Of a stretch of 64,000 bases of DNA, positions 1-64,000 are shown one piece after another. Both the position numbers and the translations under genes were made by a program. Source of the stretch: Escherichia coli (GTDB taxonomy: Bacteria; Pseudomonadota; Gammaproteobacteria; Enterobacterales; Enterobacteriaceae); NCBI RefSeq assembly GCF_003790525.1, contig NZ_CP033635.1; one strand, given 5' to 3'. The notes under the pieces are model-generated. The model was not told the origin of the DNA and made no database searches. It saw only the letters and a list, made by a program, of their open reading frames with translations. Every line of letters starts with the position of its first letter. Position 1 is the stretch's first letter.

Positions 1-1223
1 GCATAAACGGCGGCAACTCAGGTGTACGCGAAGGTAGCTGGGATCTGGGAGTAGAATGGTTCCCGATGCTCGAGAATCCTGTTAAAACGCAGATTTCCGT
101 CTTTACATGGACAGATGCCATCGACCATGGTACGGAAATGACCGCGACCCGTGATGGTGTTCGTGGAAAAGAAAAACTGGATGTCCCCATCAAGTTTTTA
201 TGGTGCTACGCCAGTAACACATTGATCAATCAACATGGCGACATCAATCACACCCATGAGGTGCTTCAGGATGACAGCAAGTGCGAGATGATTGTTGGCA
301 TTGACCACTTCATGACTGCCTCGGCTAAGTATTGCGATATCCTGTTGCCCGACCTGATGCCAACAGAGCAAGAAGACCTTATCTCTCACGAATCTGCCGG
401 GAATATGGGCTATGTGATCCTCGCCCAACCCGCAACCTCAGCAAAATTTGAACGCAAACCCATCTACTGGATTCTGAGTGAAGTTGCCAAACGCTTAGGA
501 CCAGACGTTTATCAAACCTTTACTGAAGGTCGCAGTCAGCATGAATGGATCAAATATCTCCATGCGAAAACGAAGGAACGTAACCCTGAGATGCCCGACT
601 ACGAGGAGATGAAAACGACCGGGATCTTTAAGAAAAAATGCCCGGAAGAACACTACGTCGCTTTCCGCGCATTCCGTGAAGATCCACAGGCAAACCCGTT
701 GAAAACACCTTCGGGGAAAATCGAAATTTATTCTGAACGACTGGCGACGATTGCGGATACCTGGGAATTGAAAAAAGATGAAATTATTCATCCCCTTCCT
801 GCATATACCCCAGGTTTTGATGGCTGGGACGATCCCCTGCGGAAAACCTATCCACTGCAGCTAACGGGCTTCCACTACAAAGCACGTACCCACTCCAGCT
901 ACGGCAATATTGATGTGTTACAGCAGGCCTGCCCACAAGAGGTGTGGATCAACCCCATTGATGCTCAGGCACGCGGTATCCGTCATGGCGATACCGTGCG
1001 GGTATTTAACACTAATGGAGAAATGCTGATTGCCGCAAAAGTGACTCCGCGTATTCTGCCTGGCGTTACCGCCATCGGGCAAGGTGCGTGGCTTAAAGCG
1101 GATATGTTTGGTGACCGGGTCGATCACGGCGGCAGTATCAATATTCTGACCTCTCACCGCCCTTCACCGCTGGCAAAGGGAAACCCGTCGCACAGCAATC
1201 TAGTCCAGATCGAAAAGGTTTAA
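1..1223 (+). CDS. ynfF: DMSO-reductase-family molybdopterin oxidoreductase catalytic subunit, 3' portion (gene starts upstream of window)
   Basis: Long ORF in frame running to stop at 1223; sits directly upstream of ynfG/ynfH/dmsD as in K-12 gene order; translation has DmsA-paralog character. Confidence 0.8.
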   Translation, partial: INGGNSGVREGSWDLGVEWFPMLENPVKTQISVFTWTDAIDHGTEMTATRDGVRGKEKLDVPIKFLWCYASNTLINQHGDINHTHEVLQDDSKCEMIVGIDHFMTASAKYCDILLPDLMPTEQEDLISHESAGNMGYVILAQPATSAKFERKPIYWILSEVAKRLGPDVYQTFTEGRSQHEWIKYLHAKTKERNPEMPDYEEMKTTGIFKKKCPEEHYVAFRAFREDPQANPLKTPSGKIEIYSERLATIADTWELKKDEIIHPLPAYTPGFDGWDDPLRKTYPLQLTGFHYKARTHSSYGNIDVLQQACPQEVWINPIDAQARGIRHGDTVRVFNTNGEMLIAAKVTPRILPGVTAIGQGAWLKADMFGDRVDHGGSINILTSHRPSPLAKGNPSHSNLVQIEKV

Positions 1224-1233
1224 GGAGTAGCCC

Positions 1234-1851
1234 ATGACCACACAATATGGATTTTTTATCGATTCCAGCCGCTGTACTGGCTGTAAAACCTGCGAACTGG
1301 CGTGCAAAGATTTTAAAGATCTTGGCCCGGAAGTCAGTTTCCGCCGTATTTATGAATATGCTGGCGGCGACTGGCAGGAAGATAATGGCGTCTGGCACCA
1401 GAACGTGTTCGCTTATTATCTCTCCATCTCCTGTAACCATTGCGATGACCCCGCATGTACAAAAGTCTGCCCCAGCGGCGCAATGCATAAGCGTGAAGAT
1501 GGCTTTGTGGTGGTTGATGAAGATGTTTGTATCGGCTGCCGCTACTGCCACATGGCTTGTCCGTACGGCGCACCACAGTACAATGCTGAAAAAGGGCACA
1601 TGACGAAGTGCGATGGTTGTTATTCGCGCGTCGCCGAGGGGAAACAACCCATATGTGTCGAATCCTGCCCGCTGCGTGCACTTGAATTCGGTCCAATTGA
1701 AGAGCTGCGCCAGAAGCACGGCACTCTGGCTGCCGTTGCGCCACTGCCGCGCGCGCATTTCACAAAACCCAATATCGTTATCAAACCTAACGCCAACAGC
1801 CGCCCGACCGGCGATACCACTGGTTATCTGGCTAATCCGGAGGAAGTGTAA
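1234..1851 (+). CDS. ynfG: DMSO reductase-type iron-sulfur subunit (DmsB paralog), 4Fe-4S ferredoxin cysteine clusters
   Basis: 205-aa ORF with repeated CxxCxxCxxxCP motifs; position in ynfEFGH-dmsD operon. Confidence 0.9.
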   Translation: MTTQYGFFIDSSRCTGCKTCELACKDFKDLGPEVSFRRIYEYAGGDWQEDNGVWHQNVFAYYLSISCNHCDDPACTKVCPSGAMHKREDGFVVVDEDVCIGCRYCHMACPYGAPQYNAEKGHMTKCDGCYSRVAEGKQPICVESCPLRALEFGPIEELRQKHGTLAAVAPLPRAHFTKPNIVIKPNANSRPTGDTTGYLANPEEV

Positions 1852-1852
1852 A

Positions 1853-2707
1853 ATGGGAAATGGATGGCATGAATGGCCACTGGTTATCTTTACCGTATTG
1901 GGTCAATGCGTAGTAGGCGCGCTGATTGTTAGCGGAATTGGCTGGTTCGCCGCCAAAAATGACGCAGACCGTCAGCGTATTGTCCGTGGCATGTTTTTCC
2001 TCTGGCTGTTGATGGGCATCGGGTTTATTGCCTCTGTCATGCACCTGGGGTCGCCACTGCGGGCGTTTAACTCGCTGAATCGAATCGGAGATTCTGGTCT
2101 GAGTAACGAGATTGCTGCCGGTTCCATATTTTTTGCCGTTGGCGGATTATGGTGGCTGGTGGCAGTCATCGGTAAAATGCCGCAAGCGTTGGGGAAACTC
2201 TGGTTACTTGTCAGCATGGCGCTCGGCGTCATTTTCGTCTGGATGATGACCTGCGTGTATCAAATCGACACAGTGCCAACCTGGCATAACGGTTACACTA
2301 CGCTGGCTTTCTTCCTGACAGTATTGTTGAGCGGTCCAATACTTGCTGCCGCAATTCTGCGGGCAGCCCGCGTTACATTTAATACCACACCATTTGCCAT
2401 CATTAGCGTTCTGGCGCTGATCGCTTGTGCCGGGGTGATTGTGCTGCAAGGTTTGTCTCTGGCGTCTATTCACTCATCCGTACAACAAGCCAGCGCACTG
2501 GTACCAGATTACGCCTCCTTACAGGTCTGGCGTGTGGTATTGTTATGCGCAGGTCTAGGATGCTGGCTTTGTCCGCTCATTCGTCGCCGTGAACCTCACG
2601 TTGCCGGACTTGTTCTGGGGTTAATCCTCATTCTTGGCGGTGAAATGATCGGGCGTGTGCTCTTTTATGGCCTGCACATGACGGTAGGAATGGCTATTGC
2701 AGGTTAA
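1853..2707 (+). CDS. ynfH: DMSO reductase-type membrane anchor subunit (DmsC paralog)
   Basis: ATG at 1853 (MGNGWHEW...), 284 aa, highly hydrophobic; starts 1 nt after the ynfG stop. Confidence 0.88.
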   Translation: MGNGWHEWPLVIFTVLGQCVVGALIVSGIGWFAAKNDADRQRIVRGMFFLWLLMGIGFIASVMHLGSPLRAFNSLNRIGDSGLSNEIAAGSIFFAVGGLWWLVAVIGKMPQALGKLWLLVSMALGVIFVWMMTCVYQIDTVPTWHNGYTTLAFFLTVLLSGPILAAAILRAARVTFNTTPFAIISVLALIACAGVIVLQGLSLASIHSSVQQASALVPDYASLQVWRVVLLCAGLGCWLCPLIRRREPHVAGLVLGLILILGGEMIGRVLFYGLHMTVGMAIAG

Positions 2708-2749
2708 CAAATTGGTGCGGGGCAACCCGCACATTTCAGGATGTTAGGA

Positions 2750-3364
2750 ATGACCCATTTTTCACAGCAAGATAATTTTTCTGTTGCGGCGCGCGTGTTG
2801 GGCGCGCTGTTTTATTACGCTCCAGAGAGTGCGGAAGCCGCCCCCCTGGTTGCGGCACTCACCCGTGACGGCTGGGAAACTCAGTGGCCTCTACCAGAAG
2901 AGTCATTAGCGCCGCTGGTGACTGCTTTTCAGACACAGAGTGAAGAGACTCACGCCCAGGCTTGGCAGCGTTTGTTTGTCGGCCCGTGGGCACTGCCGTC
3001 ACCGCCGTGGGGATCGGTCTGGCTGGATCGCGAATCTGTGCTGTTTGGCGATTCAACATTGGCACTTCGTCAGTGGATGCGCGAGAAAGGCATTCAGTTT
3101 GAAATGCAGCAAAACGAACCGGAAGATCATTTTGGTTCACTGCTGTTGATGGCTGCGTGGTTGGCGGAGAATGGTCGCCAGACAGAATGCGAAGAATTGC
3201 TGGCATGGCACCTTTTTCCGTGGTCAACACGTTTTCTTGACGTTTTTATCGAAAAAGCAGAACACCCTTTCTACTGTGCACTGGGTGAACTGGCTCGCTT
3301 AACGCTGGCGCAATGGCAATCACAACTGTTGATTCCTGTCGCGGTTAAACCACTCTTTCGATAG
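2750..3364 (+). CDS. dmsD: Tat proofreading chaperone DmsD
   Basis: 204-aa ORF from MTHFSQQDNFSV..., matching recalled DmsD N-terminus; operon position. Confidence 0.9.
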   Translation: MTHFSQQDNFSVAARVLGALFYYAPESAEAAPLVAALTRDGWETQWPLPEESLAPLVTAFQTQSEETHAQAWQRLFVGPWALPSPPWGSVWLDRESVLFGDSTLALRQWMREKGIQFEMQQNEPEDHFGSLLLMAAWLAENGRQTECEELLAWHLFPWSTRFLDVFIEKAEHPFYCALGELARLTLAQWQSQLLIPVAVKPLFR

Positions 3365-3558
3365 GATCACCGTAATATTGCCGGATGGTGACGATTACGC
3401 GCGATTCGGCAATAATACGTTACAGTGTCACGTTTTTTTATCTCTTAAAGCACGCACTGCTTTTGCGGCTGGCCTCTTTTGCCGCAAAATAGTCGCCCGT
3501 GTTTCATTGCCCATTTCTGCTCATGCATCATCTACACATCTATCCGGATCTGAGCACT

Positions 3559-4815
3559 ATGTTCCGCCGTCTGCTTATCGCAACAGTCGTCGGTATTCTT
3601 GCGGCCTTTGCCGTTGCCGGGTTTCGTCATGCAATGCTGCTACTGGAGTGGTTGTTCCTCAATAATGACTCCGGCAGTCTGGTCAATGCAGCGACAAATC
3701 TTTCCCCATGGCGACGGTTGCTAACTCCGGCGCTCGGCGGACTGGCGGCGGGTTTGTTGCTGATGGGCTGGCAGAAATTTACCCAGCAACGCCCTCATGC
3801 GCCGACCGATTACATGGAAGCGTTGCAAACCGATGGTCAGTTCGATTACGCAGCAAGCCTGGTTAAATCGCTTGCCTCTCTGCTGGTAGTAACCAGCGGC
3901 AGTGCAATTGGTCGCGAAGGTGCGATGATTCTTTTAGCTGCCCTTGCCGCCTCCTGTTTTGCCCAACGTTTTACGCCACGCCAGGAGTGGAAATTATGGA
4001 TCGCCTGTGGAGCTGCGGCGGGAATGGCTGCGGCCTATCGAGCCCCGCTTGCTGGCAGTTTATTTATAGCCGAAGTGCTGTTTGGCACTATGATGTTGGC
4101 CTCTCTCGGCCCGGTGATTATTTCCGCCGTCGTGGCGTTGCTGGTTAGCAATCTGATTAATCATAGCGACGCGTTACTCTACAGCGTACAACTCTCAGTG
4201 ACGGTTCAGGCTCGTGACTATGCGCTGATTATCAGTACAGGTGTGCTGGCAGGTCTGTGCGGACCACTGTTGTTAACGTTAATGAACGCCTGTCATCGTG
4301 GATTTGTAAGTCTCAAACTTGCGCCGCCCTGGCAACTGGCACTGGGCGGGTTGATCGTGGGTCTGCTTTCCCTGTTCACACCTGCAGTGTGGGGCAACGG
4401 CTATAGCACCGTACAATCCTTTTTAACCGCCCCGCCACTGTTAATGATCATTGCCGGGATCTTCCTCTGTAAACTGTTTGCCGTGCTGGCGAGTAGTGGT
4501 TCTGGCGCGCCCGGTGGTGTCTTTACACCGACGCTATTTATCGGTCTTGCCATTGGCATGTTGTATGGTCGTAGCCTGGGATTATGGTTCCCTGATGGCG
4601 AAGAAATTACGCTTTTACTCGGATTGACCGGGATGGCGACACTATTGGCGGCAACCACGCACGCGCCGATTATGTCGACGTTGATGATATGTGAAATGAC
4701 CGGGGAGTATCAGCTACTCCCCGGTTTATTGATTGCCTGCGTAATTGCGTCGGTAATTTCGCGGACGTTACACCGTGACTCTATCTACCGCCAGCACACT
4801 GCGAAGCATAGCTAA
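3559..4815 (+). CDS. clcB: ClC-type voltage-gated chloride channel/H+-Cl- antiporter
   Basis: 418-aa polytopic membrane protein from [15 protein letters not shown]...; start chosen at the internal ATG consistent with K-12 ClcB. Confidence 0.85.
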
Positions 4816-5463
4816 GCGGATGTATTGCCCCAGTTCACGCTGTTCGGCGCGCGGCAGATAAGGCAGTTCACCAATGAGCGGTGCCGGAAGTTTTTTACCG
4901 AGCACATCAATGATTTCCGCATAATGCGCAAGTCCTGGGTTGATTCGGTTAGCCACCCAGCCAATGAGCGGCAGCCCGTCGTTGGCAATCGCCTGAGCTG
5001 TTAGCAGTGCATGGTTAATGCAACCTTCCTGAATACCGACAACCATCAACACCGGCAGTTGTTCCTGCACCACCCATTCAGAGAGCGGACGCAAATCATT
5101 CATCAGACTGCGCCAGCCGCCAGTCCCTTCTACCACGACATGATCGACTTTATCGGTCAGGTTTGCCAGGCCGTTTGAAATGAGGGTGTAATTGATTGGG
5201 CAACTGTGCGCCACGCTACTTTCTTCTTCGCTTAACGCGATAGGATTAACTGCTTCATAAGGCAGTTCGATGGTTGAAACACTCTGCAACACCAGGGCAT
5301 CTTTATTACGCAGCCCTTCGGGTGTCTCTTTGCTCCCCTTCGCTACGGGTTTATATCCCGCAACCGTTTTTCCCTGGGAGGCTAACGCTTGTAGCAATGC
5401 GCGGGAAACCACCGTTTTCCCTACAGAAGTGTCTGTACCGGTAATAAAGAAACGCTTCAGCAT
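4768..5463 (-). CDS. ynfK: dethiobiotin synthetase paralog (BioD2)
   Basis: 231 aa from [17 protein letters not shown] (P-loop); 3' end overlaps clcB 3' end by 48 bp (convergent). Confidence 0.88.
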
Positions 5464-5587
5464 CACTAACTCCACCGTTATGCTTCACAAATATAAACCA
5501 GGAAAATAATTAACCTTGAAAGTCTAAGTTATGCTTTCCTGGCCCAAATTGAGATAGCGCAAATTTTGGTAGAACAGTTAAAAAATG

Positions 5588-6808
5588 TTAACCCTGCAAC
5601 AGACGAATCAACAAAGAACCGTTATACATCGCGTCTTTTACTAGCGCAGCCCCTGCCATCGTACCCTGGTTAGAAAATTGAGTACTCTCAACGCTAATGT
5701 GCTGACTATACGCAGGAAGGGCCTGCTGACGGATGCTGTCCGAGATGACCGGGAAGAGGATATCTGCCGCTTTACTTAACGGTGAGCCAATCAGTATTTT
5801 TTGTGGGTTAAATAAATTCACCATGATGGCAAGAATGCGCCCGACATGCGCGCCCACCCCGGTAATGATGTCTTTTGCCAGTAGATCGCCGCGCAATGCC
5901 GCCTGACACAATGAGTCCACGGTTAACGGCTGTCCATGTAACATCGAGCTCATGGATTGATTGAGACGCAGCTGTGCCAGCTCAAGAATACTGTCCACAC
6001 TGGCGATGGTTTCGAGGCAGCCGTGATTCCCGCAATAACAGCGTTTCCCATACGGGTCGACCTGCGTGTGACCTATTTCCACGAGGCTACTGCTGCCGGC
6101 GTGTAGCAGATGACCATCGGTAATGACGCCCGCCCCCACGTTGTGATCGATAACCACCTGAATCACATCGCGCGCCCCGCGTGAGGCACCAAACAAGGCC
6201 TCTGCCATCGTCCATGCGCTGATATCATGCTGGATATAAACCGGTACGCCGGTATGCTGCTCCAGCGCCTCGCCGAGCGGCATCTCTTTTACATCCTCGT
6301 AGAACGGCATGCGATGTACAATGCCATTTTCCGTATCAATAATTCCCGGCAAGGTTATGGCAATCGAAGTTAGACGCTCAAGTTTTTTCTGGTGGCGGAT
6401 AAAAAACTGATCGATATGGGAAATGATACGATCCAGCAATGGTGAGTCATCTTTTAACGCCAGTTCCTGCGCCTCCTCCACCACCAGTTTGCTGCTCAGA
6501 TCGCGCAGAGCAAGGAAAATCTCCCCGCGACTAATGCGCAGAGAAAGATAGTGCCAGGCTTCAGTTTCAACCACCAGCCCCACCGCCGGACGGCCACGGT
6601 TCCCCGCTTCTTTGATTTCCAGCTCTTGCACCAGGTGTGCTTCGAGCATCTCACGGACAATTTTAGTGATACTGGCAGGAGCCAGTTGCGCCAGACGGGA
6701 AAGATCGATACGCGAGACTGGACCAAGCTGATCAATCAGGCGATATACCGCGCCCGCGTTGGTCTGCTTTATTTGATCAATGTGCCCAGGCTGGTTTTCA
6801 GCAACCAC
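5588..6808 (-). CDS. mlc: ROK-family global repressor Mlc (DgsA)
   Basis: 406-aa ORF, GTG start, N-terminal HTH plus ROK sugar-kinase-like fold with Cys/His zinc motif (CYCGNHGC). Confidence 0.9.
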   Translation of the reverse strand: MVAENQPGHIDQIKQTNAGAVYRLIDQLGPVSRIDLSRLAQLAPASITKIVREMLEAHLVQELEIKEAGNRGRPAVGLVVETEAWHYLSLRISRGEIFLALRDLSSKLVVEEAQELALKDDSPLLDRIISHIDQFFIRHQKKLERLTSIAITLPGIIDTENGIVHRMPFYEDVKEMPLGEALEQHTGVPVYIQHDISAWTMAEALFGASRGARDVIQVVIDHNVGAGVITDGHLLHAGSSSLVEIGHTQVDPYGKRCYCGNHGCLETIASVDSILELAQLRLNQSMSSMLHGQPLTVDSLCQAALRGDLLAKDIITGVGAHVGRILAIMVNLFNPQKILIGSPLSKAADILFPVISDSIRQQALPAYSQHISVESTQFSNQGTMAGAALVKDAMYNGSLLIRLLQG

Positions 6809-6942
6809 CGCATACTCCCTATATTTTCGCGCTCCGAAATAATCTGTAGGCTATGGTGAAGCACTTCAATACGTGTCGTCAAATTTTTACTTAGGCATGT
6901 GATTAACAGCACATTTTTCGGGCTTTTTCGCTGAAATTTCCC

Positions 6943-7836
6943 TCACCTGAGAGCATTCAGCAGATGAATACGAAAGTTTCGCGCAGCTGGACTTTGTTCA
7001 TGATGTTTCGGCCAGACCAACCACATTTCAGAAACCGCATCCTCTTCAGCAATCGGCACCCAGCGCATTTCGTTGAGCTGAACACGTTTAAATGACGCAG
7101 GCAAAATTGAAACGCCCAGACCAGCGGAAACCAGACCGATGATGGTCATTGCCTCACCCACCTCCTGAGTGATGACGGGCGTCAAATGGTAACGTCGCAT
7201 CAGTCCGAGAATATCGTCATACAGCCCTGTCCCGACGTGCGGATCAAAAAAGACAAAGGGTTCTTTCGCCAGTTCAGCCAGCGTTACACTCGGGTTATTT
7301 GCCAGGGGATGATCGTGCGGGATCATCGCCATAAGCGGTTCATGGACGATGACTGCGTGTTCAAGCGTCTCCGGTAACGCTGTGTTACGCAGCAATCCCA
7401 TATCCAGCGTTCCTTCAATGAGCGGAGCGATTTGCTCGCGAGTGTTCATTTCGCGGGTTTGTAAATGGACATCGGGATAATCACGGCGAAACAGCGATAA
7501 CGTATCAGACACCGCCCGAATAAAAGGAGCGGACGAAGTAAAACCAATACGCAACTCCCCCGCTTCACCCTGATGCAGTCTTTCAGCGCGAGCGGCAGCG
7601 TCATCCACCATAGACAGGATTTGCCGACTATCTGCAAGAAACTGTTTTCCTGCTGCCGTCAGAAATACACTGCGATTGGTTCGTGCCAGCAGTCGGGCAC
7701 CAATTTGTTGCTCCAGCGCCTGAATCTGCTGGCTTAGCGGCGGTTGCGAAATATTCAGGCGGGCAGCGGCGCGCCCGAAATGCAGCTCTTCTGCAACCGC
7801 AACAAAGTAACGCAGATGACGAAGTTCAATATTCAT
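6943..7836 (-). CDS. ynfL: LysR-family transcriptional regulator
   Basis: 297 aa, N-terminal LysR HTH (MNIELRHLRYFVAVAEELHFGRAA...); divergent from ynfM. Confidence 0.85.
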   Translation of the reverse strand: MNIELRHLRYFVAVAEELHFGRAAARLNISQPPLSQQIQALEQQIGARLLARTNRSVFLTAAGKQFLADSRQILSMVDDAAARAERLHQGEAGELRIGFTSSAPFIRAVSDTLSLFRRDYPDVHLQTREMNTREQIAPLIEGTLDMGLLRNTALPETLEHAVIVHEPLMAMIPHDHPLANNPSVTLAELAKEPFVFFDPHVGTGLYDDILGLMRRYHLTPVITQEVGEAMTIIGLVSAGLGVSILPASFKRVQLNEMRWVPIAEEDAVSEMWLVWPKHHEQSPAARNFRIHLLNALR

Positions 7837-7942
7837 ATTTAAAACATCTTATTTGAGATTATTAATATATTAGACAGAACAATTCGATTTTCCTAATCTA
7901 TCCATAAGCCTGATCCACAGGCATATTTAGCAAGGATTTCAA

Positions 7943-9196
7943 GTGAGCCGTACTACAACTGTTGATGGCGCTCCGGCAAGCGACACTGACAAGCAAAGCA
8001 TTTCTCAGCCAAATCAATTTATTAAACGCGGTACGCCGCAATTTATGCGCGTCACCCTGGCGCTGTTCTCTGCCGGACTGGCAACCTTCGCACTTCTCTA
8101 TTGTGTGCAACCTATCCTTCCGGTGCTTTCGCAGGAGTTTGGCTTAACGCCCGCGAACAGTAGTATTTCACTGTCCATTTCCACGGCGATGTTGGCTATC
8201 GGTTTGCTGTTTACTGGCCCGTTATCCGATGCCATTGGTCGCAAACCAGTGATGGTCACGGCGCTACTGTTGGCCTCCATTTGTACGTTACTTTCGACAA
8301 TGATGACCAGCTGGCACGGCATTTTGATTATGCGCGCCTTGATTGGGCTTTCGTTAAGTGGCGTAGCAGCTGTTGGCATGACTTATCTTAGCGAGGAAAT
8401 CCACCCCAGTTTCGTGGCCTTTTCGATGGGGTTGTATATCAGCGGCAACTCAATTGGCGGCATGAGCGGACGCTTAATTAGCGGTGTCTTCACGGACTTT
8501 TTCAACTGGCGAATTGCGCTGGCGGCAATCGGTTGTGTCGCGCTGGCCTCGGCGTTAATGTTCTGGAAAATCCTCCCTGAATCACGCCATTTTCGCCCGA
8601 CTTCGCTGCGACCTAAGACGTTGTTTATCAACTTTCGTCTGCACTGGCGTGACCGGGGATTACCGTTATTGTTCGCAGAAGGCTTTTTGCTGATGGGGTC
8701 GTTCGTCACGCTGTTTAATTACATCGGCTATCGGTTGATGCTCTCCCCCTGGCATGTCAGTCAGGCTGTGGTTGGCTTATTATCGCTGGCCTATTTGACC
8801 GGTACATGGAGCTCACCCAAAGCCGGAACCATGACCACCCGCTATGGGCGCGGTCCGGTGATGTTGTTTTCGACGGGGGTTATGCTGTTTGGTTTACTGA
8901 TGACCTTATTCAGCTCGCTGTGGCTGATCTTTGCCGGAATGTTACTCTTCTCAGCCGGATTCTTCGCAGCCCACTCCGTTGCCAGCAGCTGGATCGGCCC
9001 CCGCGCAAAACGCGCTAAAGGCCAGGCCTCCTCGCTGTATCTGTTCAGTTACTATCTGGGGTCGAGTATTGCCGGGACGCTGGGTGGTGTTTTCTGGCAT
9101 AACTATGGCTGGAACGGCGTCGGCGCATTTATTGCTCTGATGCTGGTCATTGCTCTGCTGGTCGGGACGCGTTTGCATCATCGTCTGCACGCCTGA
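7943..9196 (+). CDS. ynfM: MFS transporter
   Basis: 417 aa, about 12 predicted TM segments; divergent from ynfL. Confidence 0.85.
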   Translation: MSRTTTVDGAPASDTDKQSISQPNQFIKRGTPQFMRVTLALFSAGLATFALLYCVQPILPVLSQEFGLTPANSSISLSISTAMLAIGLLFTGPLSDAIGRKPVMVTALLLASICTLLSTMMTSWHGILIMRALIGLSLSGVAAVGMTYLSEEIHPSFVAFSMGLYISGNSIGGMSGRLISGVFTDFFNWRIALAAIGCVALASALMFWKILPESRHFRPTSLRPKTLFINFRLHWRDRGLPLLFAEGFLLMGSFVTLFNYIGYRLMLSPWHVSQAVVGLLSLAYLTGTWSSPKAGTMTTRYGRGPVMLFSTGVMLFGLLMTLFSSLWLIFAGMLLFSAGFFAAHSVASSWIGPRAKRAKGQASSLYLFSYYLGSSIAGTLGGVFWHNYGWNGVGAFIALMLVIALLVGTRLHHRLHA

Positions 9197-9620
9197 AAAA
9201 ATAAGTCCGGACTGAGGTAAATACCCGTCCGGACTTATTGCCTGCTCAAACCAACGTTAATAGCCATCCTAAAATAGACGAAGCGCCAGCCAATTCCCGC
9301 AGCGCATCTAGCGTCATCAGGATTATAAGTACCCAAATAAACGGATTCATTTTGCTGTGTGTCATTTATTACTGATGCGCAGTTATTCTACCGCTTTGTG
9401 GGTAGTAAAATAGTTAACCCGATCAAGACTACTATTATTGGTAGCTAAATTTCCCTTAAGTCACAATACGTTATTATCAACGCTGTAATTTATTCAGCGT
9501 TTGTACATATCGTTACACGCTGAAACCAACCACTCACGGAAGTCTGCCATTCCCAGGGATATAGTTATTTCAACGGCCCCGCAGTGGGGTTAAATGAAAA
9601 AACAAATTGAGGGTATGACA

Positions 9621-9929
9621 ATGAAAAAAGTATTAGCTCTGGTTGTTGCCGCTGCTATGGGTCTGTCTTCTGCCGCCTTTGCTGCAGAAACTGCGACCAC
9701 ACCTGCTCCGACTGCGACGACCACCAAAGCAGCGCCGGCGAAAACTACACATCATAAAAAACAGCATAAAGCAGCACCTGCCCAGAAAGCGCAGGCGGCT
9801 AAAAAGCATCATAAAAATGCGAAAGCTGAACAGAAAGCTCCTGAACAAAAAGCGCAGGCAGCGAAGAAACACGCCAAGAAACACAGCCATCAGCAACCGG
9901 CAAAACCTGCTGCACAACCCGCAGCGTAA
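9621..9929 (+). CDS. asr: acid shock protein Asr (periplasmic, Lys/Ala/His-rich, signal peptide)
   Basis: 102 aa from [21 protein letters not shown]..., low-complexity [14 protein letters not shown] repeats. Confidence 0.9.
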
Positions 9930-10021
9930 GTTTTCAACAGTAATGCTGGCGCGCCCCCTCGCGCCTGAAAATTACGGTGCTAAGCGGTTAACGTTTAGCA
10001 CCGCCTTTAGCGGAGGGTAGT

Positions 10022-10105
10022 ATGGTGGGCCGTTATCGCTTTGAGTTCATTCTTATCATCCTTATTTTATGCGCACTGATTGCCGCCCGTTTTTATCTTT
10101 CCTGA
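10022..10105 (+). CDS. ydgU: small hydrophobic protein (27 aa)
   Basis: ATG at 10022, 27 codons (MVGRYRFEFILIILILCALIAARFYLS); position between asr and ydgD as in K-12. Too short for the ORF track. Confidence 0.5.
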   Translation: MVGRYRFEFILIILILCALIAARFYLS

Positions 10106-10204
10106 TCGTAGTTATCTGATTTTACTCCCACTTTCATCCCGTCCCGTCTATAGTATTTATGAGGGTTTGCTTTTAATAATCATAATTACCCACCAGAGTG
10201 TGAT

Positions 10205-11026
10205 ATGCGTACAACCATTGCTGTAGTGTTGGGTGCAATTAGTTTGACGTCTGCTTTTGTGTTTGCAGATAAACCAGACGTTGCCAAATCGGCAAACGAT
10301 GAGGTCAGCACCCTGTTTTTTGGTCATGATGATCGTGTGCCAGTAAATGACACGACCCAATCACCGTGGGATGCGGTTGGGCAACTGGAAACGGCCAGCG
10401 GCAATTTATGTACGGCTACGCTGATTGCACCCAATCTGGCATTAACGGCAGGACACTGTTTATTGACGCCGCCAAAGGGTAAAGCCGATAAAGCGGTAGC
10501 GCTGCGTTTCGTGTCAAATAAAGGTCTTTGGCGCTATGAGATCCACGACATAGAAGGCCGCGTTGACCCGACACTAGGAAAGCGGTTAAAAGCAGATGGG
10601 GATGGCTGGATTGTACCTCCCGCAGCTGCGCCGTGGGACTTCGGTTTGATTGTGCTACGTAATCCCCCTTCTGGCATTACACCGTTGCCGTTATTTGAGG
10701 GAGATAAAGCCGCGCTTACCGCCGCATTAAAAGCAGCTGGTCGTAAAGTGACTCAGGCGGGCTACCCTGAAGATCATCTCGATACGTTGTACAGTCATCA
10801 AAACTGTGAAGTGACTGGCTGGGCGCAAACGTCGGTGATGTCGCATCAGTGCGATACCTTGCCGGGAGACAGCGGTTCGCCTCTGATGTTGCATACCGAT
10901 GACGGCTGGCAATTAATTGGGGTACAAAGCTCGGCTCCTGCCGCGAAAGATCGCTGGCGCGCCGATAACCGGGCCATTTCTGTTACCGGTATTCGCGACA
11001 AGCTGGATCAACTGTCGCAAAAATAA
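10205..11026 (+). CDS. ydgD: secreted trypsin-like serine protease family protein
   Basis: 273 aa with signal peptide, TAGHC and GDSGSP serine-protease motifs. Confidence 0.85.
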
Positions 11027-11064
11027 TGTTCAAACGCTGCCCGACAGTGCGGGCAGCGTGTTCA

Positions 11065-11394
11065 TCAGGCAAGTTTCACCATGATCATTCCAGCCAACAG
11101 CAAGACCAGGCCAATCCAGCCTTTACGATTTAACCGTTGACCAAACAAGATCCAACCTGCGGCTAACGTGGCGGCAATACCAAACCCGCCCCACAATGCA
11201 TAAGCGACAGACAAGTCGATCCCTTTAACGGCCTGAGAAAGCGCACTAAAGGCAGCCAGCACCGCCGCCAGGGAGAGCAAGCCAAATATTTTGCGACGAA
11301 AGCCGTCAGAAAATTTCAAAAAGACGTTAGCAACGATTTCCAGCACGATTGCCAATGCCAGCCAGGCGGCGTGAACCCATTCAAACTGCGCCAT
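11065..11394 (-). CDS. mdtI: SMR-family spermidine export protein subunit MdtI
   Basis: 109 aa, 4-TM small multidrug resistance fold; overlaps mdtJ 3' end. Confidence 0.88.
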
Positions 11395-11746
11395 GGTTCA
11401 CCTCCAGTTCAGGTTTACGCGCTTTACGAGTACCTGATTTGATCAACACAATCCCGGCGACCAGGGTGGTTAACCCGGCAATTTTCATCAGCGATAAACT
11501 TTCGTCGAATAACAAAACGCTAAACAAGGTAATAAATAAAATACCGATACCTTCCCACAGCGCATAAGCCACGCCTAAGGCGATCTTTTTAACGGCGAAA
11601 GAGAGAAATATATACGACAGAGAAATCATCACCAGCATTAAAATAAAGCCGCCATTTCCCTCACTGACGCTCGCCCATTTCATAGACAGCGTACCGGTAA
11701 TTTCTGTAGCAATAGCCAGACCTAATAAAATCCAATAAATATACAT
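11381..11746 (-). CDS. mdtJ: SMR-family spermidine export protein subunit MdtJ
   Basis: 121 aa, SMR fold, directly upstream of and overlapping mdtI. Confidence 0.88.
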
Positions 11747-12157
11747 TGTCCTTCTCCTGCAAGAGAATTATTTTAATTTTCGCTTAATTCAGCGAAACCA
11801 AAGTAAAGTGGTCAAGCCCCGCGCATAGCGCAAGCTTAAGCAGGAGAAAGGACTAAAGCGCGTTGCGCCAGTGCTGCTCACCTACGAGCAAGATAGTGGA
11901 TGAGGTACGAAGATGGGTAAATGTAGAAAATAACGTCCTGAACAAATTGTCCATAATATTACAATTATCCGCAGTGTTGCTTCTCGTCATCGCGGATGAT
12001 AATTGTCCTCGGTAGTTGAACACGCCTGATTTGTATCATAGCTTAAGAATTAACTCAAAATATTTTCACTTCTTTACCTGAGCGGTTTGATTTTCGTTAT
12101 GATGACGGAGCGAAAAAGACATTATTATTAGCAAAGGAAGAAAAAACGGGGACAAGC

Positions 12158-12294
12158 ATGGCAAAGCCGATCATCACGCTCAATGGCCTAAAAATCGTCA
12201 TTATGTTGGGAATGCTGGTCATTATTCTCTGCGGTATCCGTTTTGCCGCCGAGATCATCGTGCCGTTTATTCTCGCATTATTTATTGCTGTTAT
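12158..12294 (+). pseudogene. tqsA: 5' fragment of tqsA (AI-2 exporter), first ~46 codons; reading frame then runs into element DNA and stops after 7 foreign codons
   Basis: ATG at 12158 encodes [45 protein letters not shown]; the remainder of the gene resumes in frame at 23729. Confidence 0.85.
12286..12294. repeat. attL core (direct repeat 'tgctgttat')
   Basis: Identical 9-mer at 23720-23728; chromosomal tqsA sequence on the left, element-specific sequence on the right. Confidence 0.7.
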
Positions 12295-12365
12295 ATATAA
12301 CTTATTTCGCTTAACTAATTGATTTAATTAAATAATTTGCACTACAAAAAGTGCCAAAAATCGCA

Positions 12366-12391
12366 AATTAACTACACCATTAACTACACCG
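12366..12391. repeat. 26-bp element-end repeat 'aattaactacaccattaactacaccg' (tandem 'ttaactacacc'), candidate integrase arm-type site, left end
   Basis: Exact 26-bp copy at 23567-23592 next to the int start; both copies in direct orientation just inside the element ends. Confidence 0.6.
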
Positions 12392-13466
12392 TTCGGCGCA
12401 CTGTATGAAACAACGTGGAACAAATAGACACAAGCGGCAGGCTATACCGTTATCATTTTTCAGCTATCCGTCATGAAGCTGGTGGATGATCACGGATAAC
12501 CAGGCATCTACAGCGCCTTAAAAAGCTGAACCCGACAAACATTTCTGCTTATCGGGTCCGATCGCTCTTTCTACTCGTGGCAGATGAGTTTACTAGGAAG
12601 GGGGGAACATTGTATCAGGCTATCCCCTTTCTGTGCTGATTCGGCTGGTGAATGATCTACTTGGGGCACTACACTTTTCGGATAGTGCGGGTATCCGGTT
12701 TTCTGCCTCATCGAATTTTAAGCCTTCTGACGGCCTGTATATCATTTCCTGTGGAGTTGCCGCCCTGATAGCGAATACTGCGGCAGCATGTGATTTACCC
12801 CCCGTTCTGTTGATGTTTGATGTGGCTGGTTGATGTGCTGCCATGTTTTCCGCCAATGGTGGAAAAGCCCACCAGCGCAACGCAGGACGCATAAAACCAT
12901 TGCGATGACTCTGGACGCAAAACCACGTTTAACGATGTTTTGCACTGAACCAGAATACTGTTCGTTTTTGTCTCGATGTCCGTACGTATTACGTCCGCAC
13001 CTAATCCGGCATCATGCCCACCAGCGTAACGCATTTTTTTAATTTCGTGGCTGTGCGTCCACCAGCTACGCCGGAATGGGGTATTCCGTTTCAACGGAAC
13101 AGGTATGACGAACATAATCGCACCTTCTCCCGAAAACGGTGCGACCTGCATCATCGAAATGGTGATTCAGCTACTCGGCGATTTTCACCATTCAGAATCT
13201 GGCGGGTGAGTTATCCAGCTTCCACCAATGGGGGATTCTGGAACAATCAACGGGTTACGCCTTATCAGCAAAAAAGCACATCAACTGTAAAGGAAATCGT
13301 TATGGTTGCTGGTGGGCTGCGTCACCATCATGGTGATGATGCTGTCCAGTCAGCCGGAACGGTTGAACAGGGTGGCTATGGGTCACTCTGTTGTGCGTTA
13401 TTTGCGTGATCCTGGTACGGGGTGACTATCTTTCAGATAGTCGGTTGCCTGGTTACACGAAAAAAT

Positions 13467-13775
13467 TTACTTCCTGCGTTTATCCTGCTTTGTATGCCCG
13501 TGCTGAATGCCCCGCAGTGGATCTTCTTTTTTCAGGTCGATCCCCATGTCCGTTAGTGTTTTTGTGGCGGCGGTTCTTATGGCACAAATCAGGTCTCTTT
13601 CCGGTTCCCGGGTTATGGTTGCCTTCCGGATGCATGCCGTTCGTCGTTCCGTTACATACTGACGCGCTTCATCACTTGCCGCCTGTTTCAGTAACTCACC
13701 CCAGCGATTAGCCGCCCGTCGCCATAAACCTTTCGCTTCCAGTTCTTCCGCTTTGTCATCATGCACCATAAGCAT
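13467..13775 (-). CDS. PerC-family-like putative transcriptional activator (copy 2)
   Basis: N-terminal MVHDDKAEELEAKGLWRRAANRWGEL resembles PerC/Pch activators (recalled) and is a paralog of the 17352-17624 ORF; start chosen at an internal Met. Confidence 0.45.
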   Translation of the reverse strand: MLMVHDDKAEELEAKGLWRRAANRWGELLKQAASDEARQYVTERRTACIRKATITREPERDLICAIRTAATKTLTDMGIDLKKEDPLRGIQHGHTKQDKRRK

Positions 13776-13883
13776 AATCCCATTGATACCTGTTAACTCT
13801 GAATGGTTGGTTTCTGTTCTTTTGATAATTTCCCGCATAGCTTATTGTATGACAGTACTGTCCCACAATAAGGAGTTGCACGC

Positions 13884-14174
13884 ATGAGAATGACTAGGCA
13901 CAAAAAACAGATTCTTGAACTCTACAAACCTGAGTATCGCGATTGGGTGCGGGTGGAGGCCGGAGATCCGCCTTTTGATGTTCGTGGTGTGACAGTGCTG
14001 CTCTATGGTTCCGAATATCGGCGATATCACATAGAGGCAACACGAAGGACGCTAAACGCTATGGTTCGTGATAAGTTGCTGGAGCGTGTGAAAGTCCGTG
14101 AGCCACGTTTTGATGTGCGTATTGGTGGCGATGGTGCGCATTGCACGGTAATCCGCTATGGCCTGGTAAGGTAA
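13884..14174 (+). CDS. hypothetical protein (96 aa), only plus-strand gene in the left half of the element
   Basis: ORF with ATG start; internal duplicated motif PPFDVRGV / PRFDVRIGG; followed by the palindrome 'cagaatgtaaatttacattctg'. No family recognised. Confidence 0.4.
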   Translation: MRMTRHKKQILELYKPEYRDWVRVEAGDPPFDVRGVTVLLYGSEYRRYHIEATRRTLNAMVRDKLLERVKVREPRFDVRIGGDGAHCTVIRYGLVR

Positions 14175-14276
14175 GCCATCGGGTAAATCAGATGATTAAA
14201 TCACCAGAATGTAAATTTACATTCTGCCAGCCACCAGCTACCCTCCTCAAAATTGAGGACCCTTTTTATCAACTGG

Positions 14277-14558
14277 TTACCGCCGCAACCGTTCCGGCTT
14301 CTTCCACTGATAAGTGTTTTTCGCGCTCTCCTGATACATCGCCACGCGTCGACGGTATGCCAGCAACTCTAGTACTCTGATTCGTATGTCGCGCATATCC
14401 ACGCCGTTAAGCTCAATACCATCACGGCGCATTACATCAGCAACAACACGCACATAATTTTCGGCGGTCACGCTGTCCGGCTGCGTGGCCTGTTCGTCAT
14501 GCTGCTGGCTGATTCCGGTAACGCGGCGGATTAATCCCAGTAGTTCGACTTCTGTCAT
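14277..14558 (-). CDS. hypothetical protein (~94 aa) immediately downstream of the cos/terS region
   Basis: ORF-track frame 14277..14756; start moved to the internal Met (MTEVELLGL...) so that it does not overlap the cos-like sequence. Function unknown. Confidence 0.4.
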   Translation of the reverse strand: MTEVELLGLIRRVTGISQQHDEQATQPDSVTAENYVRVVADVMRRDGIELNGVDMRDIRIRVLELLAYRRRVAMYQESAKNTYQWKKPERLRR

Positions 14559-14591
14559 TGTGCCCCCATCGCTCTGATAGTCTGGTGTCGT

Positions 14592-14655
14592 CGGGTCCTT
14601 TCCGGCATGTGGACCCGTTACGGGGCGTCGACCTCGCGCGTTTTCACTATTTATG
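14592..14655 (+). other. lambda-like cos site, copy A (cosN plus flanking sequence)
   Basis: 'cgggtcctttccgg...gttacggggcgtcgacctcgcgcgttttcactatttatgaaaattttt' closely parallels the phage lambda cos junction as I recall it ('...acgggtcctttccggtgatccgacaggttacg|gggcggcgacctcgcgggttttcgctatttatgaaaattttccgg'); the 12-mer gggcgtcgacct at 14623-14634 differs from the lambda cohesive end at one base. Confidence 0.75.
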
Positions 14656-14671
14656 AAAATTTTTCGGGATC

Positions 14672-14770
14672 CATGTCCGGTTTCTCTGCAAGTTAACCAT
14701 ATGAAAAATATAAAAACATGCTTTCCATGAACCGGACATGCGCAAAAAACAGACACTAAAACCGGACATC
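14672..14770. promoter_or_regulatory. cosB-like array: three 'ccggacat' repeats (one inverted, two direct) with an AT-rich spacer, candidate binding sites for the element's Nu1-like protein
   Basis: 'catgtccgg' at 14672-14680, 'accggacatg' at 14731-14740, 'accggacatc' at 14761-14770; located on the cosB side of cos copy A, where lambda has R3-I1-R2-R1. Confidence 0.5.
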
Positions 14771-14837
14771 GAACCAGTTAACCGAAAGTGTGCACAAATC
14801 ACATTCATTGCTGCGAGTGATTAACAAGTTATCGGCT

Positions 14838-15272
14838 TTACTGTTCTGTATCGGCTGATTGCTCCATGCTGGCACGGCGAACGCTTACGGCATGACGCCA
14901 CCCAGCCAGAAAGCCAGCCATTTTATTTCGTGCCTTGCTCACATCTTCCGGTGAATAGCCGTAAATATGCAAACCTTCATCAAATCGATGTTCTGTTTCT
15001 TCACTGGAGTACTCGTCACGCTCAGATGAAAGCAGCCTCGCAAACATAATTTTTTCCAGCGCACTGGTTTCTACGTGATATCCGATGGTCTGAAGATGGC
15101 TTTTACCTGAATACCAAAGCAATGTATGCCCGATGTGATAACCGCCAGACTTTCCGCGATCCGCATTAAGATACGGCATCCCCTGTTTGGTCCATGCGCG
15201 AATAGTGGTTCTGTTAACCTTGAAATGTTCAGCTATTTCCTGCTGACTTACAAAACAAGCTTTATCAATCAT
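14838..15272 (-). CDS. terminase small subunit Nu1-like DNA-binding protein (possible packaging-specificity/redirecting factor)
   Basis: N-terminus QQEIAEHFKVNRTTIRAWTKQGMPYL parallels lambda Nu1 KKQLADIFGASIRTIQNWQEQGMPVL (winged HTH); C-terminal half unlike Nu1; flanked by cos-like sites. Confidence 0.65.
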   Translation of the reverse strand: MIDKACFVSQQEIAEHFKVNRTTIRAWTKQGMPYLNADRGKSGGYHIGHTLLWYSGKSHLQTIGYHVETSALEKIMFARLLSSERDEYSSEETEHRFDEGLHIYGYSPEDVSKARNKMAGFLAGWRHAVSVRRASMEQSADTEQ

Positions 15273-15339
15273 AATGTTACCTTAACTGCATGGTTAAATA
15301 TCAATCAAGTGGTGGTGGTGTCACCTTCACGGAAAAACG

Positions 15340-15403
15340 TCATAAATAGCGAAAACGTGCGAGGTCGACGCCCCGTAACGGGTCCACATGCCGGAAAGGA
15401 CCC
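15340..15403 (-). other. lambda-like cos site, copy B (inverted copy of A, cosN plus flank, without the 'ccggacat' array)
   Basis: Reverse complement matches copy A at 62 of 64 positions; lies ~70 bp upstream of the Nu1-like gene start on the same strand. Confidence 0.7.
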
Positions 15404-15404
15404 G

Positions 15405-15430
15405 CAAAAAAAGCCGGATTTCTCCGGCCT
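15405..15430 (-). terminator. rho-independent terminator after the head-gene cluster (minus strand)
   Basis: Minus-strand hairpin ggccggagaaatccggcc followed by a T-run; related hairpin motif at 17324-17345. Confidence 0.5.
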
Positions 15431-15502
15431 TGTCTCAGATGGTTTTCAGTATGCGATAGATGTCGCCGTCATCGCCCTGGTTTGTGCCATCGTTCCCCCT
15501 GC

Positions 15503-15838
15503 TTATCGGGCCAGCGGCTGAACGGATACGCCGGAACCCGCAAAGGCGGCGCATTTTTTCGCATCGGTGTCGACGCTCTCAGGCCAGTTAACGGCGGCAA
15601 TATTGAATATCCCCGTCTTGTAACACTGTGCTGATTTCTGCTTTGACGTGTCCACAGGGTACGAGGTCAGATAAACAGCCTTGCCAGATTCCTTACCATC
15701 CCACGCCTTAAACTCGCCATTGTCTGCCAGCATCAGCGGGGTAAATTCCTGAATAACGCCAGCATCAGCGGCAAAATGTACCAGCGTCGTGGATACCTGT
15801 TGGCTGCCTGAAAATAACTCAATGTATGGAGCGTCCAT
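15503..15838 (-). CDS. head decoration protein, lambda gpD-like
   Basis: 111 aa; motifs TPLMLADNGEFKAWDG, YKTGIF, NWPE and KKCAAFAG parallel lambda gpD (TPLMLDTSSRKLVAWDG, YKSGTF, LWPE, KKRTAFAG) as recalled. Confidence 0.7.
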   Translation of the reverse strand: MDAPYIELFSGSQQVSTTLVHFAADAGVIQEFTPLMLADNGEFKAWDGKESGKAVYLTSYPVDTSKQKSAQCYKTGIFNIAAVNWPESVDTDAKKCAAFAGSGVSVQPLAR

Positions 15839-15849
15839 AGAATCCCCCG

Positions 15850-16905
15850 TTAAGCAATTTTGACGGTAACAAATTTGCGAATATCTGCCGGTACAGGCTG
15901 CGGTGCGCTGTGCGTCTGCACGTACTCAATCGCCGGATCGCCGTCCTCAATCCAGTTTTTCGGGTAGTACATGTTTTGCGTTGCGCCCGTTCTTACCGCT
16001 TCCTGATCCATAATCGCACCATATGCCACCAGCCCTTTATTGTTGGTGTTACCCAGGACCAGCAAATCAGGCTCAAGGAAATATTTTTCGGTCCCGTCGC
16101 TGTCAGTGTATTTGCCGGAATAGACGATAAGGGCCAGATCACCAAGATAGCCTTTAAAGCTCACCACTTCGCCCAGGTTTTTACAGGCCAGCTCGGCGGC
16201 GGATTCTGATCCACGGGAAAGATCGTACAGTTCACGGAATTTTTTAAAGCTGCGTAATGTGCGCCATACCTCACCGCCCATAATCATGACGTTGGCGGGG
16301 CAACCTGCCTGATCAGCATAAAGCTCGATGTCATAGATTGGGTCGTGCATGTCTTTATCCTGCTGGGACCATTTTTTACCACTGGCCTGCTGTATGATGC
16401 AGTTTTCCGGTATTTTCCAGTCGATTTCATAGCGTTCTATGCCTTCGCCCTCAATGATGTTTTTTCCGGTCGTTACCGCATTCACCGCCAGCCATTCCAC
16501 GCGCGCCTTAATGGCGTTTATCTGGCGGCGCATGTTGCCAGTAATCAGGCGCATACGGCGGTAAGTTGGATCGTTAAGCTGTGCCGGATCTTCTCCATCC
16601 ATGCGCATGATGGTCTTTGTTGGATCGATTTCGTGCTTTGGCTTCATGTAGCCTGGTTTAATCGTGCTGGTTTCGTACCCTTTATCGCGCTGGACCTGAC
16701 TACCCACCATAGGAGAACAGAACGCTGACATCGTAACCTCTTCAATGTCCAGGGTGTCCAGCATGATGTTTTGGGTGTTGAAGGTCGCCACGTTCGGGAA
16801 AAACAGCGTGGTAAACAGCGGACTAAATTTATATTCCGAAATATCCCCGCGATTCAGGTACGCGAAAAGCTGGTTAGTTGTAAGTGCCTTTGCTTTGCCT
16901 GTCAT
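15850..16905 (-). CDS. major capsid protein, lambda gpE family
   Basis: 351 aa; YKFSPLFTTLFFP and PGYMKPKHEIDP parallel lambda gpE FKFDPLFLRLFF and PGYVKPKHEVNP; similar length to gpE. Confidence 0.75.
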   Translation of the reverse strand: MTGKAKALTTNQLFAYLNRGDISEYKFSPLFTTLFFPNVATFNTQNIMLDTLDIEEVTMSAFCSPMVGSQVQRDKGYETSTIKPGYMKPKHEIDPTKTIMRMDGEDPAQLNDPTYRRMRLITGNMRRQINAIKARVEWLAVNAVTTGKNIIEGEGIERYEIDWKIPENCIIQQASGKKWSQQDKDMHDPIYDIELYADQAGCPANVMIMGGEVWRTLRSFKKFRELYDLSRGSESAAELACKNLGEVVSFKGYLGDLALIVYSGKYTDSDGTEKYFLEPDLLVLGNTNNKGLVAYGAIMDQEAVRTGATQNMYYPKNWIEDGDPAIEYVQTHSAPQPVPADIRKFVTVKIA

Positions 16906-17111
16906 TATTCACCTCCGTGAACCTGATTGATACCCAGCGCCGCACGCAAATAGGTGCGCACCTGCCAGCCTGTTGACGGCTCAACCATCGCCAGCGGATC
17001 AAGTCCTGCCGCAATGCCTGCTTTTACATTCTGCTGGTGGCGTTCCTTGAGCGCCTCCACGATGTCGGGGCTTATGTAGACCGTCACCCCGCCTTTTTTC
17101 TCTTCTGCCAT
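16905..17111 (-). CDS. hypothetical protein (68 aa), first gene of the head cluster
   Basis: ORF with ATG start, stop overlaps the capsid gene start; no family recognised. Confidence 0.4.
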   Translation of the reverse strand: MAEEKKGGVTVYISPDIVEALKERHQQNVKAGIAAGLDPLAMVEPSTGWQVRTYLRAALGINQVHGGE

Positions 17112-17323
17112 AGTCAGAAATTCCTCTTTGACTTAAAAAATCATAACTGGATGTTCATCCAGTCCTGATTATAATCATGATTGCATTTTGCGCAACAATA
17201 TTGAGTTACGTTGCAAATTATGAAATGATTATCCCGATCATGTGTGTCAGTTCACCATAAAAAACCTCGTATACAAAAGCCCCATAAGCCCCCTGTGACC
17301 TTATCGGGCTTTTTTTAGGCGTA

Positions 17324-17345
17324 AAAAAGCCGGATTGCTCCGGCT
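17324..17345 (-). terminator. rho-independent terminator downstream of the PerC-like gene (minus strand)
   Basis: Minus-strand hairpin gccggagcaatccggc followed by TTTTTT. Confidence 0.5.
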
Positions 17346-17351
17346 GTGTGC

Positions 17352-17624
17352 TCACTTCTGCGGGTAGTTGCGCCATATTGCTTTGCCAATACCAGCTATC
17401 CCCATTTGTTTTTCAGTGCGATTAACTGACCTTTTCAGAGCGCCTAAATCATCCGGCGGCTCCGGTGGCCTCTGTGCCTTACGGATACATTCCGCGCGAC
17501 GCATTGCCACCTGTTCGCGCTCCTTGTCTGTCTCCACCAGCCTCATAACTTCACCCCATCGCGCCGCCGCCCTCCGGTAAAAGCCTTTTGCCTCGAGTTC
17601 CTCCGCTATGCGGTCATGTACCAT
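17352..17624 (-). CDS. PerC-family-like putative transcriptional activator (copy 1)
   Basis: MVHDRIAEELEAKGFYRRAAARWGEV...; paralog of the 13467-13775 ORF; start placed at the internal Met just after the ssb stop. Confidence 0.45.
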   Translation of the reverse strand: MVHDRIAEELEAKGFYRRAAARWGEVMRLVETDKEREQVAMRRAECIRKAQRPPEPPDDLGALKRSVNRTEKQMGIAGIGKAIWRNYPQK

Positions 17625-17634
17625 CGTCACCCCC

Positions 17635-18045
17635 TCAGAACGGAATATCATCACCGTAAGGGTCATCGCCTCCCGCTGGTGGCTGATTACCCTGTGTGCC
17701 TGTGGTTTTGCGTCTGTTCCCGCCAGGACGTGCCGCACGGGCACTGATTACGCTGTCTGCAATAACCTGCCAGCCCTGCCGCGTTTCCCCGTTCTGTCCG
17801 GTCCACTGGCTGACCTGCATCGTGCCGGATACGCTGGCAACGTCGCCTTTTTGATGTTTAGCCAGAAAGTCGGCCTGTTTGCCAAATGCGATGACCGATA
17901 ACCATAACGTCGCCTGTCCGTCCTGTGCCTGGCCGCATGGTAAAGATACCGCCATACGCGCCAGCGTCATCGGTGTACCCTTACTGGTCTGTTTTACCTG
18001 CGGGTCGTCCACCAGCCGCCCGTAAGCTGCTATCTGTGCTGTCAT
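17635..18045 (-). CDS. ssb: single-stranded DNA-binding protein (SSB)
   Basis: 136 aa with OB-fold-like core, Gly/Pro/Gln-rich linker and the acidic C-terminal tail ...DDIPF typical of SSB. Confidence 0.7.
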   Translation of the reverse strand: MTAQIAAYGRLVDDPQVKQTSKGTPMTLARMAVSLPCGQAQDGQATLWLSVIAFGKQADFLAKHQKGDVASVSGTMQVSQWTGQNGETRQGWQVIADSVISARAARPGGNRRKTTGTQGNQPPAGGDDPYGDDIPF

Positions 18046-18284
18046 GCTGTCTGCTCTCCGGTTTTAACGTTGATGGTTGTTACCTGTTCTGCTTCGGCAA
18101 TATCCCGCTCTGTCAGCGTGGCAAAGTTTGCCGCCGTCGTTGTCATGAATGCGCTTATCAGTTCGGGATGTGCTTTCGCGTATCCTTCCCCTGTGTTGCG
18201 GTCGATGATTTTTATCGCCACCCTCAGCCAGTGCTCTGTAAGGTCAATGGCGCGGTGATCTGTCTTTTTGTGGCTTACCTTCAT
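18042..18284 (-). CDS. hypothetical protein (80 aa)
   Basis: ORF in the replication module, overlaps ssb start by 4 nt (coupled); no family recognised. Confidence 0.45.
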   Translation of the reverse strand: MKVSHKKTDHRAIDLTEHWLRVAIKIIDRNTGEGYAKAHPELISAFMTTTAANFATLTERDIAEAEQVTTINVKTGEQTA

Positions 18285-18287
18285 GAT

Positions 18288-18656
18288 TTACTCCAGAGTA
18301 CCGCTATTGCTGCTGTCGTTAACCGGATACCAGGCAAATACCATCGATTCACCACAGTGAACAAACTTCTTATCCGGCAGATAAAGGCACTCGCACATTC
18401 CCTCATCAGGACTATGCGGACTCATGCCCAGCTCACTGGTCAGCACGGGTAAGATTTCGCGGCAGGTGTTCCCCGCACCGAAATAATCAACCTCACAAAG
18501 CGCCCATGCAGCAATCGGGCTGTACCATTCCGTGCCGTCGTCGTCTTTGAACTTAGCCCACCAGCCAGGAAGGGCAGTTGATATGCTCAGTGTTTCAATT
18601 TCAGTGTTCATAAATTTACCTTCGGTATTTTGTCCTGCTGTTCGATTTTTATTCAT
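18288..18656 (-). CDS. hypothetical protein (122 aa or shorter)
   Basis: ORF directly downstream of the iteron region; Cys-containing; no family recognised. Confidence 0.45.
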   Translation of the reverse strand: MNKNRTAGQNTEGKFMNTEIETLSISTALPGWWAKFKDDDGTEWYSPIAAWALCEVDYFGAGNTCREILPVLTSELGMSPHSPDEGMCECLYLPDKKFVHCGESMVFAWYPVNDSSNSGTLE

Positions 18657-18860
18657 TGCTCACCATCTCTCACTTTTACTACTCACTTTTTAAAGCGTCT
18701 CGCTTCGTCTCACTTGAGATTTTTGTGTTTTGTATGTGCATGTTTCATAAGTGTTTTTTCACTGCTCACTTTTGAGCATGTATACAGGTGAGAAAGTGAG
18801 TAATTGTGTTAATATTTTGTAAAAACCTCACCATTACTCACTTTTACTACTCACTTTTTA
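18657..18860. repeat. iteron array, candidate replication origin ('ctcactttt' repeated ~7 times, one inverted, around an AT-rich core)
   Basis: Copies at 18669, 18682, 18709 (variant), 18765, 18793 (inverted), 18837 and 18850; 'ctcacttttactactcacttttta' occurs twice; lies immediately 3' of the rep ATPase gene. Confidence 0.6.
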
Positions 18861-20264
18861 CAGTGGTCCTACATCATCACCATCAATGTAAATCACGGCG
18901 TCTTTTTCCAGTTTGGCTAACCATCGCCGCATATTTTTCACGTCATACCCAAGCCGTTTCATGTCATCACGTAACAGCGGGATCGTGCACTTGTCGCCGT
19001 TCTGTGTGCGTGAACGGATGCACCCCCATAGCGCGGTATGGTTTTCCGTCTTGTTGCCTGCCTCCTCGATGCGCTCCAGTTCAGCAGGGGCGCGGGGAAC
19101 GTCAATCACCACCATGGACACAATTTCTTCGCCATCTGTATCGGTGAACACCTCCACGCTTTTAAGGTCGTATGCACTCTCTTTTGGCTCCTCTGCGTCC
19201 TTCATCTTCGTACACGCCGCAACCAGTGCTGTAACGTCTGAATTTTCCCTGCTGATTCGGTACTCTGCATCAAGCGCGGCACGGAATGCACTGGAACCAC
19301 GCGCCCCCTTTGTTTCATCCTTGCCGGAATGGTGAACCACCAGCACCGTGGCCCCTGTGGCCTGCTTTATCGCGTCACACCCCTGGATAAATGCGCCCAT
19401 ATCACGGGAATCATTTTCATCATTCCCACCAAAGCAACGGGCCAGCGTGTCGATCACAATCAGCCGCACATTTTCGCCCGTTCTGCTCTTAACAAGTCCG
19501 GCAGTCCTGATAACCTGCTCCACATAGTCAGGCGATGCAGGGAAAACAGGCGCGTTAATGATGCACAAATCTGTAACCACCTTGTCGTGGGTTATCTCCC
19601 ACGCCTTAACGCGGCGTTTTACGCCCATGCTGCCTTCACCAGCGATATAGATAACCGCACCCTTACTTACCCTGCGGCCTCCCCATGCCATACCTGTGGC
19701 AACATGGCACGACCAGGAAATGGCGAGGAACGATTTATAAGAACCGCTGGCCCCGTAGGTGCTGCATAATGACTCAGCCGGAATAAGCCCCTTAATGACG
19801 TAGCTTTGCTGCGCATCGAATCCCTCAGAACCCCATGAGATGGGAAGTGTGATTTTTCGCTTTCCGCCATTCATGACCAGGCTTTCCCCTCTCTCCCATG
19901 TTTCCCGTAGTCGTGGTAGCTGGTCGCTCCAGTCCTCCAGCAGTTCGAAATTTTCAGAAAGTAGCCGCGCCTCCTGGACTCCGGCGATCGCCAGTTTTGT
20001 GGCAATGGTCAGCATCTGCATATCGTCCAGGTTTCCGGCGCGTATGACCTTTACCCTGTATCGTCCTTCATCAACAATCTGTAAGTTGTCCAGTTCGCTT
20101 AACTGATAACGGCCCAGATAAACCGGAGGGATGGGATCGCCTGCTTTTTTGGCCTGTGCAATCATGTAATGTTCTGCAAAGGAGTGAGCATTATCACCCG
20201 CAAAAATAACCGCCTCAGTGTGTTTATCTTTCGGTAACAGTTTTACGTTCGGTGCAAGTTTCAT
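18858..20264 (-). CDS. replication protein with RecA-like P-loop ATPase domain (RepA/DnaB-like, satellite pri-rep type)
   Basis: 468 aa; Walker A YGASGSYKS, Walker B-like RLIVIDTL, HHSGK motif; C-terminal region possibly DNA-binding; iterons directly downstream. Confidence 0.65.
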   Translation of the reverse strand: MKLAPNVKLLPKDKHTEAVIFAGDNAHSFAEHYMIAQAKKAGDPIPPVYLGRYQLSELDNLQIVDEGRYRVKVIRAGNLDDMQMLTIATKLAIAGVQEARLLSENFELLEDWSDQLPRLRETWERGESLVMNGGKRKITLPISWGSEGFDAQQSYVIKGLIPAESLCSTYGASGSYKSFLAISWSCHVATGMAWGGRRVSKGAVIYIAGEGSMGVKRRVKAWEITHDKVVTDLCIINAPVFPASPDYVEQVIRTAGLVKSRTGENVRLIVIDTLARCFGGNDENDSRDMGAFIQGCDAIKQATGATVLVVHHSGKDETKGARGSSAFRAALDAEYRISRENSDVTALVAACTKMKDAEEPKESAYDLKSVEVFTDTDGEEIVSMVVIDVPRAPAELERIEEAGNKTENHTALWGCIRSRTQNGDKCTIPLLRDDMKRLGYDVKNMRRWLAKLEKDAVIYIDGDDVGPL

Positions 20265-20548
20265 TTCTTACCCCCTGCGACCAGCATTTCACGGATTTTG
20301 CGGATATAACTTGCAGCACGTTTCTGATTAACGGCTTTACGATGGCCCACCAGCGTGAAATCACGCCGGAACTGATAAACAGGCATAACGCAGTCATATT
20401 CGTAGCCTTCACGGCGGTAAGTGATGCGACGTTCCTCCACGCCCTTAATCATTACCGTGCCGCCGTAGTTATCACGGAAAATATCGCCGGGACGGATTTC
20501 AGGACGAGCGGGGCCGCTGGCATTAACGCCAGAATTTTTATTTTTCAT
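20261..20548 (-). CDS. hypothetical protein (95 aa), translationally coupled upstream of rep
   Basis: ORF overlapping the rep start by 4 nt; basic; no family recognised. Confidence 0.45.
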   Translation of the reverse strand: MKNKNSGVNASGPARPEIRPGDIFRDNYGGTVMIKGVEERRITYRREGYEYDCVMPVYQFRRDFTLVGHRKAVNQKRAASYIRKIREMLVAGGKK

Positions 20549-20553
20549 GTTTT

Positions 20554-20781
20554 TTATTCTCCGGTGTGCTGTTCTTTATATCTGTCGTGAATTGCCATCA
20601 CTGTATTTAATTCATTAATAACAGCCGTTAATAGCGTACGCACGGCAGAAAACATCATTGAATCAGATTCATCGCCACTTTCCTGCACATCAATTAAATT
20701 AAGTAGTAATGCGTCCATTTCCTTTGCGCGGATTAATGCCTTTTCACAATGAAAAATAACACCAAAGGGTATTTTATTCAT
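20554..20781 (-). CDS. hypothetical protein (~75 aa; ORF-track frame extends to 20823)
   Basis: First gene of the minus-strand replication operon; start uncertain (MNKIPFGV... versus the upstream Met). Confidence 0.4.
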   Translation of the reverse strand: MNKIPFGVIFHCEKALIRAKEMDALLLNLIDVQESGDESDSMMFSAVRTLLTAVINELNTVMAIHDRYKEQHTGE

Positions 20782-21060
20782 GACTCCCCTCCTGACGGAT
20801 ACGGGCGGCGAATACAGCGACACAACCGGACGGGCAACGGTTACGCGCTTCGCGTTCCGTCCAGGCGGTCACGTGGATAATTTGAGATTCTCCGGCACTC
20901 AGTGCCAGAAAACGCCACACAAAGGCGGTTTGTGTGTGCGCTAGTCGTGGGGTATGCTGTGTTCCAGCCATAATCGTTACTCCTGTTAACGGTTTGGTTA
21001 GACGCCCTGCATGTGTTACAGCACTGCGGGGCGTTGTCTTTTTAACGGCTTTCGTGATAG

Positions 21061-21104
21061 GGTGTACACCTATCAAGCAAAAACATAACGCTATAGGTGT
21101 ACAC
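21061..21104. promoter_or_regulatory. perfect 12-bp inverted repeat (gtgtacacctat ... ataggtgtacac), candidate operator abutting a small regulator gene
   Basis: Read directly from sequence; the 3' half ends 1 nt before the ATG at 21105. Confidence 0.5.
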
Positions 21105-21299
21105 ATGTCAACAGTTATTAAGCGAGATAAAAAACCAAAGGGAACAGGAAAAGCCCCCCCATTCCATATGCGAATAGCTCCAGAACTGAAAGAGCAGTTT
21201 GATAATGAGGCCAGCAATGATGGGGTAAGCCTAGCCAACTGGCTTAAAGAGTTGGGGCGCGCCGAACTAAAGCGACGCGGCATTGAACCTAAAGGCTGA
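21105..21299 (+). CDS. small basic protein (64 aa), possible ribbon-helix-helix/YlcI-YnfO-like prophage regulator
   Basis: MSTVIKRDKKPKGTGKAPPFHMRIAPELKEQFDNEASNDGVSLANWLKELGRAELKRRGIEPKG; family assignment from memory only; divergent from the replication operon. Confidence 0.4.
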   Translation: MSTVIKRDKKPKGTGKAPPFHMRIAPELKEQFDNEASNDGVSLANWLKELGRAELKRRGIEPKG

Positions 21300-21302
21300 T
21301 GT

Positions 21303-21426
21303 ATGACTGAAAAGCAGACCGATAACAAACTTTCTCTACCAGAGAATAAACCAGCAGGCTTCTTACCAAGAAAAATCCTTGATGAGATCAAACGCCGCCA
21401 GCGCCGCAAGGCCAAAGAGCAGGAAT
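21303..21426 (+). CDS. possible small protein (41 aa, Lys/Arg-rich C-terminus)
   Basis: ATG 4 nt after the preceding stop; MTEKQTDNKLSLPENKPAGFLPRKILDEIKRRQRRKAKEQE; followed by a strong hairpin terminator. Too short for the ORF track. Confidence 0.25.
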
Positions 21427-21460
21427 AGCCCACCAGCAAGCCAGCACACTGATCACATTG

Positions 21461-21490
21461 GCCACCGTGACAGGTGGCCTTTTCTTTGCC
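21461..21490 (+). terminator. rho-independent terminator (ggccaccgtgacaggtggcc + T-rich tract)
   Basis: Perfect 7-bp stem with 6-nt loop followed by ttttctttg, just after the 41-codon ORF. Confidence 0.55.
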
Positions 21491-21752
21491 CGTTATCCGG
21501 CAATTGTGGCGCTTCGCCACACGGTTGATATAATTCCCCTGCTCAGATTCATTTTTTGCGCGGCAGGTAAATTGTTCAGAAAGGCGGCTCCTTATCGGGG
21601 CCGCTTTTTTTATGTCTGAAAAACCGCGATTTTGTTGTTTTTCAGTTTCACCAGGCCGAACGAAGCCCCGCCCATGTTCGGGCGTATATCCAGTCTTCAT
21701 GGTTAAATCTCTGTATTAGTGGATGGGTGGCGGCTGTGTGCCGCCAGTCTTT

Positions 21753-21941
21753 TTAGTGAACTGCCTCGCAGCTTTCCTTCCATGCCAGAACTTCGGATAA
21801 AGACCAGCCAACGGAACGACCGCCCAGCTTACGCCGTGATGGGAATTGTCCGGCCTTTTCCAGGCGGTAGCGGCATGAGCGGCTAAGGCCTGTTAGCTTT
21901 TCGCATTCTTTTTCACGTATAAAGCGATCAGTGCTTAACAC
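21753..21941 (-). CDS. alpA: AlpA-family (Phage_AlpA) transcriptional regulator
   Basis: 62 aa; ...EKLTGLSRSCRYRLEKAGQFPSRRKLGGRSVGWSLSEVLAW... matches the AlpA HTH signature; adjacent to int. Confidence 0.75.
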   Translation of the reverse strand: MLSTDRFIREKECEKLTGLSRSCRYRLEKAGQFPSRRKLGGRSVGWSLSEVLAWKESCEAVH

Positions 21942-22315
21942 TATTGCCCCCTTTCGTTTCTTAAAGAGTTATTTCGTGTTCTATTGCGTTGGGATGTGTC
22001 TGATTGTGTCAGGGTGATTCAGAGTTGGCAAATGTTGGTGGCGGGTATTTTACAGAAACGGGGTGATTTTAATAAAAATCATTTTAATTCAGTATTATGC
22101 AAAGGCATAAAATCTCGTTTTATGCCTTTTTTCTCACTATTTAAAGCGTTATTCGCTAATGTATAAAAAACCAGTTGAGCATTAAAAATCAGCAACTTAT
22201 AAATCTGTATACTTTTTGACCTCTTGTTCGTGGTTGTTTCACGTTGTTGTGTATTGTTGCACGTTGTATCTGTGCACTTATCCAGTATGCGCATACTGAA
22301 AAAACACGAAAAAAA

Positions 22316-23563
22316 TTATTTTCTTCTGGCTACTGGTAGCGTGGTTACGTTTTCATGTGCTCCCGCCAGTATCTCCAACCGCTCCACCCACATATCCAGC
22401 GCATTGCGTTTCGCATCCAGATAACGGGAATGATTATAAACTCGCTGCATTCCTGGCATCTGGTGGCCTGTAAGCTGCTCCACGACGTGAGGATCCACGC
22501 CTAAATCGTTCAGCATCGTTGTAAAGGTGCGCCGGATGTCATGCAGTGACCATTGAGGGTGTTTTAGCCTCCTGTGCGCTAATCTGCCGTACTGCGATAC
22601 GCTGGCCTCCTGTTTCACTTCCCCCAGTAATAAGCCCGTGTGCCTGTTCTGCTCCACCAGCCGCGTGACGAACGGCAGGATCGCTTCCGGTATGGGCCGG
22701 AATATTGCGACCTTCGTTTTGCTGTGCTCCTTCGGAACGGTCCAGAGCATTTCCGTGAAATCCCACTCCCCGATCTCCGATAACCTCAGTTCTACCGTCC
22801 TGGCTCCGAAGACAATCAGGAGGCGGATTAGTGCGACGTAGTAAGGGGAAAATATTTTTTTGTCCAGTGCCTGCAATAATTCGCCCAGTTCTTTGGTGCT
22901 TAAGACACGTTCGCTTATATCCGGTTTTTTCCCAACGTCCGCCACGTTCAGATCGTCCAGAACGTTGCTGATTGCATAGCGCCGCCTCCGGCAAAACTTA
23001 AGCGCCTGTTTGCACGCCTGTAGCACGAATCCGGCAGTAACAGGCGTTCGCTTTGCCACCCGATCAAAACAGGCCAGCCAGTGCCGTAGCTCGCATTTAT
23101 CCAGCGGCATAGCACCAATGTGCTGTATTACGTGATTATTAAGTCGCCTTTTCAGGGCGATATAATCCACGCGGTTTTCCTTTACGTAAGACTCAAGCCA
23201 GTAGGTGAGCGCATCTCCAACCGTTACAGGCTTTAACGCTTCCTGCATGGTGTAATTCATCTCATGACGTGGATTTTTCCCCTCAGCCAGCCATGCGCGA
23301 CACTGGGCGGCTTTTTCCCTGGCTGATTTCAGGCTCAGATCAGGATAATTTCCCAGCTTAATACGTTCCGGTCGTGTCTCTCTTCCCGTTCCGGCCCTGT
23401 AAGTGAAATACCAGGTTAAAAGGCCGCTGGTTGAATGCCTGACGCTCAGATTTCCACCGTCATTAAGAAAGGCTGTTTTTTGGGCGGGTGTGCCGTTGAT
23501 TTTCCTTAGCTGTGTATCGCTCAGCTTGTTAAGTGCTCTGGTCATAATTTTGAATCCGGTCAT
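22316..23563 (-). CDS. int: tyrosine site-specific integrase (P4-type)
   Basis: ~415 aa; N-terminal arm-binding-like region, C-terminal catalytic motifs (HDIRRTF, GHQ..VYNHSRY); located at the element's right end next to the arm-type repeat. Exact start uncertain (GTG/ATG/ATG cluster). Confidence 0.85.
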   Translation of the reverse strand: MTGFKIMTRALNKLSDTQLRKINGTPAQKTAFLNDGGNLSVRHSTSGLLTWYFTYRAGTGRETRPERIKLGNYPDLSLKSAREKAAQCRAWLAEGKNPRHEMNYTMQEALKPVTVGDALTYWLESYVKENRVDYIALKRRLNNHVIQHIGAMPLDKCELRHWLACFDRVAKRTPVTAGFVLQACKQALKFCRRRRYAISNVLDDLNVADVGKKPDISERVLSTKELGELLQALDKKIFSPYYVALIRLLIVFGARTVELRLSEIGEWDFTEMLWTVPKEHSKTKVAIFRPIPEAILPFVTRLVEQNRHTGLLLGEVKQEASVSQYGRLAHRRLKHPQWSLHDIRRTFTTMLNDLGVDPHVVEQLTGHQMPGMQRVYNHSRYLDAKRNALDMWVERLEILAGAHENVTTLPVARRK

Positions 23564-23566
23564 CAC

Positions 23567-23592
23567 AATTAACTACACCATTAACTACACCG
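23567..23592. repeat. 26-bp element-end repeat (same as 12366-12391), right end, immediately upstream of int
   Basis: Exact 26/26 identity with the left copy. Confidence 0.6.
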
Positions 23593-23719
23593 ATCGTTGC
23601 ACAAAGGGCTACAACGTGAAACAAGCTGGAACAAGAAAAATCACAAATTTGTTTATAATCAAAAACATAATGCACAACCTGAAACATTATGAAACGGCAA
23701 AAAACACTAATTGATAAAG

Positions 23720-23728
23720 TGCTGTTAT
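23720..23728. repeat. attR core (direct repeat 'tgctgttat')
   Basis: Identical to 12286-12294; element sequence on the left, tqsA sequence on the right. Confidence 0.7.
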
Positions 23729-24626
23729 TCTTAACCCGCTGGTGCAACACATGGTCCGCTGGCGAGTGCCGCGTGTACTGGCGGTGTCGATTTTGATGAC
23801 CATCATCGTGATGGCGATGGTGTTGCTGTTAGCTTATCTGGGTTCCGCGCTCAACGAGTTGACGCGGACGTTACCGCAATATCGCAACTCTATTATGACG
23901 CCGCTGCAAGCGATTGAACCGTTGTTGCAACGCGTAGGGATTGATGTCTCAGTTGACCAACTGGCGCATTACATTGATCCGAACGCGGCAATGACGTTGC
24001 TCACCAACTTATTGACGCAGTTATCTAATGCCATGTCATCAATCTTTTTATTGCTGCTGACGGTGCTGTTTATGTTGCTCGAAGTGCCACAATTGCCCGG
24101 AAAATTTCAGCAAATGATGGTGCGTCCGGTTGAAGGGATGGCGGCGATTCAGCGTGCGATTGACAGTGTGTCTCATTATCTGGTGCTGAAAACAGCCATC
24201 AGCATCATCACCGGCCTGGTCGCCTGGGCGATGCTCGCCGCACTCGATGTTCGCTTCGCTTTTGTCTGGGGATTGCTGGCCTTTGCGCTTAATTACATCC
24301 CTAATATTGGTTCAGTTCTCGCGGCAATCCCCCCTATCGCTCAGGTACTGGTGTTTAATGGCTTCTACGAAGCGTTGCTGGTGCTGGCGGGATATCTGCT
24401 AATTAATCTGGTCTTCGGCAATATTCTGGAGCCGCGCATCATGGGACGTGGGCTGGGGCTTTCCACATTGGTGGTATTTTTGTCGTTGATTTTTTGGGGA
24501 TGGTTGTTAGGACCGGTGGGTATGCTGCTTTCCGTGCCGTTAACAATTATTGTCAAAATTGCGCTTGAACAAACAACGGGAGGTCAAAGCATCGCCGTTC
24601 TGTTAAGCGATCTCAACAAAGAGTGA
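23729..24626 (+). pseudogene. tqsA: 3' portion of tqsA (AI-2 exporter, AI-2E/PerM family), separated from its 5' end by the element
   Basis: In-frame continuation ([12 protein letters not shown]...) of the fragment ending at 12294; upstream frame closed by tga/taa in element DNA; only an internal GTG/ATG could restart translation. Confidence 0.8.
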
Positions 24627-24649
24627 CGGCCTCCGCAGAGGCCGTCAGG
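24624..24649. terminator. hairpin between convergent tqsA and pntB (gacggcctc-cgca-gaggccgtc)
   Basis: Perfect 9-bp stem read from sequence; no strong T-run, so the terminator call is tentative. Confidence 0.4.
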
Positions 24650-24650
24650 G

Positions 24651-26042
<1,392 letters not shown>

Positions 26043-26049
26043 TTACCCC

Positions 26050-27645
<1,596 letters not shown>

Positions 27646-28106
27646 TCATGTACGAGCTAAATGTTACTCCGTTAAAATAAATTAGTAACAAACGCCCTAT
27701 AACGTACTGAAAATTATGCCTGTGATCTAGCGCCAAAAATCAGTATTTCGGCGTGAACTCGCAAAATATTAACGATTCAGCCGTGATAGTGGGATAAACA
27801 CCTTAGAACGCTGGATAAAGACTGATAATTGTCTTCGACGGTCGGGTAAAACGAGACATCGCCCCGGTACGAATCACTACTTAACATTAAATTAACTTAT
27901 ACAATTCAGTTGATTCAGTAGTATTGATGCTGATACGGCTGTTTTTTTAAGCATAGACGGTCATTTGAGCAGGATTAAAATTGGCTTAAGGAATGTGATA
28001 TGAAAAATGACGCAGACAGTTACACCGTTTAAATGCAATAATCAGCCACGTTTCTCGTTAATAACAATACCAGTACTTGGTTTGCGCAAGGCGAAGGATT
28101 ATTTTT

Positions 28107-29051
28107 ATGAAGCTTAAGAACACCCTCCTGGCGTCGGCACTGCTTTCTGCTACGGCATTCTCCGTTAACGCAGCAACAGAACTGACACCGGAGCAAGCGG
28201 CAGCGGTTAAACCTTTTGACCGTGTAGTGGTTACCGGTCGTTTTAATGCTATTGGCGAAGCGGTGAAAGCCGTTTCTCGTCGCGCAGATAAAGAAGGTGC
28301 CGCCTCTTTTTATGTTGTCGACACTTCTGATTTTGGTAACAGCGGTAACTGGCGTGTGGTCGCTGACCTCTATAAAGCCGATGCTGAAAAAGCAGAAGAA
28401 ACAAGTAATCGCGTAATTAACGGTGTTGTCGAACTGCCGAAAGATCAGGCTGTTCTGATTGAACCGTTTGACACGGTCACCGTCCAGGGCTTCTATCGTA
28501 GCCAGCCAGAAGTCAATGATGCCATCACCAAAGCAGCAAAAGCGAAAGGTGCCTACTCTTTCTACATCGTTCGTCAAATCGATGCCAACCAGGGCGGCAA
28601 CCAGCGTATTACTGCATTCATCTATAAAAAAGATGCTAAGAAACGTATCGTCCAGAGCCCGGATGTGATCCCGGCAGATTCCGAAGCAGGACGTGCAGCT
28701 CTGGCTGCCGGTGGCGAAGCTGCGAAGAAAGTTGAGATCCCGGGGGTTGCGACTACCGCATCACCAAGTTCTGAAGTCGGTCGCTTCTTTGAAACCCAGT
28801 CATCAAAAGGCGGGCGTTACACCGTCACGCTCCCGGATGGCACTAAAGTCGAAGAACTGAACAAAGCGACCGCAGCGATGATGGTCCCGTTCGACAGCAT
28901 CAAATTCTCTGGCAACTACGGCAACATGACCGAAGTCTCCTATCAGGTTGCGAAACGTGCCGCGAAGAAAGGTGCTAAGTATTACCACATCACCCGCCAG
29001 TGGCAGGAACGTGGTAATAACCTGACCGTCAGCGCAGATCTGTATAAATAA
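28107..29051 (+). CDS. ydgH: periplasmic DUF1471-repeat protein
   Basis: 314 aa with signal peptide and three repeated domains; K-12 gene order. Confidence 0.85.
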   Translation: MKLKNTLLASALLSATAFSVNAATELTPEQAAAVKPFDRVVVTGRFNAIGEAVKAVSRRADKEGAASFYVVDTSDFGNSGNWRVVADLYKADAEKAEETSNRVINGVVELPKDQAVLIEPFDTVTVQGFYRSQPEVNDAITKAAKAKGAYSFYIVRQIDANQGGNQRITAFIYKKDAKKRIVQSPDVIPADSEAGRAALAAGGEAAKKVEIPGVATTASPSSEVGRFFETQSSKGGRYTVTLPDGTKVEELNKATAAMMVPFDSIKFSGNYGNMTEVSYQVAKRAAKKGAKYYHITRQWQERGNNLTVSADLYK

Positions 29052-29100
29052 CTATTCAGTTACTCCTATAAGGCGGCTTGATGCCGCCTTTCGCATTTTT
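29052..29100 (+). terminator. probable ydgH terminator (aaggcggc-ttgat-gccgcctt then T-rich)
   Basis: Hairpin plus 'tcgcattttt' directly after the ydgH stop. Confidence 0.5.
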
Positions 29101-29236
29101 AGTCACAAATTTCCCCGCGACCATTGCATGCAGACACATCTCTTCGTAAAATCCCGCGCTTCAGTGGCAAACTCCATTTTTATGCGTTTTGCCCTAATAT
29201 TTATTCTTCTTATCACGTTTTAATCACTGGATATCG

Positions 29237-30619
29237 ATGGAAAAGAAACTGGGACTGAGCGCACTCACCGCGCTGGTATTAAGCTCAATGCTGGGCGCGG
29301 GTGTTTTCAGTCTGCCGCAAAATATGGCGGCAGTTGCCAGCCCGGCAGCACTGCTCATCGGCTGGGGTATTACTGGCGCTGGCATTTTATTGCTGGCCTT
29401 TGCCATGCTGATCCTCACGCGCATTCGTCCCGAACTTGACGGCGGTATCTTTACCTATGCCCGCGAAGGGTTTGGCGAGCTAATCGGCTTTTGTTCCGCA
29501 TGGGGATACTGGCTGTGCGCAGTCATCGCCAACGTCTCCTATCTGGTGATCGTTTTTTCCGCGTTAAGCTTTTTTACGGACACGCCGGAATTGCGCCTGT
29601 TTGGCGATGGTAATACCTGGCAATCGATAGTCGGTGCATCGGCTTTATTGTGGATTGTTCACTTTTTGATCCTGCGCGGGGTGCAAACCGCTGCCAGCAT
29701 TAACCTGGTGGCAACACTGGCAAAACTGTTGCCGCTGGGTCTGTTTGTTGTGCTGGCGATGATGATGTTCAAACTGGATACCTTCAAGCTCGACTTCACC
29801 GGACTTGCACTTGGCGTACCCGTTTGGGAACAGGTGAAAAACACCATGCTGATCACCCTGTGGGTTTTCATTGGTGTGGAAGGTGCCGTGGTTGTTTCTG
29901 CGCGTGCGCGTAATAAACGTGATGTTGGCAAAGCGACACTGCTGGCGGTTCTCTCCGCTCTGGGCGTTTACTTGCTGGTAACGCTGCTTTCGCTGGGTGT
30001 GGTGGCACGTCCTGAACTGGCTGAAATTCGTAACCCGTCAATGGCCGGTCTGATGGTGGAAATGATGGGACCATGGGGCGAAATCATCATCGCAGCCGGT
30101 TTGATCGTTTCCGTTTGCGGCGCGTACTTAAGCTGGACCATCATGGCGGCAGAAGTTCCGTTCCTGGCCGCCACTCATAAAGCATTCCCGCGCATTTTTG
30201 CGCGCCAGAACGCACAAGCTGCGCCATCCGCCTCACTGTGGTTGACCAACATCTGCGTGCAAATTTGTCTGGTGCTCATCTGGCTGACCGGTTCCGATTA
30301 CAACACATTGCTGACCATCGCCTCAGAAATGATTCTGGTGCCCTATTTCCTGGTCGGCGCGTTCTTGCTAAAAATCGCAACCCGTCCACTGCATAAAGCG
30401 GTAGGTGTCGGTGCCTGCATTTATGGCTTATGGTTATTGTACGCCTCTGGTCCAATGCACTTGCTGTTATCCGTTGTTCTGTATGCACCGGGGCTGCTGG
30501 TTTTCCTGTACGCGCGTAAAACGCATACCCATGATAATGTACTGAATCGTCAGGAAATGGTGCTGATTGGCATGCTGTTAATTGCCTCAGTTCCGGCGAC
30601 CTGGATGCTGGTGGGATAA
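29237..30619 (+). CDS. ydgI: APC-family amino acid antiporter (ArcD-like arginine/ornithine antiporter homolog)
   Basis: 460 aa polytopic membrane protein; K-12 gene order. Confidence 0.85.
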   Translation: MEKKLGLSALTALVLSSMLGAGVFSLPQNMAAVASPAALLIGWGITGAGILLLAFAMLILTRIRPELDGGIFTYAREGFGELIGFCSAWGYWLCAVIANVSYLVIVFSALSFFTDTPELRLFGDGNTWQSIVGASALLWIVHFLILRGVQTAASINLVATLAKLLPLGLFVVLAMMMFKLDTFKLDFTGLALGVPVWEQVKNTMLITLWVFIGVEGAVVVSARARNKRDVGKATLLAVLSALGVYLLVTLLSLGVVARPELAEIRNPSMAGLMVEMMGPWGEIIIAAGLIVSVCGAYLSWTIMAAEVPFLAATHKAFPRIFARQNAQAAPSASLWLTNICVQICLVLIWLTGSDYNTLLTIASEMILVPYFLVGAFLLKIATRPLHKAVGVGACIYGLWLLYASGPMHLLLSVVLYAPGLLVFLYARKTHTHDNVLNRQEMVLIGMLLIASVPATWMLVG

Positions 30620-30655
30620 CGTTCATCCCATCGTTGGATAGCAAAGGAGATAACG

Positions 30656-31378
30656 ATGGGTAAAGCCCAACCCTTGCCAATATTAATTACTGGCGGTGGT
30701 CGTCGCATCGGCCTCGCCCTCGCATGGCATTTCATTAATCAAAAGCAACCGGTGATTATCAGCTATCGGACGCACTATCCCGCCATTGATGGACTTATTA
30801 ACGCAGGTGCGCAGTGTATTCAGGCTGATTTTTCGACCAACGACGGTGTGATGGCGTTTGCCGATGAAGTACTAAAAAGCACCCATGGCCTGCGTGCTAT
30901 TTTGCATAACGCCAGCGCGTGGATGGCAGAAAAACCAGGTACATCACTGACCGACGTACTGGCTTGCATGATGCAGATCCACGTTAATACCCCATACCTA
31001 CTCAACCATGCACTGGAAAGATTACTGCGTGGGCACGGACACGCCGCCAGCGATATCATTCACTTTACCGATTATGTGGTGGAGCGCGGTAGCGACAAAC
31101 ATATTGCCTATGCTGCAAGCAAAGCGGCACTGGATAATATGACCCGCTCGTTTGCCCGCAAGCTGGCACCGGAAGTGAAAGTGAATTCTATTGCGCCATC
31201 GCTAATCCTGTTTAATGAACATGATGATGCCGAATATCGACAACAGGCGCTGAATAAATCACTGATGAAAACCGCGCCTGGCGAGAAAGAAGTGATCGAC
31301 CTGGTCGATTACTTACTTACCAGCTGCTTTGTCACCGGACGCAGTTTCCCTCTTGATGGCGGTCGTCATCTGCGTTAA
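30656..31378 (+). CDS. folM: dihydromonapterin reductase (short-chain dehydrogenase)
   Basis: 240 aa, SDR fold (TGGGRRIG cofactor motif). Confidence 0.88.
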   Translation: MGKAQPLPILITGGGRRIGLALAWHFINQKQPVIISYRTHYPAIDGLINAGAQCIQADFSTNDGVMAFADEVLKSTHGLRAILHNASAWMAEKPGTSLTDVLACMMQIHVNTPYLLNHALERLLRGHGHAASDIIHFTDYVVERGSDKHIAYAASKAALDNMTRSFARKLAPEVKVNSIAPSLILFNEHDDAEYRQQALNKSLMKTAPGEKEVIDLVDYLLTSCFVTGRSFPLDGGRHLR

Positions 31379-31710
31379 TGCAGCTTTATCCAGCATATAA
31401 TCAACACCCATGCGCTTATCCCCCAACACGCAACAGAACCAACAAAAGCGGCGGGCAAGCGCATCATTCCGGTGAAATACCACAGCGACGCCAGGTAAAC
31501 AAAATAGGGAATAATCGACCACATACTAAAAATGATGGTTGCGCGTAAGGCTTCAATGCCGCGTTCGCTGGCAACAATATAATGCGCGATAAGCGCAAAG
31601 GTCGGGAAAAGTGGAATCAGCCCGGCGATATAATAATTTTTCGTTTTTGCTAAAACACCAATCAACAGCACTACCAGCGCACCGAGCGCGGCTTTGATTA
31701 CCAGCCCCAT
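31375..31710 (-). CDS. ydgC: GlpM-family inner membrane protein
   Basis: 111 aa, hydrophobic; convergent with folM with a 4-nt overlap. Confidence 0.8.
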   Translation of the reverse strand: MGLVIKAALGALVVLLIGVLAKTKNYYIAGLIPLFPTFALIAHYIVASERGIEALRATIIFSMWSIIPYFVYLASLWYFTGMMRLPAAFVGSVACWGISAWVLIICWIKLH

Positions 31711-31838
31711 CTTTTTACCTTAACACTTCCATAACAAGTCATCAGTAGAATACCTGATGAAACCTTGTTTAGAAACGATTGATAGTAAGTAAAAACAGTG
31801 CGGTGTATTGTGACGTTTTTATATCTACCGTGAATGTT

Positions 31839-32558
31839 ATGAACACTATCGTATTTGTGGAAGATGATGCGGAAGTCGGTGCACTGATTGCCGCATACCT
31901 GGCAAAACATGATATGCAGGTTACCGTAGAGCCGCGCGGCGACCGGGCCGAAGAAACTATTCTGCGAGAAAATCCGGATTTGGTGTTACTCGACATCATG
32001 CTACCAGGCAAGGACGGCATGACCATTTGTCGTGATTTACGCGCAAAGTGGTCCGGACCGATTGTTCTTCTAACCTCTCTCGATAGCGATATGAACCACA
32101 TCCTGGCACTGGAAATGGGCGCCTGCGACTATATTCTCAAAACGACGCCCCCTGCTGTTTTGCTAGCGCGTTTACGTTTGCATTTGCGTCAGAATGAGCA
32201 AGCCACAGTGACCAAAGGTATTCAGGAAACGTCTCTGACTCCCTACAAAGCCCTGCATTTCGGCACGTTGACCATCGATCCCATCAACCGCGTAGTCACC
32301 CTGGCTAACACTGAAATCTCGCTCTCGACAGCTGATTTCGAATTATTGTGGGAATTAGCTACCCATGCCGGGCAAATCATGGACCGCGATGCATTGCTGA
32401 AAAATTTACGCGGCGTCAGTTATGACGGTCTGGATCGTAGCGTGGACGTGGCTATTTCGCGGTTAAGAAAAAAACTGCTCGATAACGCCGCAGAACCTTA
32501 TCGTATTAAAACCGTGCGTAACAAAGGCTATCTTTTTGCGCCTCATGCGTGGGAATAA
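31839..32558 (+). CDS. rstA: two-component response regulator RstA (OmpR family)
   Basis: 239 aa from MNTIVFVEDDAEVG...; receiver plus winged-helix domains. Confidence 0.9.
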   Translation: MNTIVFVEDDAEVGALIAAYLAKHDMQVTVEPRGDRAEETILRENPDLVLLDIMLPGKDGMTICRDLRAKWSGPIVLLTSLDSDMNHILALEMGACDYILKTTPPAVLLARLRLHLRQNEQATVTKGIQETSLTPYKALHFGTLTIDPINRVVTLANTEISLSTADFELLWELATHAGQIMDRDALLKNLRGVSYDGLDRSVDVAISRLRKKLLDNAAEPYRIKTVRNKGYLFAPHAWE

Positions 32559-32561
32559 GCG

Positions 32562-33863
32562 ATGAAAAAACTGTTTATCCAGTTTTACCTGTTATTGTTT
32601 GTCTGCTTCCTTGTGATGTCTCTGCTGGTCGGGCTGGTGTACAAATTTACCGCCGAACGCGCAGGCAAACAGTCGCTGGATGATTTGATGAACAGTTCGC
32701 TGTATCTGATGCGCAGCGAATTGCGTGAGATCCCCCCACACGACTGGGGTAAGACGCTGAAAGAGATGGATTTAAATCTCTCTTTCGATCTGCGTGTCGA
32801 GCCGCTGAGTAAATACCATCTTGATGATATTTCCATGCACCGGCTGCGTGGCGGCGAAATTGTCGCTCTGGACGATCAGTACACCTTTTTGCAACGTATC
32901 CCGCGCAGCCACTACGTGCTGGCAGTTGGTCCTGTTCCTTATCTTTATTACCTCCATCAGATGCGATTACTGGATATCGCCCTGATCGCTTTTATTGCTA
33001 TTTCCCTCGCCTTTCCGGTGTTTATCTGGATGCGTCCGCACTGGCAGGATATGTTAAAACTGGAAGCAGCGGCGCAACGATTTGGCGATGGGCATCTCAA
33101 TGAACGTATCCACTTTGATGAGGGTTCGAGCTTTGAACGACTTGGTGTTGCATTTAACCAGATGGCGGACAATATCAACGCCTTGATTGCCAGCAAAAAA
33201 CAGCTTATTGACGGTATCGCTCACGAACTGCGAACACCGTTAGTGCGCCTGCGTTATCGACTGGAGATGAGCGATAACCTGAGCGCCGCCGAATCCCAGG
33301 CGTTGAACCGCGATATCAGTCAACTTGAAGCTTTAATTGAAGAGCTTCTGACTTATGCCCGACTCGATCGCCCACAAAATGAGCTTCATCTTAGCGAACC
33401 AGACCTGCCGTTGTGGCTGTCAACGCATCTGGCAGATATTCAGGCAGTAACGCCCGATAAAACGGTACGGATAAAAACGCTCATGCAAGGCCATTATGCG
33501 GCGTTGGATATGCGCTTAATGGAGCGCGTGCTGGATAATTTGCTCAATAACGCCCTGCGCTACTGTCATTCAACGGTTGAAACCAGCCTGCTACTGTCGG
33601 GGAATAGAGCGACATTAATTGTTGAGGATGATGGCCCAGGGATTGCCCCAGAAAACCGCGAACATATCTTTGAACCTTTTGTTCGCCTCGATCCCAGCCG
33701 GGATCGCTCAACCGGCGGCTGCGGGCTGGGGCTGGCAATTGTCCACTCTATAGCACTGGCAATGGGCGGTACGGTTAATTGTGACACCAGCGAACTGGGT
33801 GGTGCCCGCTTCTCGTTTAGCTGGCCGTTATGGCATAACATCCCGCAATTTACCTCTGCCTGA
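32562..33863 (+). CDS. rstB: two-component sensor histidine kinase RstB
   Basis: 433 aa; TM segments, HAMP, H-box (IAHELRTPL) and ATPase domain. Confidence 0.9.
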   Translation: MKKLFIQFYLLLFVCFLVMSLLVGLVYKFTAERAGKQSLDDLMNSSLYLMRSELREIPPHDWGKTLKEMDLNLSFDLRVEPLSKYHLDDISMHRLRGGEIVALDDQYTFLQRIPRSHYVLAVGPVPYLYYLHQMRLLDIALIAFIAISLAFPVFIWMRPHWQDMLKLEAAAQRFGDGHLNERIHFDEGSSFERLGVAFNQMADNINALIASKKQLIDGIAHELRTPLVRLRYRLEMSDNLSAAESQALNRDISQLEALIEELLTYARLDRPQNELHLSEPDLPLWLSTHLADIQAVTPDKTVRIKTLMQGHYAALDMRLMERVLDNLLNNALRYCHSTVETSLLLSGNRATLIVEDDGPGIAPENREHIFEPFVRLDPSRDRSTGGCGLGLAIVHSIALAMGGTVNCDTSELGGARFSFSWPLWHNIPQFTSA

Positions 33864-33905
33864 CACTATGCGCACGGTGGTCAAGTCACCACCATTGTGC
33901 TATAA

Positions 33906-36268
<2,363 letters not shown>

Positions 36269-36380
36269 GGCCTGCTCCTCACCTGATTAATTTTTTCTTT
36301 CTGTTTTGCTTTCGTTAAGCAACTTTTAGCTCACTCATTATTTACTATTTGATAACAAATGTTTGGTCTTTCGTGCCATG

Positions 36381-36404
36381 TAAAAAAACCGCCCCGAAGG
36401 GCGG
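36381..36404 (-). terminator. rho-independent terminator downstream of fumA
   Basis: Minus-strand hairpin ccgccc-ttcg-gggcgg followed by TTTTTTT. Confidence 0.55.
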
Positions 36405-36410
36405 CTCTGT

Positions 36411-38057
36411 TTATTTCACACAGCGGGTGCACTGTGTGAGTTGTATCTGCTGGAAGAAGTCATTTCCTTTATCATCCACAAGGATAAATGCCGGGAAATC
36501 TTCCACTTCAATTTTCCAGATGGCTTCCATTCCCAGTTCCGGATATTCAACACATTCCAGGCTCTTAATACTACCCTGCGCCAATACAGCGGCCGGACCA
36601 CCGATACTGCCAAGGTAGAAACCGCCGTGTTTTTTACAGGCATCCGTCACCTGCTGGCTGCGGTTGCCTTTCGCCAGCATGATCATACTTCCTCCCTGCG
36701 CTTGCAGTTGATCGACATAAGAATCCATCCGTCCGGCGGTCGTTGGGCCAAGAGAACCGGAGGCATAACCTTCCGGCGTTTTGGCCGGACCCGCATAGTA
36801 AATCGGATGATCTTTGATGTACTGCGGCAGCCCTTCACCGTTATCCATCCGCTCTTTCAGTTTGGCGTGAGCAATATCACGACCGACGATAATCGTGCCA
36901 TTCAGCGATAAGCGTGTAGAAACGGGATACTGCGACAACTGTGCGAGGATCTCTTTCATCGGACGGTTAAGGTCAACGCGCACCGCTTCGCCTTCTCCCG
37001 CTTTGCGCAGCTCTTCCGGGATATATTTTCCTGGATTATGTTCCAGTTTTTCGATCCAGATCCCCTGACGGTTGATCTTCGCTTTGATATTACGGTCAGC
37101 AGAACAGGAGACGCCCATACCGACCGGGCAGGATGCGCCGTGACGTGGCAGGCGAATCACGCGGATGTCGTGAGCGAAGTATTTACCACCAAACTGCGCA
37201 CCCAGACCAAGATTTTGCGCTTCGATCAGCAATTCTTTTTCCAGTTCCACATCGCGGAACGCCTGTCCGTGCTCATTCCCTTCCGTTGGCAGTTCATCAT
37301 AGTATTTAGCGGAAGCCAGTTTCACCGTTTTAAGGTTCGTTTCTGCAGAAGTTCCACCAATAACGAACGCAATATGATACGGAGGACAGGCCGCCGTACC
37401 CAGCGTGCGCATCTTCTCAACCAGGTAATTTTTCAGTTTCCCCGGCGTTAGTAACGCTTTGGTTTCCTGATACAGATACGTCTTGTTTGCCGAACCGCCA
37501 CCTTTGGCGATACAGAGGAATTTGTACTCGTCGCCATCAACGGCATAAAGATCGATCTGCGCTGGTAGATTGGTGCCGGTATTCACCTCTTTATACATAT
37601 CCAGCGGCGCGTTTTGCGAGTAGCGCAGATTATCTTCGATATAAGTGTTATAGACACCGCGTGCCAGCGCCGCTTCATCACCGCCACCGGTCCATACACG
37701 CTGCCCTTTTTTACCAACAATAATCGCGGTGCCGGTATCCTGACAGGTCGGCAGAATGCCTTTCGCCGCGATGTCGGAGTTACGCAGGAATTGCAGCGCC
37801 ACATATTTATCATTTTCGCTGGCTTCCGGGTCACGCAGAATGTCGGCCACCTGTTGTTGGTGAGCCGGACGCAGCATAAATGACGCATCATGAAACGCTT
37901 GACGCGCCAACAGAGTTAACGCTTCGGGTGCGACTTTCAAAATCTCCTGCCCTTCAAATTCAGATACGCTAACGTGTTCGCTGGTTAGCAGGTAATACTC
38001 AGTATCATCTTTTTTGAGTGGAAAAGGAGCCTGATAATGAAAGGGTTTGTTTGACAT
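36411..38057 (-). CDS. fumA: fumarate hydratase class I (Fe-S)
   Basis: 548-aa ORF, upstream of fumC in the same orientation. Confidence 0.92.
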
Positions 38058-38255
38058 TGTTCTCTCACTTACTGCCTGGTTTGGTTATGCTCTGGGCGGG
38101 TGTTCCGTTGCCCTGTTAAAAGCGAGTAACAATATCCTACACACTTTTTTAACAAAAACTGAGACTAGTACGACTTTTTGCGGCTCCAGGTTACTTCCCG
38201 TAGGATTCTTGCTTTAATAGCGGGATTAATTTCCACATTAAAACAGGGATTGATC

Positions 38256-39431
38256 ATGCAAAAACTCATTAACTCAGTGCAAAACTATGCCTGGGGCAGC
38301 AAAACGGCGTTGACTGAACTTTATGGTATGGAAAATCCGTCCAGCCAGCCGATGGCCGAGCTGTGGATGGGCGCACATCCGAAAAGCAGTTCACGAGTGC
38401 AGAATGCCGCCGGAGATATCGTTTCACTGCGTGATGTGATTGAGAGTGATAAAGCGACTCTTTTGGGAGATGCCGTTGCCAAACGCTTTGGCGAACTGCC
38501 TTTCCTGTTCAAAGTATTATGCGCAGCACAGCCGCTCTCCATTCAGGTTCATCCAAACAAACGCAATTCTGAAATCGGTTTTGCCAAAGAAAATGCCGCA
38601 GGTATTCCGATGGATGCCGCCGAGCGTAACTATAAAGATCCTAACCACAAGCCGGAGCTGGTTTTTGCGCTGACGCCTTTCCTTGCGATGAACGCGTTTC
38701 GTGAGTTTTCCGAGATTGTCTCCCTGCTCCAGCCGGTCGCAGGTGCACATCCGGCGATTGCTCACTTTTTACAACAGCCTGATGCCGAACGTTTAAGCGA
38801 ACTGTTCGCCAGCCTGTTGAATATGCAGGGTGAAGAAAAATCCCGCGCGCTGGCGATTTTAAAATCGGCCCTCGACAGCCAGCAGGGTGAACCGTGGCAA
38901 ACGATTCGTTTAATTTCTGAATTTTACCCGGATGACAGCGGTCTGTTCTCCCCGCTGTTGCTGAATGTGGTGAAATTGAATCCTGGCGAAGCGATGTTCC
39001 TGTTCGCTGAAACGCCGCACGCTTACCTGCAAGGCGTGGCGCTGGAAGTGATGGCGAACTCCGATAACGTGCTGCGTGCGGGTCTGACGCCTAAATATAT
39101 TGATATTCCGGAACTGGTTGCCAATGTGAAGTTCGAAGCCAAACCGGCTAACCAGTTGTTGACCCAGCCGGTGAAACAAGGTGCAGAACTGGACTTCCCG
39201 ATTCCTGTGGATGATTTTGCCTTCTCGCTGCATGACCTTAGTGATAAAGAAACCACCATTAGCCAGCAGAGTGCCGCCATTTTGTTCTGCGTCGAAGGCG
39301 ATGCAACGCTGTGTAAAGGTTCTCAGCAGTTACAGCTTAAACCGGGTGAATCAGCGTTTATTGCCGCCAACGAATCACCGGTGACTGTCAAAGGCCACGG
39401 TCGTTTAGCGCGTGTTTACAACAAGCTGTAA
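38256..39431 (+). CDS. manA: mannose-6-phosphate isomerase
   Basis: 391 aa from MQKLINSVQNYAWGSKTALTELYG...; start at the internal ATG matching ManA. Confidence 0.92.
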   Translation: MQKLINSVQNYAWGSKTALTELYGMENPSSQPMAELWMGAHPKSSSRVQNAAGDIVSLRDVIESDKATLLGDAVAKRFGELPFLFKVLCAAQPLSIQVHPNKRNSEIGFAKENAAGIPMDAAERNYKDPNHKPELVFALTPFLAMNAFREFSEIVSLLQPVAGAHPAIAHFLQQPDAERLSELFASLLNMQGEEKSRALAILKSALDSQQGEPWQTIRLISEFYPDDSGLFSPLLLNVVKLNPGEAMFLFAETPHAYLQGVALEVMANSDNVLRAGLTPKYIDIPELVANVKFEAKPANQLLTQPVKQGAELDFPIPVDDFAFSLHDLSDKETTISQQSAAILFCVEGDATLCKGSQQLQLKPGESAFIAANESPVTVKGHGRLARVYNKL

Positions 39432-39531
39432 GAGCTTACTGAAAAAATTAACATCTCTTGCTAAGCTTATTAAAGGCTTATAACACCTTCAGGCGGCCAG
39501 TCCGCCTGATTTCATTTTATGGATAATCATT

Positions 39532-41040
39532 ATGAATAAATCGCTGGTAGCGGTAGGCGTCATTGTTGCGCTAGGCGTAGTCTGGACAGGCGGCGCATGG
39601 TATACAGGCAAGAAGATTGAAACCCATCTCGAAGACATGGTCGCGCAGGCGAACGCGCAACTCAAACTGACCGCTCCTGAATCCAACCTGGAAGTGAGTT
39701 ATCAAAACTATCATCGCGGCGTATTCAGCAGTCAGCTGCAACTGTTGGTGAAACCCATTGCCGGGAAAGAAAATCCGTGGATTAAAAGCGGTCAGAGCGT
39801 CATCTTCAACGAATCGGTTGATCATGGTCCCTTCCCCCTTGCCCAGCTAAAAAAACTGAACCTGCTCCCGTCGATGGCATCAATTCAAACCACGCTGGTT
39901 AATAACGAAGTTAGCAAGCCACTGTTTGATATGGCAAAAGGTGAAACGCCTTTTGAGATTAACTCCCGCATTGGTTACAGCGGAGATTCCAGTTCCGATA
40001 TTTCGCTCAAGCCGCTGAATTACGAGCAAAAGGATGAAAAAGTCGCCTTTAGCGGCGGCGAGTTCCAGTTAAATGCGGACAGAGACGGCAAAGCTATCTC
40101 CCTTTCCGGAGAGGCGCAAAGTGGTCGGATAGACGCAGTTAACGAATACAACCAGAAAGTGCAGTTGACCTTTAATAATCTGAAAACCGACGGTTCCAGC
40201 ACGCTGGCAAGTTTTGGTGAGCGCGTAGGAAACCAAAAACTGTCACTGGAAAAAATGACCATTTCAGTGGAAGGCAAAGAACTGGCACTGCTGGAAGGCA
40301 TGGAGATCAGCGGTAAATCGGATCTGGTCAATGACGGTAAAACGATCAATAGCCAACTGGATTACTCGCTAAACAGCCTGAAGGTACAGAATCAGGATCT
40401 GGGCAGTGGCAAGCTGACTTTAAAAGTCGGCCAGATTGATGGTGAAGCCTGGCATCAGTTTAGCCAGCAATATAACGCGCAAACTCAGGCGCTGCTGGCA
40501 CAGCCAGAAATTGCCAACAATCCCGAACTTTATCAGGAGAAAGTGACGGAAGCCTTCTTTAGCGCCCTGCCGCTGATGTTGAAAGGCGATCCGGTGATTA
40601 CTATCGCGCCGCTAAGCTGGAAAAACAGTCAGGGTGAAAGTGCGCTGAATCTGTCGCTGTTCCTGAAAGATCCGGCAACGACTAAAGAAGCGCCGCAAAC
40701 GCTGACGCAGGAAGTAGATCGTTCGGTTAAATCTCTGGATGCGAAACTGACCATTCCGGTGGATATGGCAACTGAGTTGATGACTCAGGTAGCGAAGCTG
40801 GAAGGTTATCAGGAAGATCAAGCGAAAAAACTGGCGAAACAGCAAGTTGAAGGTGCATCAGCAATGGGGCAGATGTTCCGTCTGACCACCTTGCAGGACA
40901 ATACCATCACCACCAGCCTGCAATATGCTAACGGTCAGATAACGTTAAACGGGCAGAAAATGCCACTGGAAGATTTCGTGGGTATGTTTGCGATGCCGAC
41001 ATTAAACGTTCCGGCTGTACCCGCTATTCCGCAGCAGTAA
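39532..41040 (+). CDS. ydgA: DUF945-family periplasmic/membrane-anchored protein
   Basis: 502 aa with N-terminal signal/anchor; K-12 gene order. Confidence 0.85.
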   Translation: MNKSLVAVGVIVALGVVWTGGAWYTGKKIETHLEDMVAQANAQLKLTAPESNLEVSYQNYHRGVFSSQLQLLVKPIAGKENPWIKSGQSVIFNESVDHGPFPLAQLKKLNLLPSMASIQTTLVNNEVSKPLFDMAKGETPFEINSRIGYSGDSSSDISLKPLNYEQKDEKVAFSGGEFQLNADRDGKAISLSGEAQSGRIDAVNEYNQKVQLTFNNLKTDGSSTLASFGERVGNQKLSLEKMTISVEGKELALLEGMEISGKSDLVNDGKTINSQLDYSLNSLKVQNQDLGSGKLTLKVGQIDGEAWHQFSQQYNAQTQALLAQPEIANNPELYQEKVTEAFFSALPLMLKGDPVITIAPLSWKNSQGESALNLSLFLKDPATTKEAPQTLTQEVDRSVKSLDAKLTIPVDMATELMTQVAKLEGYQEDQAKKLAKQQVEGASAMGQMFRLTTLQDNTITTSLQYANGQITLNGQKMPLEDFVGMFAMPTLNVPAVPAIPQQ

Positions 41041-41050
41041 TTCACAGCCA

Positions 41051-41085
41051 AAACGCCGGAGATTTTTCTCTCCGGCGTTTTTTCT
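41051..41085 (+). terminator. rho-independent terminator after ydgA
   Basis: acgccggaga-ttttt-ctctccggcgt followed by tttttc. Confidence 0.6.
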
Positions 41086-42350
41086 TACTTCAGCATAAAG
41101 TCATACTGAATACTCATTTTCACATCCCAGTAATTCAGGCGATCGCCCAGCGTACTGCCATCGCGCTTTTCCCGCCCTTTATCGGCAGCAAGAAAGAAAT
41201 TCATCCCTTGTAACGGCCCTTCGCTGACCCGATAGTTCATACCCCCTAAGATACCCGCGCCTTCAATCCGCACATCTCGTTTACTGGATTCATAGCCGCG
41301 GGTCACAATCGGTGCAAATGTCAGCGTAAATTGCGGAGTTAAACGATAGTTGACGCCCAATTGCCAGGACTGCATTCCTTCACGGTTACGATCAAGACTT
41401 AATGAAAAGGGATAGCCAATGTCGGTGTCCACCACGGCACCATTCATTGCATGGCGCAAATAACCACCACTGCCAAATACGCTTCCCCACGGCGCATTCC
41501 AGGTCAATTGTCCACTAACCAACGCCGTTTCATTGGGCTGGCTGGTATTACGACTTAAACCTTCGAGTTGCGCGTAAAAGCCGAGCAACTCCCCTTTCAA
41601 CGTATAATTCGGGTCGAGCGGTATGCTTTTCTCGAGAATACTTTGTAACTGATTGGAAACATCTTTCTGTACCGATGCCCCCAGAGAATAGCGACTGGTA
41701 TCATCATGCCAACTGGCGGCTAAAAAAGAACGTGCGCGATGTTTATCGTATTTTCCCGTCTGGCTGTTATACACCCCTTCATCACGAATACCGGTTGTTG
41801 AATCGGTCCATAAAAATACTCGTGAACGCCACATTCCCCACAGATCAATATTTGGCGTTAAAGCCCAATAACCTAATGCTCCTTCAGAAACTGTCGGTAA
41901 TGTACGTTGCGAACTGCCAGCCATTAACGGAATACGATAAGGTAAGCTACCATAACTATAATCCGTCCCGAAGCGACCTAATTTAAGCAGACTACTTTCA
42001 CTGGGTTTTATTTTTACTGCCCCCAGGGCAAAGCCAAAACTTTTATCACCATCAAGATACCACCGGGTACTCATATCAGCACGAGCACCTAATTTATAAA
42101 CATAATACGCCCCGCCTTCAACGCCAATAATATTGGAATAGTAACCACTATTGAAATCGAGCAATCCTCCCTGTACCCATGCGTAAATATCTCTTCCCGC
42201 GCCAGCACTGGGCTTATCAGCCCTGCGTAATTCATTTTTCAGTCTGATGCGTAGTCCCGCTTCATCGTCAGCCAGTTGCGCCGCATAAGCAGAGGTAAGG
42301 CCAGAGGCAGCCGTCAGGCAAATAACGGCCATGGCCACTATTTTTCTCAT
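41085..42350 (-). CDS. uidC: outer membrane beta-barrel protein for glucuronide uptake
   Basis: 421 aa, signal peptide, C-terminal aromatic residue pattern typical of OM porins; last gene of uidABC. Confidence 0.85.
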   Translation of the reverse strand: MRKIVAMAVICLTAASGLTSAYAAQLADDEAGLRIRLKNELRRADKPSAGAGRDIYAWVQGGLLDFNSGYYSNIIGVEGGAYYVYKLGARADMSTRWYLDGDKSFGFALGAVKIKPSESSLLKLGRFGTDYSYGSLPYRIPLMAGSSQRTLPTVSEGALGYWALTPNIDLWGMWRSRVFLWTDSTTGIRDEGVYNSQTGKYDKHRARSFLAASWHDDTSRYSLGASVQKDVSNQLQSILEKSIPLDPNYTLKGELLGFYAQLEGLSRNTSQPNETALVSGQLTWNAPWGSVFGSGGYLRHAMNGAVVDTDIGYPFSLSLDRNREGMQSWQLGVNYRLTPQFTLTFAPIVTRGYESSKRDVRIEGAGILGGMNYRVSEGPLQGMNFFLAADKGREKRDGSTLGDRLNYWDVKMSIQYDFMLK

Positions 42351-42388
42351 AGTTGCACCTTTGATGTTCTGATTATTTTTATTGAATA

Positions 42389-45621
<3,233 letters not shown>

Positions 45622-45959
45622 TTAACCAATTCTGTGTTGCACACAGTTATCTGTGAGAAACCCACGGAAGAGAAATGGAAATAAAAAGAACTGACACCGC
45701 GATCAAAAAACCAAAAACTGCAATACCCACAGCGTGATATTGATCGCATTAATCTTTAAAACAGCGTTGACAGAAGCCACAAAATAAGCAATCGAACGTT
45801 CGTTCGAACATATTGGGAACGATAAACCCTCATGATATATTGCTACGATGAATATTTAGGTGGGATTCTCCGATCCCGGGGAGGATGATTTTTGCACAGA
45901 GAAATTACGATATGAAACGCGGGCTCAGTTGTCACCAGCCCGCGGAAAGAGAGAGAGGA

Positions 45960-46547
45960 TCAGGATGCGGTTAATATACCGCCAATCATCGCGCGTAATC
46001 CCTGAGCAAACGACGCTTCACGCGCCAGATCTTCCGCTTCGATATCGGCCAGTACACCGTAGGTCAGATCCAGCAGTAAACGTGAAGTCATTGCCGTGTT
46101 GATATCTGGGCTTATCTCGCCTTTTTGCTGGGCATCACGCATCCGCTGGGCAACAAATTCCGTGATCGTCATATGCTTATTTTTAAGCATGGCGGCGACC
46201 TGTGGGTTACGCATCCCTTCCGCCATAATTTCGACCACCAGCGCCCGTTGCCCAAAGGCTTCATGGGTGAGAGAGACAATAGACTCGACCATATAGTCAA
46301 CGAAATGAATCCCTTCAATCGGTTCCCGGAAACGGGCCAGCGCCCTCTCCTGGTCCTGTAAGATAATCGCCTGAATCAGGGCTTCTTTGGAGATGAAATG
46401 GTGATAGAGCGTCCCGGGACTAATGGCGCAAGATTTACAGATGGCTTTCATCGAGGCACTGTGAAATCCATTTTCTGAAAAAATCTCTCTGGCAGCATTG
46501 AGGATCCGGGTCCGTGTCGGTTGTGCTTCAGTTTGCATGTTATCCAT
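45960..46547 (-). CDS. uidR: TetR-family repressor of the uid operon
   Basis: 195 aa, N-terminal TetR HTH; upstream of uidA in the same orientation. Confidence 0.85.
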   Translation of the reverse strand: MDNMQTEAQPTRTRILNAAREIFSENGFHSASMKAICKSCAISPGTLYHHFISKEALIQAIILQDQERALARFREPIEGIHFVDYMVESIVSLTHEAFGQRALVVEIMAEGMRNPQVAAMLKNKHMTITEFVAQRMRDAQQKGEISPDINTAMTSRLLLDLTYGVLADIEAEDLAREASFAQGLRAMIGGILTAS

Positions 46548-46777
46548 CGTTAACCAATATAGTTAGCATGAATAACTAGTTTACCGCGTTGTCCGGTGAG
46601 CGCCTATCATTGCTGTTGAATAGTGCGAAGGCACACTCAATTCGTAAGCTTTTTATCCAGATATTGGTTAACCAATAGCCGTGATTTGGCTGCCAGTTGT
46701 TTAGCAGAGACGTTGATGAGTTGCACACGCTATCCCGGTAAACAACACATACGGCTGTTTACCGGTTCGTTAGTGTA

Positions 46778-47545
46778 TTAATTGAGCTCCTGTACCCCAC
46801 CACCGGAGACGGTGAGAATTTGTCCGCTTACCCAGCTGGCTGCAGGCGAGCAAAGGAACAGCGCCGCGTTAGCTATATCTTGCGGTTGGCCCAGACGTCT
46901 GATTGGTGTGTGTTGCAACATTTTCTGTTCAATTTCTGGTGTAATAACGGATTTCAGGGCATCGGTTAATATTGCCCCCGGCGCAATGCCATTCACCCGA
47001 ATATTTTTTTCACCAAGGTCAAACGCCATATTTCTGACCAGATGACTGGCCGCAGCTTTAGATGATGCATAGGAGGTCATGTTTATATTTTTATTTTCTG
47101 CCGCCATAGAAGTAATGGTCAAAATAACGCCACCGCCATTTTTTTCCATTTCTGGCGCAACAAGTTGTGACAGATGGAAAAAAGAAAATACATTCAGTTC
47201 ATAAGCGCGGCGAAAATCTGCCATTGGCATATCAAACGGTTTAGGACCACCGCCACCGGCGTTGTTAACCAGGATATCAACTTTACCCAACTTACTGACG
47301 GCAAAGTCTGCCAGTGCAGAGAGTTCCTGTTCGGAAGTAATATCGCAGCGGCAGGCAAATGCCTGACCACCCAGTTGTTGAATTTCATTTACAACATGAT
47401 TAGCTGCATCGGCATTAATATCACTGACCACCACAGATGCGCCAGCTGTCGCGAATGTAATGGCAATTTCTTTACCAATACCTGCACCCGCACCTGTGAT
47501 GATGGCGCATTTTCCGTCGAGTCTCAGGTTGTCAGAATTAAACAC
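46778..47545 (-). CDS. hdhA: 7-alpha-hydroxysteroid dehydrogenase (SDR)
   Basis: 255 aa, SDR motifs TGAGAGIG and YxxxK. Confidence 0.88.
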   Translation of the reverse strand: MFNSDNLRLDGKCAIITGAGAGIGKEIAITFATAGASVVVSDINADAANHVVNEIQQLGGQAFACRCDITSEQELSALADFAVSKLGKVDILVNNAGGGGPKPFDMPMADFRRAYELNVFSFFHLSQLVAPEMEKNGGGVILTITSMAAENKNINMTSYASSKAAASHLVRNMAFDLGEKNIRVNGIAPGAILTDALKSVITPEIEQKMLQHTPIRRLGQPQDIANAALFLCSPAASWVSGQILTVSGGGVQELN

Positions 47546-47656
47546 ATAAACCTCCTGTGAACTTCAGTAAAAATAAAAGGCACCGCCTGTGTGCCACATT
47601 TTTTATCATTAACCTTGAGGAAAGGACTCTACCAGGTATAGCAGATAAAGAGAGGA

Positions 47657-50452
<2,796 letters not shown>

Positions 50453-50461
50453 GGATAAGAT

Positions 50462-51634
50462 ATGTTCGATTTTTCAAAGGTCGTGGATCGTCATGGCACA
50501 TGGTGTACGCAGTGGGATTATGTCGCCGACCGTTTCGGCACTGCTGACCTGTTACCGTTCACGATTTCAGACATGGATTTTGCCACTGCCCCCTGCATTA
50601 TCGAGGCGCTGAATCAGCGTCTGATGCACGGCGTGTTTGGCTACAGCCGCTGGAAAAACGATGAGTTTCTCGCGGCTATTGCCCACTGGTTTTCCACCCA
50701 GCATTACACCGCCATCGATCCCCAGTCGGTGGTGTATGGCCCTTCTGTCATCTATATGGTTTCAGAACTGATTCGTCAGTGGTCTGAAACAGGTGAAGGC
50801 GTGGTGATCCACACACCCGCCTATGACGCATTTTACAAGGCCATTGAAGGTAACCAGCGCACAGTAATACCCGTTGCTTTAGAGAAGCAGGCTGACGGCT
50901 GGTTTTGCGATATGGGCAAGCTGGAAGCCGTGCTGGCGAAACCAGAATGTAAAATTATGCTCCTGTGTAGCCCACAGAATCCTACCGGGAAAGTGTGGAC
51001 GTGCGATGAGCTGGAGATCATGGCTGACCTGTGCGAGCGTCATGGTGTGCGGGTTATTTCCGATGAAATCCATATGGATATGGTTTGGGGCGAGCAGCCG
51101 CATATTCCATGGTGTAATGTGGCGCGCGGAGACTGGGCGTTGCTAACGTCGGGATCAAAAAGTTTCAATATTCCCGCCCTGACCGGTGCTTACGGGATTA
51201 TAGAAAATAGCAGTAGCCGCGATGCCTATTTATCGGCACTGAAAGGACGTGATGGGCTTTCTTCCCCTTCGGTACTGGCGTTAACTGCTCATATCGCCGC
51301 CTATCAGCAAGGCGCGCCGTGGCTGGATGCCTTACGCGTCTATCTGAAAGATAACCTGACGTATATCGCAGATAAAATGAACGCTGCGTTTCCTGAACTC
51401 AACTGGCAGATCCCGCAATCCACTTATCTGGCCTGGCTTGATCTACGTCCATTGAACATTGACGACAACGCGTTGCAAAAAGCGCTTATCGAGCAAGAAA
51501 AGGTCGCGATCATGCCGGGATATACCTACGGTGAAGAAGGTCGTGGTTTTGTCCGACTCAATGCCGGGTGCCCGCGTTCGAAACTGGAAAAAGGTGTTGC
51601 TGGATTAATTAACGCCATCCGCGCTGTTCGTTAA
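50462..51634 (+). CDS. malY: PLP-dependent cystathionine beta-lyase/maltose regulon modulator MalY
   Basis: 390 aa, aminotransferase class I/II fold. Confidence 0.9.
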   Translation: MFDFSKVVDRHGTWCTQWDYVADRFGTADLLPFTISDMDFATAPCIIEALNQRLMHGVFGYSRWKNDEFLAAIAHWFSTQHYTAIDPQSVVYGPSVIYMVSELIRQWSETGEGVVIHTPAYDAFYKAIEGNQRTVIPVALEKQADGWFCDMGKLEAVLAKPECKIMLLCSPQNPTGKVWTCDELEIMADLCERHGVRVISDEIHMDMVWGEQPHIPWCNVARGDWALLTSGSKSFNIPALTGAYGIIENSSSRDAYLSALKGRDGLSSPSVLALTAHIAAYQQGAPWLDALRVYLKDNLTYIADKMNAAFPELNWQIPQSTYLAWLDLRPLNIDDNALQKALIEQEKVAIMPGYTYGEEGRGFVRLNAGCPRSKLEKGVAGLINAIRAVR

Positions 51635-51737
51635 CCCCAATTGCGCAACGTAAAAAATCGTTGCGCAATCGTGGATTTTTACCCTGCTTTGTTTTTATAA
51701 TGGTGCGCACTTTTATATCCAGAAAAAGAGTGCGACC

Positions 51738-52739
51738 ATGATTGATACCACCCTGCCATTAACTGATATCCATCGCCACCTTGATGGCAACATTCGTCCC
51801 CAGACCATTCTTGAACTTGGCCGCCGGTATAATATCTCGCTTCCTGCACAATCCCTGGAAACACTGATTCCCCACGTTCAGGTCATTGCCAACGAACCCG
51901 ATCTTGTGAGCTTTCTGACCAAACTTGACTGGGGCGTTAAAGTTCTCGCCTCTCTTGATGCCTGTCGCCGCGTGGCATTTGAAAACATTGAAGATGCAGC
52001 CCGTAACGGCCTGCACTATGTCGAGCTGCGTTTTTCACCGGGCTACATGGCAATGGCACATCAGCTGCCTGTAGCGGGTGTTGTCGAAGCGGTGATCGAT
52101 GGCGTACGTGAAGGTTGCCGCACCTTTGGTGTGCAGGCGAAGCTTATCGGCATTATGAGCCGGACCTTCGGTGAAGCCGCCTGTCAGCAAGAGCTGGAGG
52201 CCTTTTTAGCCCACCGTGACCAGATTACCGCACTTGATTTAGCCGGTGATGAACTTGGTTTCCCGGGAAGTCTGTTCCTTTCTCACTTCAACCGCGCGCG
52301 TGATGCGGACTGGCATATTACCGTCCATGCAGGCGAAGCTGCCGGGCCGGAAAGCATCTGGCAGGCGATTCGTGAACTGGGGGCGGAACGTATTGGACAT
52401 GGCGTAAAAGCCATTGAAGATCGGGCGCTGATGGATTTTCTCGCCGAGCAGCAAATTGGTATTGAATCCTGTCTGACCTCCAATATTCAGACCAGCACCG
52501 TGGCAGAGCTGGCGGCACATCCGCTGAAAATGTTCCTTGAGCATGGCATTCGTGCCAGCATTAACACTGACGATCCCGGCGTACAGGGAGTGGATATCAT
52601 TCACGAATATACCGTTGCCGCGCCGGCTGCTGGGTTATCCCGCGAGCAAATCCGCCAGGCGCAGATTAATGGTCTGGAAATGGCTTTCCTCAGCGCAGAG
52701 GAAAAACGCGCACTGCGAGAAAAAGTCGCTGCGAAGTAA
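51738..52739 (+). CDS. add: adenosine deaminase
   Basis: 333 aa, begins ...[16 protein letters not shown] (metal-binding HxH). Confidence 0.92.
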
Positions 52740-52774
52740 CAAAAATGGATGGTGCTAATTGCACCATCCTCTTT

Positions 52775-53815
52775 TCACGCAAGGCACAGCGTCGCGCGAT
52801 GTTTGGCGGATTCGATGCCCTGCTCAATCAACTCCATTACCTGGATTGCCTGACTTGCCGGAACCGGATTTTCACCATCGCCATTTAACGCATCACGAAT
52901 AGCCGCATAGTAAGCCGGATAATTCCCTGGTACTGTCAACAGCGTTTCTTCGACACGTTCCTCACCTTCCACGCGGGTAAGTACGCCATCACGCATATCG
53001 TAGCCCCAGTCTTCCTGCGGCAGACGCTCGCCATTTTTCAGACGTTCTTCCTGTGGATCGAGGCCATATTTCACATAACTGCCTCGGGATCCATGCACGA
53101 TATAACGTGCTGACTCAGCAGCTGCCAGCATGGTACCGTGTAAAATGACTCGCCGCTGCGGATAGGACAAGATGGCGTGGAAATAATCGGTCGACTGCGC
53201 TCCGGGCCGTAACTGTGCCAAATCAACCGTCATGCTGACCGGTAAACCAAATAGCGTAATGGCCTGATCAAGAAGATGCGGTGCTAAATCGTACCAGATA
53301 CCGCTGCCAGGACCGCCCTGTTCACGCCAACGATCGCGCACCTGCGGACGGAAGCGGTCAAAATGAGACTCAAAGTAAGCAACTTCACCCAGTACGCCTT
53401 CCACGAGCAAACCTTTTAGCGTCAGGAAATCGCTATCCCAGCGACGGTTATGGAATACAGACAGCACACGCCCCAGGCTTTTTGCCAGCGCTTCCAGCTC
53501 TCGCGCTTGTGACAGTGTCACGGTAAAGGGTTTATCAACGACCACATGTTTACCCGCCTCAAGCGCCGCTTTGGCTAACGGGAAATGGGTATCGTTGGGT
53601 GTAGGAATGACAATCAGGTCTATGTTGGGATCGTTAAACAGATGCTTCGGCTCAGAGACAACCGCAACCGTTGGCCAGTCGGCTTTTACTTTTGTTTCAT
53701 CGCTGCTGGAGATTACCGCCAGTTCCAGCCCGGGCGTGCCCGCAATCAGGGGCGCATGGAAGGTTTTGCTCGCATAACCATACCCAATCAACCCAACACG
53801 GATGTTGTCGCTCAT
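52775..53815 (-). CDS. ydgJ: Gfo/Idh/MocA-family oxidoreductase
   Basis: 346 aa from MSDNIRVGLIGYGYASKTFHAPLI (Rossmann). Confidence 0.85.
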   Translation of the reverse strand: MSDNIRVGLIGYGYASKTFHAPLIAGTPGLELAVISSSDETKVKADWPTVAVVSEPKHLFNDPNIDLIVIPTPNDTHFPLAKAALEAGKHVVVDKPFTVTLSQARELEALAKSLGRVLSVFHNRRWDSDFLTLKGLLVEGVLGEVAYFESHFDRFRPQVRDRWREQGGPGSGIWYDLAPHLLDQAITLFGLPVSMTVDLAQLRPGAQSTDYFHAILSYPQRRVILHGTMLAAAESARYIVHGSRGSYVKYGLDPQEERLKNGERLPQEDWGYDMRDGVLTRVEGEERVEETLLTVPGNYPAYYAAIRDALNGDGENPVPASQAIQVMELIEQGIESAKHRATLCLA

Positions 53816-54057
53816 GTCATTGCCTCTCATTGAAGTATGATGGCTATTTGACACTATCCTTTACCCTCGCTCAACAGTTTAATAACCTGCCAGCAATAAG
53901 GGATGTTGTTTAACTTAAGTCAAAAAAATAGCGAATTTTCCAACGACAAAAGCTAAATATCGCAAAAACCTCAGTAAAAATCTTGCTGGAGCTATTATTG
54001 CTAAGTAACATTTACCCCCTGAAGTTAATGGATCAATCAACAGAGATGTGGGCTGTA

Positions 54058-54183
54058 ATGAATCGTCTTATTGAATTAACAGGTTGGATCGTTCTTGTCG
54101 TTTCAGTCATTCTTCTTGGCGTGGCGAGTCACATTGACAACTATCAGCCACCTGAACAGAGTACTACGGTACAACACAAGTAA
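54058..54183 (+). CDS. blr: small membrane protein Blr (41 aa)
   Basis: MNRLIELTGWIVLVVSVILLGVASHIDNYQPPEQSTTVQHK; location between ydgJ and cnu. Confidence 0.7.
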   Translation: MNRLIELTGWIVLVVSVILLGVASHIDNYQPPEQSTTVQHK

Positions 54184-54455
54184 GCTCTGCGCTTGTAGAG
54201 CGACATGCTGCCCGTCCGGGTGCATGTTTTCACTTGTCGGATATTAAACCAGGAATTTATTATCTTGTTCGATGTTGTTGGTGATTGTCAGGGATAGTAA
54301 AGCGCGTTACTCTTTTCAGAGCAGTTTTTCATCTCTGAATATTTGCCATCAGCGCATTCTTATTATTGTAATAACACACGCGTTCACTTTTGGTGAAATT
54401 TTATCATCACTAATAATACCTACTCCTTTGGTATTAATTATTTTATGGACCTTTT

Positions 54456-54671
54456 ATGACTGTTCAGGACTACTTATTAAAATTTCGCAAAATCAGTTCA
54501 CTCGAAAGTCTGGAAAAACTCTACGACCATCTTAATTACACTCTGACGGATGATCAGGAACTGATCAATATGTATCGTGCTGCCGATCACCGCCGCGCAG
54601 AGCTGGTTTCTGGCGGGCGTTTGTTTGACCTCGGCCAGGTACCGAAGTCCGTCTGGCACTATGTCCAGTAA
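54456..54671 (+). CDS. cnu: Hha/YmoA-family nucleoid-associated regulator Cnu (YdgT)
   Basis: 71 aa, [50 protein letters not shown]... Confidence 0.9.
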
Positions 54672-54756
54672 AGAAAGTAGCGATCGGTTATAAAAGCCTT
54701 ATAATAACGCCCCTAAAATTAGATTTGCCTGTTTGCGTCGCTATTCTGGAGAACCT

Positions 54757-55197
54757 ATGACCACCACAACGCCACAACGTATTGGAGGCTGGTTGCTTGG
54801 CCCATTGGCCTGGCTTTTAGTCGCTCTGTTAAGTACGACGCTGGCGTTGTTGCTGTATACCGCTGCGTTATCTTCTCCGCAAACATTTCAAACGCTCGGC
54901 GGACAAGCACTGACGACACAAATCTTATGGGGCGTTTCTTTTATTACCGCTATCGCCATGTGGTATTACACACTGTGGTTGACCATCGCTTTCTTTAAAC
55001 GTCGGCGTTGTGTTCCTAAACACTATATTATCTGGCTGCTTATTTCCGTATTGCTGGCAGTAAAAGCGTTCGCTTTTTCACCCGTAGAAGATGGCATAGC
55101 CGTTCGCCAGTTGCTGTTTACTTTGTTGGCAACCGCATTGATCGTCCCCTATTTCAAACGCTCGTCGCGGGTGAAAGCGACGTTTGTGAATCCGTAA
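54757..55197 (+). CDS. ydgK: inner membrane protein (DUF2569)
   Basis: 146 aa, 4 TM segments; immediately upstream of rsxA. Confidence 0.8.
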   Translation: MTTTTPQRIGGWLLGPLAWLLVALLSTTLALLLYTAALSSPQTFQTLGGQALTTQILWGVSFITAIAMWYYTLWLTIAFFKRRRCVPKHYIIWLLISVLLAVKAFAFSPVEDGIAVRQLLFTLLATALIVPYFKRSSRVKATFVNP

Positions 55198-55273
55198 TAA
55201 CCTTACAGTTAACCTGTTGTCGCCTGCTCTGGATTAACGGATAATAGGCGGCTTTTTTATTTCAGGCCGAAAA

Positions 55274-55854
55274 ATGACTGACTACCTGTTACTGTTTGTC
55301 GGAACTGTACTGGTCAATAACTTTGTACTGGTCAAGTTTCTCGGTCTCTGTCCGTTTATGGGGGTTTCCAAAAAGCTGGAAACCGCGATGGGCATGGGGC
55401 TGGCAACAACGTTTGTAATGACGCTGGCGTCTATTTGCGCCTGGCTTATCGATACGTGGATTTTGATCCCGCTTAATCTGATTTACCTGCGCACCCTGGC
55501 GTTTATTCTGGTGATTGCTGTGGTTGTGCAGTTCACCGAGATGGTGGTGCGCAAAACCAGCCCGGTGCTTTACCGTCTGCTGGGGATTTTTTTGCCGCTT
55601 ATCACCACCAATTGTGCAGTGCTCGGCGTGGCGTTGCTGAATATCAATCTCGGGCACAATTTCTTGCAGTCGGCGCTGTACGGTTTTTCCGCCGCTGTCG
55701 GTTTCTCGCTGGTGATGGTGCTCTTCGCCGCCATCCGCGAACGCCTCGCTGTGGCTGATGTCCCGGCACCTTTTCGCGGTAATGCCATTGCGTTAATTAC
55801 CGCAGGTCTTATGTCTCTGGCCTTTATGGGCTTTAGTGGTTTGGTGAAGTTGTA

Positions 55855-55855
<1 letters not shown>
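55274..55855 (+). CDS. rsxA: Rsx/Rnf electron transport complex subunit A
   Basis: 193 aa membrane protein; first gene of rsxABCDGE. Confidence 0.9.
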
Positions 55856-58552
<2,697 letters not shown>

Positions 58553-59611
58553 ATGGTATTCAGAATAGCTAGCTCCCCTTATACCCATAACCAGCGCCAG
58601 ACATCGCGCATTATGCTGTTGGTGTTGCTCGCAGCCGTGCCAGGAATCGCAGCGCAACTGTGGTTTTTTGGTTGGGGTACTCTCGTTCAGATCCTGTTGG
58701 CGTCGGTCAGTGCTCTGTTAGCCGAAGCTCTCGTACTCAAACTACGCAAGCAGTCGGTAGCCGCAACGTTGAAAGATAACTCAGCATTGCTGACAGGCTT
58801 ATTGCTGGCGGTAAGTATTCCCCCCCTCGCGCCATGGTGGATGGTCGTGCTGGGTACGGTGTTTGCGGTGATCATCGCTAAACAATTGTATGGCGGTCTG
58901 GGGCAAAACCCGTTTAATCCGGCAATGATTGGTTATGTGGTCTTACTGATCTCCTTCCCGGTGCAGATGACCAGCTGGTTACCGCCACATGAAATTGCGG
59001 TCAACATCCCTGGTTTTATCGACGCCATACAGGTTATTTTCAGCGGACATATCACCAGTGGTGGTGATATGAACACGCTACGCTTAGGTATTGATGGCAT
59101 TAGTCAGGCGACACCGCTGGATACATTTAAAACCTCTGTCCGTGCCGGTCATTCGGTTGAACAGATTATGCAATATCCGATCTACAGCGGTATGCTGGCG
59201 GGCGTTGGTTGGCAATGGGTAAATCTCGCCTGGCTGGCTGGCGGCGTATGGTTGCTGTGGCAGAAAGCGATTCGCTGGCATATTCCCCTCAGCTTCTTAG
59301 TAACGCTGGCGTTATGCGCAACGTTGGGCTGGTTGTTCTCACCAGAAACACTGGCAGCACCGCAAATTCATCTGCTGTCTGGAGCGACCATGCTCGGCGC
59401 ATTCTTTATTTTGACTGACCCGGTTACCGCTTCTACGACCAATCGTGGTCGTCTTATTTTCGGCGCGCTGGCGGGCTTATTAGTCTGGTTGATCCGCAGT
59501 TTCGGCGGCTATCCTGACGGCGTGGCTTTTGCCGTCCTGCTGGCGAACATCACGGTTCCTCTGATCGATTACTACACGCGTCCGCGCGTCTACGGCCATC
59601 GCAAAGGGTAA
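58553..59611 (+). CDS. rsxD: Rsx/Rnf complex subunit D
   Basis: 352 aa polytopic membrane protein. Confidence 0.9.
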
Positions 59612-59614
59612 ACC

Positions 59615-60235
59615 ATGCTGAAAACTATCCGAAAACACGGCATTACACTGGCACTATTTGCAGCGGGTTCAACAGGGTTAACTGCGGCCATCAACCAGAT
59701 GACCAAAACGACGATTGCTGAACAGGCCAGTCTGCAACAAAAGGCGTTATTTGATCAGGTGCTGCCAGCCGAACGCTATAACAATGCGCTGGCACAGAGT
59801 TGCTATCTGGTCACTGCGCCAGAGTTAGGTAAAGGTGAGCATCGGGTTTACATCGCCAAACAGGATGACAAACCGGTAGCCGCCGTTCTGGAAACAACCG
59901 CGCCAGATGGCTATTCCGGTGCGATTCAGCTGCTGGTGGGAGCCGATTTTAACGGCACGGTACTTGGCACGCGCGTGACAGAGCACCACGAAACGCCAGG
60001 GCTTGGCGATAAAATCGAACTGCGCCTTTCTGACTGGATCACCCATTTTGCGGGTAAAAAAATCAGTGGTGCGGATGATGCGCACTGGGCGGTGAAGAAA
60101 GATGGTGGTGATTTCGACCAGTTCACCGGCGCGACGATTACTCCCCGCGCGGTGGTTAATGCGGTAAAACGCGCCGGATTGTACGCTCAGACGTTACCGT
60201 CACAACTTTCTCAACTTCCTGCCTGTGGAGAATAA
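59615..60235 (+). CDS. rsxG: Rsx/Rnf complex subunit G
   Basis: 206 aa, FMN-binding-type subunit. Confidence 0.9.
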
Positions 60236-60238
60236 AGC

Positions 60239-60934
60239 GTGAGCGAAATTAAAGACGTTATTGTTCAGGGGTTGTGGAAAAACAACTCTGCGCTGGTCCA
60301 GCTGCTCGGCCTCTGTCCGCTATTGGCGGTCACGTCCACTGCCACTAACGCTCTGGGTTTAGGACTTGCGACTACGCTGGTACTGACGCTGACCAACTTG
60401 ACCATTTCGACGCTGCGTCACTGGACGCCAGCCGAGATCCGCATTCCCATTTACGTGATGATCATCGCCTCGGTGGTCAGCGCTGTACAGATGCTGATCA
60501 ACGCCTACGCCTTTGGCCTGTATCAATCATTAGGGATTTTTATTCCGCTGATTGTCACTAACTGTATCGTTGTGGGCCGCGCTGAAGCCTTCGCCGCCAA
60601 AAAAGGTCCGGCGCTTTCGGCACTGGACGGCTTTTCAATTGGTATGGGCGCAACCTGCGCCATGTGCGTGCTGGGTTCACTACGCGAAATTATCGGCAAT
60701 GGCACGTTGTTTGACGGTGCAGATGCGCTGTTAGGTAGCTGGGCAAAAGTATTACGCGTGGAAATTTTCCACACCGACTCCCCTTTCCTGCTGGCGATGC
60801 TGCCACCAGGTGCATTTATTGGCCTGGGACTGATGCTGGCAGGGAAATACCTGATTGATGAAAGAATGAAAAAGCGCCGTACTGAAGCAGCTGCCGAACG
60901 TGCATTGCCAAACGGTGAAACAGGGAATGTCTGA
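60239..60934 (+). CDS. rsxE: Rsx/Rnf complex subunit E
   Basis: 231 aa membrane protein, GTG start. Confidence 0.88.
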
Positions 60935-61569
60935 TGAACAAAGCAAAACGCCTGGAGATCCTCACTCGCCTGCGTGAGAACAATCCTCATCCCACCACCG
61001 AGCTTAATTTCAGTTCGCCTTTTGAATTGCTGATTGCCGTACTGCTTTCCGCTCAGGCGACCGATGTCAGTGTTAATAAGGCGACGGCGAAACTCTACCC
61101 GGTGGCTAATACACCTGCAGCGATGCTTGAACTGGGCGTCGAAGGGGTGAAAACCTATATCAAAACCATTGGGCTTTATAACAGCAAAGCAGAAAATATC
61201 ATCAAAACCTGCCGTATCTTACTGGAACAGCATAATGGCGAGGTTCCGGAAGATCGTGCTGCGCTTGAAGCCCTGCCTGGTGTAGGTCGTAAAACAGCCA
61301 ACGTCGTATTAAACACTGCATTCGGCTGGCCGACTATTGCTGTCGACACGCACATTTTCCGCGTTTGTAATCGTACTCAATTTGCGCCGGGGAAAAACGT
61401 CGAACAGGTAGAAGAAAAGCTACTGAAAGTGGTTCCGGCAGAGTTTAAAGTCGACTGCCACCATTGGTTGATCCTCCACGGGCGATATACCTGCATTGCC
61501 CGCAAGCCCCGCTGTGGCTCTTGTATTATTGAAGATCTTTGTGAATACAAAGAGAAAGTTGACATCTGA
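60934..61569 (+). CDS. nth: endonuclease III (DNA glycosylase/AP lyase)
   Basis: 211 aa, HhH-GPD domain and C-terminal 4Fe-4S cluster (CIARKPRCGSCIIEDLC). Confidence 0.92.
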   Translation: MNKAKRLEILTRLRENNPHPTTELNFSSPFELLIAVLLSAQATDVSVNKATAKLYPVANTPAAMLELGVEGVKTYIKTIGLYNSKAENIIKTCRILLEQHNGEVPEDRAALEALPGVGRKTANVVLNTAFGWPTIAVDTHIFRVCNRTQFAPGKNVEQVEEKLLKVVPAEFKVDCHHWLILHGRYTCIARKPRCGSCIIEDLCEYKEKVDI

Positions 61570-62178
61570 AGAAAAGGGGTAACACCGATTACCCCATTCA
61601 TAACCTTTCTTTATCCTCTTTTAAAACATCTTTTTAACGTCAATGATGCCATTGCTTAGCGTTATCATCAGGTAATCCGTTTGTGGATAACCAAAAATGC
61701 AGGTTAATTGTTTTTTTAATAGCGAAATTTTCTATTCATTCGTGATCAAGATCACGATGCTGTGGCAATGTAAAAACATTGCAAGAACTAGGTTAAAATC
61801 ATTTAAATTTACACACGCAACAAATATTGACCTACAAAACATTACACTGGCTATTTTTCAGAAACTGGACTATCTCACTAGGAAAAACGCTAAATAGCAG
61901 AACATATCGCCGTTAAGCCATCATCCCCCTCTCAGGGTAGTGAAAAAATCTGCCGTTACGTTTTTTGAAAAATTTAACGCTGGATAACATTTCCCGGAAT
62001 GGTTGAATTCCCCGCCTCAGTTATATGTAACAGATTATTACAAAGGACTTGTCTGAAAGTGCAAGATAGTGAACATTACCTGCCGTTTCCCCTCCCACTA
62101 TAACAATTGCGCGTATGTTTTTAGGCATAACGCGAGAAAGCACCCCCGTTAATATGGGATGTAAAAAAAGAGGTAAAA

Positions 62179-63681
62179 GTGTCCACTGCAAACCAAAAAC
62201 CAACTGAAAGCGTCAGTTTGAACGCTTTCAAACAACCGAAGGCGTTCTATCTCATCTTCTCGATTGAGTTATGGGAACGTTTTGGTTATTACGGCCTACA
62301 AGGAATTATGGCTGTTTACCTGGTTAAACAACTGGGTATGTCTGAAGCGGATTCAATCACCCTTTTCTCTTCCTTTAGTGCCCTGGTTTATGGTCTGGTC
62401 GCTATCGGCGGCTGGTTAGGTGACAAGGTACTGGGTACTAAACGCGTAATTATGCTTGGCGCTATTGTGCTGGCGATTGGTTATGCTCTGGTTGCCTGGT
62501 CTGGTCACGACGCCGGTATCGTTTATATGGGTATGGCGGCTATTGCGGTCGGTAACGGCCTGTTTAAAGCTAACCCGTCTTCTCTGCTTTCTACATGCTA
62601 TGAGAAAAACGACCCGCGTCTGGACGGTGCATTCACCATGTACTACATGTCCGTCAACATCGGCTCTTTCTTCTCTATGATCGCCACCCCGTGGCTGGCC
62701 GCGAAATACGGCTGGAGTGTTGCGTTTGCGTTGAGCGTTGTAGGCCTGCTGATCACTATCGTTAACTTCGCCTTCTGCCAACGCTGGGTTAAACAGTACG
62801 GTTCAAAACCAGACTTCGAGCCTATCAACTACCGTAACCTGCTGCTGACCATTATTGGTGTTGTGGCACTGATCGCTATCGCCACCTGGCTGCTGCACAA
62901 TCAGGAAGTTGCGCGTATGGCGCTGGGCGTTGTTGCCTTCGGTATTGTGGTTATCTTCGGTAAAGAAGCCTTCGCGATGAAAGGTGCTGCGCGTCGTAAA
63001 ATGATCGTTGCCTTCATCCTGATGCTCGAAGCCATTATCTTCTTCGTGCTGTACAGCCAGATGCCAACGTCACTGAACTTCTTTGCGATTCGTAACGTTG
63101 AGCACTCCATTCTGGGTCTGGCCGTAGAACCTGAGCAGTATCAGGCACTGAACCCGTTCTGGATCATCATCGGTAGTCCGATTCTGGCCGCTATCTATAA
63201 CAAGATGGGCGATACCCTGCCGATGCCAACCAAGTTTGCAATCGGCATGGTGATGTGTTCTGGTGCGTTCCTGATTCTGCCGCTGGGTGCGAAATTCGCG
63301 TCTGACGCTGGTATCGTGTCTGTAAGCTGGCTGGTCGCGAGCTATGGCCTGCAGAGTATCGGGGAACTGATGATCTCTGGTCTGGGTCTGGCAATGGTCG
63401 CACAACTCGTTCCGCAGCGTCTGATGGGCTTCATTATGGGTAGCTGGTTCCTGACCACTGCCGGTGCAAACCTGATTGGTGGTTATGTTGCGGGTATGAT
63501 GGCTGTGCCGGATAACGTTACCGATCCGCTGATGTCACTGGAAGTCTATGGTCGCGTATTCTTGCAGATTGGTGTCGCTACTGCCGTTATTGCAGTACTG
63601 ATGCTGCTGACCGCGCCGAAACTGCACCGCATGACGCAGGATGACGCTGCAGACAAAGCGGCGAAAGCTGCTGTAGCGTAA
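62179..63681 (+). CDS. dtpA: proton-dependent di/tripeptide transporter (POT family)
   Basis: 500 aa, GTG start, [39 protein letters not shown] (POT signature). Confidence 0.92.
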
Positions 63682-63703
63682 AATTCAGGGAAACTCTTTT
63701 ACA

Positions 63704-63738
63704 AGCCGCTAACTTTTCGTTAGCGGCTTTTTTTTGTT
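63704..63738 (+). terminator. rho-independent terminator after dtpA
   Basis: agccgctaa-cttttc-gttagcggct followed by ttttttttg. Confidence 0.65.
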
Positions 63739-63785
63739 CAGCAACGCACTACCATACTTTAAACCACAGACAAAAGGAGTTACCG

Positions 63786-64000
63786 ATGAAATTGTTCTAC
63801 AAACCGGGTGCCTGCTCTCTCGCTTCCCATATCACCCTGCGTGAGAGCGGAAAGGATTTTACGCTCGTCAGTGTGGATTTAATGAAAAAACGTCTCGAAA
63901 ACGGTGACGATTACTTTGCCGTTAACCCTAAGGGACAGGTGCCTGCATTGCAGCTGGACAATGGTACTTTGCTGACGGAAGGCGTAGCAATTATGCAGTA
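63786..64000 (+). CDS. gstA: glutathione S-transferase, 5' portion (continues beyond window)
   Basis: [55 protein letters not shown]...; no stop before the window end. Confidence 0.88.

What the first reader, a model, noticed from the sequence alone, without database searches (positions are those of the whole stretch)
18042..20823. Cluster of small unassigned ORFs in the replication module
Four small ORFs (18042-18284, 18288-18656, 20261-20548, 20554-20823) are tightly packed or translationally coupled with rep and ssb, and none shows a family signature I can recognise. In satellites, genes of this kind often encode helper-interference or anti-defence functions.
Basis: inference. Interest (0 to 1): 0.45.

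Follow-up and report, generated by a model that had tools for sequence, protein, structure and literature searches.

The report
Small genes in a satellite's replication operon
The four small ORFs are real genes in the replication operon of a known type of E. coli phage satellite. One belongs to the published RgdR regulator family, and the other three are catalogued genes of unknown function, so the finding is largely ordinary.

Summary
The window carries an 11.4-kb EcCICFT073-type phage-inducible chromosomal island (PICI) inserted in tqsA. All four ORFs lie in its leftward operon: icd-like, ORF4, ORF3, repA, ori, ORF2, ORF1, ssb, perC.

They are real genes, with dN/dS of 0.13-0.63, Shine-Dalgarno sites and conserved homologues. 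Two starts were over-extended: ORF4 is 20554-20781 and ORF2 is 18288-18611.

They are four unrelated families, not one system.
- **ORF3** is a DUF4222 protein (Pfam E=3.5e-25) and an orthologue of RgdR, a published EHEC regulator of LEE and motility. The model is a basic SH3/Tudor/KOW-like barrel plus a C-terminal helix. The gene overlaps the replicase start by 4 nt in 11 of 13 islands.
- **ORF4** is a fast-diverging acidic, presumably helical protein found directly upstream of rgdR in 7 of 9 E. coli islands.
- **ORF1** overlaps the ssb start in 9 of 9 islands and matches about 30% of complete E. coli genomes.
- **ORF2** is rare (37 of 5,426 genomes), very acidic and beta-rich, with no fold match. 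It is always the first gene after the origin, behind four replicase types.

Nothing supports an anti-defence or interference role, though ORF2 and ORF4 remain candidates. Three of the four are backbone genes of the island. Interest is low.

The parts
20554..20781 (-). ORF4 (75 aa, pI 5.0). Divergent member of a 75-80 aa gene family found directly upstream of rgdR/DUF4222. The true start is the ATG at 20781, not the GTG at 20823.
   Evidence: phrog_2196 at E=2.8e-11 from residue 15. Exact 75-aa database protein P0141. Full-length alignment to CFT073 C_RS06975, Sakai ECs1580 and others at 20-39% identity. AGGAGG site and ATGAATAA overlap with the icd stop. dN/dS 0.36-0.41.
20261..20548 (-). ORF3 (95 aa, pI 10.2). 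DUF4222 protein and RgdR orthologue carrying PGD instead of RGD at residues 20-22. Its stop overlaps the repA start.
18858..20264 (-). RepA-type replicative helicase (468 aa, AAA_25). Its N-terminal ~135-aa domain is shared with the primase-type and DUF927-type satellite replicases.
   Evidence: PF13481 at E=8.5e-43. N-terminal alignment with 25 invariant columns across 8 replicases of 3 catalytic types.
18657..18863 (.). Probable replication origin. AAAGTGAG iterons in both orientations and two 37-nt direct repeats flank an AT-rich core.
   Evidence: The position and organisation match the E. coli PICI origins described in PMC6092414.
18288..18611 (-). ORF2 (107 aa, pI 4.2, net charge -12, 5 Trp, 5 Cys). 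Rare accessory beta-rich protein and first gene after the origin.
18042..18284 (-). ORF1 (80 aa, presumably helical). Conserved gene whose stop overlaps the ssb start.
   Evidence: phrog_1231 at E=1.8e-45. 158 homologue clusters. 1,637 of 5,426 E. coli genomes. 88% identity to CFT073 C_RS06990 and 78% to Sakai ECs1586. 4-nt overlap with ssb in 9 of 9 islands. dN/dS 0.27-0.63.
17635..18045 (-). Satellite SSB (136 aa) with a C-terminal DDIPF tip.
   Evidence: PF00436 at E=3.7e-16. Sequence.
17352..17624 (-). PerC-family regulator and last gene of the operon. A terminator-like hairpin follows at 17328-17345.
   Evidence: PF06069 at E=4.5e-39. Terminator-like site.
20774..20971 (-). Icd-like gene (65 aa) and first gene of the operon. 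It is hidden inside a spurious 308-aa mechanical ORF.
   Evidence: 95% identity to the PGAP 'host cell division inhibitor Icd-like protein' of strain CM2.
21082..21111 (-). Sigma-70-like promoter (TTGACA, 18 nt, TATGTT) upstream of icd. Candidate operon promoter.
   Evidence: This is a consensus match only.
12295..23719 (.). The whole 11.4-kb PICI inserted in tqsA. The att core TGCTGTTAT lies at 12286-12294 and 23720-23728.

Best explanation
The four ORFs are four unrelated small genes of one leftward transcription unit: promoter-like site 21111-21082, icd-like, ORF4, ORF3, repA, ori, ORF2, ORF1, ssb, perC, terminator-like site 17345-17328. The unit belongs to an EcCICFT073-type PICI. In EcCICFT073 the island's cycle depends on the helper-induced activator AlpA. 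That this operon is under AlpA control here is inferred, not shown.

Three of the four are backbone genes of the satellite life cycle, not cargo.

1. ORF3 is an RgdR/DUF4222 orthologue. It is a very basic protein with a predicted SH3/Tudor/KOW-like barrel and a basic C-terminal helix. RgdR itself binds DNA weakly and non-specifically and changes transcription (LEE1 up, motility down). I infer that in the island it is a DNA- or RNA-polymerase-associated cofactor, made in step with the replicase, that promotes expression of, or transcription through, the rep-ori region. Effects on host genes would then be spill-over.
2. ORF4 is the fast-evolving acidic gene that precedes rgdR. I infer it is a modulator or specificity partner.
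3. ORF1 is translationally coupled to the satellite SSB in every island examined. I infer it is an SSB-associated replication accessory protein.
4. ORF2 is a rare, strongly acidic beta-rich accessory protein that always occupies the first slot after the origin, whatever the replicase family. It is the best candidate for an inhibitor-type function.

Shown here: gene reality, family membership, synteny, coupling and predicted folds. Inferred: every biochemical role.
For: - Operon anatomy and coupling.
- Island identity: Rpp 96%, major capsid 95% and decoration protein 96% identical to CFT073. AlpA dependence and origin organisation of EcCICFT073 come from PMC6092414.
- ORF4 family: directly upstream of rgdR in 7 of 9 E. 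coli loci at only 28-54% identity over the aligned part.
- ORF1: 4-nt overlap with ssb in 9 of 9 islands, 1,637 of 5,426 genomes, and no match in phage records.
- ORF2: 37 of 5,426 genomes, the same post-origin position behind four replicase types, pI 4.2, and the lowest dN/dS of the four.
Against: - No biochemical role is demonstrated for any of the four in a satellite.
- This allele has P at residue 20, where RgdR function depends on the residue.
- PMC6092414 tested a cloned pri-ori segment of EcCICFT073 for plasmid maintenance and describes the origin as functional. This suggests the small ORFs are not essential for initiation, though I could not confirm which ORFs that clone contained.
- ORF1, ORF2 and ORF4 have no homologue in 50,697 phage records, and ORF1 has only 5 hits among 72,556 plasmid records. 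Satellite-specific, helper-directed roles therefore remain possible.
- The promoter and terminator are consensus matches only, and fewer promoter-like sites were found than in shuffled sequence.
Confidence: 0.5

Rival explanations
1. One reading: some or all of the ORFs encode helper-interference or anti-defence proteins, meaning small inhibitors aimed at helper-phage or host-defence proteins.
For: ORF1, ORF2 and ORF4 have no match in GenBank phage records, and ORF1 (the only one searched there) has almost none in plasmids, so they appear specific to satellites. ORF2 (pI 4.2, net charge -12) and ORF4 (pI 5.0) are acidic, like many protein or DNA-mimic inhibitors. ORF2 is patchy, found in 37 of 5,426 genomes, and crosses replicase families and genera like an accessory gene. 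The slot between icd and rgdR varies from 1 to 4 genes between near-identical islands, and ORF4 evolves fast. In a Salmonella island the gene in the ORF4 position is a P4-epsilon-type helper derepression protein, PF25738.
Against: No PADLOC, Pfam or PDB similarity to any known defence or anti-defence protein. ORF4 shows no detectable similarity to the derepression family, with hhalign probability below 1%. ORF1, ORF3 and the ORF4 family are conserved backbone genes present in about 17-30% of complete E. coli genomes by DNA match. A cf-PICI inferred to carry homologues of these three is reported not to block its helpers. Interference was studied for the capsid and decoration homologues c1499 and c1500 in the 2018 paper, and the title and abstract of the 2019 paper describe redirection of helper packaging.
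Confidence: 0.2
2. The ORFs are dedicated replication factors required for firing of the island's origin, for example an origin-binding or helicase-loading partner (ORF3, ORF4) and an SSB loader (ORF1, ORF2).
Confidence: 0.15
3. The selected function is regulation of host genes. Together with the two PerC homologues, ORF3 rewires chromosomal virulence and motility programmes, as RgdR and Pch do in EHEC.
For: RgdR activates LEE1 and represses motility, and variants exist in strains that lack LEE. PerC/Pch homologues lie in the same operon. The EcCIMP1 paper reports that a PICI represses the LEE.
Against: This covers only ORF3. The allele here has P20 instead of the R20 that matters for T3SS activation. 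The strict coupling to replicase genes, also seen in phages of non-LEE hosts, points to a role in the element's own cycle. Whether the gene is expressed from an uninduced island is unknown.
Confidence: 0.1
4. The ORFs are chance open frames or decaying pseudogenes.
For: Chance ORFs are abundant here: 118 ORFs of at least 40 aa in 15 kb. One neighbour, the 308-aa ORF at 20774-21700, is indeed spurious.
Against: dN/dS is 0.13-0.63 for all four, with many synonymous changes. Lengths and positions are conserved across genera. Shine-Dalgarno sites are present. All four match PHROG families and ORF3 also matches Pfam.
Confidence: 0.02

Closest known systems
RgdR (ECs1581, OI-51/Sp7 of E. coli O157:H7) and its homologues c1493 (CFT073) and ECED1_1787 (ED1a). 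Pfam DUF4222.
   Same: ORF3 scores 87.8 bits on PF13973. It is 61% identical to ECs1581, with a nearly identical core at residues 21-68, and K35 is conserved. It occupies the same position, overlapping the start of the island replicase. The ED1a homologue is reported in an island between ydgD and ydgG (= tqsA), which is the integration site seen here.
   Different: Residue 20 is Pro (RPGD) rather than Arg (RGD) in RgdR or Cys in the inactive ED1a variant. The protein is 95 aa rather than 99, with a shorter linker. The 5' third of the gene is recombinant relative to the closest island, strain CM2. The downstream replicase is a RepA/AAA_25 helicase rather than a DUF927 or primase type.
EcCICFT073, the prototype E. 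coli PICI (PMC6092414, PMC6739421)
   Same: Same gene order: int, alpA, icd-like, small ORFs, DUF4222, replicase, iteron origin, ORF1 homologue, ssb, perC, 68-aa gene, capsid homologue, decoration homologue, Rpp. Identities are ORF1 88%, ssb 98%, capsid homologue 95% and Rpp 96%.
   Different: The replicase core differs (RepA helicase against D5_N/Pox_D5 primase-helicase) and so do the iterons. ORF2 is absent from EcCICFT073. The slot between icd and rgdR holds one gene here against four in CFT073. The integration site is tqsA here, whereas the CFT073 island lies next to phoQ.
P4 left operon: orf88/vis, cI, epsilon, orf151, orf106, alpha, crr
   Same: Parallel architecture: an AlpA/Vis-type regulator, then small genes of mostly unknown function, then the replicase, then a cis-acting replication region. 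In a Salmonella island the ORF4 position is occupied by an epsilon-family gene, PF25738.
   Different: No sequence relationship was shown. ORF4 family against epsilon gives hhalign probability 0.35%. DUF4222 against orf151 gives 9.8%, from one short motif only. Against orf106 the probability is 0.05%.
RNA-polymerase-binding Tudor/KOW-like domains: UvrD and PcrA C-terminal domains, the CarD N-terminal domain, and NusG/Spt5/RfaH KOW

Membership tests
DUF4222 / RgdR family (ORF3) | Match to Pfam PF13973 above the gathering score | tested here: met
   87.8 bits against a cut-off of 27, E=3.5e-25, covering profile positions 1-52 of 53.
DUF4222 / RgdR family (ORF3) | Small basic protein of about 99 aa with a conserved core at residues 20-68, encoded directly upstream of the replicase of a P4/PICI-like island | tested here: met
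   95 aa, pI 10.2. The core is nearly identical to ECs1581. The stop overlaps the repA start.
DUF4222 / RgdR family (ORF3) | RGD motif at residues 20-22, important for T3SS activation by RgdR | tested here: not met
   The sequence is R19-P20-G21-D22. In the family alignment, RPGD-type sequences are more common than RGD. The motif therefore defines the EHEC functional variant, not the family.
DUF4222 / RgdR family (ORF3) | Activates LEE1/T3SS, represses motility and binds DNA weakly | not testable with these tools
   Experimental phenotypes reported in PMC3378721.
EcCICFT073-type PICI (the element that carries the ORFs) | Integrase plus AlpA, a replicase followed by an iteron origin, an Rpp packaging-redirection gene, a size of 10-15 kb and a specific att site | tested here: met
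   int, alpA, RepA, iterons at 18657-18863, Rpp 96% identical to the CFT073 protein, 11.4 kb, and the att core TGCTGTTAT within tqsA.
EcCICFT073-type PICI (the element that carries the ORFs) | Induction, replication and high-frequency transfer by a helper phage | not testable with these tools
   Requires experiments.
P4 epsilon 'Derepression' family PF25738 (considered for ORF4) | Sequence or profile similarity to PF25738 or to P4 epsilon | tested here: not met
   No Pfam hit for ORF4 or for 15 relatives. hhalign probability is 0.13% against the Salmonella member and 0.35% against P4 epsilon.
PC4-like ssDNA-binding fold (considered for ORF2) | Significant structural superposition on PC4/YdbC-type proteins | tested here: not met
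Known anti-phage defence proteins (PADLOC-DB) | Match to any of the 5,027 models | tested here: not met
   No family at E<=0.1 for the four ORFs or for five neighbouring small proteins.
TAL-effector repeat (raised by the PDB profile search for ORF2) | At least one individually significant repeat match | tested here: not met
   Whole-sequence E-values of 1e-15 to 1e-11 but zero stretches pass on their own. The score sums a short 'LPVL..(x)G(M/L).P' motif over 17 or more repeats, and ORF2 is predicted all-beta.

The most novel reading that the evidence does not exclude
DUF4222/RgdR proteins are a widespread but unrecognised class of Tudor/KOW-like cofactors. On this reading they bind RNA polymerase or nucleoid DNA and license transcription through, or activation of, the adjacent replication origin. 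That would explain why the gene is welded to replication initiators of five unrelated families in satellites and lambdoid phages. It would also explain why ectopic RgdR gives effects that, from my own knowledge of hns mutants, resemble loss of H-NS silencing (LEE up, motility down, Congo-red binding up). Separately, the acidic beta-rich ORF2, which has no fold match, could be a new inhibitor protein aimed at a helper or host factor.
Probability: 0.15. Interest if true: 0.55.

Novelty: new member of a known kind. Interest (0 to 1): 0.25.

Why it matters
The result mostly tidies annotation. It places an anonymous ORF cluster inside a well-described PICI type and links one ORF to the published regulator RgdR.

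A modest wider point also emerges. About 30% of complete E. coli genomes match ORF1 and ORF3 at the DNA level. The experimental PICI and cf-PICI papers I read do not report testing these replication-module ORFs. The rigid rgdR-replicase and ORF1-ssb couplings, and the fixed post-origin slot of ORF2, give three concrete and cheap genetic experiments. If RgdR turns out to act through RNA polymerase or the nucleoid, that would explain how satellites cross-talk with virulence regulons.

Tried and rejected
- **PDB sequence and profile searches** for all four ORFs gave nothing significant. The ORF2 profile hit TAL effectors at E=1e-15, but no single stretch was significant. This is a repeat-summation artefact of a short LPVL motif.
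- **NCBIfam and PADLOC** gave no hits for the four ORFs.
- **tblastn against 50,697 phage records** found no match for ORF1, ORF2 or ORF4. ORF1 against plasmids gave 5 hits, two of them in Mb-sized records that cannot be ordinary plasmids.
- **ORF4 as a P4-epsilon-like derepression protein** was rejected by Pfam and hhalign.
- **DUF4222 as a relative of P4 orf151 or orf106** is not supported. Only a short 'P..RFLREFT' motif matched (probability 9.8%), and Pfam found nothing.
- **The 104-aa gene that precedes ssb in a Salmonella island** is not detectably related to ORF1.
- **Rfam** scan of the whole island found no RNA family at E<=0.1.
- **Literature.** I found no experiments on ORF1, ORF2 or ORF4 homologues in the PICI and cf-PICI papers I read.
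- **Not done.** Only two structure jobs were available, so ORF1 and ORF4 were not modelled.
Full report
**Setting**

The window is E. coli chromosome. Between 12295 and 23719 lies an 11.4-kb island inserted in tqsA. The N-terminal tqsA remnant starts at 12158 and the rest of the gene is at 23742-24626, followed by pntBA. A 9-nt core, TGCTGTTAT, is present at both junctions.

Only 3 of 5,426 complete E. coli genomes hold at least 80% of the region. Many more carry mosaic relatives.

Read on the minus strand, the gene order is:
- int (22316-23566) and alpA (21753-21941)
- a divergent plus-strand gene at 21105-21299, whose CM2 counterpart PGAP names a HicB-family antitoxin
- icd-like (20774-20971)
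- ORF4, ORF3, then a RepA/AAA_25 helicase (18858-20264)
- a 200-bp iteron region
- ORF2, ORF1, ssb, perC
- a 68-aa gene, a capsid homologue and a decoration homologue
- a 144-aa helix-turn-helix protein

That last protein is 96% identical to the EcCICFT073 protein in the equivalent position, which I take to be Rpp. The element is therefore an EcCICFT073-type PICI with a different replicase core. In that prototype the cycle is switched on by helper-induced AlpA, and the origin lies immediately 3' of the replicase as two iteron sets flanking an AT-rich stretch (PMC6092414). The same anatomy is seen here at 18657-18863.

**Checking the observation**

All four ORFs are present and tightly packed. 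ATGA-type overlaps occur at icd/ORF4, ORF3/repA and ORF1/ssb. The ORF4/ORF3 and ORF2/ORF1 gaps are 5 and 3 nt. GGAG-type ribosome-binding sites are present.

They are real genes:
- Against homologues from other islands, dN/dS is 0.27-0.63 (ORF1), 0.13-0.22 (ORF2), 0.30-0.47 (ORF3) and 0.36-0.41 (ORF4). For comparison, ssb gives 0.06-0.23.
- Each matches a PHROG family.

Two coordinates need correcting:
- ORF4 starts at the ATG at 20781, giving 75 aa. An identical 75-aa protein is on record, and the PHROG match starts at residue 15.
- ORF2 most likely starts at 18611, giving 107 aa. Conservation in 20 homologues starts there, and PGAP agrees.

A promoter-like site (21111-21082) upstream of icd and a terminator-like hairpin (17345-17328) after perC bracket the unit. 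These are consensus matches only.

**ORF3 (20261-20548)**

This ORF does have a recognisable family. It is Pfam DUF4222, at 87.8 bits and E=3.5e-25.

The family includes RgdR (ECs1581) of E. coli O157:H7 island OI-51/Sp7. RgdR is a 99-aa, pI-10 protein that:
- activates the LEE1 promoter and type III secretion;
- represses motility;
- increases Congo-red binding;
- binds DNA weakly and non-specifically (PMC3378721; review PMC10877973).

That paper also names c1493 of CFT073 and ECED1_1787 of strain ED1a as homologues. The ED1a copy lies in an island between ydgD and ydgG (= tqsA), which is the site used here.

ORF3 is 61% identical to ECs1581. The core at residues 21-68 is almost identical and the functionally important K35 is conserved. 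Residue 20 is Pro, where RgdR has Arg and the inactive ED1a variant has Cys.

The AF2 model has mean pLDDT 77.5, and 90-94 over residues 21-60. It is a five-stranded SH3-like barrel followed by a basic helix.

Synteny is the strongest clue:
- The DUF4222 stop overlaps the replicase start by 4 nt in 11 of 13 islands examined. The replicase may be RepA/AAA_25, D5_N/Pox_D5 or DUF927.
- In SfII/SfIV/e14-like phages a DUF4222 ORF (68.7 bits) ends inside the start of the O replication gene.

A factor tied to five unrelated initiators is unlikely to be a specific loader. I infer a generic DNA- or RNA-polymerase-associated cofactor for the rep-ori region.

**ORF4 (20554-20781)**

ORF4 is acidic (pI 5.0). 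I assume it is helical, but it was not modelled.

It aligns over its full length, at 20-39% identity, with the gene directly upstream of rgdR in CFT073 (C_RS06975), Sakai (ECs1580), strain 042, AR_0085, TUM1886 and TUM9812. That is 7 of 9 E. coli loci. So the position is conserved while the sequence diverges much faster than the rgdR core.

The slot between icd and rgdR holds 1 to 4 genes in otherwise near-identical islands. In strain CM2, ORF4 is replaced, leaving only a 3' remnant. Most of the 907 genomes with a DNA match hit only the last 36 nt of the gene, which is the junction with rgdR. Only 139 genomes cover at least 80% of it.

A Salmonella island has a P4-epsilon-type derepression gene (PF25738) in the same position. 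ORF4 shows no detectable similarity to that family.

**ORF1 (18042-18284)**

ORF1 is an 80-aa protein, presumably helical, with a very conserved core: 30 invariant columns in 19 sequences. Its distribution is:
- 158 homologue clusters, mostly from E. coli, Shigella and Citrobacter;
- DNA matches in 1,637 of 5,426 complete E. coli genomes, with up to 6 copies per genome;
- no match in phage records, and only 5 hits among plasmid records.

It is 88% identical to CFT073 C_RS06990 and 78% to Sakai ECs1586. Its stop overlaps the ssb start in 9 of 9 islands. The SSB ends in the partner-binding DDIPF tip. I infer an SSB-associated role. No fold or profile evidence exists for it.

**ORF2 (18288-18611)**

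This is the odd one out. It has only 20 homologue clusters, named as E. coli, Salmonella, Citrobacter or Morganellaceae where a source gives an organism. It matches 37 of 5,426 E. coli genomes and is absent from CFT073, Sakai Sp7 and strain 042.

Wherever it occurs, it is the first gene 250-490 bp after the replicase. This holds behind RepA, DUF927, CFT073-type primase and D5-type primase genes, in PICIs and in capsid-forming PICIs.

This profile fits an accessory, possibly inhibitor-type protein. That is inference only.

**Assessment**

The cluster is not a system. It is four unrelated small genes of the replication operon of a known satellite type.
- Three are backbone genes of E. coli PICIs and cf-PICIs.
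- One is rare cargo in a fixed slot.

The anti-defence or interference idea has no positive support:
- PADLOC finds nothing.
- The cf-PICI EcCIEDL933 is reported not to block its helpers. I infer, without verification, that it corresponds to OI-51/Sp7.

Essential replication roles are also doubtful. A pri-ori clone of EcCICFT073 was tested for plasmid maintenance and the origin is described as functional. I could not confirm whether that clone contained c1493.

The finding is therefore largely ordinary. ORF3 is a new allele of a published family, and the other three are members of catalogued families of unknown function.

Noticed in passing
L002 2438-2656 (Shigella phage SfIV, KC814930) and L019 4502-4681 (E. 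coli K-12 MG1655, NC_000913.3 1204001-1204180): An unannotated DUF4222 ORF (PF13973, 68.7 bits) lies out of frame inside the 3' half of ymfM, which is annotated 'cell division inhibitor YmfM' in the e14 prophage. It ends just inside the start of the O/ymfN replication gene. A clone of the ymfM region may therefore also carry most of this second gene.
   Followed up: partly
window 19860-20264 (RepA residues 1-135); L013 4478-4900, L014 4016-4438, L007 4496-4918 and others: Satellite replicases with three different catalytic cores (RepA/AAA_25, D5_N/Pox_D5 and DUF927) share a homologous N-terminal domain of about 135 aa. Identity is 38-66%, with 25 invariant columns in 8 sequences, and there is no Pfam match. 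The conserved unit thus seems to be DUF4222 plus this N-terminal domain, with the helicase core and iterons swapped behind it.
   Followed up: partly
window 18657-18863: An iteron-rich probable origin. It has two 37-nt direct repeats (18659-18695 and 18827-18863, 92% identical) and numerous AAAGTGAG-type repeats in both orientations around an AT-rich core. The longer (122-aa) version of ORF2 would start immediately next to the last iteron.
   Followed up: yes
window 20774-21700: The 308-aa mechanical ORF is spurious. It spans the real 65-aa icd-like gene (20774-20971), the regulatory intergenic region, and the antisense of a plus-strand gene at 21105-21299 whose CM2 counterpart PGAP names a HicB-family antitoxin.
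   Followed up: yes
window 20548-20975 against L001 9549-10289 (strain CM2): The slot between icd and rgdR is a recombination hotspot. The otherwise 99%-identical CM2 island has two different genes plus a pseudogene remnant of the ORF4 3' end. Other islands have 3-4 genes there. The breakpoint on one side lies inside the first ~30 codons of ORF3.
   Followed up: partly
window 12366-12391 and 23567-23592: A 26-nt direct repeat, AATTAACTACACCATTAACTACACCG (itself a tandem of ATTAACTACACC), lies near both island ends, inside the att core TGCTGTTAT at 12286-12294 and 23720-23728. These may be integrase arm-type sites.
   Followed up: no
window 12300-14560: The distal accessory region holds a second PerC homologue (13467-13769) and several hypothetical genes: 12795-13115 (-), 13206-13409 (+), 13884-14174 (+) and 14277-14558 (-). 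The three of these that were scanned had no PADLOC match. Their function is unknown.
   Followed up: no
L007 7311-8294 and 9354-9881; L016 4420-4950; L017 3825-4292: In the DUF927-type islands that carry ORF2 homologues, the genes after it often include a ProQ/FinO-family RNA chaperone. In Salmonella there is also a second tyrosine recombinase and a HigB toxin. None of these is present in the window's island.
   Followed up: no

Follow-up and report, generated by a model that had tools for sequence, protein, structure and literature searches.

What is the function of a dense cluster of short repeats that lies just behind a replication gene in the E. coli chromosome? We addressed this question for positions 18657-18860 of the window, by which we mean the whole 64-kb stretch of DNA that was analysed. 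These 204 nt form the densest repeat stretch of that length within the 64 kb, and their GC content is 34%, the value for the window being 50%. A sequence-only reading of the same DNA had counted about seven copies of CTCACTTTT, one of them inverted, and the recount agreed: five copies are exact and lie on the plus strand (18669, 18682, 18765, 18837, and 18850), one with a single mismatch is inverted (18792-18800, minus strand), and one, CTCACTTGA at 18709, carries two mismatches. The 24-mer CTCACTTTTACTACTCACTTTTTA, which had been noted as occurring twice, was found at 18669 and 18837 and at no further position in the window; it sits inside a 37-nt direct repeat (18659-18695 and 18827-18863) whose two units are 92% identical. 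When sites were counted by their 5-nt core, 10 were obtained (on the plus strand, eight CTCAC and two GTGAG), and a degenerate one, GCGAG on the gene strand and CTCGC on the plus strand, brought the number to 11. Six of the seven copies of CTCACTTT in the whole 64 kb also fall inside the array.

The expected number of GTGAG sites per 204 nt was 0.28, whereas 10 were observed (Poisson P ~6e-13), and the array ranked first when every 204-nt window of the 64 kb was scanned for any 5-, 6-, or 7-mer, indicating that the clustering is not due to chance. The heptamer AAGTGAG was present in seven copies, compared with a maximum of three to four in ten Markov-1 simulations. The surrounding island contains 23 GTGAG sites, of which 10 lie within these 200 nt and the others are scattered singly; no second iteron cluster was found elsewhere in the island. 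Tandem Repeats Finder reported only a 2-copy 10-nt unit (S7-S8 in Table 1), and the array is interspersed rather than head-to-tail.

The array had been described as lying 3' of the replication gene. This is correct in the orientation of the gene, but the genes are on the minus strand, and the motif on the gene strand is therefore AAAAGTGAG. The reported overlap with the rep stop codon was also found, and it amounts to a single base, 18858 (TAA, 18858-18860). As listed in Table 1, the array fills the entire gap from the last base of this stop codon to 2 nt before the next ATG, and the neighbouring genes are all on the minus strand. On the gene strand, the stop codon is followed by S1-S3, an AT-rich stretch of 26 nt, the inverted pair S4-S5, a palindrome, S6, an A-rich stretch of about 47 nt, S7 and S8, S9-S11, and the ATG. 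The two 37-nt units and the internal sites surround the AT-rich stretches, that is, iteron sets flank AT-rich DNA, which is the arrangement of a PICI origin.

Table 1: Positions of the sites in the repeat array, of the rep gene, and of landmarks in the surrounding island, numbered as in the window.
Feature	Position	Strand	Remark
Iteron S1 AAAAGTGAG	18850-18858	-	Its first A doubles as the final base of the rep stop codon
Iteron S2 AAAAGTGAG	18837-18845	-	13 nt after S1
Iteron S3 ATGGTGAG	18827-18834	-	10 nt after S2; completes the rep-proximal 37-nt unit (S1-S3)
AT-rich stretch 1	18801-18826		Separates S1-S3 from S4-S5, which have the opposite orientation; lowest duplex stability in the origin
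Iteron S4 AAAGTGAG	18793-18800	+	Inverted relative to the other sites
Iteron S5 CAGGTGAG	18785-18792	+	Inverted
Palindrome TGTATACA	18779-18786		Between the inverted pair and S6
Iteron S6 AAAAGTGAG	18765-18773	-	Central, direct
AT-rich stretch 2	18718-18764		A-rich on the gene strand, central between the two iteron sets; conserved A-tract and AAACA
Iteron S7 TCAAGTGAG	18709-18717	-	Two mismatches to the motif
Iteron S8 CGAAGCGAG	18700-18708	-	Degenerate here; GTGAG in relatives L002 and L090
Iteron S9 AAAAGTGAG	18682-18690	-	Exact motif
Iteron S10 AAAAGTGAG	18669-18677	-	Exact motif
Iteron S11 ATGGTGAG	18659-18666	-	Stops 2 nt short of the ATG at 18656; completes the distal 37-nt unit (S9-S11), which repeats the S1-S3 unit
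Downstream ORF, 122 aa	18288-18656	-	PHROG 27268, unknown function
rep, predicted initiator-helicase, 468 aa	18858-20264	-	ORF; Pfam AAA_25; PHROG 2850; RSF1010 RepA matches; AlphaFold2
Part of rep encoding the predicted C-terminal winged helix (residues 394-468)	18861-19085	-	AlphaFold2 model of the domain alone
Asn444 codon AAT	18933-18935	-	Residue just before the predicted recognition helix (445-454)
DUF4222 gene	20261-20548	-	Overlaps the rep start (ATGA); travels with rep
Island-encoded SSB, probable replicon accessory	17635-18045	-	PHROG 44, E 4e-41; RefSeq annotation
Lambda-E-like major capsid protein, 351 aa	15850-16905	-	Homologue of EcCICFT073 c1499
D-like decoration protein	15503-15838	-	Homologue of the neighbour of c1499 in EcCICFT073
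terS-like/HTH gene, 144 aa	14838-15272	-	Flanked by a 78-nt inverted repeat
Integrase gene	22316-23566	-	Just inside the int-proximal att core
Distal att core ATAACAGCA	12286-12294	-	Island end inside tqsA; exact match
Int-proximal att core ATAACAGCA	23720-23728	-	Island end; exact match

The AT-rich core noticed in the array resolved into the two stretches of Table 1, neither of which is extreme in duplex stability. The nearest-neighbour dG of the 25-mer 18801-18825 was -24.6 kcal/mol, which made it the fourth least stable 25-mer of the island. Stretch 1 is not conserved, its place being taken by GC-richer DNA in EcCI042-type origins, and the palindrome is kept as TGTATA(C/T)A in 12 of 12 aligned E. 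coli-type origins. Consensus scans of 18600-18900 for DnaA boxes, IHF and Fis sites, and GATC gave no match. Neither a sigma-70-like promoter nor an intrinsic terminator after rep was detected in 18300-19200, leaving a promoter-operator reading without support. An Rfam scan of the island returned no RNA family that would explain the repeats. Its sole match, to the SymR antitoxin RNA, was below threshold (24.7 bits, gathering score 61, E 0.43) and most likely noise; it lies far from the origin, in the interval that separates alpA from the icd-like gene (20966-21038, plus strand). At the distal end of the array (window 18654-18666), S11 (GGTGAG) resembles a ribosome-binding site, and the RefSeq start of the downstream gene is 18611, 45 nt later than the ATG at 18656. 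Because S11 ends 2 nt from this ATG, Rep binding could affect translation of the next gene, or else 18611 is the true start.

The protein encoded by rep is named 'helicase RepA family protein' in RefSeq. It matched Pfam AAA_25 with an E-value of 6e-42 and PHROG 2850 over its full length, and its core matched RSF1010 RepA in an HMM comparison with 1g8y (E 5e-9). Foldseek aligned the protein with 1nlf, 1olo, and 1g8y (E 5e-12 to 8e-10, TMt 0.68-0.71). The best solved relatives of the core were RSF1010 RepA, RadA/Rad51, KaiC, and T7 gp4, and the Walker A motif, GASGSYKS, is invariant in relatives. These alignments and the predicted fold make the core a homologue of RSF1010 RepA, a hexameric replicative helicase. 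NCBIfam gave only far-sub-threshold RadA/RadB matches. Among GenBank phage records, no full-length relative of more than 60% identity was found, the best match being a mis-filed Salmonella chromosome contig, and the idea that this Rep type is a phage replicase was rejected on that ground.

The AlphaFold2 monomer model of the whole protein (pLDDT 83) divides Rep into an N-domain (residues 1 to about 126), a RepA/RecA-fold core (about 145-395), and a C-terminal winged helix (about 400-468). When the C-domain was modelled alone, the pLDDT was 92, and the model showed three helices (407-421, 428-437, and 445-454) followed by a beta hairpin. The top matches of this domain in a fold search against the PDB were all winged-helix DNA binders, with weak E-values of 0.1-0.5 that pointed to no specific family. 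The third helix of a winged helix is usually its recognition helix. The N-domain, which is alpha/beta in the model, had no match in Pfam or the PDB and no informative match in PHROG. The three domains of Rep recombine independently (A1/A2 alignments; L087-L097), making the protein a three-part mosaic; this implies frequent recombination at the domain boundaries and makes the contributions of each domain separable. Among E. coli islands, the same Rep core also occurs with a different C-domain.

The element around rep is, from its sequence, an 11.4-kb PICI inserted in tqsA (window 12286-23728), with direct ATAACAGCA repeats at its two ends. In the identical RefSeq locus, tqsA is annotated as two pseudogene fragments. 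The gene order is int, alpA, icd-like, DUF4222, rep, ssb, two perC, capsid, decoration, and rpp/terS-like, and nearly all of these genes are on one strand, as in other PICIs, which measure ~8-15 kb, have their own integrase, a specific att site, and alpA, and lack a complete set of phage structural or lysis genes. Genes for a portal, a protease, or a large terminase were not seen in the island. Most of the E. coli-type relatives examined likewise have an SSB gene downstream of their origin. The terS-like gene is flanked by inverted-repeat arms of 78 nt (14592-14669 and 15327-15404; 91% complementary), each of which contains the lambda-cosN-like sequence GGGCGTCGACCT (14623-14634 on the plus strand and 15362-15373 on the minus strand). 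By their arrangement, these arms and the gene between them probably correspond to cos1/cos2 and the Rpp gene of EcCICFT073 (PMC6739421). A lambda cosN-like pattern at the origin itself was considered and rejected, the pattern being found at these two places instead. Two extra exact copies of ATAACAGCA lie outside the island (30462-30470, minus strand; 61178-61186, plus strand); with four copies seen in the window and 0.5 expected, the extra ones may be due to chance. A 96-nt tandem repeat at 58082-58503 (4.4 copies, 91% identical, frame-length units) is probably a repeat region already known from a housekeeping gene (rsxC-like), with no relation to the island. An identical copy of the rep-ori region is present in E. 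coli PKF11, and related rep-ori DNA was found in 1261 of 5426 complete E. coli genomes, with 1755 of 1756 places being chromosomal.

In Gram-negative PICIs, two iteron sets with an AT-rich region between them make up the origin, which is found immediately 3' of pri-rep; all Gram-negative PICIs examined have this layout (PMC6092414). Because this layout had already been described, the sequence-only reading of the array as a replication origin is supported. Its proposal that a rep gene is directly followed by an iterated origin of PICI type agrees with the RepA-family helicase, with the EcCI042-like att site and gene content, and with the published layout. The locus shows every sequence-level feature of the published class of Gram-negative PICI origins and, at that level, is a member of it. 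We consider it very probable that the array is the vegetative replication origin of an E. coli PICI integrated in tqsA.

The closest published island is EcCI042, which is listed together with EcCIK1516 at the att core ATAACAGCA in tqsA (PMC6092414 Table S1). It shares with the present island this att core, the tqsA target, the gene order, the position of the origin, the GTGAG core, and the TGTATACA centre, and its Rep belongs to the same family, with 63% identity to that of the window over the full length. In EcCI042, by contrast, GC-richer DNA takes the place of the third proximal site and of AT-rich stretch 1, and the downstream gene is different. EcCI042 showed no transfer in published tests, and the Rep type found here, designated the 'EcCIO42 allele', was described by sequence only (PMC6092414 Fig. 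S10). Rep- and ori-dependent replication was shown only for EcCICFT073, whose pri-rep-ori fragment maintained a temperature-sensitive plasmid only when rep and ori were both intact (PMC6092414). EcCICFT073 resembles the present locus in island type, in gene order, and in an origin that adjoins the 3' end of pri-rep and has about 11 short iterons distributed over both strands. However, its eleven sites are GGTAGA/TCTACC instead of GTGAG, and its Pri-Rep, which has 584 aa and is annotated as a DNA primase family protein, differs in its C-terminus and in its ATPase, an unrelated, SF3-like helicase; the origin tested in EcCICFT073 thus belongs to a different helicase type. The two proteins are homologous only over their first 126 residues or so (window 19887-20264, minus strand; L099 4742-5134; 47% identity, E 8e-28). 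The N-domain is a portable domain, joined to two different helicase types.

The sequence-only reading had also likened the locus to a SaPI replicon. SaPI Rep is an AAA+ self-loading helicase with an N-domain of no known function and a C-terminal winged helix that binds 5-6-nt iterons, and the SaPI ori comprises 6-12 iterons in both orientations immediately downstream of rep, with an AT-rich centre (PMC9371898). The present locus shares with SaPIbov1, SaPI1, and SaPI5 an initiator-helicase, a C-terminal winged helix (predicted here), and iterons 3' of rep, and the prediction together with the covariation described below suggests that this winged helix specifies the iteron, as it does in SaPI Rep. 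The likeness holds for the layout but not for ancestry. The motor of SaPI Rep is AAA+ (MCM/SF3-like), whereas that of the window's Rep has the RecA fold of RSF1010 RepA, DnaB, and RadA and is not its homologue; lacking the defining AAA+ core, the protein falls outside the SaPI Rep family. The resemblance to SaPIs is one of layout and probably of mechanism, but not of descent of the motor.

Other replicons resemble the locus in part. RepA of RSF1010 (IncQ), a hexameric replicative helicase, provides the closest solved structure to the Rep ATPase core, with homology in sequence and fold that includes Walker A and B. IncQ RepA has no DNA-recognition domain, and a separate protein, RepC, reads the IncQ iterons; in contrast, in the model of the window's Rep, the helicase is joined to a winged helix of its own and to an additional N-domain. 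The classical iteron plasmids with Rep_3 initiators (pPS10, F, R6K, and RK2) share with it short, directly repeated initiator-binding sites beside an AT-rich unwinding element and recognition by winged helices. Initiators of the Rep_3 type are not helicases and need DnaA and DnaB-DnaC, whereas no DnaA box was found at the present locus, and its Rep combines a helicase core with only one winged helix in place of the tandem winged helices of a non-helicase initiator. The alpha protein of phage P4 is likewise a combined initiator-helicase that is encoded by a satellite and binds repeated sites, but it is a primase with an SF3 helicase, and the P4 repeats are different and split between ori and crr. 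PICIs and P4 have been judged to be independent lineages (PMC6092414).

To compare the locus with its relatives, rep homologues were collected with their 3' flanks from 5 E. coli loci, 80 loci representing one genome per species, 11 loci chosen by protein, and EcCI042. The layout was counted in loci with an intact Rep C-terminus, requiring at least four sites within 300 nt after the stop codon. It was present in 75 of 91 loci; the other 16 had fewer than four sites by simple counting. The hosts include Escherichia, Salmonella, Xenorhabdus, Serratia, Pectobacterium, Yersinia, Morganella, Enterobacter, and an Oceanospirillaceae MAG. Aligned origins share a scaffold of AAAAGTG-G flanks, the inverted pair, TGTATA(C/T)A, and the A-tract. 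In E. coli relatives whose rep DNA is 88-94% identical, GTGGG replaces GTGAG in every copy, the inverted and degenerate ones included, and further clades use GTGCG or GTGGGGGA/ATGGGGGA. A change of this kind, in which all copies move together, would be expected if one protein read them all. In three relatives (L087, L092, and L095), the gap after rep is longer (about 410-480 nt) and contains a smaller second cluster of the same iterons, about 230-480 nt past the rep stop, with an inverted site beside a TATATATA centre; this cluster may be a second half of the origin or a control locus.

The identity of the reader could be narrowed by covariation. Residue 444 of Rep was located in the relatives as the x of K-[x]-F/M/L-x-R-W, and base 4 of GTG[N]G was found to follow it: Asn goes with A, His or Lys with G, and Ser or Gly with C. 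This rule was true in 74 of 75 loci, and the sole exception was a counting artefact in a GGGGG-type origin. Predictions made in advance from residue 444 were correct in 11 of 11 cases, and EcCI042 also fits, with Asn and GTGAG. About seven independent switches of base 4 were placed on a C-domain tree built with the residue-444 column masked. Across the 75 loci, residue 444 explained 94% of the information at base 4 and the next best column 67%; among 17 full-length E. coli-type Reps, column 444 alone, out of the whole protein, separated A-type from G-type origins. Asn usually contacts adenine, and His and Lys usually contact guanine. Taken together with the modelled fold, the covariation leads us to propose Asn444 as the reader of base 4 (A) of the iteron, and it suggests that one residue of the helicase decides which repeat sequence Rep reads. 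The N-domain was rejected as the iteron reader, since it is common to EcCICFT073 Pri-Rep, whose GGTAGA iterons are unrelated, and therefore does not set the iteron type.

Three other explanations of the repeats were weighed against an origin. The one that survives best, although we regard it as improbable, is that the repeats are Rep-binding sites with a mainly regulatory role and that initiation occurs elsewhere; the sites could act by titration or handcuffing in copy control, by autoregulation, or as a roadblock or translational control for downstream genes. The covariation in the alignments establishes a specific relationship between Rep and the DNA and not initiation as such, and it is compatible with this explanation, as are the ribosome-binding-site-like position of S11 and the second, more distal cluster in the three relatives mentioned above. 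However, the island has no other iteron cluster at which initiation might take place, its GTGAG sites being concentrated here, and the layout matches origins shown to work in EcCICFT073 and in SaPIs. Plasmid iterons serve both initiation and control, and the two roles are not mutually exclusive.

Less probable still is that the repeats are sites for another protein, such as PerC, AlpA, the DUF4222 protein, or a packaging protein that would use them as a pac- or cosB-like site. Short intergenic repeats between co-oriented genes are indeed also typical of operators and terminase-binding sites, and DUF4222 travels with rep. Nevertheless, the iteron type goes with one residue of Rep, and none of the columns of the DUF4222 protein segregates with it; the latter was rejected as the iteron reader for this reason, and one relative (L091) has the array without a DUF4222 gene upstream. 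An operator is also disfavoured by the empty promoter and terminator scan of 18300-19200, and a packaging site by the cos-like sites elsewhere in the island (14623 and 15362), as published for cos1/cos2 of EcCICFT073. Chance clustering, or a functionless low-complexity AT-rich spacer, hardly merits consideration: short motifs do recur more often in AT-rich DNA, but besides the statistics given above, the layout is conserved across gammaproteobacterial orders with all copies changing in concert, and the comparative data refute this explanation.

If the array is the origin, replication of the island could proceed as follows. Induction by a helper phage would lead to expression of the rightward operon of the island, including the 468-aa Rep. 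The C-terminal winged helices of Rep would then bind the eleven GTGAG-core iterons, with Asn444, at the start of the recognition helix, reading the A at base 4. The sites so occupied would be three after the stop codon, an opposed pair, one central site, two more, and a second triplet. Bound Rep would presumably assemble into one or more rings through its RSF1010-RepA-like core and open either AT-rich stretch 1 (18801-18826) or AT-rich stretch 2 (18718-18764). Rep may then load itself as the replicative helicase, and host primase, host polymerase, and the island SSB would complete the fork.

On balance, we lean towards a broader interpretation of the comparative data. Residue 444 (Asn, His/Lys, or Ser/Gly) would dictate base 4 of GTG[A/G/C]G, and N-to-H switches accompanied by concerted change of about 11 sites would repeatedly have created mutually non-cross-reacting replicon specificities among islands that share a host. 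A RecA-fold helicase and the AAA+ SaPI Rep would also have converged on one layout, namely, a self-loading helicase with a C-terminal winged helix and an origin just 3' of its own gene. In the literature found, E. coli PICI iterons were treated only by Fillol-Salom 2018 (PMC6092414); none of this literature described the single-residue/single-base rule, which is correlative, or mentioned two unrelated helicase folds sharing one origin layout.

The origin layout has already been described for E. coli PICIs, and in kind the locus is nothing new; its rep-ori family is very common in E. coli. PICIs, by which virulence and defence genes are spread, have to out-replicate their helper phage. The origin and initiator of a PICI decide which islands can coexist or cross-activate in one cell, and the single-residue rule is a simple handle on this replicon specificity. 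The residue-444 rule could serve the design of orthogonal replicons and the typing of islands from sequence alone.

Follow-up and report, generated by a model that had tools for sequence, protein, structure and literature searches.

The immI region of phage P22 encodes two ribbon-helix-helix (RHH) repressors, Mnt and Arc, together with the overlapping promoters Pant and Pmnt and the sar antisense RNA, a system known from the work of the Sauer, Susskind and McClure laboratories. The immunity region of satellite P4 comprises vis, the nested genes eta and kil, the promoters PLL and PLE, and the CI RNA. The immI operon of P1 comprises icd, ant and, ahead of them in one transcript, the trans-acting antisense RNA c4, with the C1 repressor acting at promoter P51. 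For Gram-negative PICIs, a global repressor has not been identified and only an activator, AlpA, is known; EcCICFT073 is induced via AlpA, which is switched on by the helper (PMC6092414). Our search of the PICI literature for a regulator of the RHH or YlcI/YnfO type found nothing relevant.

The locus described here lies in a 64,000-nucleotide stretch of Escherichia coli DNA (the window), in which an island of about 11.4 kb sits inside tqsA with TGCTGTTAT at both junctions. The island encodes int, alpA, an icd-like gene, a DUF4222 protein, a RepA-like helicase, SSB, PerC, and major capsid and decoration proteins. It is syntenic, gene for gene, with EcCICFT073, and the host element is a Gram-negative PICI of the EcCICFT073 type, a type marked by int, alpA and a replication module pointing the same way, a size of about 10-15 kb, site-specific insertion and phage late genes such as that for the major capsid protein. 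Two minus-strand genes lie to the right of the control region, the tyrosine integrase (22316-23566) and an AlpA-type helix-turn-helix (HTH) regulator/excisionase gene (21753-21941; phrog_2790, 1.3e-17) whose homologs carry the Phage_AlpA domain PF05930. A sequence-only reading of this DNA had proposed a satellite repressor switch at this place. The repressor-type fold, the operator, the promoter and the satellite context of that proposal stood, but derepression by a helper protein, a simple divergent layout and a 41-codon partner gene did not.

The leftward early operon begins upstream of where it had been placed. Rather than starting at 20823, it opens with a 65-aa Icd-like/P4 Kil-family ORF on the minus strand (20774-20971; ATG at 20971, stop at 20774), the first gene after the candidate promoter PL, with the Shine-Dalgarno sequence AGGAG at 20984-20980 and matches to NF033153 (E = 4.9e-18) and phrog_1743 (E = 7.5e-24). 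The ORF previously placed at 20823 most likely starts at the ATG at 20781, and the rest of the operon (18858-20781, minus strand) consists of this 75-aa ORF (20554-20781), the DUF4222 protein (20261-20548) and the RepA-like helicase (18858-20264). Because the Icd-like gene runs from 20971 to 20774, the left edge of the proposed switch, 20824, is intragenic and the true intergenic region spans only 20972-21104. The sequence-only reading had omitted this gene, a candidate antisense RNA and a nested minus-strand frame, all of which alter the mechanism.

At the right end of this intergenic region, a repeat search on the sequence found a perfect inverted repeat with arms GTGTACACCTAT (21062-21073) and ATAGGTGTACAC (21093-21104), strandless features that are complementary at 12/12 positions and separated by a 19-nt spacer. 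A palindrome at the start codon of a 64-aa gene had been reported, and both the sequence and the repeat search confirmed it. Its end had been given correctly and its start one nucleotide too early (21061). Since the right arm extends to 21104 and the start codon occupies 21105-21107, the two are directly adjacent. Five distinct perfect inverted repeats of at least 12 nt with spacers of at most 40 nt occur in the 64-kb window, versus a mean of 0.27 in first-order Markov random windows, so a single such repeat is unlikely by chance, yet this one is not unique in the window. The decisive evidence for it is conservation, not repeat count. Because the palindrome GTGTACAC occurs in both arms, they also form a direct repeat of GGTGTACAC spaced by 35 bp, and the inverted repeat is the inner part of two strandless 12-bp candidate operator boxes, box 1 (GGGTGTACACCT, 21060-21071) and box 2 (AGGTGTACACAT, 21095-21106).

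The plus-strand gene that starts here (21105-21299) encodes, as had been noted, a basic 64-aa protein (net charge of about +5). It matched the Arc-like repressor family PHROG 228 (6.9e-6) and HicB/RHH families in Pfam. Against PDB profiles it aligned with Arc (1b28, E = 1.3e-3, residues 12-59), the Arc motif PQFNLR falling on PPFHMR, so that Arc Q9, N11 and R13 correspond to P19, H21 and R23. A beta strand is predicted around residues 19-25 (PFHMRIA), and the AF2 model places helices at 26-38 and 43-57 after an extended segment; the protein has the RHH core of ~45 residues, an N-terminal beta strand followed by two helices. The top Foldseek matches were all RHH proteins, with Arc first (TM-score on target, 0.86), followed by NikA, CopA, AmrZ and CopG. 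By profile and model, the protein consists of an N-terminal basic arm and this core, with no further domain. These data support its assignment as an RHH protein whose closest solved relative is P22 Arc, and they bear out the suggestion that the small protein is of a DNA-binding repressor type. It has 213 homolog clusters. The YlcI/YnfO family NF041551 (curated cutoff, 30 bits) gave no match to the window protein at E ≤ 0.01; a relative that is 69% identical to it scored 37 bits, and the EcCICFT073 protein from the same genomic position scored 67 bits.

Comparison across related loci connected the boxes with this protein. The comparative set held about 100 loci from Escherichia, Klebsiella, Salmonella, Morganella and Aeromonas, assembled from IMG/VR and exact-protein look-ups; a scan of genome contigs returned two loci. 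Both boxes kept their position in all 87 first-collected loci and in 10 added ones (Klebsiella, Salmonella, Morganella, and Aeromonas). Box 1 is a 12-bp pseudo-palindrome of two AGGTGT-type half-sites whose center is class-specific across the related loci, in all of which it occupies the same place; box 2 was defined by comparing position and sequence across those loci. The central bases of the boxes changed with the two beta-strand residues aligned to Arc Gln9 and Asn11. Seven residue-pair classes were found, each with its own half-site in both boxes: P/H with the inner half-site AGGTGT, Q/R with AGGTG[A/G], Q/K with AGGTGG, A/Q with AGGTAC, T/Q with ACGTAC, M/N with AGGTCT, and I/S with GGTCC. 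An eighth class, V/P, is a single Aeromonas sequence; its two boxes differ in their half-sites, and it is uninformative. Within classes, box centers were nearly invariant (π of 0-0.02, versus 0.285 for the spacer), whereas between classes the central 4 nt differed (0.57-0.60) but the inner flanks stayed the same (0.0). Box class tracked RHH class rather than the type of icd-like gene or of alpA, and R23, the equivalent of Arc R13, was invariant.

The comparison provides indirect evidence that specificity changes with the base-contacting residues of the beta strand, as expected of RHH proteins. The operator and the beta strand lie less than 100 bp apart, and their co-variation is therefore inflated by physical linkage. 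The co-variation across about 100 loci supports the earlier assignment of the palindrome to the operator of the 64-aa protein, and we infer, with good support, that this protein acts as a repressor. We suggest that one RHH dimer would occupy each 12-bp box, with the two-stranded beta ribbon reading the central four to six bp. The boxes are spaced 32-37 bp apart among related loci, mostly 35; as this does not amount to whole helical turns, cooperative binding is not implied. The island holds only two further operator look-alikes, at 16952 and 19142 with two mismatches each, giving four matches in all versus 1.3 expected.

The same data bear on whether the inverted repeat could be a hairpin, acting as a terminator, an RNA stability element or a replication origin, rather than a protein-binding site. 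A perfect 12-bp repeat around a 19-nt loop would suit such a role. The repeat, however, has no T-run, each box is itself palindromic, and the spacer is unconstrained, its length ranging from 20 to 25 nt. In loci of the Q/R class, each box varies at the central dinucleotide (AC, GT or GC) independently of the other, the two being identical in many loci (for example, L003 and L005), complementary in L031 and different in others, and no compensatory changes that keep the arms paired were seen in the loci compared. Because arm-to-arm complementarity of this dinucleotide is not kept in relatives, we reject the hairpin, which we regard as extremely improbable.

The two boxes bracket the -10 element of a candidate minus-strand promoter of the icd-like/replication operon, PL (21082-21111), found by consensus scan with 10/12 matches. 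Its -35 element TTGACA (21111-21106) overlaps the repressor start codon and is separated by an 18-nt spacer from the -10 element TATGTT (21087-21082), with a predicted start near 21075. The scan found PL independently at the same place in a Klebsiella locus (L088), an Aeromonas locus (L093) and EcCICFT073, and TGTCAA was invariant in all loci, even where it is noncoding (in L079, where the ATG is displaced). Box 2 lies inside the PL spacer, covering the Shine-Dalgarno sequence of the repressor gene and the first two bases of its start codon, and box 1 lies at about +4 to +15 relative to PL. A candidate plus-strand promoter of the repressor gene, PR (21034-21063), came from reading of the sequence and was not reported by the consensus scan. 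It has a poor -35-like element, TTGTCT (21034-21039), an extended -10 element, TGaTAGGGT (21055-21063), and a predicted start near 21070, where box 1 overlaps its -10/+1 region; the pattern TGnTAnnGT was invariant in all of ~58 unique upstream sequences. Both promoters are candidates resting on consensus matches and conservation, and they appear to lie face-to-face and to overlap, rather than in a simple back-to-back divergent arrangement. An operator on the promoter of a satellite's replication operon had also been proposed, and the conserved PL, which points into the icd-like/replication operon, upholds this.

The locus resembles P22 immI in having Arc as the closest solved relative of its repressor, operators inside a promoter, an overlapping opposing promoter, and a predicted short antisense RNA over the ribosome-binding site of the downstream gene. 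It differs in that the island has one repressor gene where P22 has two, and two 12-bp boxes 35 bp apart versus one 21-bp operator. In addition, its operon carries an Icd/Kil-like gene and replication genes where that of P22 carries the antirepressor, the element is a satellite and not a phage, and its promoters and RNA are predicted features.

Alternatively, the RHH protein might simply autoregulate a rightward anti-phage cargo operon, with PL unreal or outside its control. Cargo genes in relatives begin 5-32 nt past the RHH stop codon and include PD-T7-1 (E of about 1e-153) and weakly matching Abi-like proteins (E of about 3e-4), a search of the cargo proteins against NCBIfam giving no match; the rightward promoter, moreover, has a conserved extended -10 element that box 1 overlaps. 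This reading leaves unexplained why box 2 lies between the invariant TTGACA and the conserved TAnnnT of the other strand and why several loci, in effect including the window, have the protein and both boxes without cargo. EcCICFT073 shows the same two-site geometry at PL even with its RHH gene beginning ~60 nt past the outer repeat. We consider control of cargo alone unlikely.

Downstream of the repressor gene, the basic 41-codon ORF that had been described was confirmed on the plus strand (21303-21428), its frame kept in four variants, and the expected terminator was found as a plus-strand intrinsic terminator-like hairpin with a T-run at the end of the rightward unit (21460-21487; GGCCACC...GGTGGCC with its T-run at 21460-21479). 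A weak Rfam match to isrD corresponded to this terminator hairpin only and was discarded. The 41-codon ORF was present in 6/87 loci, and a family search of its product (NCBIfam and PHROG) gave no match. Its C-terminal 22 aa match the C terminus of the EcCICFT073 YlcI/YnfO protein (15/22, E = 9e-9), suggesting that the ORF is probably the 3' remnant of an RHH gene of this second type. Its role as a conserved partner of the 64-aa gene was accordingly dropped.

This bears directly on a type II toxin-antitoxin module, in which the RHH protein would neutralize the 41-aa peptide and autoregulate through the palindrome. The RefSeq name "HicB family antitoxin," a weak Pfam HicB match, and an antitoxin-first gene order with the operator over the promoter, typical of such modules, all point this way. 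Yet the HicB match (PF05534) covers only residues 20-48, which form the RHH part of a 64-aa protein, no HicA gene is present, and the downstream gene is absent or different in 81/87 loci, the 41-aa ORF itself resembling the tail of another RHH gene. The protein also always occupies one fixed satellite position, between the alpA-int module and the icd-like/replication operon. We rejected the HicB antitoxin identity on these grounds and consider a toxin-antitoxin function very unlikely.

Fold stability, covariation and a covariance model pointed to a candidate plus-strand cis-antisense small RNA at about 20966-21043. Its hairpin 1 (20966-20999) faces the Shine-Dalgarno sequence and ATG of the icd-like gene, and hairpin 2 (21001-21035) is followed by a T-run. 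The plus-strand fold was more stable than the minus-strand fold in 44/44 sequences. In the alignment, 92.6% of cells were paired and compensatory changes occurred in 17/26 pairs, a result matched by 0/500 shuffles, and the covariance model found one copy per locus. A -10-like TATGCT (20953-20958, plus strand) sits inside icd-like codons 5-7, and in loci with different icd-like types TATGAT or TATGCT was kept 7-8 nt before hairpin 1. In roughly one relative in five, no T-run follows hairpin 2, and the RNA may therefore be the leader of the repressor mRNA and not a discrete small RNA. DNA similar to the query carrying the RNA occurred in about 1,270 of 5,426 complete E. coli genomes.

A permissive search of the region and eight related loci against Rfam 15 gave no family match for the two-hairpin RNA. 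The sole Rfam hit, symR (RF01809), covered the full model length and was set aside at 24.7 bits (E = 0.21) against a gathering score of 61, and a literature search for an icd antisense RNA found nothing relevant. The likeness to the type I toxin-antitoxin system SymE/SymR lies in a cis-antisense RNA of ~77 nt that begins a little way into the target ORF, by a few nucleotides, and lies over its Shine-Dalgarno sequence; unlike that system, the target protein of the island is unrelated to SymE, and the symR score is subthreshold. With P1 immI the island shares a first gene of the Icd family (NF033153) whose translation start faces a small RNA, but no ant gene was identified in the island.

The minus strand of the whole cassette contains a long nested, eta-like frame, recognized by open-frame statistics and comparison across loci. 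It spans 308 codons (20774-21700), begins 53 nt past the alpA stop codon, runs antisense to the 41-codon ORF and the repressor gene and across the boxes and RNA region, and continues in frame into the icd-like gene. The frame had no stops in 243 codons, versus 16 and 12 in the other two frames, and 0/20,000 shuffles were stop-free. One frame was open for at least 150 codons in 44/69 unique loci, and the equivalent frame of EcCICFT073 spans 428 codons. The long frame was broken in about 25/69 unique loci, mostly with large plus-strand cargo, and its translation therefore cannot be universally required.

This arrangement parallels the nested eta/kil immunity region of P4 (PMC10111431). In the window, a frame of 308 codons (21700-20774) and one of 65 codons (20971-20774) share frame and stop; as in P4, where the long eta/kil ORF spans 8812-8168, an alpA/vis homolog is followed by a long frame that contains an internal promoter and shares phase and stop codon with a 65-aa Kil-family ORF. 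Positions 1-69 of phrog_1743 were matched both by the Icd-like protein (7.5e-24) and by the C-terminal 65 aa of P4 eta/kil (7.5e-21). BLASTP gave no pairwise alignment of the window Icd-like protein with P4 Kil, and P4 was not among the results of tblastn against phage records; direct homology of the two is supported by the shared PHROG profile only. In both elements, an RNA would act on the leader of the internal-promoter transcript, with replication genes downstream. However, P4 lacks a protein repressor and relies on CI, an RNA that acts in trans and is processed from the same strand, whereas the island has a predicted cis-antisense RNA and, within the long frame but on the opposite strand, an RHH gene. 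Searched at E ≤ 1, the window and eight related loci gave no match to C4 or isrK, the Rfam models that detect CI.

Taken together, the explanation that we favor, and that we consider fairly probable, is that the two boxes are operators of the Arc-like RHH protein within a circuit of PL/PR control, an antisense RNA and an AlpA override. PL would drive the 65-aa Icd-like/Kil-like gene and then the island replication genes, facing PR head-on, with box 1 lying on the extended -10 element and start point of PR. During quiescence, bound RHH protein would shut PL and limit its own synthesis and, in relatives, that of the downstream anti-phage cargo. A second lock may be the ~78-nt plus-strand two-hairpin RNA, expressed from a promoter inside the first icd-like codons. 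As this RNA has complete complementarity to the leader of PL, the Shine-Dalgarno sequence and the start codon, translation of the Icd-like protein should be blocked, and the PL transcript would probably be made polar. Of this circuit, the analysis documents the sites, fold, co-variation, conserved promoter elements, RNA structure and open frame, while binding, repression, the action of the RNA and the route of induction are inferred.

The first proposal for this locus was a master repressor of the Stl kind, holding replication and packaging genes off until a helper phage protein binds it. As with SaPI Stl and the Rpr repressors of Gram-positive PICIs, the repressor gene stands opposite to the satellite excision-replication operon, and the repressor-type fold, the operator on the replication-operon promoter and the satellite context all agree with it, as does the absence from the literature of a global repressor for Gram-negative PICIs (PMC6092414). 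But Stl is a much larger HTH protein with a domain that binds the helper protein, and the 64-aa protein, a bare arm and core, has no extra domain on which an inducer could act; nor can a likely partner from the helper be named. Gram-negative relatives of the island are, moreover, induced through AlpA, and in the homologous EcCICFT073 induction needs AlpA transcription that the helper switches on (PMC6092414). The convergent alpA unit and nested frame would also provide a protein-independent override of the repressor. Helper-protein derepression is unsupported by these data, and we consider an Stl-like switch decidedly unlikely.

AlpA-driven read-through is the likelier route. Induction would most likely bypass the repressor protein, with a helper phage turning on AlpA as in EcCICFT073 and transcription from the alpA promoter running leftward across the whole cassette. 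Translation of the long frame, nested in frame with the icd-like gene, would let this transcript escape both the antisense RNA and termination, as in P4 eta/kil, and the convergent transcription from alpA would silence the repressor gene.

More tentatively, the module might be the maintenance switch of Gram-negative PICIs in general, including EcCICFT073. The RHH protein and antisense RNA would silence the Icd/Kil-replication operon, and helper-induced AlpA would override both through transcription and translation of the long frame, which lies antisense to the repressor gene, the same DNA encoding two opposite-strand proteins in different states and the seven repressor classes forming incompatibility groups. 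EcCICFT073 has the same layout, with a different RHH protein of the YlcI/YnfO type and two repeats of AGGTGTGGCCCAC, which lie within the PL spacer and at +1.

These results provide a concrete candidate for the repressor of Gram-negative PICIs, present also in the model island EcCICFT073, and indicate that the control region of these elements shares its nested eta/kil logic with satellite P4. The structured antisense RNA, absent from Rfam 15, is a candidate new RNA family, and the seven pairings of beta strand and operator constitute a natural recognition table that can be tested. In relatives, the repressor heads an operon with anti-phage genes, such as PD-T7-1, which bears on how satellites express their defense cargo. 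If the maintenance switch is real, the seven repressor classes with their matched operators would be immunity groups among co-resident islands.

The 64-aa gene lies in an island of ~11.4 kb, inserted in tqsA, with gene-for-gene synteny to EcCICFT073, the model Gram-negative phage-inducible chromosomal island (PICI). Both tqsA junctions (~12284 and ~23718) share TGCTGTTAT, and a 26-nt exact direct repeat, AATTAACTACACCATTAACTACACCG, is found near both island ends (12366-12391 and 23567-23592), with its right copy directly upstream of the integrase start (integrase gene, 22316-23566, minus strand); these copies may be arm-type integrase sites. An AlpA-type gene occupies 21753-21941, also on the minus strand. 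As in EcCICFT073, there is no terminase or portal gene, and major capsid, head decoration, and PerC-family regulator genes are located at 15850-17111 and 17352-17744. A PerC-like protein of a related PICI is reported to repress LEE virulence genes (PMC11773190).

The sequence-only reading had described a gene for a 64-aa basic protein, then a 41-codon ORF and a terminator, and this layout was borne out: the net-basic ORF (21105-21299, opened by ATG 21105) is followed by the 41-codon ORF (orf41; 21303-21428) and by a good terminator-like hairpin with T-run (21460-21479). The start it gave for the leftward operon, 20823, is wrong. The first leftward gene is a 65-aa ORF running from ATG 20971 to a stop at 20774, with a Shine-Dalgarno AGGAG at 20984-20980 and a match to NF033153, "host cell division inhibitor Icd-like" (E 4.9e-18). 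The second ORF most likely starts at 20781 and is followed by genes for a DUF4222 protein, a RepA-like helicase, SSB, PerC, the major capsid, and a decoration protein. The E. coli CM2 island is otherwise >99% identical to that of the window, the sole differing stretch (20592-20779) being a replaced patch covering a 75-aa ORF, which suggests recent recombination in the early operon. A perfect 12-nt inverted repeat, AAAGTGAGTAAT/ATTACTCACTTT (18793-18844, 28-nt spacer), sits in an AT-rich stretch directly 3' of the helicase gene (stop 18858). The origin of Gram-negative PICIs is said to lie downstream of pri, so this repeat may be part of the replication origin.

The 64-aa protein is a ribbon-helix-helix (RHH) protein. 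It matched PHROG 228, "Arc-like repressor" (E 6.9e-6), and by family profile its best solved relative was P22 Arc (E 1.3e-3), with Arc PQFNLR aligned to PPFHMR in the profile search; the Arg aligned with Arc Arg13 is invariant. An AlphaFold model (pLDDT 77) contained both helices, and its closest structures were Arc and other RHH proteins. RefSeq names the protein a "HicB family antitoxin". Pfam HicB/RHH matches were weak and confined to residues 20-48, and we rejected an antitoxin identity; HicB's N-domain and a HicA partner are both absent, so the name mirrors the RHH motif alone. Relatives are named YlcI/YnfO family, the cut-off of that model being passed by a 69%-identical relative and missed by the window protein.

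The claimed perfect 12-bp inverted repeat beside the start codon was confirmed by the sequence and a repeat finder: its arms are GTGTACACCTAT (21062-21073) and ATAGGTGTACAC (21093-21104), the latter directly adjoining ATG 21105. Perfect inverted repeats of such size with a short spacer number five in the window versus 0.27 per random window, making this one on its own suggestive, not decisive. Both arms include the palindrome GTGTACAC, so they can be read just as well as a direct repeat of GGTGTACAC at 35-bp spacing.

Comparison of 87 related loci, and of 10 more chosen for residue classes still unseen, revealed two 12-bp boxes at the same positions in every locus (21060-21071 and 21095-21106 in the window). 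Box 2 ends within the start codon, box 1 is 32-37 bp upstream (mostly 35 bp), and both are pseudo-palindromes built from paired 6-bp half-sites. Among loci the AGGT/ACCT outer flanks hardly differ, and the central bases vary with two beta-strand residues aligned to Arc Gln9 and Asn11. The inner half-site is AGGTGT for the pair P/H, carried by the window protein, AGGTG(A/G) for Q/R, AGGTGG for Q/K, AGGTAC for A/Q, ACGTAC for T/Q, AGGTCT for M/N, and GGTCC for I/S; an eighth pair, V/P, came from one Aeromonas sequence whose two boxes have unlike half-sites and was uninformative. Within the P/H class, nucleotide diversity was 0-0.02 at the almost invariant box centres and 0.285 in the free inter-box spacer. 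Between classes, the central four bases differed by 0.57-0.60 versus 0.49 for the spacer, with zero difference at the inner flanks. Box class tracked protein class, independently of which type of icd-like or alpA gene lay nearby; recombination has reshuffled those genes. Close operator-gene linkage weakens the co-variation argument; linkage is, however, no explanation for two separate boxes changing in concert across an unconstrained spacer. A selected RNA or DNA hairpin was excluded, since in the Q/R class the central dinucleotide (AC, GT, or GC) is set independently in box 1 and box 2 and arm-to-arm complementarity is not kept.

Box matches with at most two mismatches number four in the 64-kb window, all in the island (1.3 expected by chance). 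The two look-alikes are AGGTGCGCACCT (16952-16963), a perfect palindrome within the 68-aa ORF that precedes the capsid gene, and CGGTGAACACCT (19142-19153), in the helicase gene. One Klebsiella locus of the T/Q class (L090, 2440-2510) has box 1 minus one ACGT unit and TATCAA/ATA in place of the conserved TGTCAA/ATG, and is perhaps a switch copy in decay.

A consensus scan gave a single strong minus-strand promoter, PL, for the icd-like operon (TTGACA 21111-21106, 18 nt, TATGTT 21087-21082), and in loci of Klebsiella, Aeromonas, and EcCICFT073 PL was the sole or best match at the corresponding position. Its TGTCAA is invariant throughout the loci, even in L079, whose start codon is displaced so that the hexamer no longer codes for the N-terminus. 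Box 2 fills the PL spacer and box 1 spans ~+4 to +15, so that protein bound there would keep RNA polymerase out. The plus-strand motif TGnTAnnGT is invariant among loci (TGATAGGGT, 21055-21063, in the window) and reads as the extended -10 of the repressor gene (PR), a weaker call than PL and our own reading; its overlap with box 1 would imply autoregulation. The predicted start points (rightward ~21070, leftward ~21075) place PL and PR face-to-face and overlapping, where the sequence-only reading assumed divergent promoters lying back-to-back. In EcCICFT073 the RHH gene is of a different type (YlcI/YnfO), related at profile level only, and two 13-bp repeats, AGGTGTGGCCCAC, lie in the PL spacer and at +1; the geometry is thus conserved across two repressor lineages.

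DNA similar to our query was present in 1,271 of 5,426 complete E. coli genomes, mostly as unannotated matches, and the most widely matched part included 70 bp beside the icd-like start. Here the plus strand folds into adjacent hairpins (20966-20999 and 21001-21035) followed by TCTTTTT. This fold was more stable than that of the minus strand in all 44 distinct sequences (mean -36.2 versus -24.5 kcal/mol) because of conserved G-U pairs. When 52 sequences were aligned with the model, 92.6% of cells were paired and 17 of 26 pairs had compensatory double changes; none of 500 shuffles reached any of the pairing measures, slid controls gave 36-49% pairing, and covariation was visible already in a plain MAFFT alignment. 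A -10-like TATGAT/TATGCT is conserved 7-8 nt upstream of the hairpins, in the first icd-like codons, across icd-like types. The predicted RNA would be fully complementary to the PL leader, Shine-Dalgarno, and start codon of icd-like. Hairpin 2 lacks the T-run in about one-fifth of sequences, where the RNA may extend as a leader of the repressor mRNA. No Rfam family matched; a symR hit spanning the whole model reached 24.7 bits, below the threshold of 61. Our covariance model found one copy per locus, including loci outside the training set and EcCICFT073, except in L037, whose second copy (3552-3646, 83 bits), ~550 nt downstream of the repressor gene and beside a divergent orf41 copy, suggests that a control region was duplicated or captured. 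Additionally, a minus-strand terminator-like hairpin, CACACAAACCGCCTTTGTGTG and GCGTTTTCTG (20916-20936), lies in the 5' part of the icd-like ORF, is shared with L003, a relative from O157:H7, and might act as an attenuator like P4 timm.

The same region is crossed by a 308-codon minus-strand frame, stop-free from ATG 21700, 53 nt past the alpA stop, which passes antisense to orf41, the repressor gene, the boxes, and the RNA region before entering icd-like in frame. Its 243 codons before the icd-like ATG contain no stops (16 and 12 in the other two frames), a length that 0 of 20,000 composition-matched random sequences kept open. Among 69 distinct related loci, 44 had one minus-strand frame open for at least 150 codons, 33 reaching the icd-like stop and 11 ending just short of the icd-like start; the two remaining frames had medians of 36 and 19 codons. 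The EcCICFT073 equivalent is 428 codons, likewise starting 53 nt after alpA. Translation of the long frame is not universally required, as it is broken in ~25 loci, chiefly those with large plus-strand cargo. Phage P4 has the same layout, with the 65-aa kil nested in a long eta frame that begins upstream of PLE, the internal promoter, and beside vis, the alpA homologue (PMC10111431). One PHROG profile matched, at the same positions, both the last 65 residues of the P4 frame and the window Icd-like protein (E 7.5e-21 and 7.5e-24, respectively), and BLASTP between the two gave no alignment. Forti et al. reportedly found in 1999 that translation from the upstream P4 promoter protects the transcript against immunity-dependent termination.

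Downstream of the repressor gene, orf41 occurs in just 6 of 87 loci, its frame kept in four variants. Its C-terminal 22 residues resemble the EcCICFT073 YlcI/YnfO C-terminus (15/22 identical, E 9e-9), and the ORF appears to be what is left of the 3' end of a second-type RHH gene, not a partner. Elsewhere variable cargo begins 5-32 nt after the repressor gene, marking an accessory hotspot; this includes anti-phage PD-T7-1 (E ~1e-153), a weakly Abi-like protein (E ~3e-4), and a SWIM protein, and some loci have no cargo. Plus-strand terminator-like hairpins at 21585-21610 and 21726-21749, between orf41 and alpA, form a series with that at 21460-21479 that would shield alpA from rightward transcription. 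A minus-strand one (21141-21165, 11-bp stem and T-run), antisense to repressor codons GTGKAPPFH, would stand in the path of alpA read-through.

We observed the boxes, the RHH and RNA folds, the covariation, conserved elements of both promoters, and the long open frame; the switch proposed on these observations, with its binding, repression, RNA action, and induction route, is inferred. In the quiescent state, RHH protein made from PR would sit on both boxes, shut PL, and limit its own synthesis; the antisense RNA would counter PL leak by blocking Icd-like translation, probably also causing polarity on the replication genes. On induction, a helper phage would switch on alpA, as in EcCICFT073 (PMC6092414). 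Transcription from the alpA promoter would then traverse the cassette and collide with that from PR, and ribosomes translating the long frame would pass across the RNA target and on into icd-like and the replication genes. Removal of the repressor by a helper protein, as first proposed, is unsupported: the 64-aa protein has no sensor domain and the locus would provide a protein-independent override.

Each part is of a known kind: Arc/Mnt-type repressors on overlapping promoters with an antisense RNA in P22 immI, an RNA-controlled icd gene in P1 immI, and nested kil/eta in P4. The literature searched contained no description of an RHH repressor, antisense RNA, and nested frame in combination. 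The global repressor of Gram-negative PICIs was described as unclear in 2018 (PMC6092414), and our results offer a directly testable candidate for this question in the model island EcCICFT073, together with a natural protein-DNA recognition table from the RHH residue and operator classes and a candidate new RNA family.

Follow-up and report, generated by a model that had tools for sequence, protein, structure and literature searches.

In the immI region of P1 and P7, which is arranged as c4 RNA - icd - ant, translation of P1 icd is reportedly needed against premature termination before ant. Upstream of icd, and on its strand, lies the sequence for c4, the control RNA of P1. For P4, one account (PMC10111431, citing Forti et al. 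1999) states that translation of eta prevents termination and that eta is coupled to the alpA homologue, and Mageeney et al. 2023 already likened Bro-zone genes to P4 eta. AlpA is an activator in Gram-negative PICIs, and in EcCICFT073 the gene downstream of alpA needs AlpA for its expression (PMC6092414). The model published for these elements has unidirectional transcription and no clear repressor (PMC6092414), and it leaves unexplained how transcription from the AlpA side reaches the replication genes.

The interval studied here (21430-21752) lies in a 64-kb stretch of Escherichia coli DNA (the window), within an 11.7-kb island that splits tqsA and carries int, alpA, genes for a RepA helicase and SSB, two PerC genes, a major capsid gene and a head decoration gene. 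The order int - alpA - variable zone - primase/helicase - PerC - capsid genes is shared with PICIs and cfPICIs such as EcCICFT073 and Sakai Sp7, and by gene order, size (about 12 kb) and a dedicated att site the island fits a Gram-negative PICI, or a capsid-gene-bearing PICI. The earlier note on this DNA had allowed for the region being variable or absent in related elements; the interval is found in 1192 of 5426 complete genomes of E. coli, about a fifth of them, with O157 Sakai (in Sp7) and one CFT073-like strain among the carriers. A scan of genome contigs with AlpA peptides returned two distant loci only (Geobacter and an alphaproteobacterial MAG) and no cross-species set, so the comparisons below cover E. 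coli and IMG/VR elements. Because these related sequences are mosaic and share ancestry, the element counts that we give are not independent. A blastn search with the interval against the phage collection gave no match.

The flanks are as the earlier note described them. On the minus strand lies alpA (21753-21941; 62 aa), a helix-turn-helix gene of the Phage_AlpA/Vis family (Pfam PF05930, E 5e-18; helix-turn-helix regulator in PGAP), with a pN/pS of 0.14 and 5/0/16 variable columns by codon position. On the other side there are two small plus-strand ORFs that form a convergent small-regulator operon, namely a HicB/RHH-like 64-aa gene (21105-21299; annotated by PGAP, with weak Pfam HicB and NCBIfam TraJ matches) and a 41-aa ORF (21303-21428). 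In other elements YlcI/YnfO-type genes are found at the place of this operon. Estimates of pN/pS for the plus-strand genes were underpowered, because the relatives sharing those genes differ by only 1-2%.

In layout the locus is close to P4. Both have an AlpA/Vis-family gene followed by a long ORF that ends in frame with an Icd/Kil-like gene of about 65 aa with its own Shine-Dalgarno sequence, and further downstream both have replication (primase/helicase) genes; inside the long ORF, P4 has a leftward promoter (PLE) and the window a candidate for one. Vis of P4 belongs to Phage_AlpA. The P4 ORF (8812/8761→8168) adjoins the vis stop directly and includes Kil; NF033153 matches Kil (E 1.4e-20) and residues 161-208 of this ORF. 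BLASTP of P4 Kil against the Icd-like protein of the window gave no alignment, and the proposed homology of the two rests on the shared HMM NF033153. The systems also differ. The ORF starts 52 nt from the alpA stop in the window and 0-2 nt from the vis stop in P4, where ATGs at 8767-8759 overlap or abut it. The CI/C4 RNA and the IsrK/seqA-like element of P4 are absent from the window, a convergent cassette with a putative repressor standing in place of the CI/C4 RNA, and the Ash domain (PF10554), which covers residues 37-161 of P4 eta, is not found by Pfam in the window ORF. Moreover, the window ORF crosses, in antisense, a convergent operon of protein regulators together with the plus-strand terminators of that operon, neither of which P4 has, and int lies upstream of alpA, unlike in P4. 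With P1/P7 immI the locus shares an Icd-family gene at the head of the operon, whereas no c4-like RNA was detected in the window. The convergent small regulator gene, the embedded terminators and the neutral stop-free ORF are also without a place in the published PICI model.

Taken together, we consider it probable that the interval is the head of a regulatory switch in a PICI-type, P4-related phage satellite within tqsA, with two superimposed functions on opposite strands: terminators on the plus strand, of which the hairpins T1 and T2 would be the working ones and T3 a back-up, and on the minus strand a read-through ORF that is kept for the sake of translation.

Three hairpins on the plus strand

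T1 (stem-loop 21460-21479, terminator 21460-21488) lies directly 3' of the 41-aa ORF and reads GGCCACC-GTGACA-GGTGGCC, with six GC among its seven pairs, followed by TTTTCTTTG. T2 (stem-loop 21583-21604, terminator 21583-21611) has an 8-bp GC stem, GGCGGCTCC-TTATC-GGGGCCGC, and a run of seven T at 21605-21611. T3 (21728-21746, with its tail 21728-21754) is a 7-bp GC hairpin, TGGCGGC-TGTGT-GCCGCCA then GTCTTTTT, situated 6 nt past the alpA stop; it has a T5 run on the plus strand in this element, and its tail overlaps the alpA stop codon (21753-21755). The earlier note had placed three hairpins with T-tracts within 1-2 nt of these positions and had described the region as hairpin-dense, in agreement with the folding of the whole 323 nt (z = -5.5 on the plus and -4.2 on the minus strand against dinucleotide shuffles). 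A consensus terminator scan of 20400-22600 gave 10 terminator-like sites, compared with 2.4 ± 1.2 in shuffled sequences, and it called T1 and T3 on the plus strand.

Several observations give these hairpins a direction. When a hairpin followed by a T-run was asked for, all three qualified on the plus strand and none of the three on the minus strand. The folding energies were -15.7 (plus) and -15.1 (minus) kcal/mol for T1, -21.1 and -13.1 kcal/mol for T2, and -17.7 and -13.9 kcal/mol for T3; T2 pairs better on the plus strand because its G·U pairs turn into C·A mismatches on the minus strand. This preference of T2 was seen in 10 of 11 distinct stem variants, with a mean difference of -3.9 kcal/mol. 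Covariation across related elements, which the earlier note had named as a check, was found in both T1 and T2. In T2 a C:G pair is replaced by T:A through a compensatory change, and there are paired 1-nt deletions in both arms; in T1, GGCCACC/GGTGGCC becomes GGCGACC/GGTCGCC (C:G to G:C) with the T-run retained. The plus-strand T-runs, the covariation of T1 and T2 and the better pairing of T2 on that strand suggest that the hairpins stop the small-regulator operon and not alpA.

The three are not equally distributed. T1 was found only in elements of the window type (variant A), and T3 is present as a hairpin in all of 11 distinct variants with the plus-strand T-run in just 12 of 69 related copies. 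The plus-strand genes of variant-B and AntA-type elements are followed by T2 as their sole hairpin, and T2 is, as far as can be read from the sequence, the universal terminator of the convergent plus-strand regulator operon. The proposal of the earlier note, that stacked terminators insulate int-alpA, holds for one direction. The hairpins would keep the convergent HicB/YlcI-like operon from antisense transcription into alpA-int, and leftward transcription would meet no comparable block. Like ordinary terminators of convergent genes, those of the window consist of a GC hairpin and a U-run, show stem covariation and lie between converging units. Unlike ordinary ones, they are strongly asymmetric (plus strand only) and lie inside a conserved open frame of the opposite strand, not in an untranslated spacer.

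One could also suppose that AlpA is a processive antiterminator here, and that AlpA-modified RNA polymerase reads through the stacked hairpins. The AlpA of Pseudomonas aeruginosa is described as a Q-like antiterminator that bypasses intrinsic terminators (PMC7969949), and the AlpA requirement in EcCICFT073 (PMC6092414) and a UUUCU following T2 on the minus strand would be in line with this. We regard it as very unlikely, since it is the plus strand, opposite to alpA, that has the U-runs and pairs better, and on the minus strand itself T1 and T3 are without a U-tract and T2 has a C·A mismatch. Antitermination would, furthermore, leave the conserved open frame unexplained.

The long minus-strand reading frame

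The frame in question is an eta-like read-through ORF of 308 codons (21700→20774, minus strand) with its ATG at 21698-21700, which is preceded by a weak Shine-Dalgarno-like GAGA (21709-21712) at a spacing of 10 nt. It contains the small-regulator operon (21105-21428) in antisense, and at its 3' end the Icd/Kil-like gene (20774-20971, minus strand; 65-66 aa; annotated by PGAP) is nested in frame, with an AGGAG Shine-Dalgarno of its own before the ATG at 20971. NF033153 of NCBIfam matches the short protein with E 4.9e-18 and the long ORF, at residues 260-303, with E 7.3e-17; these are the only residues of the ORF that match any family in NCBIfam or Pfam. Other elements have at this position a gene for a 266-aa AntA/AntB antirepressor, and its 5' end is homologous to the first ~17 codons of the ORF (MKTGYTPEHGRGFVRPG; 21650-21700), the N-terminal peptide being shared; the full-length relative matches Pfam AntA with E 2.4e-23. 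A tblastn search with the ORF against the phage collection gave no P4 match. With the layout described above, the ORF looks like the counterpart of the P4 eta gene.

The earlier note took the interval for non-coding and the ORF at 20774-21700 for spurious. The first label does not fit, as a conserved open frame spans the whole interval on the minus strand. The frame has no stops, as against 19 and 14 in the other two minus-strand frames, and the 270-nt part regarded as non-coding stays open in 0.8% of trials when shuffled. For the part that is antisense to the plus-strand genes the absence of stops is less telling, with probabilities of 0.3-0.64 per gene by codon shuffles and synonymous resampling. 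Among related elements, in counts that are not independent, the ORF is fused in frame to Icd in 38 of 73 distinct elements (306-474 aa), and in most of the non-fused ones it ends 10-25 nt before the icd ATG. In AntA-type elements the start of the open frame, which is 453-606 codons long, overlaps the antA stop in ATGTGTAA. Of 66 distinct Icd arrangements, 42 have 311 or more open codons upstream, and in most related satellites the frame is free of stops for 300-600 codons across inserts that are not homologous to one another, several relatives having shortened ORFs of 42-250 aa. Among at least 107 substitutions in the ORF no stop-creating change was seen, where 4.4 were expected (P about 0.012).

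The amino-acid sequence, in contrast, is not constrained. Codons 1-91 of the ORF give a pN/pS of 0.92, with 29/33/32 variable columns by codon position; N-terminal parts of the ORF are exchanged wholesale between elements, and the compensatory changes in the T2 stem are non-synonymous in the ORF frame. The frame is kept open without amino-acid constraint. The earlier verdict on the ORF, as it was worded, is not supported: the frame stays open in relatives and lies in a P4 eta/kil-like layout. Scoring by codon usage was uninformative, as it did not separate real genes from the ORF.

These findings bear on two other explanations. The first is that the interval is a plain insulator, a set of tandem terminators and nothing more, and that the long ORF is an accident, extended backwards from the Icd-like domain by annotation pipelines. 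The hairpins do have the features of genuine terminators, the predicted product evolves neutrally and has a high content of Cys, Arg and Ser, PGAP annotation of the identical genome does not include the ORF, and the stretch antisense to the plus-strand genes is fairly often open by chance. We nevertheless find this explanation unlikely, as it does not account for the recurrence of 300-600 stop-free codons in non-homologous inserts, for a frame that is repeatedly in phase with Icd or ends 10-25 nt short of the icd ATG, for the start/stop overlap at ATGTGTAA in AntA-type elements, or for the lack of stop-creating substitutions.

The second takes the 308-aa ORF as the gene of a functional long Icd-like protein, in which the N-terminal 240 residues would serve some purpose themselves. 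"Icd-like" proteins of this type, 194-529 aa long, are annotated by RefSeq and elsewhere, and 2066 relatives are found in databases. However, a pN/pS of about 0.9 with variation equal at all three codon positions, the restriction of family matches to residues 260-303, the swapping of N-terminal parts and the non-synonymous T2 changes make such a protein extremely unlikely. The various entries point to a systematic annotation problem, in which the same frame is left unannotated, called an "Icd-like protein" of 194-529 aa, or taken for a pseudogene.

Proposed read-through of the interval and a possible convergent toggle

If, as we think probable, the frame is kept for translation, the two strands can be reconciled as follows. 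Since the hairpins would terminate one way only, transcripts that start upstream of alpA should pass them. We infer that ribosomes start at the ATG at 21700 and translate through the hairpins, antisense to the regulator genes and over the putative icd promoter, and without change of frame into the Icd/Kil-like gene. As for P4 eta, the act of translating the ORF would matter and not the product. A stream of ribosomes would cover about 730 nt of RNA that otherwise goes untranslated, protect it from premature termination, probably Rho-dependent, and also supply icd with ribosomes; C>G stretches are present in the minus-strand RNA at 21323-21168 and 21752-21662. The icd-DUF4222-repA replication operon could in this way become accessible to helper-induced transcription from the AlpA side, whatever the repression at the internal promoter.

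The putative internal promoter is a consensus-like TTGACA-18-TATGTT (21111-21082, leftward on the minus strand) inside the ORF. In position it may correspond to P4 PLE. It is flanked, in the region 21061-21111, by an operator-like palindrome in two copies, GTGTACACCTAT and ATAGGTGTACAC; in one relative (L002) the palindromes at this position are different ones (GGTAATTACC).

It is tempting to go one step further and to speculate, quite tentatively, that this ORF of about 1 kb is maintained purely for translation head-on through the repressor operon of the satellite itself and the one-way terminators of this operon, and that the arrangement works as a convergent toggle. In the quiescent state plus-strand transcripts, which would be the repressor mRNA and perhaps an RNA of ~70 nt ending at T2, would be antisense to the ORF and would silence it, so that leftward transcription dies. 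After helper-induced transcription of alpA, ribosome-coupled polymerases would push through, collide with and silence the repressor operon, and open the replication operon. The sequence of the ORF would be free to drift or recombine as long as it remains stop-free and phased with icd. If true, such a toggle could supply the step that is missing in Gram-negative PICIs from AlpA activation to the expression of replication genes, and could explain the apparent lack of a repressor. Independently of the toggle, the layout offers a mechanism that is directly testable, made up of terminators predicted to act one way, a convergent small regulator accompanied by operator-like palindromes, and an eta-like ORF of which only the openness is conserved, and it would extend the eta principle of P4 to elements that have lost the CI RNA.

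A candidate small RNA between T1 and T2

The earlier note had also considered that the region could encode a small RNA. In its most specific form this would be a plus-strand RNA of ~70 nt from the T1-T2 segment, starting near 21541 and terminating on the U-run of T2. Where an element has no T1, the counterpart would derive from the 3' UTR of the regulator operon. Pairing perfectly with codons ~30-53 of the read-through ORF, the RNA would block translation of this ORF or trigger cleavage, as an RNA immunity factor comparable to P4 CI or P1 c4 except that it would act in cis. Such an RNA is compatible with the read-through explanation that we prefer; we regard it as a somewhat doubtful possibility.

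Several features speak for the candidate. A perfect extended -10-like element, TGATATAAT (21526-21534, plus strand), lies ~50 nt upstream of T2, between two terminators, and constitutes a candidate promoter. At this site TGATATAA is retained in six variant-A sequences, and variant B has TATCAT at the aligned position. Directly upstream of T2 there is a nearly invariant block, GCGCRGCRGGTWAWYTGTTCAGAAAGG (21558-21582), and the 27 nt before T2 are kept nearly unchanged across the otherwise divergent variants A, B and C, with no synonymous variation in the minus-strand frame. The predicted RNA folds with z = -3.75 and ends in a strong hairpin and U7. In two sister elements (L006 and L042) the same zone is occupied by C4 and IsrK RNAs.

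Against it, the promoter has no recognisable -35, a two-hexamer promoter scan did not call the site at 21526-21534, and one relative has TATAAC at the -10 position. No conserved structure was found upstream of T2. Rfam 15 gave no hits in the 64-kb window at gathering thresholds, and no family matched above chance: the best sub-threshold matches were isrD on T1 (22 bits, with a threshold of 37) and terminator look-alikes on T2, and C4, c4-a1b1 and isrK gave no hit in the window even at E <= 10. In an RNAduplex scan of the island for trans targets the energies were no better than those of shuffled queries. Finally, among the orphan Hfq-CRAC peaks (EcOnc) in Table S2 of Tree et al. 2014 none lies inside Sakai Sp7, the homologous O157 element.

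EcOnc33 (~71 nt) was considered as a published Hfq-bound counterpart and was discarded, as it is located in the lambdoid prophage Sp6 and not in Sp7. A boxA on the minus strand after T2 was likewise considered, and the likeness of CUUUCUGAACAAUUUACC to rrn boxA was dropped because only 7 of 13 ungapped positions match. Between T1 and the -10-like element there is a further palindrome, GTGGCG-CTT-CGCCAC (21506-21520), which is only partly kept in relatives with a mixed strand preference.

Terminators within the interval and the strand they serve

Three GC-rich hairpins, claimed in the earlier note for the interval 21430-21752 between alpA and the small-regulator operon, are real, with positions off by at most 1-2 nt. 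T1 (21460-21479, + strand) is followed by TTTTCTTTG, T2 (21583-21604, + strand) by T7, and T3 (21728-21746), with its T-run on the + strand, by GTCTTTTT. The cluster exceeds chance: a terminator scan found 10 terminator-like sites in 20400-22600 where shuffles gave 2.4 +/- 1.2, the interval (323 nt) folds with z = -5.5 on the + strand and -4.2 on the - strand, and it is matched in 1192 of 5426 complete E. coli genomes, frequently in multiple copies. The genome matches are mosaic, with breakpoints at about 21466, 21558 and 21615, and their shared core is T2.

All three T-runs lie on the + strand, and none of the hairpins of the interval is followed by a U-run on the - strand. The folding energy of T2 is -21.1 kcal/mol on the + strand versus -13.1 on the - strand, because a U·G pair on the former turns into a C·A mismatch on the latter, and 10 of the 11 distinct T2 cores from related elements fold more stably on the + strand (mean difference -3.9 kcal/mol). 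A covariation check across related elements revealed compensatory stem changes in both T1 and T2, namely a C:G to T:A change in the T2 stem, a second T2 form in which each arm lacks one base with pairing preserved, and a C:G to G:C swap in the T1 stem with the T-run retained. Where T1 is missing, T2 is the sole hairpin 3' of the + strand genes, and where a full AntA-type gene follows alpA, T2 lies about 20 nt past the stop of that gene. The T-runs, the stability bias, the compensatory changes and the position after + strand genes therefore indicate that T1 and T2 are the intrinsic terminators of the + strand regulator operon, whose HicB/RHH-like gene (64 aa, 21105-21299) and 41-aa ORF (21303-21428) converge on alpA (21753-21941, - strand; Pfam Phage_AlpA, E 5e-18). 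The T3 hairpin is kept in 11 of 11 distinct variants, but just 12 of 69 copies follow it with a T-run on the + strand; in the window it can act as a third, back-up terminator, and generally it is just a stable stem right after the alpA stop.

The proposal that stacked terminators insulate int-alpA from the regulator operon thus holds for transcription leaving the operon and fails for the reverse direction, since every T-run is on the + strand. The hairpins in themselves are ordinary terminators. That AlpA might be a Pseudomonas-type antiterminator working on T1-T3 is very improbable, because the hairpins face the wrong direction.

An open frame through the hairpins

The - strand ORF 21700→20774, which crosses the hairpins, encodes 308 aa, and its final 66 codons are the Icd-like gene (20774-20971, - strand); the NCBIfam NF033153 match is limited to residues 260-303. 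This ORF had looked spurious, a view not supported by related elements gathered from E. coli genomes and IMG/VR contigs by two DNA patterns, in which the frame is open across unrelated inserts, phased with icd and depleted of stops. Both its ATG and the GAG(A/G) that precedes it by about 10 nt are conserved. An ORF of 306-474 codons is fused in frame to Icd in 38 of 73 distinct sequences, most of the others stopping 10-25 nt before the icd ATG, and over the same span the two sister frames hold 13-49 stops; at least 311 open codons lie upstream in 42 of 66 distinct Icd arrangements. The frame is open through mutually non-homologous inserts, including differing regulator genes, duplicated cassettes, a Bro/AntA fragment and a C4/IsrK RNA module (L006 and L042, two related satellite loci).

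Among eight genomes, pN/pS is 0.92 for ORF codons 1-91, with 29/33/32 variable columns by codon position; the values for alpA in the same genomes are 0.14 and 5/0/16. The compensatory T2 changes alter residues in the ORF frame. A functional 308-aa protein is accordingly most improbable. In the 273 nt of codons 1-91, at least 107 substitutions have occurred, of which about 4.4 would be expected to create a stop, and none did (P about 0.012); shuffled versions of the 270-nt 'non-coding' part remain open in only 0.8% of trials. Opposite the two + strand genes, the frame would fairly often stay open by chance (P 0.3-0.64 per gene); the open-frame signal therefore lies in the parts outside genes, in how the frame is phased with icd and in its recurrence from module to module. 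Selection keeps the frame open, and the encoded protein is not selected. A pure insulator with an accidental ORF, which would suit the ordinary nature of the terminators and the antisense stretch, is unlikely in view of the avoided stops.

A real AntA/AntB antirepressor gene (266 aa; Pfam AntA, E 2.4e-23) follows alpA in three related loci (L088, L116, L124). These elements have a new open frame of 453-606 codons, with its ATG overlapping the antA stop (ATGTGTAA), that runs through T2 to the Icd end (nt 769-2330 on the ORF strand after the alpA-proximal ATG). The first 17 or so codons of the window ORF are a remnant of the antA gene.

Parallel with P4 eta and a proposed mechanism

In P4, vis (ORF88, Phage_AlpA family) is immediately followed by a long ORF, the same layout as alpA and the long ORF of the window. 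The P4 ATGs (8767-8759) overlap or abut the vis stop, and the 3' end of the ORF, at 8168, holds Kil (65 aa) nested in the same frame, the counterpart of the Icd-like gene; Kil matches the same Icd-like model (E 1.4e-20). This P4 ORF is eta. In section 20 of PMC10111431, which relays Forti et al. (1999), the promoter within eta is constitutive and its transcripts are cut short under CI-RNA immunity; only when transcription comes from the upstream late promoter is eta translated in full, and this translation blocks termination so that downstream genes are reached; genes of the PICI 'Bro zone' are there compared to eta.

P4 eta overlaps the C4-family CI RNA (8420-8507) and an IsrK-like element (8615-8692), and the Pfam Ash domain is a translation of this region, whereas Rfam and Pfam gave no C4/CI RNA, IsrK-like element or Ash domain in the window ORF, where the convergent HicB-like operon takes the place of the RNA module. 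Sister satellites carry the Rfam C4 antisense RNA and isrK inside the eta-like ORF as in P4 (L006, 1512-1697; L042, 7400-7911), L042 also has c4-a1b1 targets inside it, and L088 has the Rfam 'int-alpA RNA' motif (2570-2637), which is absent from the window element. The immunity zone is therefore modular.

Starting from the observed anatomy and selection signature, we find it reasonably probable that the + strand of the interval ends transcription of the regulator operon while the translated - strand ORF lets alpA-side transcription reach the replication operon. Transcripts from the alpA side would get past the one-way hairpins, and ribosomes starting at 21700 would translate as far as icd, to which they would be passed on, protecting some 730 nt against early termination (probably Rho-dependent). 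Helper-induced, AlpA-boosted transcription could then enter the replication operon without need for a repressed internal promoter. That the ORF is translated, that Rho takes part and that promoter and repressor are active is suggested by analogy with P4 and by the AlpA dependence of the gene downstream of alpA in EcCICFT073 (PMC6092414). Stretches with C>G in the - strand RNA (21323-21168 and 21752-21662) are weakly compatible with Rho loading sites.

A + strand small RNA of about 70 nt, ending at T2 and antisense to the ORF, would be compatible with this mechanism and is possible, if doubtful. The T1-T2 spacer contains a perfect extended -10 (TGATATAAT, 21526-21534), the 27 nt ahead of T2 are near-invariant in all variants, and a transcript with the T2 hairpin and U7 at its 3' end can be drawn; however, a -35 element is absent, Rfam gave no match, complementarity across the rest of the island is no better than in shuffled controls, and Table S2 of Tree et al. 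(2014), as far as its entries for Sakai Sp7 go, has no orphan Hfq peak inside that element.

The eta principle (1999) and its link to PICIs in general terms (2023) were known beforehand. Seemingly undescribed is an eta-like frame without CI RNA, antisense through a convergent protein-regulator cassette with embedded one-way terminators, conserved as an open frame only, found in roughly one in five E. coli genomes and annotated inconsistently. In Sakai (L132, NC_002695.2 1596731-1597474, ECs_1576) the frame is annotated as a 247-aa hypothetical protein and alpA is left out, and RefSeq labels vary between a 194-529-aa 'Icd-like protein', a pseudogene and none, an inconsistency that touches hundreds of genomes.

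Predicted internal promoter and island context

A consensus-like leftward promoter (TTGACA-18-TATGTT) is predicted at 21111-21082 (- strand), its TTGACA overlapping the HicB-like gene at its first codons (ATGTCAAC). It is flanked on both sides by palindrome copies (GTGTACACCTAT / ATAGGTGTACAC) 19 nt apart (21061-21111), which from their sequence look like repressor-specific operators; other palindromes (GGTAATTACC) occupy the equivalent spot in the related locus L002, which fits that expectation. No repressor is named in published models of Gram-negative PICIs. A terminator-like hairpin that ends in a U-rich tail (GGAATGGGGGGGCTTTTCCTGTTCC CTTTGGTTTT) lies on the - strand within the ORF at 21141-21165, some 30 nt upstream of the promoter; it is particular to the HicB-like module of this element and, if real, would stop alpA-side transcripts in a translation-sensitive way. 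Another hairpin (ACGCCC..GGGCGT, 20997-21045), 25-35 nt upstream of the icd start and followed by TTGTCTTTTT on the + strand, is conserved in almost every related element; its inner stem varies, in part with compensating changes. The + strand form, which the T-run follows, is usually the more stable by 4-7 kcal/mol, and the hairpin has a weak Rfam SymR match (24.7 bits, E 0.067); it could serve as the + strand terminator of an RNA that runs antisense to the ribosome-binding site of icd, or as an icd mRNA leader structure.

The window is E. coli chromosomal DNA that matches strain CM2 at 100% identity, and the island (about 11984-23721, 11.7 kb) splits tqsA. Its - strand gene order, int (22316-23566), alpA, Icd-like, DUF4222, RepA-family helicase (18858-20264), SSB, two PerC, major capsid and head decoration, is that of Gram-negative PICIs (PMC6092414). 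The interval is also found in a CFT073-like strain and in Sp7 of O157 Sakai, a prophage-like element that is a capsid-forming island of PICI type beside roxA. Besides replication genes and the two PerC-family regulators, the window island has only the major capsid and head decoration genes and, unlike Sp7, lacks portal, protease and terminase; for a satellite, such a partial capsid module is unusual. Just past the int stop, at 22234-22267, two direct repeats of 14 nt (TTGTTTCACGTTGT / TTGTTGCACGTTGT) lie 20 nt apart and could be binding sites for AlpA or arm-type sites for Int. The stretch between int and alpA also holds a perfect 12-bp inverted repeat (AAAGGCATAAAA / TTTTATGCCTTT, 22101-22129) that is followed by T6 on the + strand. 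This is a further terminator-like hairpin in the + orientation, and it lies upstream of a candidate promoter for alpA (22031-22003, - strand).
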